The notes under the pieces are model-generated. The model saw only the letters and a program-made list of their open reading frames with translations, ran no database searches and was not told where the DNA came from. DNA of 63,059 nt, counting the filler, from Hyphochytrium catenoides (taxonomy: Eukaryota; Protista; Hyphochytriomycota), in NCBI GenBank assembly GCA_900088475.1. It is 12 parts of 12 records of this genome, joined end to end, with 100 filler letters (N's around TTAATTAATTAA, not from the genome) between each part and the next. Parts side by side here need not be neighbours in the genome. Positions count along the whole stretch, not along the records: positions 13,302 to 24,102 come from FLMG01000246.1; 11 more parts are not named here. One strand, written 5' to 3'. A program made the position numbers and the translations under genes. Each line of letters opens with the position of its first letter. Within the stretch, counting starts at the first letter, position 1. This document shows positions 1 to 63,059 of this stretch, piece by piece.

Positions 1-11384: not shown

Positions 11385-12854
11385 TCAGCTCTTTCTGAAG
11401 ACGCCGTGCACCCAGACTCTTCTTAGCTCTTGCGCTGTCTTCCTGTTCTGCAGCTTCACCGTGCAGTACTCGAGCTCTTCCGCCTGGAACCCGCAGGACG
11501 AGAAGAGAGAAGAGAGGTCCTCTGGCAAGGAGAGGAGTGACATAGTTAGAGAGAGAGAGAGAGAGGAAGGTGTCCCCTGTCCTCTTCTTATGGTGCTCTC
11601 CATTATTTCTGTCTTCCCCCTCTCCTTCCGCTCATCTCCATAGTAACACTTAAAATTCCTGCGCGTTTTTCGCTCTCCTTCCCCCTCTCTCTGTCTGTCT
11701 CTCTCTCTCTCTCTTTCTTTCTTTCTTCCTTCTTTTTCTCTCTCTCNNNNNNNNNNNNNNNNNNNNNNNNNNNNNNNNNNNNNNNNNNNNNNNNNNNNNN
11801 NNNNNNNNNNAAGAAGTAGGCCAAGGTCCCTTCTCCTCTATAATAAAGGCGATCTGTGAGGCGCCGCGTGGAGCGCATCATTGATAAATCGTACAGTCCT
11901 TGGACGATGAAAGAGAGACGAGAGAGAGAGAGTGAGAGAGAGAAGTAAGGAGAGATGGGTTGAACACAAGAGAGAGGGAGAGACAAAAAACAGAGAGAGA
12001 CACAGAAAGACCGAGGGGCATTAGATAGCTCTAGATACGATGAAAAAGAGAAGCAGAGAAAAAAAGACTGCTTCTAAGGACAATGAAGAGAGAGGAGAAG
12101 CGAGGGTTGCGGATGAAGTAGAGGGAGAGAGAGAAAGAGAAAGAAAAAGAGGGTTCTTCGGATCAACACTACCGCCAGTCGTACCGTAGTCCCTGAAGCA
12201 GACTACGCCACCAGTTCGAAGAGCCTAGGACCGAAAAGAGAGAGAGGGGGAGAGGAAAGAGAGCGTGAAAGAAGAGAAAATCAGAGAAGGAAAGACAAGG
12301 AATGCGGGAGAAAGGAGGCAAATGAAAAAAGGAAAAGAGATTATACGGAAGAGACGGAACAGGAGGACAGACAGGAGCGAGGAAGAGAAAGAGGGACAGA
12401 AAGAGAGATTTTAAAAAAGCAAGAAAGATATATGGGGAAAGAAGACAGAAGAAGAGAGAGTTAGGAATGCCGTCTTAGGTCCAACATAGGCCTAAGGCAA
12501 ACGGCGTAGAGCTAGATCTTCTAACTTAGAGATAATTCTCTCACTCATCTCTCTCTCTCTCTCTCTGTGTCTTTGTGCCTCCGTTACTCCCTCTCCTTGA
12601 CTGTCTTCTCTCTCTCTCTCTCTCTCTGTCTTTGTGCCTCCGTTACTGACTCTCCCTAACTGTCTTCTCTCTCTCTCTCTTACCGCATGAGCCTGTTCTA
12701 CTACATGCTTGAAAGCTTGGGGATCTATGGCGCTGAGAGTGAAAACCAGGAGAAGACAGTCGAATGTCTCTCTTTCCATGGAAGGAGGGAGGCGAGAGGA
12801 GGCAATGTCCCACACCAGAGCTTCACATCGAGAGGCATCGAAGGCTGGAGAGGA
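11385..12854 (-). CDS. METTL6: tRNA m3C methyltransferase METTL6/METTL2 family, 3' part (exons 12854-12684, 12224-12185, 11898-11811, about 11520-11385)
   Basis: WDIA..FDCLLLVFTLSAIDP, ALRTGGVVCFRDYGLYDLSMMR, YYRGEGTLAYF, GF..EELEY...NRK....RVWVHGVFRK. Confidence 0.85.
12549..12668. repeat. Intronic tandem duplication of about 59 bp
   Basis: (CT)n-gtctttgtgcctccgttact...actgtctt occurs twice. Confidence 0.8.
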
Positions 12855-13162
12855 CTGCCAGAAGAGAGAGAGAGCAAAAGAGAGAAAGCAAGCGAGAGAC
12901 AAAGAGAAAAAAAAAAGAAGGCGAGAAAGAGTATGAGAAAGAGACGGCGCGGGAGAAGAGAAGGAAAAGCAGAGAGAGACAAAACGTGAAAGAGAGGTGG
13001 AGAGAGAGAGAGAGAGACGCTTAGTCTATAGCAGAAACGATGGATCTCGATAATGGGAAGAAAGATTCAAACGCAGAGAGTAAAGGAAAGAGACAGCAGG
13101 GACAGAGATAAGAACGAGAAAGACAACAAAAAATGGATAGGAAGGAAACAGAAAGAGAAGAA

Positions 13163-13194
<32 letters not shown>

Positions 13195-14014
13195 GGGGGG
13201 GNNNNNNNNNNNNNNNNNNNNNNNNNNNNNNNNNNNNNNNNNNNNTTAATTAATTAANNNNNNNNNNNNNNNNNNNNNNNNNNNNNNNNNNNNNNNNNNN
13301 NAGAGAGAGAGGGAGAGAGAGGAGACGAGAAAGAGAGGAGAGGAGAGGAGACCAACGGACAGTGGGTTGGTAAGAGGGAGAGGAGGAGGAGGCAACTATC
13401 AGCTCTTCTAACGCCTGTGTCCTTTCCCGTACCGCGAGCCGCTAACGCCACCGAGCTGATCAAACATTCACAGAACCAATACTCGAAACATTATAATAGG
13501 TATCCCTCAACATTGAATCCGGCAATTGTGAAGGTAATTTCATGGCTGGACATTTGAGGAAGTGTGCATCTTCTCGGATGGCCTCTCTAAATAACGGGTC
13601 AGAGAAGGCTAGTTTCGGGCTTTGCATGGACATGTATGAGACAGACTGACCCATTGCGATGGTTTGACAATAACCGTAGCATCTAGCCATAGGGAAAGAC
13701 AGAGCAAGGATGATAGAGAGAGAAGAGAACGAGATGTGGAGAGCTGTGGACATTATAAGATCTGCGGCCGAGAAGAAGTCTCTCCAATTTGGGGAAGAAG
13801 TGTCTCCAACTCGAGGGGAAAGTGTTCCTACGTGTGTCATTGTGGCGAGTGAAAGGTTAAGCGTGTTTATGTTGCTTGTCTTCACAGCCTAGTACTAAGG
13901 ACAGGTTTGTCCGCCTGAGCCATCCTGTCTTTAGTGCCGACTTTCGCCATGTGTTGACGCTAAATATTATTTGTTGACGTTGATCCTTCGCTATTATTAT
14001 TCCGCATTCCGGCC

Positions 14015-15244
14015 TTATCGGGATGTGAGCTGGGCATTTGGACCCTCCTTCTGCCTCTTCTCTATAAGCCTTTTTGCTTGCACCTCTGCACTGAGGTAAC
14101 CTCTGTTCTCATAGCTGGTATAGTAAGGCAGATGCTTAGGCGGAGGACGTGCAAATCTGGGGATGATCTCAAACTTGTGAGGCTTGAGATGTGCGCGAAG
14201 GCCAAGTCTGTTGAAGTGAACCGTTGTAACAGAACCTCCAATGGCCTCTACAGCACTGATGGCCTCCTTAGAGGCACGAGTAACCTCAATCTTGATCGGT
14301 GTTCTTAGATGCTGCTTTCCCTGTAGAAAAAGAAGAGACGGGGTGAGACACAAGGGGTAGCTAGACATGAAGGGTCCTCAGGAGCTAACGTCTGACTGTT
14401 AGTAGGGCCACTACGCATATAAAGCACCAAACAACAGGTGCCAATTACCAAGGTCCTTCAAGAAGACCAGACTTTGACTTACGTTTGCGAGGAGCTTGAC
14501 TCCTTCTTTCACTCTGCCTATAATCTGTGAATCATGAATCTTCTTCATGGTAATCACCTCATCCGCGGGCAGTCGGCCCAAATCGATGAAAAGCTGAAGT
14601 TTGTCCAAGTTCAAAGGCTTCAGATCTTGCGAAAACCTAGTGATGGACTAAGGGAGTAAGCACTGATGATCGGAAAACCGTCCAAGAAGGCTAAGGAGGA
14701 CGGTTGAGCTAGAGCGACAGAATGGAAGAGATGAAGAAGCGTAATGCCATGCTGACGCCACGACATATGGAAGCCAATGACATCAAGAGCTACGACTCTC
14801 GGATTTTCCCGGTAATAACCGCTACTGTCTAAGCTGTGGCTTCTGAGATAAAAAGCTACTTACTTTCCAACAAAGCCTCGCTTGGGAATTCTCCGCCATA
14901 AGGGAGTTTGACCACCCTCAAATCTAAAGGCTCCAGGCCCAGACTTGCCACCCGATCTTGCCTTCTGGCCTTTGTGACCTCTTCCGGCAGTCTTGCCCTT
15001 TCCACTACCTGGACCTCTACCTAGTCGTTTGGCCTGCAAGACCCAGACGTCAGAGGAGCGTATCCAAAATCTCCAATGAAACGTGATCGTCCACTACCTT
15101 CTTCCTTGACCCCGGATTAGGCGCCAGAACATTAAGAGTGAGCGCGCCGACTGATCTGTAGGCCGTCGAAGTGAAAGCTCTAGCGAATGAGTTGGCGCCA
15201 TCTAGCTTCAAAGAAGCCAGGGACCTGACGAGAAGCGAGTTCAT
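14015..15244 (-). CDS. MRPL15: Mitochondrial ribosomal protein uL15m, 4 exons, complete
   Basis: Presequence-like N-terminus; [53 protein letters not shown]; GVKLLA; [19 protein letters not shown]; [11 protein letters not shown]. Confidence 0.95.
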
Positions 15245-15742
15245 AGCGTCCTAGACCTATTTATTAGGTGGTCAACCTCGCTATCTCTCTGCCCTGCCCT
15301 TCGTCTTCCAGATGATAATGAGCGCCCGCTCAATCTCAATGAAGACCCGTTCAGATCTCTTTGTTAGCGCAATGTAGGAAGCTTCATCAAGAACTCAGCA
15401 CCACTGAACCAACCCCAATACTGAGCAAACTGATCAAATAAACGACAGCTCATCGATAATCGGACAGTCAGTAATCGATAAATGGAACATACTTGTCTAC
15501 AGGAGCCATTCCTGTATTTGGAGGATATACTAATATGGATGAGAATGTGGTCCTTCCGTGGAGGGGATGTGCATTGCTTTGTCGAGTCTGCCTTTTCCCC
15601 CAAAAGGTCCCTAAACAGAGGTTTATGGGGTATCGTATGGTCCGCAAAAGCAGGTTAGGTTACTACAGCGTTTGTACACAGAGAGAATGGAAGAGAAAAG
15701 GCAGAGAGAGAGGAGGGACAGAGAGAGGGAGAGAGAGATAGA

Positions 15743-15784
<42 letters not shown>

Positions 15785-16041
15785 TAGATAGAGAGAGAGA
15801 GAGCGAGAAAGAGGAGAGAAAGGGACAGAGAGAGAAAGGGACAAAGAGAGAGAGAGGGAGGAGAGAAAGAGAGACAGAAACCGCAAGGAAGAGTGAGAGG
15901 AGCGTCCAGCATGACATGGTGACAGTACAGTAGGGTCCAGGAAGTAGAGAAGGGAAACATCCGAATCTCTTCCTCTTTGCTCTCTCTCTCCTTCTGCAGG
16001 TCGTCTGACCATCTGACCTACCTGCCCTCCTCGTCTTACTG

Positions 16042-16098
<57 letters not shown>

Positions 16099-16457
16099 TC
16101 TGGCCGTTCCTCCTTCAAAAGTTTGGTCACAGTGCGGACATTAGACGGTTGGGGCCATAGAAACAAGAAGAAAGGGCAGTCACGCTGTTGGGCCTTTAGT
16201 TCCCAAAGGAAGATCCTGTCTCTATCTTTTTGCAGTGGAAGAGAGACGCGCATCTCCGACAAGCGGGGAGAGAGAGAGAGAGACACGCACACGAGAGAGA
16301 CTCTGAAATAACCGCGGGAAGAAGATAGAGAGAAGTGCCATCACCTCTAGGAGAAGAGGCGGCAGGTTTTTCCATGGTTAAGAGATGAGAACGCTGTCTC
16401 TCTCTGTCCGCTGCACCTGAACGTGCTTGCCTTGGCCATCCTTCCGCGCCTCACTGC

Positions 16458-19400
16458 ATGACTGAAGGGGAGAAGATGGACGGGATGATCAGAGGGAAGC
16501 TCTTCAAGCGGAGCGACTATCTCCATGTAAATGTGTTCTTGGACGACAGAGTGTCTCTTCCCTTCTTTTTTTATTTGTCTTCTCAAATGCACTTTTCCAT
16601 CCCAGCATCACTGCACTCCGTCCTCTTTTTCCCATTCCCTACTCTCTCTTCTCTCTTTCTCTCTCTCTNNNNNNNNNNNNNNNNNNNNNNNNNNNNNNNN
16701 NNNNNNNNNNNNNNNNNNNNNNNNNNNNNNNNNNNNNNNTTTTTTTTCCCTCTCTGGCACCCACACATAGTTTCCGTCTTCTGACCTTCTCTCCCCATGT
16801 CCTCACATGCCAGAGATGGCGAACAAGAACCTTTGAGATAGACCTTAGCCTCTTGGTGAAGACCCTGCGGTACTATGACCAGCACAATAAACTGCGAGGA
16901 GAGGTGAGTGCCTCACGGAAAGCTCGGAACAGAAAAGAGAGAGAGAGGATGGAAAAGGGAGAGAGCAAGAGAGACGCAGAGTGATAATGCGTATGCGCGA
17001 GAGAAAGAGAATGTGTGCGTGTACGAGAAGAAGAGAGCGAGAGAGAGAGAGAGAGAGTCCCGACGATAGTGATCTCACTTGGAGAAAGGGAAGGGAAACA
17101 GAGAAGATCCTACTTTAAGAGCTGAGCAGCGTAGGCACACAGAGAGAGAGAGAGAGAGAGATCGCTGGGGAATAGATGTCCCTCCGAGGACGCACACTGA
17201 GAGAGACGGCGATAAAAAGGTTGTAAGGCTGAGTCCACATCACCTTCATTCTCTGCAGTTCATTCTTAGCGGCACGCGTTGCACTATTGAGCTTCTGGAC
17301 GCCTCTCTGGTTGGCAAGCCTCATGGTATGATGCTGCGTGCCTCGCTGATCCTTTTCTCTTTCTCCTCTCTTCTGTTCTCTTCTTCTCTTCTCTAGAGGT
17401 CTGCCATCTCCTGCCAATCCACCAGATAAATCTTAAGCAGTGCGTTGCGCCTCGCCTCCAATCTTCCTGTCTCCTTTCATCTTCTCTTAGTTAGCTGTTT
17501 TCTCCCTGACGAAGAGCTCACAAGGTCCGCTCTCGCTCTTTCTCTCTTTCCTGTCTGACTGTTTAGCCTTCCGTCTCGCCTCTGAGGCCAAGGAGATGAT
17601 CATGGCTGCAGGCTCAGAACCCTCTATGAGGAAATGGATTGACTACCTTGAGAGAAGTGGTGCAACACTGTTGGTAAGCGGTGACCCTTTCTGTCTACTC
17701 TCTCTCTCCTTTACTTTCTTTGGCCTCCAGTAGGCATGCTAACTCCTTCTTCCTTGCCGCTATAATCTCTCTCTTCTCCTCTCTCTTTCTCTCTCACTTT
17801 GCCTCTTTCTCTCTTCATCTCTCCTTTTATTATTGCTGTTAGGGCTCTCGCATGGAACAGCAGCTGTGGAAATCTGTGGCTTTAGAGGAGCAGAGACTAG
17901 CAGAACAACAAAGACTCGCGCAAGCTCAAGACCTATCTTCTAGGTCTATCAAGTCTTCAGACGTGTCCTCGCTCTCTAGCGGATCAGAGAGAACGTTTCT
18001 TTCCTCAGATCGAGGCTCGCTCCCTCTTACGGCGTATGATAGTGAAAGGACGTCGCATGAACCTGGTGTCAGACCGCATAGCAGTGAATGGTAGGAGATG
18101 TGGAGATGAGAATCGGTGACGTCCCCCGAGTCCTTCCTCACTTCTCTCTCTCTCCGAGCGTTTTTCTCTCTTGCACCACGTCTTCTCTGACTCACTTCTT
18201 CGCTTCGTCGTTCTCTTGCCGTCTCTTTGGTTAGCTCTAGAGAGTCTGAGGAAGACATGGAGGCAGAAGAGGCGGAGGAATCTTTAGATATCCCTTCGGA
18301 GTCTTCCATGCGGCTTATGCCTCTCAGAGTGGAGCCAGAGCCTAGTGCTGCCCTTTATTGCGGGAACTGCATGTATCCCTCAGTGTTCACTGCCTTGGGA
18401 TACAGAGCCTTACAGGTGAGAAGATGGTCCTGCGCGTACAGAAAGAAAGAGAGAGGAAAAGGGAGTGTGAGAAGGGATGAGATTCGTCCTCAAGGGCTTC
18501 TACGTTTTTGTGTCTTGTTCTATACGCCAACCGAGATGGGACCTGTCATACCAGCTTCGTACTCTCTCTTCCTCCTCCTGCTCAAATGTGTGAAAAGCTC
18601 AATACCTTTACCAGCTTCTGCTCCAGAGCTCCCTGTCTGCCATCCTGTTTCTCAGGCATTCGAAGCCTCACACAGGAGCTAACCCTCCCTGTTTCTCGTG
18701 TCGACGGCGGCCTGCCTCTTTCGCTGTCTCTCAATCTCTTATGTCTCGTCTCGACGAAGCGTCATCGCAGCTCCAAGGAGCTACTCGCCTCACGGTACCA
18801 CGACACGGCTATCACACCTCTCGCCCGCCAGTTGGACGAGGTAACAGAGGAGATTCACAGAAAGATCTTAGAGATGGGACTGGAAAAGATTCCCCTTCCC
18901 AATGCGCGGGCTGCGGCCCAGTGCCACGTTCTGCTCTCTCAGCATCTCAGCAGCTATGATAAGCTCTGTGTATTTATTGGAAGCTCTCACAGCGGTGCGC
19001 ATTGCCTCAGAGATGACCGTTTCTCTCTTTCGCCTCTGCACGCTTAGAAACCACTCATCTTCTTTGAGATCTCTACTCGCTCTCTCTGTGTCTTAACCAG
19101 CTGCTTTGATTTAAAGCCGACACTCTCTATGGGACACTCGTTTCTGCCTCCTCTTTGACCTTACTTCTAGTTTGCGCTATTTTTCTTTCTCTGCCACCAA
19201 TTGCAATTCCTCTGTCGCCAGGTGCAAAACTCTGACGAAAGCTAGACCTTAACGTTGCAGCGCTTTGTCTCCTCCTTTCGACCACCCCCATCTAAGTTTA
19301 GTCTCTATCCTAACTCTATTCCGACTCTCTTGCTCCAGGCGGCCTGGGTGTGCCTCCCGGTGTCTGGAGTCGAACGGCCTGTACAACGTTGGGAATAGAG

Positions 19401-21304
19401 AACGGCTCGATGATCTCATATATTGCAAAGGCACAGGAGCATGGTCGGAGTCCTTTTCTTCTTCTTGTCGTGTTCTCTCCCGGTCGAGTTCTTTTTCAAA
19501 GTCCATCTGCTATGCTTCTCTCTCTCTTACCACTTTCCGTTCTTGCTCTAGGATGGGGCACCTATCTTTCCTTTGCTGGCATGAACTCTCCATTGCTCTA
19601 CATAGTTGAATCTCACCACGATTTCCTTTATCCTCTCCGTTGCACCTTGCTAAATATTCTTTTAACCCTTGGCGCCTTCTCGTTTTCTTCATCAGAGTTT
19701 GGCTGCATTGTGCTCGATCCCGCGACGCACAGCATCTTTGCGGATGTCAATGGGACTGTACAGAAGGTGATGGTGAGTTATTTTATTTAGCCTGCTAGTC
19801 GTACGCGAATTAGCAAAGCGTATAGAGTAACAGGTCAGGTCAATAGAAGATGGACAGAGAGAGAGAGAAGGAAAGAGATGAAAGACAACAAAGTATAGAA
19901 TCATCCATAAGATTTAGACGACAAAGAAAGAGTATGATAAATCATCCCGACAGTTAACTTCAAAGTGTACCGCGGTTGACGGAGTCATATTTTCAAGGTG
20001 GAAGGCTCTGAGACTTCCGAGAAGCACATTGCGACCGCCTGGGAACGTTTTGTGGGACCGTCGGCGGCCGACAGCGTCTTTGTTATCGCTTATGGACTGG
20101 GCGGAGAGTCCTTTAAGGTAAGCGATAAGAAGATGCCAGGCGGGAAAAGCAGGACGCAGAGAGAAAGAAAAGGTGTAGAGCAGAGTGCGAAGGCTTTATC
20201 AGCTCTCTTATTGGTAACGAAGACGGCTCCTCACCTACAGTACGGCTGTGGTGCTGGAAAGGCGAGAGAGAGGCGGCCAGGACGGGCTCAGACGATTCTG
20301 TCTCATTTCATCGCTCTGTAGGACTATTTAGAGGCCAACCCCCACGTGCTGTCGAGCGCCAAGGGGCCGAGATTACAGGCTGTGAACTTCATTGGTAGCT
20401 CTTCATAGCTCTTTGCCATCTTGAGGCTGCGGCTACTGTCTCTCACTCCCCCCTCTCTCTCCGCATTCCTCTCTTTCCCCTCTTTCGTTGTACCCCGTAC
20501 TCTCTTTCTCCTCCTTTTCTTTTTCTTTCTCTTGTACTCCCTCTCTTACTTCTTGTCTACCCCTTTCTCCCCTCTCTTTGCCTCTGACTCCTCTCTCCAT
20601 CGACCCTTAATTTGTGCTGCTGCGTGTAATGGGCAGAAGTGAGGTGTTCACTCCATCTTGCCAGCCTCAGTCTCTGAAGCCCACGATATTCTCATTCTGA
20701 CACTCTTCTTCTCCTGGCAATCAGACTCTCCCCATAAGATCGATGCATCCACACATTTCGCTGTGCGGAAGTTCTTCGGTAGACGAGCCATCAATTGGCA
20801 AGAAGATAAGAAAGCGGCCTTTGGTGCGCAGCTACCTATTGAGATAGAGGATCAGAAGGGTACGCCTCTCCTCTGAGTTGTCTTCATTATCATGGATCGC
20901 TTGCGGTTTCTTGCCCTGCGCTGCGCTCCCTCATTGCTCCATCGACGTAGTGGAGGCCAACCTTCTTGCTCCCTTCTTTATTATTAGAAATCCATGGTCT
21001 TCCTTCTTTGGGAGTCTACGACCTCTCTCACCCCATGGTCCCGTTCCTCCCTCTATCTCAAGCGGTCATCCTTCGTCTTTGGTCTAAATCTCTTTGCATA
21101 GGTTGCGTCTGCATATCTGCAGGCCGTCAGCGGGATGGCTCAAATGGCTCAAATCGAGCGTGGCTGATCCCTGTCGTCAAGGACGCAGCTTTCCGGTACT
21201 TTGAGTTTTGCCTTGACATTGACTGCTACCAAGACGAGGGAAGCAGCGTCAGTGAGAGATTTGCAAAGTTAGAAAGTAGGACCGGTATGTCGGGCGGGTG
21301 GTAG
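16458..21304 (+). CDS. PH domain + Ser/Glu-rich linker + Arb2/FAM172A-like alpha/beta-hydrolase-fold domain, about 13 exons
   Basis: PH: GKLFKRSDYLH-RWRTRTFEI..LRYYD..KLRGE-FIL..HAFRL..MAAGSEPSMRKWIDYL. Arb2/FAM172A-like: KLCVFIG..PPGVWSR..GIENGSMISYIAKA..FGCIVLDP, SEKHIATAWERFV..SVFVIAYGLGG, AVNFIDSPH, AINW, CISAG. Splice phases are consistent, with one ambiguous junction at about 18415-18760. Confidence 0.8.
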
Positions 21305-21668
21305 GAGAGGTGGGCGCATGTATATGTGTGACTGATTGAGAAAGAGATAAAGGGGAAGAGGAGAAGGGACAAGAGAGACAGCGGAAAGAGGCAGAGTTAA
21401 GAGAAATGGATGTTCAAGAAAGAGTGAGAGCGAGAAATGGAGAACGATTGCACTTTGAAGACGTCATGCTCTCTCTATAAAACCCTTTAATTGCAACATT
21501 GTAGACAGCATATGGACGTTTGTTCTATCATAATCTCCTCATGTCAACAAGCACTCCTCAAGAGAGCGAGCAAGAAACTGCTTGGTGAGCAGGAAAATGC
21601 CCTCTGTTAGGCTCGCTACCTCCCTGGAGTCTCTCTGGGTGACCATCTACCCTCGACAGGAACTAGGA

Positions 21669-23059
21669 TCACACATTATCAGTAGAGCGGCTTCCTCTCC
21701 TTAATGATCTAAGTGTAAGATCTCCATCCTGACCAGCAGGATTTCTCTTCTTTGTCTCCAGTTGCACCAAGCGCGCACAACCAACATGCCCATTCCTCTC
21801 TGCTAGCTGCAGGCAGGTCTCATCCTACAAAATCCAATGGTCAGTCAAATGTATGAAAGTCCACGATAAGAGAGAGAGGGCCATATAATGCCTGAGGTCC
21901 CTTTCCCGTCCTATCCTATCTCCTCAACCTTCTCCATATGCCAACGCCGTTTCTCCATGCTCTCGGCGTTCGAGACTCCGTCCAACCTCCTTTCCTACCT
22001 TGGTGTTGTTAATGAATGGGTTTGCATTCTTGTCTAGCAGAAGCTTTACGCAGAGTCCGTGGCCATTCTGGCAGGCGAGGTGCAGAGGGGTGTTGCCGTC
22101 GTTATCTTGAAGGTTAAGATCCGCCCCGGCTTCCGCAATCATCCTAGGCAGAGCAACAGAGTGTGAGAGTGACAAAGGGCTAAAACCATCACGTTCGGTA
22201 GGCAGAGCAAGCTCTGACCGCCAGCAGCGGTGTATGCGTCACATAGTGGGATATGACGCAAGATAGAGGAAGAGTGCTCCCCAAAGAAAGAACTGAACGA
22301 CAAACCAAGGAAAACAATTCCTAGCAAATCACGAGTGTTTCGGCTCTCTCTCTCATTCTCTCTCTCTCTCTTTTGTCTGGTGTCTTGTTCTCCCCTCATT
22401 CCTTCTCTTGCTGACCTAATGGCGTCACCGTGGCCCCCTTTCGCTGCATAATGTATGGCTGTCATCCCGGTGCGGCTGTCCTTTCCATCAATGTTGATGC
22501 TGACGCCCTCTAGCCATCGCCGAAGTATTTTGACATTTCCTTCCTCGGCTGCACTCTTGACAAAACCGAGGAGTGCAGTAGAGGAGGCGTGGTCATGGCT
22601 CTCTGCGCTCGGAAGCAGCAGAGTGTTAGACAATCTGACATTGCATCGTCCATCGCCTTCTCTTACTCTTCCTTGTCCATTCCAAGCTGTCGTCCTCACT
22701 CACTCTCGCTAGACAGCCTGCCTATTGATTCTGATACTCGCACTATTTAAGAGTTGTCATCCCCCCTCGCCGTCACAATAACAGCGCACCGCTAGTTCCG
22801 CAGAGCTTTATCTATTCAAACCACAGCAATCCTTGCCTCATGCTCATCGTCATCCTCGCGTCTTCCTCCTTGTTGTGAACCTAATACCCGTGAAGACAGT
22901 GTAAGAGCGCATACCTGCGGTTCCTGTGCTTTTATTGGAGCCCCTGCGCAGCACTGTCTTGGAGCCTGATCCCGACGTTAAGCTGATAATCAGCAAGAAG
23001 ACAAGCGCTGCAATTCCCGCCAACAATACCAGTACTGCGACTGGATGCAAGCCCCACAT
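21669..23059 (-). CDS. Small ankyrin-repeat protein with N-terminal TM/signal anchor, 4 exons
   Basis: MWGLHPVAVLVLLAGIAALVFLLIISL; AAEEGNVKILR; GMTAIHYAAKGGHGDAIR; GNTPLHLACQNGHGLCVKLLL; ETCLQLAERNGHVGCARLV. Confidence 0.85.
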
Positions 23060-23668
23060 GGCGGATGAGGGCGCTACAGCGTAATAAATAAAGGCAAGGA
23101 GCCACCGAAGACTGTGGAGCAACGTTGTGGCCGAGTCTTTCCACGACACTTGAGACCTCGAAGCCTAGAAGAGAGCTTGCTAAAGGGAGACTATTGAGGG
23201 ACTCAAATCGCTTGAGCGCGACGGCCAAAGAGTTAGCGACGCTATGAGAAGAGCACCAGAATGGCGATGAAGAATCTCCAGAAATGCCCGCAGACACAGC
23301 GTAGGAAGGTCTACAGATCTGGCGCTTGGCGCTGCGTTTCTCTGTAAGGATATCATAGCACTATCTTTCTCCTCTCGATTCCTGATCTGAGTCAAAGCAT
23401 CACAGAGGCTCCTGTATCGGTAAATGCCTACGTACAGTAGGGACGGTTTCCAGCTGCTTATCCTTCGTTCCGAATAATCATTACACATATGAGGTATAGT
23501 GTCAGTTGAAGGTTGTGAGCGACAACGGGAAGCATCGTACTGCGCTGTACAACATGTACGCGCAGCTCCAAGGGGAGTACTGCAACCGCTGGTTTATAGC
23601 AGTCACAGAGCCGATCAGAATCCTTCCCAAGAGACATCAAGAACCAGGAAGCAGGTCTCCGCTATCAC

Positions 23669-23735
<67 letters not shown>

Positions 23736-25145
23736 TGTATGGAGGGAGGGACGACATGGTCGGAAGGTCACACCCAGAAGGTGAGATTTCCATGTTGGCT
23801 TGGCAGTTGAAAACCTTCGGCCGCACCCATACCGGTTGCCTCCTCCAATTCTATTCAAGCCTTTCTCTCTCTCTCTCTGCTGCTGTCTCTCTTCACAGCT
23901 CTGCCACCGGCCTATCCTCCTTGTCAGGCTCGGATTTTTGCCGCGCTGGATGACTTTCACAGCGGCCAGACTACCTTGACCTGGCTCCATTGAGCCTCTC
24001 AGAATGGGTAGAGGCAAGCAGCAGGTAAGCTACAGAGCATGTTTCTCTGACTTTGTCTCTCTATCTCAGCTATTAGCTCTTCCTACTCTCCCTACATACC
24101 TTNNNNNNNNNNNNNNNNNNNNNNNNNNNNNNNNNNNNNNNNNNNNTTAATTAATTAANNNNNNNNNNNNNNNNNNNNNNNNNNNNNNNNNNNNNNNNNN
24201 NNTCTCTCTCTCTCTCTCCCTCTCTCTCTCTAGGCCAAACCAAGCTTGAGTTTGAAGGAAAAGATAATGATGCAGAGGAAACAGATGCAGCAAGCCCAAT
24301 CCACATCAGGAGGAGGCGGGGCCGTCCTTCTTGTCACTTGAGACGCACCGTCTCTCTCTGTTCTCTTTGAAGTTCTGCTCTGCTTGTCTCTCTCTCTCTC
24401 TCTCTCTCTCTTTTCATCCTGTCTCTCCTTCCATACGTCCCTGAGTGTCTCTATTGAAAGAGAGAAAAGCTCCTCTCTTGCTCTCTCTTTCTCTCTTTAT
24501 TCCCTCTCTCTCTCTCTCTTCACTTTTAATCTATTAAAGCGATGAGCTGAAGTGGTCTTCGCTACTGGAGAGAGGGAATTGGGGAGAGAGAAGACAGGAT
24601 GTGCAGTTGTTCAGGTGATCAAGGTGTATAATGAATAACGCTTTCATGGCAAGAGTTCAGCTTGGCACCCTCTCTCTCTCTCTCTCTCTCTTCGTCTCTT
24701 CCTCCCTTCGTAAGGTCCATCAAAGCCAGGTATAGCCTTTGTCTCTATCCTCCGTCACTGCACGAAGCGCAAGCGACGAAAGAGAAGAACCAGGAGAAAA
24801 AAGAGAGAGAGAGAGAGAAATGCTGACGGTGGAGGACGGAGGAGATGACTCTTTGGCAAGGGAGAGGAGGAGAGAGAGAGAGAGAGACGAAGGACCAACA
24901 AGCTTTTCTCCTCAACCTCTGTCAATTTCAGTGTTATTGCACATTAGTAAAGAATACTGACGCTTACCGAAAATAATATCTGTGAATTAGTGCAATATTG
25001 TCATTTATGCAAGAAAAATCCGCTTACATTCGGTTATTTTTGCCTTATTTTTTGAAAGGAGCTGCCAAATCTTAGGATAGTTGACTTTTTGGTGATGGAG
25101 AAGGAGGATTGTCCTTCGAAAGGGTACGGAAACGCATCGCTGCAG

Positions 25146-25198
<53 letters not shown>

Positions 25199-25459
25199 TC
25201 TCTCCCCTCTCTCTCTCTCTCTCTCTCTCTTTCTCACTAGTTTGCCTCCCGTCCAGCTGGGAGCCTCAAAGTTCTGATCATAGGCGTGTCGGCCTCCGTA
25301 TGGGAAGGATGGAGAAAGGGGGGAAGGGAACCCACTGAGAAGAAGTGACGGAGGAGAGACAGAAATCAGGAGAGAGTCACCTCACAAGCACTTCAGCCGC
25401 GCAGGATGGGACTCCCTAGCAGGAAGGACCGGGCAAGTTAGAAGCACAGCAAGCGAAGA

Positions 25460-25512
<53 letters not shown>

Positions 25513-26230
25513 GGAGAACCTGGGCCCTCAAAGGACGGCCAGATGGGCTCATGAGAGGATGAGTATCCGCCCTCAAGAAGGGAATGAGGGCCAGGAAGAG
25601 AGAGAGAATGGCGGAGGAAAGAAAGAGAAGAGACTTTCCTTTCGCATTCCTCTTCTCTCTTCCTCTTCCAAGCCCATTCATCCTCTCGAGGAGCTTGGCA
25701 AGGAGGGAGAGGGACAAGAGGAAAGAAGAGAGATTTCTGGGGAGAGAAAAAGGATAGCAGATAGTAGTGGGGAAGAGGAGAGAAAGAGAGAAGGACAAGG
25801 TAGGGAGGTCGTCCCACTCTTATTTATCTCTCTTGATCTTTACTCTAGTCTTCTCTCTTCACAGCTTTTCCTGCTTCTTTCCCGAGCAGTGCTTTGATCG
25901 ACTCCCTCTCTTTCTCTCTCTCTCTCTCTCTAACCTCTGTCTCTCTCTCTCTCTCCCTATCTCCCTCCCTTTTTGCCTATTATTTTCTTCTCCTCTGCAT
26001 CTTTCTCTCTTTCATCTCCGGCCCCTCTCTCCCCGTTCGATGTCTGATCTCTCATCTTTTCCTCTTCTAACCAAACTTCTCCACGTGTTCTTTCTCTCTC
26101 TCTCTCTTCTCTCTCTCTTCTCTCTCTCTCTCTCTCTCTCTTCTCTTCACATCATTTCCCCTCTCTCTGGCTCTCTCTCCTTCTGGCTCTCCCTCTCTCT
26201 CCCTGTTTGCTCATTCTCCATTCTCTCTTA

Positions 26231-27241
26231 GACCAAACACAGGCCTTCCGAAGTTCCCACGATGAAAAAGGAAACTTCACGACCCAGAAAGAAAGCGATT
26301 CTCTCTCTCCCCTATCTTCTCTCTCTCCCTTTTCTCCTCTGTCTCCAGGTAGTGGTAGGAGGAGGGATGGCGCTGAGGAAGAGGAGAAAGAGAAAGAAGG
26401 GAGTCCTCTCGTACCGAGAGAGAGAGAGAAAGAGGTGGAGAAACAGAGGGACTATAGGGAAATTGTCAAGAGAAGAGAAGCTGAATTGCAGGCAAAAATG
26501 GAGCAATGGAGGGTCGTCGACTGTATGATCTTCTTTCTCTCTCTCTCTCTTTTTCTCTCTCTCTCTTTCTCTTCCTCTCTTTCTCTCTCTTTCACTCTCA
26601 CTCTCACTCTTGCTCTTCCTCCCTCTCTCTTCCTCTGTGTCTCTCCACTCTACTCTCTCTGTCTCTCTCTCTCTCTCTTTCATTCCGCTCGTTTGGTCTC
26701 TTCCGTTCTCTGCTCTCTCTCTCTTTCTCTCTCTCTCGCTATCTGCTTTTTCAATTTCGAAAAAGGCGGCCTTTCCTCTCTCTTGCAATCGTTCCTTTTG
26801 CCCTTCTTCTCCTTTCTCTGCGCCTAAGACTCAACTGTCGTATCGCCTTTGGTCTCCCTCTCTCTTATCTTTCTCTCTTCTTTTCTCTCTCTGTCTCTGC
26901 GTTTCCCTCCTCTCTCTCTTTCTCTCTTCCACTCTCTCTCTCTCTCTCTCACTTTCTTGAATGTTTCAGGTCCCGCTTGCCAGGAGTATCGGGAGCGGCT
27001 GCATTGGTCTTTCTGTGGGCGCTGTGCAAAGGAGTTTCTCCTAGAAGAGAGAGGAAAGAAAGGAAAGAGAGAGAGAAAAGAAGAGAGAGAAAGTGACAAA
27101 CCAACCTTAGGACGCGTGCAACCAAGGGAAAGTACAGAAGTGGAGAAGCCCGTAACACAGACAGAGAAAGAGAAAGGCAATGCGAGGACGGAGGAGGTCG
27201 CGATAGGAGAGAAAGACGATCTCCCGAAGGTGGACTGTGGC

Positions 27242-27318
<77 letters not shown>

Positions 27319-27387
27319 GCACTTTCTTTGGCTTGAGACGCTCTTTCTATAGCATATGCTTGGTACGGTCCCTTGCCCCTCTCTCTC

Positions 27388-27424
<37 letters not shown>

Positions 27425-27661
27425 TCCCCCACCCTCTCTCTCTCTCTCTTCTTTTGTCTCTTGTCGGCCTAAGTCTTTCCTTCTCTCTCTCTCCTGTCTG
27501 AAACTTACTTCCGTTCTGTTAGGAAGAGGAAAAGGAAAAAGCGAAGGGACAGGAGAAAGAGGAAAGCAGTGGCTTCCAAGAAGAGAGGAAAAGCGACCAA
27601 GAAGAAAGTCAGAACCTAGAAAAGAAAGAAAAGGGCTACGAGCCATTGGTACTCTCTTTCT

Positions 27662-27732
<71 letters not shown>

Positions 27733-28491
27733 TCCCCCTCTCTTTCTCTTTCCGATGTGTCTATATTGCAGTGTCCGCCGTGCCATTCTTGGCTTTCTTA
27801 TTGACGGTCTTTCTCACCCTTCTCTCTCTTTCTCATTATCTTCATGTGTCTCTCTCTTCCTCAATGCGGCACCCACCTCATTTCATCCTTGTGTCTCACT
27901 ATTCTACAGGGAGCTCTCTCTCTCTCTTCCGCCTTCCCTCTTTCTGTCTCTCTTCTTACAGCACCAGAACACTACGTGACATTCTCTCTCTCTCTCTCTC
28001 TCTCTCTCGCTTGTTCCGCGTCTGCACAGATAAACAATGGAACACCAACTGAAAAAGAAGGAGAGACGAAGAGAGAGAAAGGAGAGATAAAGAATGAGAG
28101 CACTTTCACATTGAAAGAGAAAAGCAGTGGGAAGATGAGCCCAACCAAAGGGGGAACAGACAAGCATAGAAAGGAAGAGACAGGGAAAGAGGAAGGAAGA
28201 GAGAGAGAGAGAGAACTTCAACTCATGGAGAGAGTAGAGTTAGAATGCCGCCGTCGATGGCAAGCGGAAGATAGGGAAAGGGAGAGAAACAGACGCGCAG
28301 AGGAAGAAGAAAAGAAAAGAGAGAGAGAAGGCCTTCTTATGCGAGAGGAGGAAGAGCTTCTTCTCTCTCCCTTTCTCTCTCCTGCTCTTTCTCCCTTACT
28401 CTGTCAGGAATGTGGGAAGAAAGCAGGAGTAAAGCTCTGTCTCTCCTGTGACGAACATCTCTGTGAGAAGTGCCTGGAGCTTACTCATGAG
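26231..28491 (+). CDS. Charged low-complexity protein with a B-box-type zinc finger, partial and multi-exon
   Basis: LCQECGKKAGVKLCLSCDEHLCEKCLELTH at about 28400-28490. A second Cys motif (CQE..FCGRCA) lies near 26980. Exon boundaries are approximate. Confidence 0.6.
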
Positions 28492-29052
28492 GTAATGCAA
28501 AGAGAGAAAGAGAGAGGAACAGAGAGGGAAAGAGAGAGAGAGAGAAAAAAAAGAGGGGGAGAAAGAGAGAGAGGGAGGAAGAGACAGGGAAGAGTCAAAT
28601 GATTATCTTTCTTCATCAGCTCAGTCCCTCCTTTCTCCCTCTATTACCTGAAATGTGCGACCCTTCGGCCGCTTTCCTCAGGTTCAGTTCTCTCTCTTCT
28701 TGTCTTCCTTGTTACTCGCTTCCCTAGACTCTCTCTTTCTTTCCGTTCCACCTCCATCTCTCCTCTCTCTTTCTTTTCCTTCTTACTTCCTTCATTTCTC
28801 TCTCTCTCTCTTCTCCTACTCTCTCNNNNNNNNNNNNNNNNNNNNNNNNNNNNNNNNNNNNNNNNNNNNTTAATTAATTAANNNNNNNNNNNNNNNNNNN
28901 NNNNNNNNNNNNNNNNNNNNNNNNNGCTCGACCCAATGGAAAGAGAGAAGGGACGTGACTCTAAGCAGAAAAGCGGCAAGACGCAAAGGGCCCTAGGCTC
29001 TCTCTCTCTCTCCAGTTTACTTAATACAGCGCAAGCTGAGGATGCGTCTAAC

Positions 29053-29310
29053 CTGAAATGCCATAGAGTTCATCAGCATGAGGAAGACGCGGAGTGGGAG
29101 CGTGGCCTTGTAAGCTCTGTGAGACCAAAGGCGATGAGCTCCAGCAGTGATGCCCAGGCCACTCAAAAACCAGAGAGAGATCCACAAGACGAGAATCTGG
29201 GCCAGTCCCGCGGAAGGAAGCAGGAAGAGCAGCGCGTACAGCGCGCCGAGGTGCCAGGCCAAGAGTACAAAGACATTGTACCAGACAACCTCCCTCCATT
29301 GGAAGCTCAT
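29053..29310 (-). CDS. Delta-9 acyl-CoA desaturase (SCD/OLE1 family), exon 1
   Basis: WYNVFVL..HLGALY; SGLGITAGAHRLWSHRAYKATLPLR..NSMAFQ (first His box), followed by a GT donor. Confidence 0.93.
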
Positions 29311-29831
29311 CTTTCCGTTCTCCTCTCTCTTATTGACTCTCCTCTACTTTTGAAAGATGCTTTCTCTAGAGAAAGAGCTGTCAAAAGGCGAAAGGAGTCT
29401 TTGCGAGCGCTAGAGCTTCATAGGAGCTGTCTCAAGTCTCTCTCTCTCTCTCTCTGGCCAGGTTCTCACTGTGAACGGTCTGAGAAGCTCGCCGTGGGTG
29501 CTGGAGCTTTTGAGAAGTGGTGCGTGCCAAAAGGGCAGACGATTCCTTCTTCGTGGGAAGGCTTCACTTCCCTTTTATGGTTGAAAGCCAGTATCTGAGA
29601 GACACAAGAACGCCGCCGTTTTACAGGGAAGACAGGGGAGGAGCCAAGAGAGAGAGAGAAAGGGAGCAGAGCGAGTGACGATACGGCAGGAGAGTCAGAC
29701 GTACAGTACAAGGACGGGGNNNNNNNNNNNNNNNNNNNNNNNNNNNNNNNNNNNNNNNNNNNNNNNNNNNNNNNNNNNNNNNNNNNNNNNNNNNNNNNNN
29801 NNNNNNNNNNNNNNNNNNNNNNNNNNNNNNN

Positions 29832-29866
<35 letters not shown>

Positions 29867-32643
29867 AGAGAGGGCCAAAAGGAAGGCTGTGTCCTGTGCT
29901 GATGAGCGCATTGCCAGTGCTGACGCTGGAAGGGCGGCCCTGCTGACTGGAGCCAGACAACTAAAAAGCGTCTGTTCAACCTAGTCCTTAGCCGCTAACA
30001 CAGCTATTTCCCGTGCTAATGAGCCCATAACACCTAAACCTCAACCAAAACGATGGACGTGTACAGGTCCCACTGTTCTTAATCGTTCACCGTGTGCATG
30101 GGGCTCACCCATTGGTCTAAGGGTCTGCGATGGCGCGTTTATCTCTAAAATTCGCCGGCTCTCCCAGGCCTAGGGTTTGTAAAGGTTAAAGGTGCGGTGG
30201 GGAGGGAATAAGATTCCAGCAGACTTTGGAAGGAGGCTTACGTAAATCTACTACTACACTCTGTACACCATATTGCGGGCTATTTGCCGGGATTACTACT
30301 CTCAAGATTGTACTTCCTGGTTCTGAATAGTAAAATACTCTCTCTATAATACGGAAATAATATGGTCCTCTATTCAAAATGTATGATATAATGACAACCG
30401 AGATCTCCCCCTTGAGCTGGCAGTGGCGACGTAACGGTTTTTTGGGTGATGAGGTGATGAGTGCACTGGCTGTTCCTCTTCCTCTTTCTTCTTTTCCTCC
30501 TGTGGTTGTGCGCCTTCCTCTCTTCGTCCCTTCTCCCAAGGACTTTCGTCGAGACCTCTTTTTCTTTGCGAAACTCACACCTCTTGATCGTCCGGAACGG
30601 CCATGCAGTCAACAGCCAACCTGATTCATCATGCATCATTTTTCCCCTCATCATCAAGCAGCGCCTTTCCTCTTTTCTTTCTTCTCTCTTCTCTTCTCTC
30701 TTCTCAGTTGTGGGCACACCTTTTTTCTTCTACTGCCGCTAGAAAGGAGGATTTTCATACGGCTATGCCCGTCGCAGCCCTTTCTTCTTTCTTACTACCT
30801 CCTCCTTCCTTCTCCAATCAATCGCCACTGAAGAAGAAGAAATCAAGCCACAAACACCGGAAAACGAGAAGGGGCCTCAAATATCCAATAGCATATGCAT
30901 CTGCTTTTCGTATAAAAGTAGTAGTTCGTTCATTTTCATTGCCATCGTGGAGACAGTGAAAAAGGATGACGATGGACTCTGGGATCAATTCTGTAACGAA
31001 CCAGGGGTCATAGTGCATAGTGATGGTGGACGCAGACGAACGTTGCAGACAGAGTTTGGTGTACTATAATTCTTATTGCGTTGTTGTAGGAAGATAGCTG
31101 CTATCCCAGCAGTATTATAACAGTCCAAGGTAATGATGATGGTAGTAGGATATAAGATCATTACACCTGTCCGTCCGTGCCCACATTGGTCGTTCAGATG
31201 TCTAAGCTAAAGGCCTTTAGAAGGTGTCTCTGCTAGATCTGCCATTGTCTGACTGAAGAAAAGCATCCTTTTCATCCGAGTCGGAAAAGTGTATCAACTT
31301 ACCGCCAAGGGCGAACAAGTTGAAAACAGGACTAATAATATTGCTGCTAGTAGCTAGTCTTTACGAGTTATAACGGCTGACACTGCTGGCACCTGATGTT
31401 CTTGTTGCTGACACGGTTCATCACCATCTATTAATGACGAGGCGACGGCTGCTTGGACCAAGATGCGAAAGTACCTCCGTCGTAATAGTTGTTTCTTCCC
31501 AATTATGATAGTGCGGGGATGAAGAAAGCTCCTTCGGTTGTTCGTCAGAGAGTATGCGCATCATCATAGGTCAATACGACGCGGGGTAATGAGTAAACAA
31601 AGAGAAAGAGGCAGGGATATCGGGACCAATGCTGGCACACCATCACGACGGAGCGAGCTCTTCTTCTGATGCGTGGCGAGGAGCCTGAAAACCGTATGAA
31701 TGGGTTCGTCAAGGGAGAGAACAACGAAGGGGCCAAAAGCCGGCCCCCCGGGTGCTGCAGGGTTCAAGATATGAGTCTAATGGCGGGAGACAGCAAAGAG
31801 AGCGATGAGCCAGGAAGAGCGCCCCGCCCCCATCCATCATCCTTTCAAATAAACCCTTGTGATCAGCAATTTAACAGAGGAAATCCTTTGCAGGACTTCA
31901 AAGGTAGCCGTTTCCCGCTCCAAACCGCATCTTGTACGAATATTAAGCACAACCTTCAAGGTGGAGAGAGAACTTGGTTTCCGGTAGAGGTCGCTAACGG
32001 CCACTATGTCGCTTGGAAGAAAGGATATTATAACGGAAGAGCAAGTCCTTCCCGCGTCTTCTTCCTGGTTTGCTCCTTCCCCCTCCGACCATCGGCGCGG
32101 CCAGCAGTGAGATGATGCCTGTGAGCGTGAGCTCTGTCATACGCCTCCACGGGCAGCAGAGAAAGAGAAGATTAAAGAAGGCAAGGAAGATCTGCAGGCT
32201 TAGAAGGCATAGTGGAGCTGGGGGAAGCAGGTTCTTTGGAGACGGTAGGGACGAAGAAATAGCGAGAGAGAAGAGACCATTAAAGAGGGAGAGGAGACAA
32301 CAGGAACGAGAGATGCCCGCAATTGGGCTAGCAGGGCCAGAGGTTGGTGTGTGTATCTGAAGCCAGATCCTCCGGTTTCTCATCCCCTGCCGGAGAGGTA
32401 AAGGTCCTTACACAGCTAGCAGCAGCATCAGGGACAAGCTGAGGAGACAGAAGAAGAAACAAGAGAGAGAGAACGGAAGAAGAGCCGAAATTCTAGGAGA
32501 AGGAGGGAGAAAAGAGGAGCCAAGAGAGAGAGAGAGAGAGACANNNNNNNNNNNNNNNNNNNNNNNNNNNNNNNNNNNNNNNNNNNNTTAATTAATTAAN
32601 NNNNNNNNNNNNNNNNNNNNNNNNNNNNNNNNNNNNNNNNNNN

Positions 32644-34261
32644 CTGGAGAAATTCCTCCCTCAGCTGACCAACGCGCTTCTCCTGCTTGAGAGCGATCGG
32701 ACTGAGGAAGAGAGAGGACTGAAGATGCTCATCTTCATCAACTTCCTTCTCTCTCTCGCCGCCTCTGACGTTAGATGGGCAGTGCAGGTCCGCCGTACCC
32801 TCTCTGTCTCTCTCTCTCTCTCTTTTTCTTTCTCTTTTCGCCTCTTCTTGCTAGAATGCAGTGCCCACCTGGCTTTTCTTTCTCTGGCTAGCTTTCTATC
32901 GCTTTTATTTCTCAGAACCTCGCTCTCTCTCACACTCTTTCCTCGTTCTCTCTCTCTTTGTTTCTCTCTCTCTCTCTCTCTCTCATCTCTTTTTATCTTA
33001 CCACGCTTCAAAATCTTCTCTGATTGCCAATAACACTGCAGCTTCGATGGAGCTTGTTAAGCTTCTTTCAAGATTCTATTGGAAAAGGTTTCGGCCAGCA
33101 CCGAGAGACACTTAGAAAAGAAGTGCGCAACCGCGCTGGCTTCTTTCTTCTCTCTCTCTCTCTCCTCGATGCAGAGACTCTTGGGCTAGACCGGTAAGTT
33201 TTTACTTCATGGTTTCTCAATAGTTCTGGATCTGAAAATCTCTGAATTTAAGAATCTGAAAAAATCTGGCAGATATCTGGAGCTCTCTCAGAGCTCTGAA
33301 CATTGGAGCTTCAGACATCTGAAGACTGAGGATCATCAGCAGCTCTTTCAGAGGGAGATCCAGAGCATCAGCAAGCAGATCGCGGCAGATTATCGTACGA
33401 AGGACTATGGATGGTTCCTGTGGAAGCATGAACACATGGTACGCAAGCGATCTAACGAGAGACAGAGAGAGAGACATACAGAAACAGAGAGACAGAGAGA
33501 CAGAGAGAGAGAAAGGGAGTTGCCAAAGAACTAAATCAGTTTGAGAAGAACATTAGTCGGACGGCGAAGAGTGAAAGCTCAAGCATGGATGACAGCGATG
33601 GCAGTCCATATTGAGGAAGGAAAAGCAAAAAGGAGAGAGAGAGAGAGAGTGAAAAAGGAAGAGATAGAGCAGATAGAATGACAAGAGGGAGAGAAACTTT
33701 TAAGAGAGAGAGAGCAGGGGATAAAGAATTGCAAGGATGATAACCCGGGAGATGGACAATTCGAAATGCAACGGCTTCGGCTTTGACGCTTCTCTTTCTC
33801 TCTCTCCCTTTCTCTTTCTCTCTATACGTGACGTACAAATATCTCTGTCTTTCTCTCTCCCTTTTCTTTTCCCGTCTTCTTCGAACTTCTCCTTTCCAGG
33901 CTGGAAAGCCCATTCTTTCTCCTGCAAATCTCTTCCTCAATGTCATCACTTTTGACGAGACATTTTTCCGTCTCTGCGAAGAACTTCGACGCGTAGAACC
34001 AAACAAGAGAAAGGTACCCAGAACAGAGAGAAAGGAAACGCCCCAGACATCCTCAGGAGGGATAGAGAGAGAGAGAAAGAGAAAAAGGAAGACAGAGAGA
34101 GAAAAAAAAGAGAGAGAGAGGAGACACTGACAGAAGATACGGAGAGGTAAACAAAGCCGTAAGCCGTAAGGGAAGTGAAGGATGTGGCTCTAAAGCTCTC
34201 TATACTGCACTACCTCCCTAGACTGTCTCTCTTTCTCTCTTCTTTTCATTTTTCTCCCTCT

Positions 34262-34293
<32 letters not shown>

Positions 34294-34386
34294 TTTCATT
34301 GGTCTCGATTGGTCTCGCGTTATCCTAATCAGAGCTTCCCTTTGACTTTTTTAGCGCCTTCTATTGGAGAAACTGAGCAGCTTGAG
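32644..34386 (+). CDS. Phosphatidylinositol 4-kinase III-beta (Pik1)-like N-terminal helical region, fragment
   Basis: EKFLPQL..FLL..S..WAVQ-LRWSLLSFFQD and F..F..LCEELRRVEP..RK-RLLLEKLSSL match the PI4KB pre-catalytic pattern. The kinase domain is outside the contig. Confidence 0.6.
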
Positions 34387-34488
34387 NNNNNNNNNNNNNN
34401 NNNNNNNNNNNNNNNNNNNNNNNNNNNNNNTTAATTAATTAANNNNNNNNNNNNNNNNNNNNNNNNNNNNNNNNNNNNNNNNNNNNAT

Positions 34489-35214
34489 TCTGACGTATCC
34501 TCCTTCATGAACCGCAGACATCAGCAACTTCTTGGTAAGAGAGGAAGTGATAGTAGCAGCACTTCAGCCCCAACACCAAAAAAACAAGCAGTTGCACCTC
34601 CAACCGCACAACAAGCAAAGCCATCAGCTGCTACCAAGCCCATTGCTGCATCTGTTGCTGCCAAGCCAGTTGCTGCCAAGCCTGTTGCTACGAAGCCCGT
34701 TGCTGCCAAGCCAGTTGCTCCATTTGTCGCTACGGAGCCAGATGCTACCAACCCAGTAGCTGCCAAGCCAGTTGGTGCCAAGCCTGTTGCTGCCAAGCCT
34801 GTTGCTACGAAGCCCGTTGCTGCCAAGCCAGTTGCTCCATTTGTCGCTACGGAGCCAGATGCTACCAAGCCAGTTGCTACCAAGCCAGTTGCTGCCAAGC
34901 CAGTTGCTGCCAAGCCTGTTGCTACGAAGCCTGTTGCTGCCAAGCCTGTTGCTCTATCTGTCGCTACGGAGCCAGATGCTACCAAGCCAGTTGCTACCAA
35001 GCCAGTTGCTGCCAAGCCTGTTGCTACGAAGCCCGTTGCTGCCAAGCCAGTTGCTCCATCTGTCGCCACGGAGCCAGTTGCTACCACCCCAGTTGCTACC
35101 AAGCCCCAAGCAAAGCAGCAAATTGCTTCACCTGACAAAGCGGCGGCTGATCTGTTGCTGAGTCTATCATCCTCTGCTACGAAGGCAAACTCAATTCAGA
35201 AATTACTGTCATAA
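34489..35214 (+). CDS. Lys/Pro/Ala-rich KPVA(A/T) pentapeptide-repeat protein; frame is open to the contig edge
   Basis: 235+ aa ORF with a KR-x-KK NLS-like segment, about 30 pentapeptide units and C-terminal AADLLLSLS. Confidence 0.55.
34630..35105. repeat. 15-bp tandem repeat with a 117-bp higher-order unit
   Basis: The VATEP anchor codons start at 34726, 34843, 34960 and 35062 (spacing 117, 117, 102). Confidence 0.95.
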
Positions 35215-35349
35215 ACTCAGTAAGAGCCGTAGCCTGGTACGTAGTAGTGCTAATTGTCCAAGTCTAATGCCAATCGTTGCTTTTGAGAATAATAATATTG
35301 CTAGGCTTACGATAGTTCTACCTCCTGAAGCAAGTTTGCTAGGTTTTCA

Positions 35350-35592
35350 TCAGTCTCCTTTTGCTTTACCGCGCGCCCGGCTTTCATCAATCTGCTTCCT
35401 CTTCTTCTTCCCGGCATCACATTTGCCGGACTCTGGAGGTGACTCCCGGTTCTGTCATTCGTCATCGGTGACGAAGGACCACAAATGCGTTGTCATCAAG
35501 GCCAGCTTGACCTTAGTTCGCCAGCTGCCATAATTATCCCCGTTAAACTTAGGCAAGCTGACGCTGAAGAGCTGTCCTTCAGCAGAAGACAT
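35350..35592 (-). mobile_element. Degenerate copia gag N-terminus (DUF4219-like relic)
   Basis: MSSAEGQLFSVSLPKFNGDNYGSWRTKVKLALMTTHLWSFVTDDE* fits the classic PxFxGxNYxxW..K..L...LW motif, followed by a stop. Confidence 0.7.
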
Positions 35593-37221
35593 AGCAGGAG
35601 TCAACCATTGGTCAAATTCAGACAAGTGGAGCCCATTGACCTACACGAAGTTCCTTAGCGCCGCTTGACGACAAAGGATAGTTTCGCAAAGGAAGACTTT
35701 ATCGCAAAAGCTGTCTTAGATATCACCAAGGCTGCAGAAGAGCACAGTCGTCTTTTGAAGTCCGGCACAGGCTGTCGAAAGCACTTGAGAGTCTTGTGGG
35801 AAAACCCAGAGACGCACGACGCAGGAGCTTGGCATGACCGTGAGAGCAAAGGAGAGCTAGGATCCTTTGAGTTTATTCCTCACTGGCAAGGTCACAGAAG
35901 CAACCTCTCACCCCCCTTCATCATAGGATGAAGATAAAAGGATAACCAAGATAACGCGCAAACCACTCCTTTTATCCTCTTCTTTGTATCTACCTTCCAC
36001 CTTCCATCCTAAAGTATCAATAATCAGCTGTGAAGCAGTCTTGTTGATGCCCACCGACGAGGGAAAGATTGTTCCTCTATAATAAAAGGTTTGAGGAGGG
36101 AGTAAGAACAGCCCACGGACAGCAGAGAAGAGATAATGAGAGGCTAGGCGTATAAAAGCAAGCAGCTGCGGCGGGAGGGAGCACTTATCAGAGCTCTTCT
36201 CTTCACGTCAAAGCTCTGAACTGAAGGTCTCCTCATGCAGAAGCGTCATCATTCCAAGCTGCTGGTGGAGTTGCATTCATCATCACCACCTGAACCAGGG
36301 CACGACGCACATTGAAGTCTTCATCGATCATCGCTGGAGTCGCTGATAAGCGTAACAACGAGGGGCGAGGATGAGCTGCAAGACAAAAGGAGTGAAGGAC
36401 GAGAAGGCCCACCAGAGGCATATAAGATAAACAATCATTCCTCAACTCTCTCATGATGGTGTGAGGATGATGTTAGCTAGCGGAACACTATGATCGTGGG
36501 AAGCTAGCTAATGAATCTTCTCTTCTTCCTTCTGGCCCTAGTAGTAGGATGTTATCTATGGGATATTCAGAAGAGCCATAGACCTCCCGTTGAAGAGGAG
36601 CCAGGACTGCTGGTAGAGTTCCTAGCTTAGACCTGCTCATGATCCTGCCACTTTTATCTTCCATTCTCACTCATCCCACCTAACGCCCATAGTGAGTACT
36701 GCTAGGAGCCCATCCCAGATATCGCAACCCTTCTTCCGTCAGCACAGGTAATAAGGTAACAACGAACGGTAGGTTAGGAGGACCAATAGCTAGCTGCCCT
36801 ACGAAGATCCCGATAATTTTGATCTTAAAGCTAAAGATCCATCGTAGATCCGTCATGGTCCATGACCAGACACAAGCTTACGGCCGCGAGGAAGATCTTA
36901 AACGCTTCCAGGAGCTGCCAAGTTTACTCTCTAGAGGGAGAAAGCCTCTACAGCAGAGACATTGCTCGTCCCTACGAGGATCTTCTCTACCGTCGCGCTG
37001 TCTAAGGAAGGAGGCTATCCATGCAAGTTCTTAGGGCAGCCTCAGACGGCGGCATGCTATCGGTTGACATCCAAAACTACTACTCCCTACCTTTTCTATC
37101 TGCCTTCTCTATCTCATTTCTAAATCTGTGCGCATCTCTCGGTCTCCATACCAATCTCTCTATGTATCCTGTCAGCTATAGGCTGCTGCTGAATCGTACA
37201 TCTGCGTGCTGTCATAAATTA

Positions 37222-40200
37222 TCACTGAAAGCCGCCAGGTCCTGGTGTTAACATAAGAAGGAGCTCCTGAGAGCAATAGTCTAGCCCCTCCACGTAGTTG
37301 AAATGATTTCGCTGGATTATTCTCTCCTCCTCGTCACCTTCCTCATCATCATGCTGCATTGACCCTTCACCACCATAGCTACGCCTGGATGGGCTCTTCT
37401 GCTCTGCTTTCTTAGGACTTTTACTAATCAGAGAAGCGTGACTTCCAGCTCTTGGAGGAGGAGAAGAGGGCACAGGGATGTAGGGAGGCTTCATCTGTCG
37501 AAGAAGCGCAAAGTTGACGTCATCAAAGAAAGAGTGGCTCTTGATAGCGATGGACGACTGAATCCTCTCTTCCACATTCTGTTTAAAAGTAATTAGAAGG
37601 TTAGAGCCTGGCAATTTCTAAGGTGTTACGATCAGGGTAAGAGAGATGTCCACAGAGAAGAACAGGTCAATGGCACTAGTAACCGGAGAGAGCTATCTTA
37701 GGAAGGTCTAGAAGAGGCGAAGAGGAGATGATGAAGACGGTGGCAAGAACCAAGGAAAGAGCTCTTTGCTTCACCTTGACAAGAAGCAGCCTGATTAGCT
37801 CCTTGAGCTTGGCTGACAGGGCTTTCTCCTCCGGAAAAGTGAGTTCATCTTCCAAGATGCGTCTTAATGTATCAGGCTGTTAGGCGTACCACGCATGCCG
37901 GGCGGCAGGCGTTGAAAAACAAAAGGTAGAGACCATGACGAGGACGGAACTGCTTAGAATAATGGGACAATAACCTAGAAAACAACGGAAAGGACCTACT
38001 CCGTTTTCTCCTGCAAAGGGTGTCCTTCCTGTTGCCATCTCGTACATCAGAATCCCTGGATGGACATCAATATTGAGATTTACATACACAATTATCATCG
38101 ATTGGTAGACAGTCAAGAGCTAAAAGAGAGAGAGAGAGAGAGAATATCTGAGGGAGATTCTAACTATCGAAGGATGCCATTCTCACAACCGCCAAGATAC
38201 AATTCAAGAGGAGATTGACATACCGAAGGTCCACCAGTCAACTGTCCCTGTGTAAGACTCGCCTCTAATGATCTGCAGAACAGAGAAGCAGATATGTCAG
38301 GAACCACGCACTTTCCATGCAGCTTGGTCTAGCCTGTCGCGTATCTTATGATCTCTCTCTCTCTCTCTCTCTCTGTCTTCTCTCTTTCTCTCTCTCTCAC
38401 ACACACACACACACAGACAAACTCTCTCTTATAATCTCACACACACTCTCATTTTCATACTCTCTTTCACATGCGCATGCTCACTCTTTCTCTATCCCAT
38501 TTGTCTTGTCTGTCATACCTCTGGCGCGACATACTCTAGTGTGCCAACAAAAGACTTGGAGCGGGTTACACGCAGATGCATGTCAGTTTCCACCACTGGA
38601 AAGTCCTCCACCATGGATTTCCTGGAGTTCGTCCGGGAACAAGGGCTGCCAAGGCAGCAAGAAACAGTGGACGCCACGGAAGCAACCTCCTGGGTCTCTA
38701 TCTCTATCTGCTTAGGTGGGCTGGAGGTCAAGCGATTTAGGTAACGTTTTCCAAGCTGAGGCAGATTCAGCGACCCAAAAAAAGAGGGTTGATAGAGGAG
38801 GATAGAAGGAGAACAGAGGAGGATCGAGTTGAGGTGAAGGCCGAGGTGCAGGTGACCTACGCAGAGTAGATACAATCAACGTAATAGCAGCGTCTAAGCT
38901 TGGATAAATATCTCACCCGGTAAGGCTATGCTTCGAACCAAAGAACGATTTACGACTGTGCTTTGATCCCATCAGGCTCCTCAAGGTTGAGGTCCGCCTC
39001 GGTGATTCTGCCGCTCCTGCTCCGGGGGGTGCGAAGGCCTTGGAAAGATCAAAGTCCGTGAGTAGTAGGAAGCCATCGTCTCCAATCAAAATATTCTCAG
39101 GCTTCAGATCTGGATTAAGGAAAGTAGGGTTGGCCAGGTTTAGCTACTTTTCCTCAGGACATATATATAGTGCAAGGAGAGGCCAACCTCGATAAACATA
39201 GCCCTTTAAGTGGATGTACTCGAGCGCCGCAAGCACTTGTGCTGCGTAGAATTTGACCTCCTTTTCCTATTTTGGAATACCAACTGAGTATGCAAAGGTG
39301 GCGAGACAAGCTCATAGATGTGTATCCAGTGGACTCTTGAATGCCAATAAAGGAAAGAGACGGAAAGAGGGGAACGGAAGATAGGACTAGCAGTAGGGGC
39401 ATTCCCGTGCAAGTACCTCGAAGGGCCTGTCCTTTCTGGACTTTAGATAATGATACATGTTCCCGCCGGAAGCATAATTCATTAATAAGAAAAGGCGATT
39501 CTCAGTCTGAAAGCTAGCGTAGAGATTCACGATAAATGGATGAGAAGAATCCCTTAGGAAATCGATCTCCGGATGCAGGGGGTTGAGATCCTGTCAGGGA
39601 CAGAGGGTCAGCTCCAGTTAAGACCTATAATCGTCTAGGCAAGAGCAATGTCCTCACCGCTCCTTTGCGAAGATGGTTCTTACTCATCTCCTTCAAGGCA
39701 AAGCGCCGTCCTGGTATTCTCTGATGTTTAGTGGCGGAGTTAGAGGAATCGTGCAGATTAGTAACAAAGGTCATCGAAAACTCACCCGGTGGGTCGCCAG
39801 CCAGACTTTCCCGACATTGCCTTCTCCTATCACCCTCTCGAGGTTGAAATCGCGTAGAGACTTGACGACATGTCGCTCAGCCTTTAGACTTCCTCTATGT
39901 TTGGCTATCGTAGTGAGCTGACCGGCCGAGTTCTTCTTTTCCTCCTCCTCTTCCGAGCTGTACTCCTCCTCGGAAACGTAACCAATATTGGAGGCGATCT
40001 CACTGTCATCAAAAAACTGTTTTCCAGGAGAAGGAGAAGGAGTCTTCTTCTTTTCTTCGTTCTTCTCCTCCGCACCAGTGATCCAGGACCTGGCGATCTG
40101 CAGTAAGGGCAAGGAAAGAACTTGAGATCCGTCCATGACTCGAGCTGATACCCGGCCTGAGAACCGGGAAGATTTCGTTTGCTCTTATGGAAGATGTTGA

Positions 40201-40436
40201 ATGACCTTCATCTTAGGGATCTTGCTGGTTGACAGCTGCGTGGAGTTCGAACTGCATAAAGGTGATTAGCTGTTCGAGACAGCTCGGTTATGAGCCTAAG
40301 AAGATGAACGTCCATCTTTGCGATTGATCCTGGCGACTCTCTTCTGCCTGTCTCCAAAGTCGAAAGGCTCCTCCTGCCGTGCCACGGCTCTGACACTGTC
40401 AATGTCTTCATGGGTCCAAAAGGTACGTGATGTCAT
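37222..40436 (-). CDS. AGC Ser/Thr kinase with DFD motif (AGCVIII/phototropin-kinase/Fpk1-Kin82/NRC-2 type); multi-exon, start uncertain
   Basis: IGEGNVGKVWL, FALKEM, HPFIVNLYASFQT, EYIHLKGYVYRDLKPENIL, LTDFDLS, a long activation-loop insert, SKSFVGTLEYVAPE, VDWWTFGILMYEM..GRTPF, HSFFDDVNFALLRQMKPPYIP. Confidence 0.92.
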
Positions 40437-40692
40437 GATGGCGGAAGATGCGGTGCAGCTTCACTTTGGAGCGGAAGGCGTGAGGAGGAGTCACAGCATT
40501 CAAAAGGAGGCCAGTGCGGGAAGAAGATGAGTGCACTTTGGTGTTCCCTCCAGAAAGGAAAACGGCCCCTCTGGACTTATCTTCGGCTCTTCGGCTGCAC
40601 CACTGCCCCCATCATCACTCAGCGTATCATAAATAAGAATAGTATTATCCCTGAATAGAACAATACTGGCTATTAGGATCAGAAATACACCC

Positions 40693-40717
40693 GGTTAGGG
40701 TTAGGGTTAGGGTTAGG
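40693..40717 (+). repeat. Interstitial telomeric repeat, about 4 units of TTAGGG
   Basis: ggttagggttagggttagggttagg. Confidence 0.9.
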
Positions 40718-41305
40718 CCTAAATCAGAACCAGCCTAAAGTCGACGAAATGGAAGACATCCCTTGACCATTTCTTGACACACACACTCCACAACTTCCAG
40801 CGACAATAACCGCAAAAGCAGTAAATTTAGCTATCTCTAATGTAATATTTGACGGTCATTGGGAAACTTGACAACCAATAAATTGACTTATTGCGAAAGA
40901 TAAATTAGGATGGGCACTTTGAATAAGAAAAATGATGGGTTCTCCCTAACCATTTATTATGTTAGCCTCCGATTTAGAACAAGATGGAATTGTCTTGGGA
41001 GTTCTAGGATACTTCACAGGTGTGTTCGTATGGCCAGGAAGAACAAGGACTCTAAAGCAGATCCTTTTCTTCTTTATTACGTACAAATCAAGGTAAAAAT
41101 AGACGGGAAGTACGGAGGCGATAAGCGCTTCTGACCACATGCAAAACCCATTCTTCTATTTATTAGTGGTCAAAGGAGAAAGACAGAGGGAAGCAAAAGA
41201 CAGAGTAGAGAGAGAGAGCAAGAGAGAGAAAAGAGGGACAGAGCGGGTAGGGCGGGCAGAGAGACAGAGTGGTAAAGCGATTGAGGAAAGGAAAAGTGAG
41301 CGAGA

Positions 41306-41344
<39 letters not shown>

Positions 41345-41358
41345 TATAAGAGAGAGAT

Positions 41359-41402
<44 letters not shown>

Positions 41403-41956
41403 GTAAACAACTACTCTTTCCCACAGTACATAAAGGGCAAGCTAACTAAAGGCAAAGACACAGGCGTTTCACAGAGGAGGAGAAAGAGAGCATGTCGTTC
41501 ATCTCTCTCCTTTCAGCCGTAGCCCGGACGAGGTAGAACGTATCCCTGAGGACAAGCGGAGAGAGAGAGAGAGAGTGAACAGCTAAAGAGAGAGAGAAGA
41601 GAGAGAAGCTCGACCAACAAAGTGGGAAGTGCAAGAGAAAGCCAACGAGAGTGATCTGTCCATAAGTCTGTTCCCTCCTTAAAGCCAGAAGGACCATTGA
41701 CGAGGGTCTCTCTCCGCACGCAAACCTCACAGCAGATGCTCGCTTCTAAGCCACGCCATTTGTGAAGCAGCGAGCTTGTGTCGAGCGGCAACGGCACTCT
41801 ATCGCATCTTTTCTCTCTTCTCTCTGCGCCAGCCTATCGACCACGTACAGCCAAGATCCAGAGACAGTAATAGAAAGTCTGCAGGGAGGTAACATCGATT
41901 GCTAAGATTCGATAGACAAGGGCCGTGTCCTAGAAAGCTTTACATTAGATTCAAAG

Positions 41957-43033
41957 ATGGCCTCGGAGGACAACAGGACGCTGCTCGCTGAAGGGGCGGA
42001 GAAGCTTCAACAGGAAGAGAAGTCGAGCATGGTGCACTATGAAAACAGCGTCTCTGAGCTGGACGACCTCAAAGCTTTGCTTAAGAAGCAGAAGGAGCCG
42101 CCCCTTTCCATCCGTTACCTTGTGGACCTCCTTGCCGCAGCTGGTGCCTCTCTCTTAGTCTCTCCCTTTATCACCATCATTGACAGGTAAAGCCTCCTCT
42201 TTTCTCTAATAGTGCCAGCTTGAGTCAGAGTTCTTACACCTTCTTTCAGGTCAATCATAGAGAATGCCTCGGGCAAGAGGACTTTAGGGGAAGGTATTAG
42301 GACCTATGCAAAGGACTTCTTCTCCCGCCCTCACCGATTTCTGATGCGCAAAGAGTTCCACTTCGTGTACGCTCTGTACTTTGGCACATACCTTGCTGCC
42401 AATAGTGTGGACACGACTTGCGCTCACTTGGACAGAGAAAGTACTTGGCCCAAATTCCTTACGACCTCCAGCGTCAATGTCGCTCTTTGCGTCTGGAAAG
42501 ACCGGGCTTTCACGAGGATGTTTGGCATCGGCGCACCAAAGCCGCTGAGAATGTTTACTTTCTCCATGTTCGCCATCAGAGATACGCTAACCAATGTGGC
42601 CTCGTTTACCCTGCCTGGCATTGCAACTACCTACCTGCAGCATGAGAGAGGCTGGAATCAGCATTCTGCTGACATGACATCCCAGCTCCTATGCCCTGCT
42701 GCTATGCAGCTAATTTCTACGCCTCTCCATCTGTTAGGCGTTGATGTCTATAATCACCCACAGGCGCCTGTCGCTCAACGGATAGCACTGATTCGCAAAG
42801 AGTATTGGAAGTCAGCAGCTGCCCGAGTGGGCCGCATCGGCCCAGCTTTTGGTTTTGGAGGCATCTCTAACCGCTATATCCGTGAGAACCTAGGCGCACA
42901 TCTCATCTTTGACCCCAAGATTCCCATTGCGCAGCGCAGAGCTCTCTCCGCCCTACCGCGACGAGCATCCTCGGCTACGATGGATACGTTCTACATCATT
43001 CCGCCTTCTGAGAGCACCCTTTGGTCGAGGTGA
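41957..43033 (+). CDS. Conserved mitochondrial-carrier-like membrane protein (S. pombe C365.16-like family); 2 exons, intron 42187-42249
   Basis: SPFITIIDRSIIENASG, Y.GTYLAANSVDT, WKDRAFTRMFG, FAIRDTLT..ASF, AQLxxP-like QLLCPAAMQLISTPLHLLG.D.YN, R..RIGPAFG.GG..N. Family assignment is from recall. Confidence 0.7.
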
Positions 43034-43237
43034 GGGCTAAAATGACCCATGAGCGAGAGTGTGGACTAAAGCAGAGGAATGGGCCAGATCAGGGCAAAGA
43101 GGAAGACGTAGGCCCAGCAGCAATAGAGACAATATCTACCTGCAGACGATAATGTGGCGGTCAGACTGTCCAGCAGCTGACAGAGGCCAAGTATGAGGAA
43201 GCATGTCCTTCCCTATTTATTAATCCACTCGGCACGA

Positions 43238-43500
43238 TCAACGTGCTCTAATACCGATAGCGTCTAGTTGAAAATAGCCATATCTCAAGCTTTTCTCGCA
43301 TGTTGTGCGCCTGTCGGCATGCATCTTTCCCCGATGCGATGCCTGAAAGGCATTTGCCTCTACTCGAAGCTCCTTGACTAGCCAGAGCATTATCATAAGG
43401 CGAGCATGCATCATCGCCCCTAACGCCGTATAGTTCTCGACTTCAGAGCCGCGTTTGTTCACAAGGCCAATGTGATCATCACATTACCTTGGACCGTTCG
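43238..43500 (-). pseudogene. Possible decayed ankyrin-repeat relic
   Basis: ENYTAL..MLWLVKELRVEAN resembles an ankyrin repeat end; the frame is broken upstream. Confidence 0.3.
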
Positions 43501-43613
43501 CCACATAGATATCAGATAGAACGTAAAAGACGAAAGATAGAGAGGACAGGAGTGCCACGGATGAAGCAACTATACGTCGCCATCATAACTGAAGCATAGT
43601 GAGCTTCGTGTCT

Positions 43614-44618
43614 TCAGCGCACAGATCGAGCCTGCTCATACAGCGCAGTCACCAGTTCAATAGCATCCTTTGGGTAGAAAGGATCCGGCCGAGAACGGCC
43701 TTTGGAATAGTCCCTGTTAATGACTCTCATCGCCTCGTTCTCGATGCTCGCAAAGCCATGAAGAGCGCCTAGCATACCGCCAACAATAGCTGCATTGGTG
43801 TCAGTATCCCCACCCTTGAGCAAAGTAGCTTTGATCCCATCCCTATAACTACAGCGACGTTTGAGGAAATAGAAGCAAAGGATAAAAGCCCACTTTACCC
43901 AGCCAATGTGATGCTTGCAGTCCAGGCGTTCCAAGCTCTGTAACGACTCTGCCTCTTTAAGCCACTCCAGGACAAGCTCAGAAGCATGAGTCTCCACCCA
44001 TTTCTGGGCCGCTGCAAAGGCTCCCTCGGCATCTCCGGGGTGGATGAGAAGATGGGCAATAGCAAGGCAATAGGCTGCATTGCACTCAAGGCATACAGGA
44101 GATGGATGAGAAAGAGACGCATCAAGCTGGGCATAGTGGACAATAGACTCAGAAGGTAGGCGATGAGCCCAGACAGCTAAAGGAGTCACTCTCATCAGGG
44201 CGCCGTTAGCCTGACTGTCCATATTATGGGTCCGAGAACTCTCCCTCATCGCTTCTCCTCTTCTCTCTTTCTCAACGCTCGAAGATAGAGAAAAAGCTGC
44301 AGCACAAGTGTTTCCGATATCGAACGGCTTTGACGCCTCCCATTCCATATATTTCGAGGCGACCTCGTCCAGAGGAAAGCCCTGAGCAGGGAGAATCGAA
44401 GATGACGCTAATGCGCGACCAAGACACAAGGCCAGCTCACTATCATCCGTTATTTGTCCCTTTCCAACCTGGAACATCCCTCCTCCGGGCAACGTCATGG
44501 CCTGCTCTACATGGTCTTCTTTGATTTCTCCGGGGAAGAATTCAAGCACGGCACCAGAGGCATCTCCAATAAAGGCACCCAGGACAGCACCTAAAGCATG
44601 GTCGCACGAGGACGTCAT
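43614..44618 (-). CDS. ADP-ribosylglycohydrolase (ARH/DraG family), intronless, 334 aa
   Basis: GAFIGDASG, GQITDDSE, DIGNT, ANGALMR, SHP, GGDTDTNAAIVG; the metal-binding TDD and DTDT motifs are intact. Confidence 0.95.
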   Translation of the reverse strand: MTSSCDHALGAVLGAFIGDASGAVLEFFPGEIKEDHVEQAMTLPGGGMFQVGKGQITDDSELALCLGRALASSSILPAQGFPLDEVASKYMEWEASKPFDIGNTCAAAFSLSSSVEKERRGEAMRESSRTHNMDSQANGALMRVTPLAVWAHRLPSESIVHYAQLDASLSHPSPVCLECNAAYCLAIAHLLIHPGDAEGAFAAAQKWVETHASELVLEWLKEAESLQSLERLDCKHHIGWVKWAFILCFYFLKRRCSYRDGIKATLLKGGDTDTNAAIVGGMLGALHGFASIENEAMRVINRDYSKGRSRPDPFYPKDAIELVTALYEQARSVR

Positions 44619-44928
44619 GGAAACGTCTCCTGGGTTCTGTCACGTCGCCTTTATTAGGAATGCTTCGTCCTCAAAATGGTTCAGGACAAGAGGTCTGTAC
44701 TGAAATATGGCCAATAAAGATGACGGAGTACGCCACGACTGAATAAGCCAGCGGTGAATGTGCTTCTCCTGTCGTCCTCCTGTCAGGCGCTGCAAGAAAT
44801 CATAAGACCTGCAGTGGCTGCCCGATCTCCATGAAGATTTGCAGATATCTGCAGATGAAGTTTGACCTTCAATAACCAACCATGGGTTTACCCAAGTGAC
44901 CAACATTATCTTCCCTTAATAAGCAACA

Positions 44929-44943
44929 GTTAGGGTTAGGGTT
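44929..44943 (+). repeat. Short interstitial telomeric repeat
   Basis: gttagggttagggtt. Confidence 0.7.
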
Positions 44944-45234
44944 CGAAGGAGAAACATAGGTAATATGGGTCTCATGCAGGAGTCTCTCTCCGGCCGATCA
45001 TCATCATCATCAGGCGCCTTCCTCTCTTGCCCTTCCGCTCGTCATAGGCCATTGGATGATAAGCAATCTATTAGAAGGATCTCTATGCTACGATAGCAAT
45101 CGAGACCAATGCCTTCAAACGCGCTGCTTTTGCCAGGTCTGTCAATGAACTATCACCTCATCACGCCGTCTAACTCCTTCTACTATCGAGGTCCTAGGTA
45201 GGCCTGACTTAGGCTCCTCCTCTCTATGAGGGCA

Positions 45235-46800
45235 TTATAACCATGTTGAGGCTTGGCAAACCTGGGGAATCATACTGCCGTAGTGATGGGCAAGGGCAGG
45301 CCTCCTCACAGCAAGCAGCCTGTAGTAGGCCTCAGACATGGAAAACCTCCTGCATTCATTACAAAGATATCGCGGTCCCCATGGGCGCGCCGCTCTTTCA
45401 CTTGTACACCGTGATGAAAGCAGGAAAGGAGCAACAACGGGAGTCCACACCAGTCTTTTCACCATAAATAATATCGTAGTAGGAGGCCATAACTCTGCAA
45501 AGCAGGCTGCATCCCTAACTGTTACACCGTCTCCGAGAAGACAGTCGTTCGGGGAAGAAGCTCAGACAGAGAATCCATAGTGAAGGACGGAGTTAGGTAG
45601 ATTCTGCCCATAGTTGATGGTGATCTGCTCTCCTGGACTATAATCATACCGAGCGTAGACATAGACAGCCTGGTCTGAGGTCGCAAAGAGGTGATACTGA
45701 TTGTTCGTAGGGCTCGGTAAGTGATTGAGCATGTCTGCTAATGGGACAAGGATCAGGCGATCCCCAAATGTCATGGCTCTGCTAACCACGTTCGAATAAG
45801 CGAGCAGAAACGCTTCCAACGAGGCGGTGGCAAAGCTTGGAGCGAGCGACGGAGCAGAGGGCCCAAGAACATTCTCCTGCAAGTTCTGATAAAGGATGCG
45901 AATGTTCTCTTGAGCAGCTTTGTCTGTTAGAAAGTTGCCTTGCACTTCTTTGGGAAGTGTGGCAGCGTAAACTCTGTCGCCGTCCTCTTGCTGACTTTGC
46001 TTTGCTACGTCTCCTTCGTTGGCATCGGGGGTGGATAAAAGATAAAGAAGATAGACTGCTAGCTTTGTCACGTCGTCATAAGCATCCAGTGCCTCGTAGA
46101 TGCCCCTTAGGGCAGCGTGAGCACTCAGATTGTCAGTGGTTATAAGCACATTCTTCGGAACCTTGAGGAAACATGTGCCGCCGGCGATGGGCTGCTTGCA
46201 GCGTAAGCCTCGACCCCATGGATGTCCGTAGTCAGCAATCTCGACGTTATCAACTCCTTCAGCACCAGCCTTCTTCATATATTGATAAAGTGAGGCGTAG
46301 ATCTCGGGCTGCTCCATTTTCTGTTGGACTCAACTGCCGCCGATGGTTTCTTTCTGGGACCGTCTTCCCTTAGGCTGTATAGAGCAGAGATAGACGGAGG
46401 CTGCTTAGTCAGTAGAGCCTGCCTGCTGCTGCTGGTCCTGCTCCTGCTGCTATTACCGCTAGTCCTGTTGCTGGTCCTGTTGCCGTTGCTCTTGTTGCTC
46501 TTGTTTGCCGCTTCCTTCGCTCTTAGAACTGTTGCCTACTGCTGCGCGCTGCTGCTCCTGTTGCTTCTTGCTGCTGCTGCTGCTGAGCCCTGGGTCCTCT
46601 GCTGCTGACAGGTCAGAGCGAGAACGAAGGATGAAGTGGAGCCACCCTTACTGTTGCCGTTAGCGGCCTGGATCAGGTGGAGTTGAAGCAGCCAAAAGCT
46701 CCATCAAAAGCGTCTTCAAAATCTTCATCAAAGTCCTCACTACTCATCTGCAGCAGCTTGAGCCTGCAGTGTGGACTCTTATAAAGATGATCGGGCTCTT
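45235..46800 (-). pseudogene. SET-domain methyltransferase (SETD3/Rubisco-LSMT type), probably pseudogenised; core ORF 46317-45562
   Basis: WGRGL, VPKNVLIT, AYSNVVSRA, LVPLADMLNH, GEQITINYG..PNS.L.HYGF. There is an in-frame TGA before SPNDC, and stops interrupt the upstream Gln-rich frame. Confidence 0.7.
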
Positions 46801-47070
46801 CTTCCCAGGCCTCTGAATAGTTAGGACTGTCGGTTGAGGCTGCAAGAGGTGCGCGGTGCCGGGCCGATGTATCCTTATGATGCCTCTCACCTCCAACAGC
46901 TTGTTAGCTGTTCGGAGCCTCCGTGTTAGGAGCTAGGGACAGTGATGACCCGACGGATGTTAAATATTGACTCAGCTGATAAATAATACCTTCTCCTCTA
47001 CTCTGTCTCTCCTCCTTGCCTTCGTCTGATGGTCTTCTCGCTCACTCCTCTCCTACAGTCTCTCTCTCTG

Positions 47071-47111
<41 letters not shown>

Positions 47112-47186
47112 TGCACTCGCTTTTGTGTGCACGTCATAGCTTCCACTTTGCTCGTTCTAGCCCTACTCTATCACTCTTCATTGACT

Positions 47187-50100
47187 CTATTCAGGCTTCA
47201 CCCAGCTGGACTCTCCCGTGCTGGGGTTATAATAGTACACCGTCCCATCAGCGTCCACAATCTCCTGCCAAGCGTTAGAGTCAGCGGAAGAGGAAGAGGG
47301 GCCATCAGCAGGAGAGAGAGCATTCTGTTCACTGAGTCCTCCAGTCACAGGCCTCTCCCATTGCGTTGCTCCGGAGGCGAGGTGGGCATAGTAGATGTTT
47401 CCCTGTCCATCATCCACTGCAGTCCAACCTTCTGGCAACGGCTCTTCCTCATCACTCGATACTCCGCCTGCAACATCTGGCCCTCCAGTCTGAGCCTCCG
47501 CTTCTTGAGATGCCGAGGGAGTGGACAATAGCGAAGACTCAGAAGAGACAGGGACCGTAGCAGGAATGGTAGCTTGCGCCGCAGGAGGTTGAAGCAGAAG
47601 AGAGGGAGACGGTGACTCCTCAGGGGCCTGAGGAGGAACGTCCAATCCCAGCTTCTCTTGAAGCTCCTCTTGGGCCTCTTCATTCCGTGCGTCCTTCGTG
47701 TTCTCTACCTTCTCACCGTCATTGTCCTCACCATTGTTACCTTGATCACCTTTCTTGGGTCCCAACTCTTCCTTCCAGGCTCTCTCTTCGTCTTCTCTGA
47801 TGGCCTTGAGCTCTCTCACCGCCGGATGGCTATCTGAGACGCCTACTAGGTGAGCAGGCCGATCTTCCGCTTCCCTCTGTCGTCGCAGAATCTCATCCAC
47901 AGCCGCCTGAGCTCTTGGCCAGTCTCCCTGATCCACTGCCTGTTCCAAGTACTTGACATGGCTCTCACGACCTTCAACGAAGCCAGAGTTGAGGAGGAGG
48001 GTAGATGGGTCAGAGAGAGGACAAGAGAGGAAAGAAACATCGAAGAGAATTAAACTTTAAGAGACGCGAGCTAAGGCTCAAGTGAGGGCCTGAGATGTCT
48101 CTCAGAGTAAACTCAGCACCGAGTGTTTAGATCAGAGTGGCAGATTTGGGGAGAAAAAGCACTGAAGGAGAGGAAGAAGTGACCAGCAGCAGTAACAGCC
48201 ACGCTCAGATCGAAGTAAACGAAGCCAGATTGGTAGCAAAGCGCAGAGAGAGAGAAACGGAGAAAGAAGACTGAGCCCTACCGACATATGGGACGTTCAG
48301 TCTCTCCATCAACTTCATCTTCTGCAAGACACTCTGCTGTATGCTTGGCACGGACGGCTTTCTTTCCTCTGTGGTGCCCTTTGAAGATGGAGCCTCAATA
48401 TCCGCTTTGTCCCCTTCTCCTCCAGGTCCTTCTTTTGAGGATGAAGAAGTTGAGGGAAGAGGTAGAGGATTTGCTGAGGATGTAGGGGAGATCTCTTGAG
48501 GCGGGAGAGACCAGCGTTGCTCCTGTGTTTGCTTGTTCACATAGTAAACATTACCGCTCTCGGCATCCTTATACTGTGCAGAAGGGGCGGGCAGAGGGAA
48601 GAATTTAAACGGCCGAACCAGTCTTTGGAATGGAATGGAAGAAAGAGAAATTGCGGAGATGAATGAGTGTCACACGATGGGAACGGTGAGAAGAACCACG
48701 CGACTCTTTCGAGTTGCTCGGAAGGGAGATGCCGTGCAGAGGAGGCTCAGCATTTGGGACATGCCGTGACGCCCATGCAGAACGAAGCGCGACAGGAGAA
48801 GCGTGTGTCACCGACGATGGTGTCGGACAACCAGCTTAGGGACAAGGCGCAGCCAGGTTTACCTCGATCCAATCTCCAATCTCCTTGGTAGGCTTCGACC
48901 TTGCTGAGAGCTCTGCAGAGTTCTGCTTGCTTAGCCATTGCTCGCCACGCTCACTCCGCGCAGTCCTACAGCCAAAGGGAGAGAGTGAGCCCAGGGTATG
49001 AGCGGAGTGAGCGAAGAATGGACAAACAGACAGTCCTCGTACCTGGCCGTGGAAGCGCCAATGGTGGGTACAAAGTCTGGTGGCTGTGTCCACGTGTACT
49101 CTCCCGTGGAGAAGTTAAAATAATAGACCAGCCCGGTGGCCGGATCTACGGCTGATGTCCAAGGGCTCGTCACGTCTGCCAACCGACACAATCCGAACGG
49201 TCGAAAGAAAGAATCAGGACGACGGGAAAGACGGTGTGACCGTGAAAATAAAGAGAGGAAGCCGTTAGTCAAGATGATAAGTGGCGTCGAGAGGCAAAGC
49301 AAACGGAGCTTGGCAAGCACGCAGCCACGACAAGGACGAGGCAAGAGAGAGGCAGCGAGCGAGAGATAAACAACGGACTGGGAAGTAAGATATGACCCGA
49401 GTCCCTTTGAGGTTGAGATTTCAGAGCTAAGGCCCGATGCAGAAAAGTTAAGCCCTTACCACTATGCTCTGCTGGGCTGTTGCTGCCATAAGTCTCGCGC
49501 CATTTAGCAGACCTTTGTGACCGATAAGATCGTGCGGTCTTCTGTTTCTCTTTCTCTCCTCTTCCCGAGAAGGCTTCGTCGGGGCTGAGGGACCACTTGG
49601 TCTCTCCTGTGGTGGGATTATAATAGAAAGTGTAGCCGCTGTCCGGATCTAAGTGTTCCTCCCAAACGCCTGGAAAGGAGAGAAGGTCCGAAGGATTCTT
49701 TAGATCGACGTTGTTAGTTCTATCGTAGAGACAAAGAAACAGAATGAGGGATAAGGTGGAGGAGATCAAAGCGCAGCAGAACGCCGTAAGGGAACTTGAG
49801 GGAACACTGTCAAACCTATGTCTCTCTTCTTGCTGGATCGGCTGGTAAGCTGGCTCTGGTCCTGGTCCTGCAGCCAACGGGCGGAACCTTGACGCACCGC
49901 CGCGCTGCCCTCCGGAGTGAGGGCGGGGGTCGCAGACTGGGCAGGACTGTGAGAAAGAGTCAGACTTCTTTCTCCGCATTTCCCTGACCTGTTTACCTAT
50001 CTTTATCAAACAGCCGTATTTCTTAGGGCCCAGACTGATCGTAGACTATTGGTTGTGAGATGCTACTAGCGCTAGGTAATCTTATCGCTCTATTTGGCCT

Positions 50101-51523
50101 AGAATCTCAATCTACTCTTCTCCTTCTTCTGCATCTTTTCTTTCTGTGCCGCCGTCCACCCTTCCTCTTACCTTTCAAAGTCAGCCGGCTTCTCCCATCT
50201 GTACTCCTTAGTACTATGATTATAGTAGTAGTAGAGACCTGAAGATTCGTCAAAGGCCTCCACCCAGGAAGAGGTGGAGACGGGAGATGGAGAGAGAGAG
50301 GCGGAGGTTGGCGAAGAAGAGGAGAGGGAAGATGACGGTTGGGGCGCTTCCTCTGCAAACAGAGTGTATTCCAAAGGCTTGATCCATCGTGACTCTTGGG
50401 TCCATGTATTGAAATAATAGGGCTGAAGACACGGAGGGCGCGGGATCATAGCGGAAAGTCAGTGAACAGCAAGGGTCAAAAGGGCAAGGCCTGGGGAAAC
50501 GTTCGAGAGAGAGTAGAAGCCAACAAGAGCCGCAGCGGAGACCCGCTAGAAAGATCTTGATAGAGACCAAGAAGAGAGAGAACAGAGACGAACGGGACAG
50601 AGAGATAGAGACGGTAAGGCAGGATAGAGATGGCAAAGTACGGCACGATCTAAAGTCATTGGAGACAGTGCCAGAGGTCAGGAGTTCCACCTTTATACTA
50701 TTTAAGGGAGGGAACGCGACACACAGAAAAACGAGGGAAAAAAGAGAGAGAATCACGTGCACACCTTGCCGCTCTCTTGGTCCACGTACTCCACCCAGTA
50801 GTTCCCTCCCCATCGCACGGCCTGGCGCACTCTGAAAGCACGGAAGATGGCTTGGATACGAGTGGCTGCCTGGATACGGCGCCGACGCTGAACGAAGTGC
50901 AGATAGAGAACAGGATGAGGATGAGGTTCAATCCACATGCCATGCCATAGCTTATGATCAGGGAAGTAGATAGTGAAAAGAAGAGAGACAAGCAAGCGAA
51001 AGAGATGCAGCCAACATTTGAGGCGACGCTTTGTTGATAGAGAAGAGAGCAAAGAGAGTAGCGCGTACCACCAGGATGATCCCATGCAGTCGTTCTCTTC
51101 TCTTTTCGAGTGCCCTCTTCTCTACACCTATCAGATTGTGGAAACGTCAGATGACCAAGGGCACACGTACCAGACCACTAAGACAAAAGAGAGAAAGATA
51201 CCGGCAGCGAAGCAAGAGAGGAGAGAGAATGGAGAAAAGAGAGACAGAGAGACAGCAGCAAAAAGGAAGGGCTATTTGCTGGAAGACAAGGTGCGAGTAA
51301 AGTTGAGACCAGTCCAAGTGCTCTCTTTTTGTCGGCGGGGCTCCGCGTAACGCCACGACGGATAAGCGGAAAACCAATACGTTCATGACAGAGAGAAGAG
51401 GAAAAAGAAGCAAAGTAGCAAGTATGATAGCTTGGAAAATAGCAGCACCTTACGATGTGTGTGTGTGAGAGTGAGAGAGAGAAAGAGAGAGAGAGAGAGN
51501 NNNNNNNNNNNNNNNNNNNNNNN

Positions 51524-51554
<31 letters not shown>

Positions 51555-53085
51555 AAAGCAAAGAAGTTTGGAGAGTTCTGAGGAAGGAAAGCAATTGGCA
51601 CGAGGTAAGACCACTCTTCAAACCTTGTGTGAGAGGCTCGATTTCTCTCTGCAGTCTCCTCAATTCCTTCTCTATCTCACGGAGCTCCACTGCAAGTAGT
51701 TCGTTGGACTTCTTCTCCACAGCCAATAAAGCACGCTTGTCCCGCAGCTGACCCGCCAGCTGCACCTGCAGGAATCTAAGGCGATGAAAAGGAGAAAGAG
51801 AGAGAATGTGCGTGTGATTCGGACAATCGGAGCAGGAAGATGGCAGGAGACGGAAGCAGGGAAGAGGAGAGATGATAAATGACCCATACGTATTCCCTAA
51901 GAAACATGGCGCCTTGCTCTATATATGGTTCGTCCTGCTCTACCCATTGACGCTATCATCATCTTTTCTGGTCCTCTCTCTCTGTCCGTCTGTCTCTCTT
52001 TCTCTGTCTGTCTCTGTCTCTCTGTCTCTCTGTCTCTCTGTCTCTCTCTTTCCCGAACACTGTCTATTCTTTCTTTCTTTTTTACCTGGTAAGGTAGCGT
52101 TGTGGAGCTCCGCTTATTCTTGCGCTATCGTAGTACTTGGTCTTCACTTGCATCACCTTCTCCAACTCTTGAGAGAGGTCCGCCTGGAGCGACAAAGGGA
52201 TCCCATTCGGTAGGAGCAGCAAGAGAGAGAAGAGAGAAAGTATTGAATGGTTTTCATTAGCAGAAGGGGCTCCCGTTCCTTTCCATCTCTATCTCTTTTA
52301 AGTCCTACCTCATCTTTGCTTTCTTCCTCAAGGATTTGATTGCTTTCCATCATCGCCAGCTTCTTCATCTCCAGCTTTGCCTACGAAGAGACAGAAACAC
52401 GTTTTAGGACGAAGAGACATGGGGCATTAAGAAGAAGACAGAGTCCATACAAAGGCGGAAGGAGAGAGAGAATGAGGAGAAGAGAAAGAGAACCTTACCT
52501 GCAGTTCCTTTTGTTGCTTGAAGAGAGGGCCAACCTGTAGATGGACCTCATGCAGAGCGCTCTCCACCTCGAACTTCTCTCGACCCCTGTAGGGAAGCAC
52601 CATAAGGCCAATAGTGACGGATGAGGGGCTTGTACAGGCCAGGTTCAAGACAACCGAGAGACCATCCACAGTGAAGAGAAAGAGTGAGAGGCAGCAAAGA
52701 GGGAAAGCGAGCGGGAGAGATACTAGGAGCGTTCAGGTACTTACAAGGAGGAAGTGTAGAGAAGAAGAAAAGAAGAAAGAAAGAAACAGAAAGAAGAGAT
52801 TCAAAGCGCTGAGCCAAGGTGTGACCTACTTGTGGCCCCTGTACACTCTCTGAATGATGAGAGCAGCTCTCTGTTCCAGCTGATTCTTTTTCATGGCCGC
52901 CTGGCACAAGGACAACCGTCTAGCTGAGTGGCCAGCTGTTCACAATCTCTTCTTTACCATCTGGGTTGCTTACTCTCAATGCCTTGACCGCAGACCTACT
53001 ACTGAATCCTCTGTACATTCTCTGGATCTTTATCACCGCTTGAACCTCACGGGTGCGGAGAATATTAAAGGTTCGCATCATGGCA
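47187..53085 (-). CDS. IQ-motif + coiled-coil + 7 WW-domain protein, 5' partial
   Basis: IQ motifs: IQRMYRGF, IQRVYRGH, IQAIFRAF. WW domains: WVEYVDQESGK-PYYFN..RW.KP; WVEAFD..YYYYN..RWEKP; WEEHLD..FYYN..KW; WTSAVD..YYFN..TW.QP; WIE-YKD..YYVN..RW.LP; WTAVDD..YYAH..QWERP; WQEIVD..YYYN..SW.KP. Confidence 0.9.
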
Positions 53086-55884
53086 CTAAGAGTCACAGAG
53101 AACAGAGAGTCAGACAGAGAGAGAGAGTGAGAGAGAGAGACAGAAAGCGAGAAAGCAAGGGAGCGAGAAAGAGAGAGAGGGGGAGAGCGGGAAAGAGAGA
53201 GAGAGGGAGGGCGGGAAAGAGAGAGAGAGNNNNNNNNNNNNNNNNNNNNNNNNNNNNNNNNNNNNNNNNNNNNTTAATTAATTAANNNNNNNNNNNNNNN
53301 NNNNNNNNNNNNNNNNNNNNNNNNNNNNNGAGAGAGAGAGAGAGAGAGAAGCGAGAAGAGAGAGAACCGTCACAAGGAGCGTGGTCATCACTTACATCAG
53401 TATTATGTGTTCATGGCTGTTCCTCATGTTCGCATCACCCATAAATATTCCGTATCATCTCCCTTCGCTAGTTTTTGACCTCAGAATGGTCTAATCCTGT
53501 TCCCGCCGGAGAGGAGCTGCTTGCACCGCTCCTGTCCCAAGAAGGCGCGCACAGACATACGTTACTACGACGACGCACTACGGGGCTATCAGATGATCAG
53601 ATGATCATGATGATGAGAAAAGCCTTTACTTTATTGTTAGAGGACTATTTGGTCACGATACCGGAAAAACGACGTGCTTATCCGACATGATGTAGGACGA
53701 GAGGACGAGGGATCGTTTCCTTTATTAAGGACGGAGGGGCTTAAGCTTCTCGTCTTCTTCTGAATCGTCATCACTTAAAGCTCATGAATGATGCGATGCT
53801 GCTGCTGAAGGAGTGCTGCTTCCCAACAAGGAGGCCAGATATTGATTCAGCTGCTGCTGCTGTCAGCCTAAGTTCGTTCGTCGTGTGGTGGGAAGATTGC
53901 TTGCTCGCTGCTGCGTCGTACTACTTCGTAGTATAGCCGATAGTAGGCCGGCGGAGAAGAAGAAGAAGGAGGAGAAGGAGATGAAAAGGAAAAGGAAGAA
54001 GAACAGACAAGAAGAAAAGCTATTATAGAGCTGGTCTTGTCTCTTCCCTCATCTCGATCGATCTGCTCCACGCTATTAGAATCATAGTCGAGCTCCTCAG
54101 TAATAATAAGGGGACAAGGGGGAGGAGGAGGTGGATTCTCTACTACAATGTCATCACAATCAAGCCCGACGACCGCCGAGGCAAGCAAGATAGAGAAGAA
54201 GGAGGGTCCAGCTGCTCAACAAGAGCAACAATACTACGCTTCAGAATAATCTGAAGCTCATCTTCTAAATGATGAGGAGTCGCCCTCATCATCATATTAT
54301 AATACAGATTCTCCTGTTGTTGTGAAGGCGTACCAAAGCCATGGCCAAGCGAGAGGACGATTGACCAAGATAATGATGGCGAGAAGCATCAAGAGCAGAG
54401 CGGTCACACTGAAGCTTCTTCTTCACCAGCAGATGTCCTACATTGCAAGCTCCCCAAAAAACGACTCATCACCAAAAAAACTAGCGAGACAAACTGCAGC
54501 AGCCCTTCCGCCTACCCGCCTACGAGCAAGAAGCTGCACCAGAAAGTAGTATCATTGCCTGATAATCAATCTTGTAGTTATCTTGCTAGGCACCTCCCCT
54601 CTTCTTCACTCTGTCTCTTCGTATGACTCTCTCTCTCTCATCTCTCCCTTCTCCATGAAAGTTCCTCCTTTCCCGACAGCGCTGTCCCTCTGTCTCTTTC
54701 TTTGGCCTTCTCGCTCTTAGTCCACTGTTTGACCAATCTGTGTTNNNNNNNNNNNNNNNNNNNNNNNNNNNNNNNNNNNNNNNNNNNNNNNNNNNNNNNN
54801 NNNNNNNNNNNNNNNNNNNNNNNNNNNNNNNNNNNNNNNNNNNNNNNNNNNNNNGAGAGAGAAGGGAGGGAGGCATAGGAGAGAGTGATAGAAAAGAACT
54901 ATGACAGAGAGGGAGACTAGACCAACAATCACATCATCCTGTCCTGTTTCTCTCTCACTCACTCTCTCTCTCTCTCTCTTCTGGACTTCAATCTCTCTCT
55001 CTCTCTCTCTCTCTCTTGGGCTTCAATCTCTCTCTCTCGCTCTCTTTCTCTTCTCACATACACCTGTCATAGCGTGTCTTGTCATCTAACCTACTGCCAA
55101 AACAGCCGTCGACGATCATTTTCCAGTCAAAGCTGTTCACCGTCAAGAAGCTCAGTTCTTATCGTCCATCCCCAGCATCCACAAATCCTGAGAGCACGAG
55201 GCTGACGAAGTTAGGATTAAGGGGACGGAGGAGAACAGAAGGCTCCCGATAGAGGAAGATCATTGAGGAGGAAAGAGAGAGAAAGGAGAAAGAATCTTCG
55301 GCTCAGAAGAAAGAAAGCAACCCGATTTCAACGGGAAGGGCAGAGTAGGAGAAAGGCATCACATGAGTTCTCCTCTCTCTCCCTCCAGTGCCTTCGAGGG
55401 AGGAGGGTAGAGGAGGGCTACCGTGCCGCGTTGGAAGGAAGCAGAAGGAAGACAGCCGGGCGTACATAGTGAGAGGTCGTTGAAGAGAGAGAAGAATTGA
55501 GAAGTAAGAGAGAGAACCAGGCGCAGAGAGCGGCTGCAGGAGGGTGGGCGAAAGAACTATCATGGACAAGATTCAGAATGTAGGGGGGAAGGCTCCTCTT
55601 CTCTCAGTCTGCGTCACGATTTCAACTACTCAGTCAATATCCCTGGCAGCTTTTTCTGTCTCTTCTCGCCTTGGAGCTCTCTCTCTCTCTCTCCTACATC
55701 GCCCGATGATCCACGGCGCTCTCTTCATACTCGTTTCTAAGCTGGTTTCTGCACCTCTCTCTCAGTTTCTTTCTGGAAGTTGGTGGTGCTATTATTTATG
55801 GCTTGCGTTCCAACTCCTATCACTATCCCTTTAGTCCTTCTCTCTCTCTCTCATTTTTCTCTTGCATAGTTTCCTCCTTCCCTA

Positions 55885-58162
55885 ATGCTTGCTCTCCAGA
55901 AACTGCGCAGCTTTTCGGAAAGACTGTCCTTTGCCAGGGGACAGTCTAGGGAGAAGAAAGTGCTCAAGCATGGCAATCTTATGAAGATAAATTCTAGGTT
56001 AGGAGACGGGTCCAACGCGATGCTGCTAACTTTATCCTTCTTCTGGCTCTCCTTTCTCTCTCCCTCGTCTTGCTGTCTCTCTCCCTCTCTTCTTTATAGA
56101 CTCTGTGTCTCTGTGGCGTCCTCTAGCGCCTGCCTTACCCTGCAACTTTGTACGCCTGATCTAAGGCTTTTCAAATGCAGGGTCCTCTCAGTCAAGCCAA
56201 AATGCTTGGATGTCCTCCTCGCAGCTCTCTCTTCATCTGCGACAGAGGAGGCCAAGAAGGCAGCAGAGAAACTACTCAGCAGCACGAAGGCACAAACAGA
56301 ACAGTGGTGAGAGAGAGGAGACAGACAGCATGTTATCATAAGGACGAGAGAGGAGAGAGGGAGAGAGAAGGGGGTAGAGAGAAAGGTAAATAAGGCATAA
56401 AATAGACCCTAACGATGCTGTTGGGTCTAAGGTATGGGAAGAATCTTCTCCTCGTGGACTGCGGCTTCGGCTCTACCGCACGGATGGACAAGTGGCCGGG
56501 CTTTGACCTCAAGACTTACTTTGGTGAGCTTCTCTCTCTTCGTCTCGGTTCTATCCTGGTTGCCTATCCAGAGCCCGCCTGTGTAGTCTGTCATTCCTGA
56601 TGGTGTCTCCTACGTCACCTGCGTCTTCCTCTGTTTGCCTCATGGACTTCTTCCGTCTTTTAATAGCCTCATCCTCTTCTCCTACTGACCTTCAAAACAA
56701 ATCTCTCAGGCCGTCAAGTGCTAGAGTTCACCCATCAGTCGCAAGCACTTCCGTCTCTTTCCACTCTTTCTCGCGTTTGCGATGAAGTTTATAGGTAAGA
56801 AGAGGAAGAGAAAGACAATCTTTTAGCTTCTTTATGGGCTTCTACTTCACTATCCGTACTTCCATTTCCCCTCATGATTTATTCTGGTTCCTCGTACAGT
56901 AAATAAAAGGAAGGCAGTATCTCACAACCGCTTGGTATGTTTGCAGCCGGTTGCAGAGAGATGACGATTCGGTGGCTCTCCTCATCGCTTCCAATCATGA
57001 GCATCTTGCACTCTTCGCTGCTTGTCTTTCTTTATATCCGATCCCCCCAAGACCTGGCAGTGGGGAAGGTGGAGGAGGACAGCGATCCTCTAGGCCGTTT
57101 GACTTTATTGAAAGGTAGAGAACCATTAAAGGCTTTGCTCTGTTCTTCTGACGGAGGCCGGCGTAGGCAACCCGACCGGGCTCGTAGAAAGTCTCGGTTT
57201 ACTTGTTGGACTCGTGGACGCTACCCTTCTGATCTCTACCTCTTTTTTGCCGCGCTATCTGGTCTTCCTTTCTGCGATTCTCGTCAAGTCTAGCATGTCA
57301 TAGTGCTCTCACTTATTACTAATCTCTCTCTCTCTCTGCGCCTTTCTTTGCGCCTCTCTTGCCATCCATGCTCTGGGCTTTCCAATGGTTCCTCCGCGTC
57401 AGCTATCGCAAGGAGCTGTTTGAGAACAGACCAAAGGCGACTTTTCTCTTCATCCCATTACCTGCGGTCGAGGGAACCCGCAGCTTGCAAGCCAGCCGAC
57501 ACCTACTCAAAATGTTTCAACAGCTTTTGGCTAAGAGACAAGAAGGACAAGGAAAAGAGATCCTGGCCCGACAGGTGATCCGATCAACTAACCCACGCGC
57601 TCACTTATCACCCTATCTCCCTCGTGATGTCACTGGGTGTTCTCATCAGTTTCCATCTTACCGTCGCGCAATCTTCTTAACACAGGAATTGCCTCCTCCG
57701 CCAGTCTACCCTGAGCTAGTCTTTGATTCTGTGAAGTTCCTGTCGGTTCCAATCTTCAATGTAAGGATTCCTTTCTCAGTGTGTTGGTCAGCCAAAGGTT
57801 TGGCTTTTTCTTCGACATGGCTGCTTCCTTGACATCCCCAGGTTTATAGAGCTTTCAGTCGTCCAACCTTGTTGCTACCCCAGAAGAGCCATCTAACGCT
57901 TATCTGAATTTGTTGCTGGTGGTCACTGATATACCATTTTTTCTTCCCACCTTCAAGGTCTAACCTTCCACGCTGTCCTAACCTGACCTGTGCCTCTCAA
58001 TTTAATGCATGTTCTGGCCCTGGTCTGCCACTCTCTTTTCTGTTCCATCCATCTCCGGATTCCATGGCCTTCTAGGAGGGTCAAGCACCCAGCGCTATCT
58101 CTCTTGCGTGCCGGCCGTATCTGGCGGTAATGGACGGTGTGGGTCATGTCCAGTACTCCAGC
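55885..58162 (+). CDS. PTEN/tensin-type phosphatase-like + C2 domain protein, 3' truncated
   Basis: YGKNLLLVD..FGRQVLEF..LPSLSTLSRVCDEVY; SRHLLKMFQQLL; LVFDSVKFLSVPIFN; CRPYLAV..YSS (PTEN-C2 hallmarks). Confidence 0.65.
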
Positions 58163-58364
58163 NNNNNNNNNNNNNNNNNNNNNNNNNNNNNNNNNNNNNN
58201 NNNNNNTTAATTAATTAANNNNNNNNNNNNNNNNNNNNNNNNNNNNNNNNNNNNNNNNNNNNTGGCAGCTTCAATAATGCCGGTGTAGCTCTTCGAGCCC
58301 TCAGCTATTTGAGGTATAGACTGCGAGAAGAAGCAGAGATTTCCCACCATTGCCCGCGAAGGTC

Positions 58365-59292
58365 ATCAGCCAATGAGGCCGCGTAGTAAGGGATTTGACA
58401 CGACTAGCGGTGTTTAATAGGCAGGTCTCTACGCCTACGTAGTACATGGACGCATCGATGGAGGTCCTGTGCTATAGATACGCGGACGTACACCAACTGC
58501 AGGGGCCACAGGCGCCTTAGAAAAGGTGAAGACAAGGAAGTCCAACTCCGCGATACTTTAGGCTAGTCCTTCCCACCTCCTCAATATTGTCGAAGACATC
58601 TGCCCTTTTGTCCTGGTCCTCGGACCGATTGGCGACCGAAAGAGGACGCCCGCCCGTTGAATGTCCTCTGAAGATAACTGTGATCCAGATCCACGACATC
58701 CCGGTCATATACCAGCCAAGCTGTGATACAGTCGTCAGCGTTGGAACCCTACGCAGGAAATCATACACAACTGATAAGAGGTTACCAGTTATTGACACGA
58801 TCGAACCACCAACGCCATTTTGTCAATACAACGGCGGCGTGGACCCACACAGAAACCGTGCTAACTATGTCGTTCCTCCTGCACGGATCACCGACTGCCC
58901 TCTCATAGAACGGTACATATAGCTATGACACATAGGCCATCACTGTCCTGTGAGGGCACTGTGCGCTTGTAGTCCTCCAGACTCATTCAATGGTCAAGAG
59001 CCATAGTGGCGTCGGTTGCTATCACGGTCCGAAGACCAAGACAGGAGGGCACATGTCTTTAACAGTGTAGAGGAGGTGGGCCAGCCTAGCCACTCGCGGA
59101 GTTGACGTCCTTGTCGTTACCTTTCTTAAAGCCCCTGTGACCCCTGCAGTTGGTGTAAATCCGCGTATCTATAGCACAGTTATACCTCCATCGATGGGCT
59201 CCACGTCCTGGGTAGGCCCAAAAAGAGGGCTGCCAATTGAACATCACCTACTGATGCCTAACCCCTTCTCCGCGGCCTCATTGTTGGCTGAT
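58365..59292. repeat. Long imperfect inverted repeat; arms 58365-58639 and 59012-59292
   Basis: The arms align along their length in reverse complement. Perfect blocks: 58467-58486 with 59160-59179 (20 bp) and 58489-58505 with 59141-59157 (17 bp). Confidence 0.92.
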
Positions 59293-61074
59293 ATGGATAC
59301 ATTAGTAGAAAGACCATCAGCGTAGAGGAAACAACATCTCGCGAGTTGAGATGTTTGTCATGTCTCCCAAGGATCTCCATGATTTGTATCCTCTGCGGTG
59401 AAGGTAGATTCTACTTCTTCTTGCGCTGCGGACAGATCCCAAAGGCCAAATACTTCATATTCCTTAGCTTTTTCTTTGTTATACTGATAGAACCCGTATC
59501 AGTTGTGGCTCCTGCTCGAAGGCGGCAGGATTAGACCGCCGTCGACCCGTATCAAGGCAGAACCCAGATGCTATAGCTGGCCCATCATGAGAAGGAGAGG
59601 GAGCTCACACGTAAGATGGACGCGAGGCGTATCAAGGTATTGTCACAGTTTTTTGAGGGGCGACATCAAGTGTCGCACGCGATAATGCCACACGCTTCTA
59701 ACAGTTCCGTTGGCGCTGCTCCTTTTCAACGATCTGGAGTTAGGGCAGGGTTAGATGCACTACTTATAATGCGGCTTCTAGTCGGATATGGGTTCGTTGC
59801 ACGAGGCCATGAATGGGAAGCTTGGCGTGCTTGAGTTTCTTGGACTCAGGACAGATGTTGGAAGCCAGATAGTACTGCGGCATGTAAAGTCAGGCAACAA
59901 GGCCTACTAGGTAGCAGTTGTTCCGCCGCTTTGCTCTCTGTCGTTCTCTTCTTCTTGCCTCTACAATCCATGATTGCTTCGTAATAAGAACTGAGCTTCT
60001 CGTCACAACTAGCTTGTGGGCTTAGTAGTCGTGAACAAGGAAAAGTCTGTCCCCATCATTTTCTATGACCCTCTCCCGGAAGAAGTCCTTCACCCTGTGC
60101 GAGGATCTGTGGTGCATCAATGGAAGAACAACAATGTTGAATGTCGAGAAGCAATGTCGAGAAGGGCGGAAGGTCGTGAAAATGGAGAAAGTTGGCGCTT
60201 TTGCATCTAGTTGACCCGTTCAAAAGGTACTGTCACTGGCACTACGGTATATGTCTGGCAGCCTCTTGCAATGCAATGGGAGATGCAGCTGCTAGCTTGC
60301 AGCTGAAGCATCTGGCACCGGTTAGGCGCACCTACTACCGAAGGTTGCCTGCTTTTGCCAGTAACAACGATTCCCTTAGGTGAGCCTCTCTAGCCGTACT
60401 AACGCACAAGGTGATTCAAACGCAGAGTCCTATTGATCGCCCAGATACGCTCTACTAAGCGGAGAGAGATACGTGGCCCAAAGATTTCGTTGCTCAGAGT
60501 CACGAGGTATTGCTTGGTCTAACCCTGTATCTTTCCCTCCTGCTATTCTTTACACTCATGGCGTTCCTCAGATGAACGTACTCTGACTTGTCCCTTAACG
60601 TGCGAAGGTATCTTCTTCGATAGCCTCAGCGACAAGGAGCAGAGGAATTTAACGATATATCATCAGAGCGAACAGAACCCTGAGAGGAAGATTAGCGCTG
60701 TAAGATGAGCTACCAGATCTTTTAGACTTAGATGCTCTTGTTCCGCCCTCGCCCCGGTGCTCTCCTTGAAGGAACATTGCCCGCTTGACTACCGTCCCTC
60801 CCTCTTCATCGCTCCATGCAACGGTAGTATCTTTCAGTTCCCCCTTCCCAACGGGATTTCNNNNNNNNNNNNNNNNNNNNNNNNNNNNNNNNNNNNNNNN
60901 NNNNTTAATTAATTAANNNNNNNNNNNNNNNNNNNNNNNNNNNNNNNNNNNNNNNNNNNNTCCTGCTTTCCCACGACGGAACGTCTGGTGGTCAGGGTAG
61001 ATCGTGAGCGGAGGTGACGGGGCCAGCTTTATATCAACTGCTCTTTGCTTGCCACGGTCCCTATCCTCAGATCA

Positions 61075-61710
61075 TCAGGGTATAGCAGGCGTTGTATATC
61101 CACCAGGAGGCGGGAGAGGGTGCCCAGCTAAAGGTCCCGAATTGGCTGGCTCCTGTGACCCTTTCGTAGACGTCCTGAGAGCTACGTTCGCGGGTTTAGC
61201 AGGCGGCGGCTTAGCCACATCGATGGCTCCTGCGGCCAGCATCATTAGCAGCAGTGTATTCTTCTTAGTAAAAAGCCCTTCAGGCTGTCGATGGTGGTTC
61301 TTGGAAGTCACAATTCTCGATGCTGGTCGCTGCCGCTTATGGTTTCTGGCTCCGATCTGCTCGGCATAAGAGCCAAACTTAGGATTATTGATTGGCTTGC
61401 TACCGCCATGAGGCATATACGAAGGACGCCCACCCCGCTGCAAGCTCCTCCGTGCCATGGGCGGCTCGAAGCCTCTATTCTTTTGAACAGAACTCTTGGA
61501 CGAGTCTACTCCAGCGGCGGCGCCGATAATGGAAGAGGAGGAGGAATAGCCATTGCGATAATAGTGGTCACTGTGTGCCTCCTTGTCATCACTGGCAGCG
61601 AGACGGAGAGACCTGGAGAGCCCTTCTACAGAGGGAACAGATTGCAGCGATACCAAGAGCATCGCCAGCGAGAAGAGGAGAAGAAAGGAGAAAGAAGGAG
61701 CTGGAGTCAT
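61075..61710 (-). CDS. Putative secreted Pro/Ser-rich protein; may be spliced near 61230
   Basis: Signal peptide MTPAPSFSFLLLFSLAMLLVSLQSVPSVEG, then LSRSLRLAASDDKE, RRSLQ and a Pro-rich tail. Confidence 0.6.
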   Translation of the reverse strand: MTPAPSFSFLLLFSLAMLLVSLQSVPSVEGLSRSLRLAASDDKEAHSDHYYRNGYSSSSSIIGAAAGVDSSKSSVQKNRGFEPPMARRSLQRGGRPSYMPHGGSKPINNPKFGSYAEQIGARNHKRQRPASRIVTSKNHHRQPEGLFTKKNTLLLMMLAAGAIDVAKPPPAKPANVALRTSTKGSQEPANSGPLAGHPLPPPGGYTTPAIP

Positions 61711-62052
61711 GGCGATGGCAGGTTGAAGCACGATTGACGCCGAGTAATAGAAAGAATCCTATCTAGCAAGCGTCGCTCACCATAGAAGTGGACAAAGAGG
61801 AGAAGAAGAGAATGTAGGTTGTTGGTTCCGAGAAAGTTATGAACTGAGTTGGTCGTCTGTTCCCTCGATGACACTGGTTAGATGACGAGGAGAAGGAAGA
61901 GAAGAGATCAGATAACCACCATCACGCCATAATTGGCTGATAGTCCGTATCATTCTTTAACGGCGGATGAGCTATCTATCATGAGGGACAACTGGCGTCC
62001 CTCGCTGGGCCGAGAAGAAGAAGTAGAACAGGAAGAGATAGCATCGCGCTTT

Positions 62053-62250
62053 TCTCCAGAGACGGCCCTTCACTTCCTTCCTGTCCGCCCAAAGAAAGTA
62101 AAGATTCTCTTCATCATGGTGTCCCTCGCTGGGCCAAGGAGAAGAATATAACAAGAAGAGGCCACCTACCGTCTTCCTCCAGAGACAGTTCTTCTCTTTG
62201 TTCCTCCTGTCCGCCCCGAGAAACGTAAAAAGATTCTCTTCATCGTTCCG
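62053..62250. repeat. Diverged direct repeat of about 70 bp (62053-62120 and 62177-62245)
   Basis: ctccagagac...cctgtccgccc..agaaa..aaagattctcttcatc occurs twice. Confidence 0.8.
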
Positions 62251-62578
62251 TCCTGAACATCAGTCATCGCTGGCCATCCTAAGAACCAAGGGCTTAACAG
62301 CCTAATATTGACAGAAAGACGGGATCGTAGATCGTAGGCATTCCGTCGTGGAATTGAGAGGAGAGCAGCGGAGCTGGTGATGGGGCATCATAAAGAAGAA
62401 AAAAGGAAGCTGATAGTCAGTAGGACTGGCAGAGATACGGTTTGGCCGTTCTTTATGAATGCATTCTTCTTAGTCCATTAGTAGTGGGCTACCATCTATT
62501 CTTCTTCGTGCCTCTTCCTTCAGTCCGGACGGCGCAGCGTTGGCTGGTTGTTCTACTTCTGACGGGACTCCTTAGTAT

Positions 62579-62756
62579 GTTAGGGTTAGGGTTAGGGTTA
62601 GGGTTAAGTAGACAGTCTAACGGGGACAAACTAAGAAGAGGTAGGCGAATACCTGTATAAGGTACAGCCATTTTAGGTCATTTACCTAATTGTCTTTATA
62701 AAAAATAAACAGTAGTTCTCGGTTAGGGTTAGGGTTAGGGTTAGGGTTAGGGTTAG
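62579..62756 (+). repeat. Two interstitial telomeric arrays: (TTAGGG)4 at 62580-62603 and (TTAGGG)5 at 62723-62752
   Basis: Read directly; the arrays are separated by about 115 bp of unique, partly AT-rich DNA. Confidence 0.93.
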
Positions 62757-63059
62757 AGTGTAAATAATCTTCTCCTTCTTCTTCTTCTTCTCCTTCTTCG
62801 TCTGCTCCTTCTTTTCCTCCTCCTTTCACTTCTTCTTCTTTCACTCTTCTTCTTCTTCTTCTTTTACTTAGGGTTCTTAGTTATCAGCAAGAATTCTAAA
62901 TGATAAACAACGGGCAGCAGGAGAGAGGGAAGAAAGAAAAGAAGGAAGGAGGAGGTAAAGGAAGGAGAAGAAAGCCATAAATAATGAGAGGCCAAAGTGA
63001 AGAGACGCCCGGAGAAAGCCTAAGAAAAGAAAGCTGCTTTGACTCGGCTCTTCCAACGG

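What the first reader, a model, noticed from the sequence alone, without database searches (positions are those of the whole stretch)
16458..21304. PH domain fused to an Arb2/FAM172A (Argonaute-binding family) domain
Seen: about 13 GT-AG exons splice in phase into one protein running PH domain, acidic Ser-rich linker, FAM172A-like domain. The nucleophile-elbow position reads AYGLGG rather than FAM172A's AHSYGG, so the Ser is absent. Known: Arb2 domains occur in S. pombe Arb2 (ARC complex), the Hda1/Clr3 C-terminus and animal FAM172A (AGO2-linked). I do not know of a described PH-Arb2 architecture. Inference: a non-catalytic adaptor that could tie Argonaute or chromatin silencing to phosphoinositide membranes.
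Basis: partly seen in the sequence, partly recalled or inferred. Interest (0 to 1): 0.7.

Follow-up and report, generated by a model that had tools for sequence, protein, structure and literature searches.

The report
PH-like–Arb2 fusion protein gene
This is a real 13-exon gene for a protein that joins a small PH-like targeting module to an Arb2/FAM172A-type domain lacking its catalytic serine; the combination recurs in three unannotated relatives, I found no description of it, and its function is untested.

Summary
The gene is real. Thirteen GT..AG exons (16458-21304, + strand) join in phase into 569 codons plus a stop. The N gap lies in intron 1 and hides no coding sequence that homology can detect.

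Exons 7, 8 and 10 hit Pfam Arb2 (PF22749) colinearly. Three relatives from metagenome or SRA contigs (L001, L004, L005) pass the Arb2 cut-off outright at 52-64 bits. In those relatives the C-terminal helix of the N-terminal module, the linker and the first half of Arb2 sit in one uninterrupted ORF, so the fusion does not depend on my splicing model.

All four proteins read AYG[LI]GGE, with Gly where a hydrolase nucleophile would be.

The PH assignment rests on hallmark motifs and one weak exon hit (13.2 bits). The joined protein was not sent to any search or folding tool, by operator rule.

Both are in frame.

No RNA run was listed, no annotated homologue was found, and no paper describes PH plus Arb2. 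The function (a non-catalytic targeting scaffold) is inferred, and the Argonaute link is speculation.

This is a new architecture of a known domain family, of moderate interest.

The parts
16458..16526 (+). Exon 1: start codon and first strand of the PH-like module (G-x-L-x-K-R). The relatives start at the position of the Met at 16485.
   Evidence: tblastn with the L005 first exon: 79% identity, E 1.8e-5. Donor cat|GTAAAT.
16527..16813 (+). Intron 1, which contains the assembly gap (N 16669-16739), with pyrimidine (CT/T) runs on both sides.
   Evidence: GT..AG. Phase-0 intron at the same position in L001 (48 nt) and L005 (44 nt). No residue is missing between E1 and E2 compared with the relatives.
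16814..16903 (+). Exon 2: W-R-T-R-T-F basic motif and L-R-Y-Y strand of the PH-like module.
   Evidence: 67% identity to L005, E 2.4e-13. Alignment A4.
17259..17325 (+). Exon 3: middle strands of the PH-like module.
   Evidence: 59% identity to L005. Alignment A4.
17567..17673 (+). Exon 4: last strands and C-terminal helix of the PH-like module, with the conserved Trp (RKWID, 17629-17643).
   Evidence: Pfam PH PF00169 positions 79-103 of 105, E 0.13. 51-54% identity to relatives.
17843..18090 (+). Exon 5: start of the linker (EQQLWKSV, conserved), then a Ser-rich stretch.
   Evidence: In L001 and L005 the matching residues follow the PH helix in the same ORF. Composition.
18235..18415 (+). Exon 6: acidic Ser-rich linker. 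Not conserved in sequence.
   Evidence: In phase, donor cag|GTGAGA. No Pfam hit.
18760..18994 (+). The acceptor at 18832 is more likely. It would remove 24 residues that have no homology support.
   Evidence: Arb2 profile positions 44-98 start at residue 26 of this exon. tblastn matches start at 18820-18832. Acceptor scores are -1.1 at 18760 and 8.8 at 18832.
19339..19443 (+). Exon 8: Arb2 (GLGVPPGVWSR...).
   Evidence: Arb2 positions 101-128, E 0.0035. 58-62% identity to relatives.
19696..19772 (+). Exon 9: Arb2 strand (FGCIVLDPATH).
   Evidence: 50-54% identity to relatives. Alignments A6 and A7.
19998..20117 (+). Exon 10: Arb2 helix, strand and elbow. AYGLGG is at 20088-20105, with Gly in the nucleophile position.
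   Evidence: Arb2 positions 170-207, E 1.2e-4. 65% identity to relatives. In the model of the L005 homologue this is strand, then Gly, then helix, at pLDDT 64-71.
20322..20394 (+). Exon 11: Arb2.
   Evidence: 41-45% identity to relatives, weak on its own. Tiles colinearly in A7.
20725..20859 (+). Exon 12: conserved [DE]-x-x-H motif (DSPH; the D codon is split between 20394 and 20725-20726, and H is at 20733-20735).
   Evidence: 37-44% identity to relatives. The motif is present in all four proteins.
21102..21304 (+). Exon 13: family-specific C-terminal extension beyond the Pfam Arb2 model (GCxC...SAG...NRAW...FC.D[IV]D), ending in stop TAG 21302-21304.
   Evidence: 43-48% identity, E down to 1.4e-17. 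In L001 the Arb2 profile ends about 75 residues before the C-terminus.
21700..22573 (-). Neighbouring ankyrin-repeat gene, tail to tail. The same pairing occurs in relatives L001 and L005.
   Evidence: tblastn with the L001 and L005 Ank proteins, E down to 2.9e-14, colinear. Pfam Ank hits. Gene order in L001 and L005.

Best explanation
A single 13-exon gene encodes a protein of about 545-569 aa with four parts:
- an N-terminal PH-like module of about 100 residues;
- a disordered acidic, Ser-rich linker of about 140-165 residues;
- an Arb2 domain (alpha/beta-hydrolase-like fold) whose nucleophile position is Gly;
- a conserved Cys-containing C-terminal extension.

Shown: the gene structure, the Arb2 homology, the missing nucleophile, and the same fusion in three other organisms.

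Inferred: the protein is a non-catalytic scaffold. The PH-like module would place it on a membrane lipid or a protein partner. The Arb2 domain would act as a protein-binding or dimerising module, as in Hda1/Clr3 and FAM172A. The flexible, possibly phosphorylated linker would sit between the two. Which partner it binds (Argonaute, histones or something else) is unknown.
For: Gene model:
- All introns are GT..AG, phases agree, and there is a single terminal stop.
- 11 of 13 exons match relatives colinearly.

The fusion does not depend on splicing:
- In L001 (ORF 6599-7465 = P0003) and L005 (ORF 6588-7160 = P0005), the PH C-helix, the linker and the first part of Arb2 are one uninterrupted ORF.
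- L004 has the same exon order.

Arb2:
- Three window exons hit PF22749 colinearly, with a rough sum of 51.7 bits.
- Relatives reach 64.2, 57.5 and 52.6 bits against a cut-off of 26.8, and Arb2 is the only Pfam family they reach above its cut-off.
- A low-confidence model of the L005 C-terminal half puts the two solved Arb2 domains, Clr3 5ikk (Z 4.8) and Hda1 5j8j (Z 4.3), plus many esterases in the top rows of 48,161 chains.

No nucleophile:
- AYG[LI]GGE in all four proteins.
- In the model this is strand, then Gly, then helix.

PH-like module:
- G-x-L-x-K-R ... W-[KR]-T-R-T-F ... L-R-Y-[YF] ... and a C-terminal helix with an invariant Trp (A4, A5).
- Pfam PH hits that helix at profile positions 79-103 of 105.
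- The module is 51-79% identical across the family.

What Arb2 domains are known to do: dimerise and bind histones or AGO2 (PMC5036196, PMC10205598).
Against: - No RNA evidence: no run was listed.
- The PH assignment is below Pfam's cut-off on single exons. Other pieces give nothing against Pfam or PDB sequences. The joined domain was not tested.
- Both structure models are poor (pLDDT 48.8 and 49.9). Foldseek on the first found nothing. The VIA Z-scores are in the range the tool itself calls a common arrangement.
- An HG-type loop (SH[GS]GG in three of four proteins; the fourth is cut by an intron) and a [DE]-x-x-H motif (all four) are conserved, so some residual chemistry is not excluded.
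- No binding or localisation data of any kind.
Confidence: 0.6

Rival explanations
1. The N-terminal module has a PH-like fold but is a protein-binding module rather than a phosphoinositide binder. Many PH-superfamily domains behave this way. The protein would then be a soluble adaptor and not membrane-targeted.
For: Only a weak Pfam PH match, and none for the other pieces. No lipid data. From general knowledge, most PH domains bind lipids weakly or not at all.
Against: A basic K-x(n)-[KR]-x-R pattern between the first two strands is conserved in all four proteins (GKLFKRSDYLHRWRTRTF in the window). From general knowledge, that pattern goes with phosphoinositide binding.
Confidence: 0.25
2. 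The Arb2 domain is still an enzyme that uses another nucleophile, for example the residue five positions after the elbow Gly. That residue is Cys in the three relatives and Ser in the window (GGE[CS]FK).
For: The Cys/Ser swap at one column. The SH[GS]GG loop (three of four proteins) and the [DE]-x-x-H motif (all four) are conserved.
Against: The model puts that residue inside the helix after the elbow, not at the strand-helix turn (moderate pLDDT). The residue two positions after it is Lys, which would be unusual for a nucleophile elbow. The solved Hda1 Arb2 domain is described as non-catalytic, with a disrupted pocket (PMC5036196).
Confidence: 0.08
3. In this genome the PH-like exons and the Arb2 exons are two separate genes or transcripts, or the model is wrong in the non-conserved exons 5-7.
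For: Exons 5 (after its first residues) and 6 have no sequence homology support. The E6/E7 junction is ambiguous. No RNA data.
Against: The start of E5 (EQQLWKSV) matches the residues that directly follow the PH helix inside one ORF in L001 and L005. E4 ends at a donor with no in-frame stop. No alternative start or stop pattern is conserved. The fusion is present in three relatives.
Confidence: 0.06

Closest known systems
Animal FAM172A (Arb2-domain protein, AGO2 and CHD7 partner)
   Same: Arb2 domain as the main globular part, and the same Pfam family.
   Different: FAM172A has no PH-like module. Its Arb2 domain is split by a bipartite NLS (PMC10205598), and no basic cluster of that kind is in the window protein. 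FAM172A keeps Ser at the elbow (recollection), whereas this family has Gly. This family has its own Cys-containing C-terminal extension.
Arb2 domains of the histone deacetylases Hda1 (S. cerevisiae, 5j8j) and Clr3 (S. pombe, 5ikk)
   Same: Same Pfam family. Alpha/beta-hydrolase-like fold without catalysis (PMC5036196). Both appear in the top 8 of 48,161 chains for the weak model of the L005 homologue.
   Different: Those are C-terminal appendages of a deacetylase and dimerise through a protruding arm. Here the partner domain is PH-like. No sequence-level match to either chain.
S. pombe Arb2 of the ARC complex (Argonaute siRNA chaperone)
   Same: It gave the domain family its name.
   Different: It is a single-domain protein. 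Argonaute binding there is experimental, and here it is untested.
Phytophthora Arb2-AGC kinase fusions (PITG_06776)
   Same: A precedent for an Arb2 domain fused to a signalling module in a protist (PMC3019232).
   Different: The partner there is a protein kinase, not a PH-like module. That paper reports no orthologue in apicomplexans, ciliates or diatoms.

Membership tests
Arb2 domain (Pfam PF22749) | Profile match above the curated cut-off (26.8 bits) | tested here: met
   Relatives pass on single ORFs: 64.2 bits (P0002), 57.5 (L001:7381-7890) and 52.6 (L005:7396-8022). Window exons are each below the cut-off (12.5, 17.2, 22.0 bits) but colinear at profile positions 44-98, 101-128 and 170-207, with a rough sum of 51.7. 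They are 35-65% identical to those relatives. The joined window protein was not scanned.
Arb2 domain (Pfam PF22749) | Alpha/beta-hydrolase-like sandwich fold | tested here: inconclusive
   Models have pLDDT 48.8 and 49.9. Foldseek found nothing. VIA-align top rows include Clr3 5ikk (Z 4.8), Hda1 5j8j (Z 4.3) and several esterases, all under the Z value the tool regards as specific.
Arb2 domain (Pfam PF22749) | Dimerisation, or binding of histones or Argonaute | not testable with these tools
   Needs biochemistry.
FAM172A orthologue | Ser at the G-x-S-x-G-type elbow | tested here: not met
   AYGLGG in the window and AYG[LI]GG in the relatives. The FAM172A motif itself comes from recollection.
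FAM172A orthologue | Bipartite NLS splitting the Arb2 domain (PMC10205598) | tested here: not met
   A regular-expression scan of the model found no basic cluster.
PH domain (Pfam PF00169) | Profile match above the curated cut-off (25.1 bits) | tested here: inconclusive
   Only exon 4 matches: 13.2 bits, E 0.13, profile positions 79-103 of 105. The other exons and the relatives' pieces give nothing. The domain is split by introns in all four loci, and the joined sequence was not searched, by operator rule.
PH domain (Pfam PF00169) | Invariant Trp in the C-terminal helix, and a G-x-L-x-K ... W-x-x-R-x-F ... L-x-Y-Y strand pattern | tested here: met
   RKWID at aa 97-101 and GKLFKRSDYLHRWRTRTF at aa 13-30. 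Both are conserved in A4 and A5. The pattern itself is taken from general knowledge of PH domains.
PH domain (Pfam PF00169) | Seven-stranded beta-sandwich capped by a helix | not testable with these tools
   No contiguous reference covers the module in any locus.
Active alpha/beta serine hydrolase | Nucleophile (Ser, Cys or Asp) at the strand-turn-helix elbow | tested here: not met
   Gly at that position in all four proteins. Strand E66-72, then Gly73, then helix H74-85 in the L005 model.

The most novel reading that the evidence does not exclude
A lineage-restricted family of PH-like plus Arb2 pseudo-hydrolase adaptors, so far seen only in this genome and three unannotated contigs. It keeps its ankyrin-repeat neighbour in two of the three relatives. 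It would recruit an Arb2 partner, such as an Argonaute or a chromatin factor, to a phosphoinositide-marked membrane. That would be a link between lipid signalling and small-RNA or chromatin machinery not described for any Arb2 protein.
Probability: 0.12. Interest if true: 0.75.

Novelty: new variant of a known kind. Interest (0 to 1): 0.45.

Why it matters
Arb2 domains are poorly understood. They are known as an Argonaute partner in fission yeast, as a dimerising, histone-binding appendage of Hda1/Clr3, and as the core of FAM172A, a protein linked to CHARGE syndrome.

A conserved family that couples a nucleophile-less Arb2 domain to a PH-like targeting module would show that the fold is reused as a binding module outside the nucleus or at membranes. 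It would also give a simple system for asking what Arb2 domains bind.

The family also shows that unannotated protist genomes hold conserved architectures that are missing from the protein databases I could search.

Tried and rejected
- RNA evidence: the look-up of sequencing runs listed no run.
- Homologue searches:
  - phmmer with exon 7 against 1.84 billion representatives gave two real hits, both unannotated ORF fragments, plus two repeat or coiled-coil artefacts, P0001 and P0004.
  - Three word-indexed searches returned only fragments of the same three relatives.
  - Their length window is 0.55-1.75 times a query of at most 289 aa, so annotated full-length proteins above about 505 aa could not be seen.
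  - A tiled alignment did not widen the window, because the tool uses the length of the first row.
- Two scans of JGI metagenomes found no relative. A first attempt failed because the alignment had no conserved stretch.
- ESM Atlas: no usable hit for P0003, and only sub-threshold MORN rows for a 51-aa piece.
- PDB by sequence: nothing for exon 7, P0002 or profiles A3, A4, A5 and A8.
- Structure: both predictions were poor because the alignment holds only four species and no ORF covers a whole domain. Foldseek was blank.
- Organism:
  - Exact look-up of a window ORF found nothing.
  - Rfam gave only low-complexity noise.
  - Accession strings are in no relevant paper.
  - Extending the L005 contig showed no lineage-specific family.
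  - My impression that the window is coccidian-like, from its CT/GA-rich introns, is untested.
- The 2018 PNAS paper on FAM172A is not held, so the FAM172A elbow motif rests on recollection.
- It was assembled only inside scripts, to check frame, length, composition and motif positions.
Full report
**Scope.**
- I worked only on places 13302-24102.
- Exons and relatives' ORFs were given by reference.
- The exons were joined only inside scripts, to check frame, length, composition and motif positions.

**Gene model.**
- Reading the sequence and its frames gives 13 exons on the + strand: 16458-16526, 16814-16903, 17259-17325, 17567-17673, 17843-18090, 18235-18415, 18760-18994, 19339-19443, 19696-19772, 19998-20117, 20322-20394, 20725-20859 and 21102-21304.
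- All twelve introns are GT..AG and 144-355 nt long. Phases agree. The join is 1710 nt with a single terminal stop, giving 569 aa.
- Minus-strand ORFs across the region are few and at most 127 aa.

**The gap.**
- N 16669-16739 lies inside intron 1 (16527-16813), so the frame does not have to carry across it.
- E1 matches the first exon of relative L005 (79% identity, E 1.8e-5). E2 matches the next exon (67%, E 2.4e-13). Both are in the same order and on the same strand.
- L001 and L005 have a phase-0 GT..AG intron (48 and 44 nt) at exactly this point, after ...YLH. No residue is missing between the two exons.
- The gap therefore hides no coding sequence that homology can detect. Whether the scaffold join is physically right cannot be tested here, but the gene's order and orientation argue that it is.

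**Arb2 half.**
- Scanned exon by exon, E7, E8 and E10 hit Pfam Arb2 (PF22749) at profile positions 44-98, 101-128 and 170-207, with 12.5, 17.2 and 22.0 bits. Each is below the 26.8-bit cut-off, but they are colinear and roughly sum to 51.7 bits.
- phmmer with E7 against 1.84 billion representatives found only two true relatives, P0002 and P0003. A later search added P0005.
- These are ORF fragments on unannotated contigs: L001-L003 (ENA ERZ23491423, ERZ23491220; Logan ERR4674102), L004 (ERZ27293425) and L005 (Logan SRR27418475). The contigs have 36-43% GC and very short introns.
- Their pieces pass the Arb2 cut-off outright at 64.2, 57.5 and 52.6 bits, and Arb2 is the only Pfam family they reach above its cut-off.
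- The window's exons E7-E13 tile onto them colinearly at 35-65% identity.
- The last 75 or so residues (E13) lie beyond the Pfam model but are conserved in the family: GCxC...SAG...NRAW...FC.D[IV]D.

**The fusion.**
- All three relatives have the same order: MMRGKLLKRS.YLH, TWKTRTFELD...LRY[YF]D...KLKGE, ILNGKRC...GKPH, FAL...MSAGSDSAMRKWIDFL..NGA.L, then EQQELWRSV, an acidic Ser-rich stretch, then Arb2.
- In L001 (ORF 6599-7465) and L005 (ORF 6588-7160), the C-terminal helix of the N-terminal module, the whole linker and the first part of Arb2 are one uninterrupted ORF. The fusion in the family therefore does not depend on any splice prediction.
- In the window, E5 begins GSRMEQQLWKSV. This matches the residues that follow the helix in those ORFs, which supports the E4-E5 join.
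- E5 (after its first residues) and E6 are not conserved in sequence. Their composition is like the relatives' linkers: 18% Ser, 16% Asp+Glu, net charge -8.

**The E6/E7 junction.**
- On a weight matrix built from the other 11 acceptors, 18760 scores -1.1 and 18832 scores 8.8. Leave-one-out scores of the true sites run from -2.3 to 10.3.
- Both acceptors are in frame with donor 18416.
- Homology and the Pfam match begin only at about 18820-18835.
- I therefore favour 18832, which gives 545 aa and drops 24 residues. Only cDNA can decide.

**PH-like half.**
- Residues about 10-111 show the strand pattern expected of a PH domain (general knowledge): G-x-L-x-K-R, W-R-T-R-T-F, L-R-Y-Y, G-x-I-L, F-R-L, and a C-terminal helix with an invariant Trp (RKWID). 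Between the first two strands there is a basic K-x(n)-[KR]-x-R pattern.
- The module is 51-79% identical across the four proteins.
- Pfam PH hits only E4, at profile positions 79-103 of 105, where the helix should be (E 0.13, 13.2 bits).
- Other pieces, and profiles of pieces against PDB sequences, gave nothing.
- The module is cut by introns in all four loci, so it could not be scanned or folded whole. I put a PH-like fold at about 85% and lipid binding well below that.

**Catalytic residues and fold.**
- The elbow reads AYGLGG in the window (20088-20105) and AYG[LI]GG in the relatives.
- A model of the L005 C-terminal half is poor overall (pLDDT 49.9) but reaches 63-77 over residues 21-100. 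There it shows strand CLFAIAY, then Gly, then helix LGGECFKEYLES, which is the geometry of a nucleophile elbow with Gly at the apex.
- Aligned against 48,161 PDB representatives, its top rows include a YdeN-like hydrolase (Z 5.0), the Arb2 region of Clr3 (5ikk, Z 4.8), Hda1 Arb2 (5j8j, Z 4.3) and many esterases. These Z values are in the range the tool warns may reflect only a common arrangement, so this is weak but consistent support.
- Two loops are conserved and unexplained: SH[GS]GG (not recoverable in L005, where an intron cuts it) and [DE]-x-x-H (all four). So is a Cys/Ser alternation five residues after the elbow Gly.

**Mechanism.**
- Solved Arb2 domains are alpha/beta-hydrolase-like, non-catalytic, and act by dimerising and binding histones (PMC5036196).
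- FAM172A binds AGO2 and can homodimerise (PMC10205598).
- The most likely reading is a non-catalytic scaffold. The N-terminal module sets the location, the Arb2 domain binds a partner or dimerises, and a flexible acidic linker lies between them.
- The partner is unknown, and the Argonaute or chromatin idea is speculation.

**Novelty.**
- Full-text searches for 'Arb2 domain' with 'PH domain' or 'pleckstrin homology' return only the Phytophthora kinome paper. That paper describes Arb2-AGC kinase fusions, not PH-Arb2.
- No paper links Arb2 to coccidia.
- No annotated homologue appeared in any protein search, and JGI metagenomes hold no relative.
- Limits: the word-indexed searches could not see proteins above about 505 aa, the one unrestricted search used a poorly conserved exon, and InterPro could not be queried.

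**Context.**
- Upstream on the minus strand is an organellar-type ribosomal protein L15 gene.
- Downstream, tail to tail, is an ankyrin-repeat gene orthologous to the one near the PH-Arb2 gene in L001 and L005.
- The source organisms of the window and of the relatives were not identified.

**Verdict.** This is a new architecture of a known family, of moderate interest.

Noticed in passing
window 14018-15250 (-): Multi-exon gene for a bacterial-type (organellar) ribosomal protein L15. Two ORF pieces hit PF00828 at 30.1 and 33.5 bits, and a Gly/Lys-rich N-terminal piece lies at 14863-15093.
   Followed up: partly
window 21700-22573 (-); L001 8594-9004 (-); L005 8904-9323 (-): An ankyrin-repeat gene lies tail to tail with the PH-Arb2 gene in the window and in two relatives. 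tblastn E is down to 2.9e-14 and the matches are colinear. The conserved pairing could mean a functional link.
   Followed up: partly
L001 7903-8256 (-); L005 8233-8817 (-): A 4HBT thioesterase gene sits between the Arb2 and Ank genes in both relatives. tblastn did not find it in the window.
   Followed up: partly
window 22853-23164 (-); L001 9082-9387 (-); L005 9344-9514 (-): Beyond the Ank gene, the window and two relatives each have an ORF with one hydrophobic segment. L001 and the window share an H-P-[LV]-A-V start by eye. tblastn was not significant, so a third syntenic gene is only a possibility.
   Followed up: no
L001 3404-6134 (+); L002 1153-7782 (+): In one relative, a PX-domain gene lies directly upstream of the PH-Arb2 gene, preceded by two or three tandem single-exon GH17 glucanase genes. 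Single-exon GH17 genes are known in Toxoplasma and Eimeria (PMC3518913), but this does not identify the organism.
   Followed up: partly
window 15703-15878, 16043-16096, 23669-23733: Long (AG)n and (CT)n microsatellites. They cause spurious sub-threshold Rfam hits to snR86 and MIR408. The assembly gap at 16669-16739 is flanked by pyrimidine runs (a CT-dinucleotide run upstream, a T run then CT-rich sequence downstream), which may be why the assembly broke there.
   Followed up: yes
window 20106-20111; relatives in A7 columns 303-304: The residue five positions after the elbow Gly is Ser in the window and Cys in all three relatives (GGE[CS]FK). Both can act as nucleophiles. The weak model places this residue inside the following helix.
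   Followed up: partly
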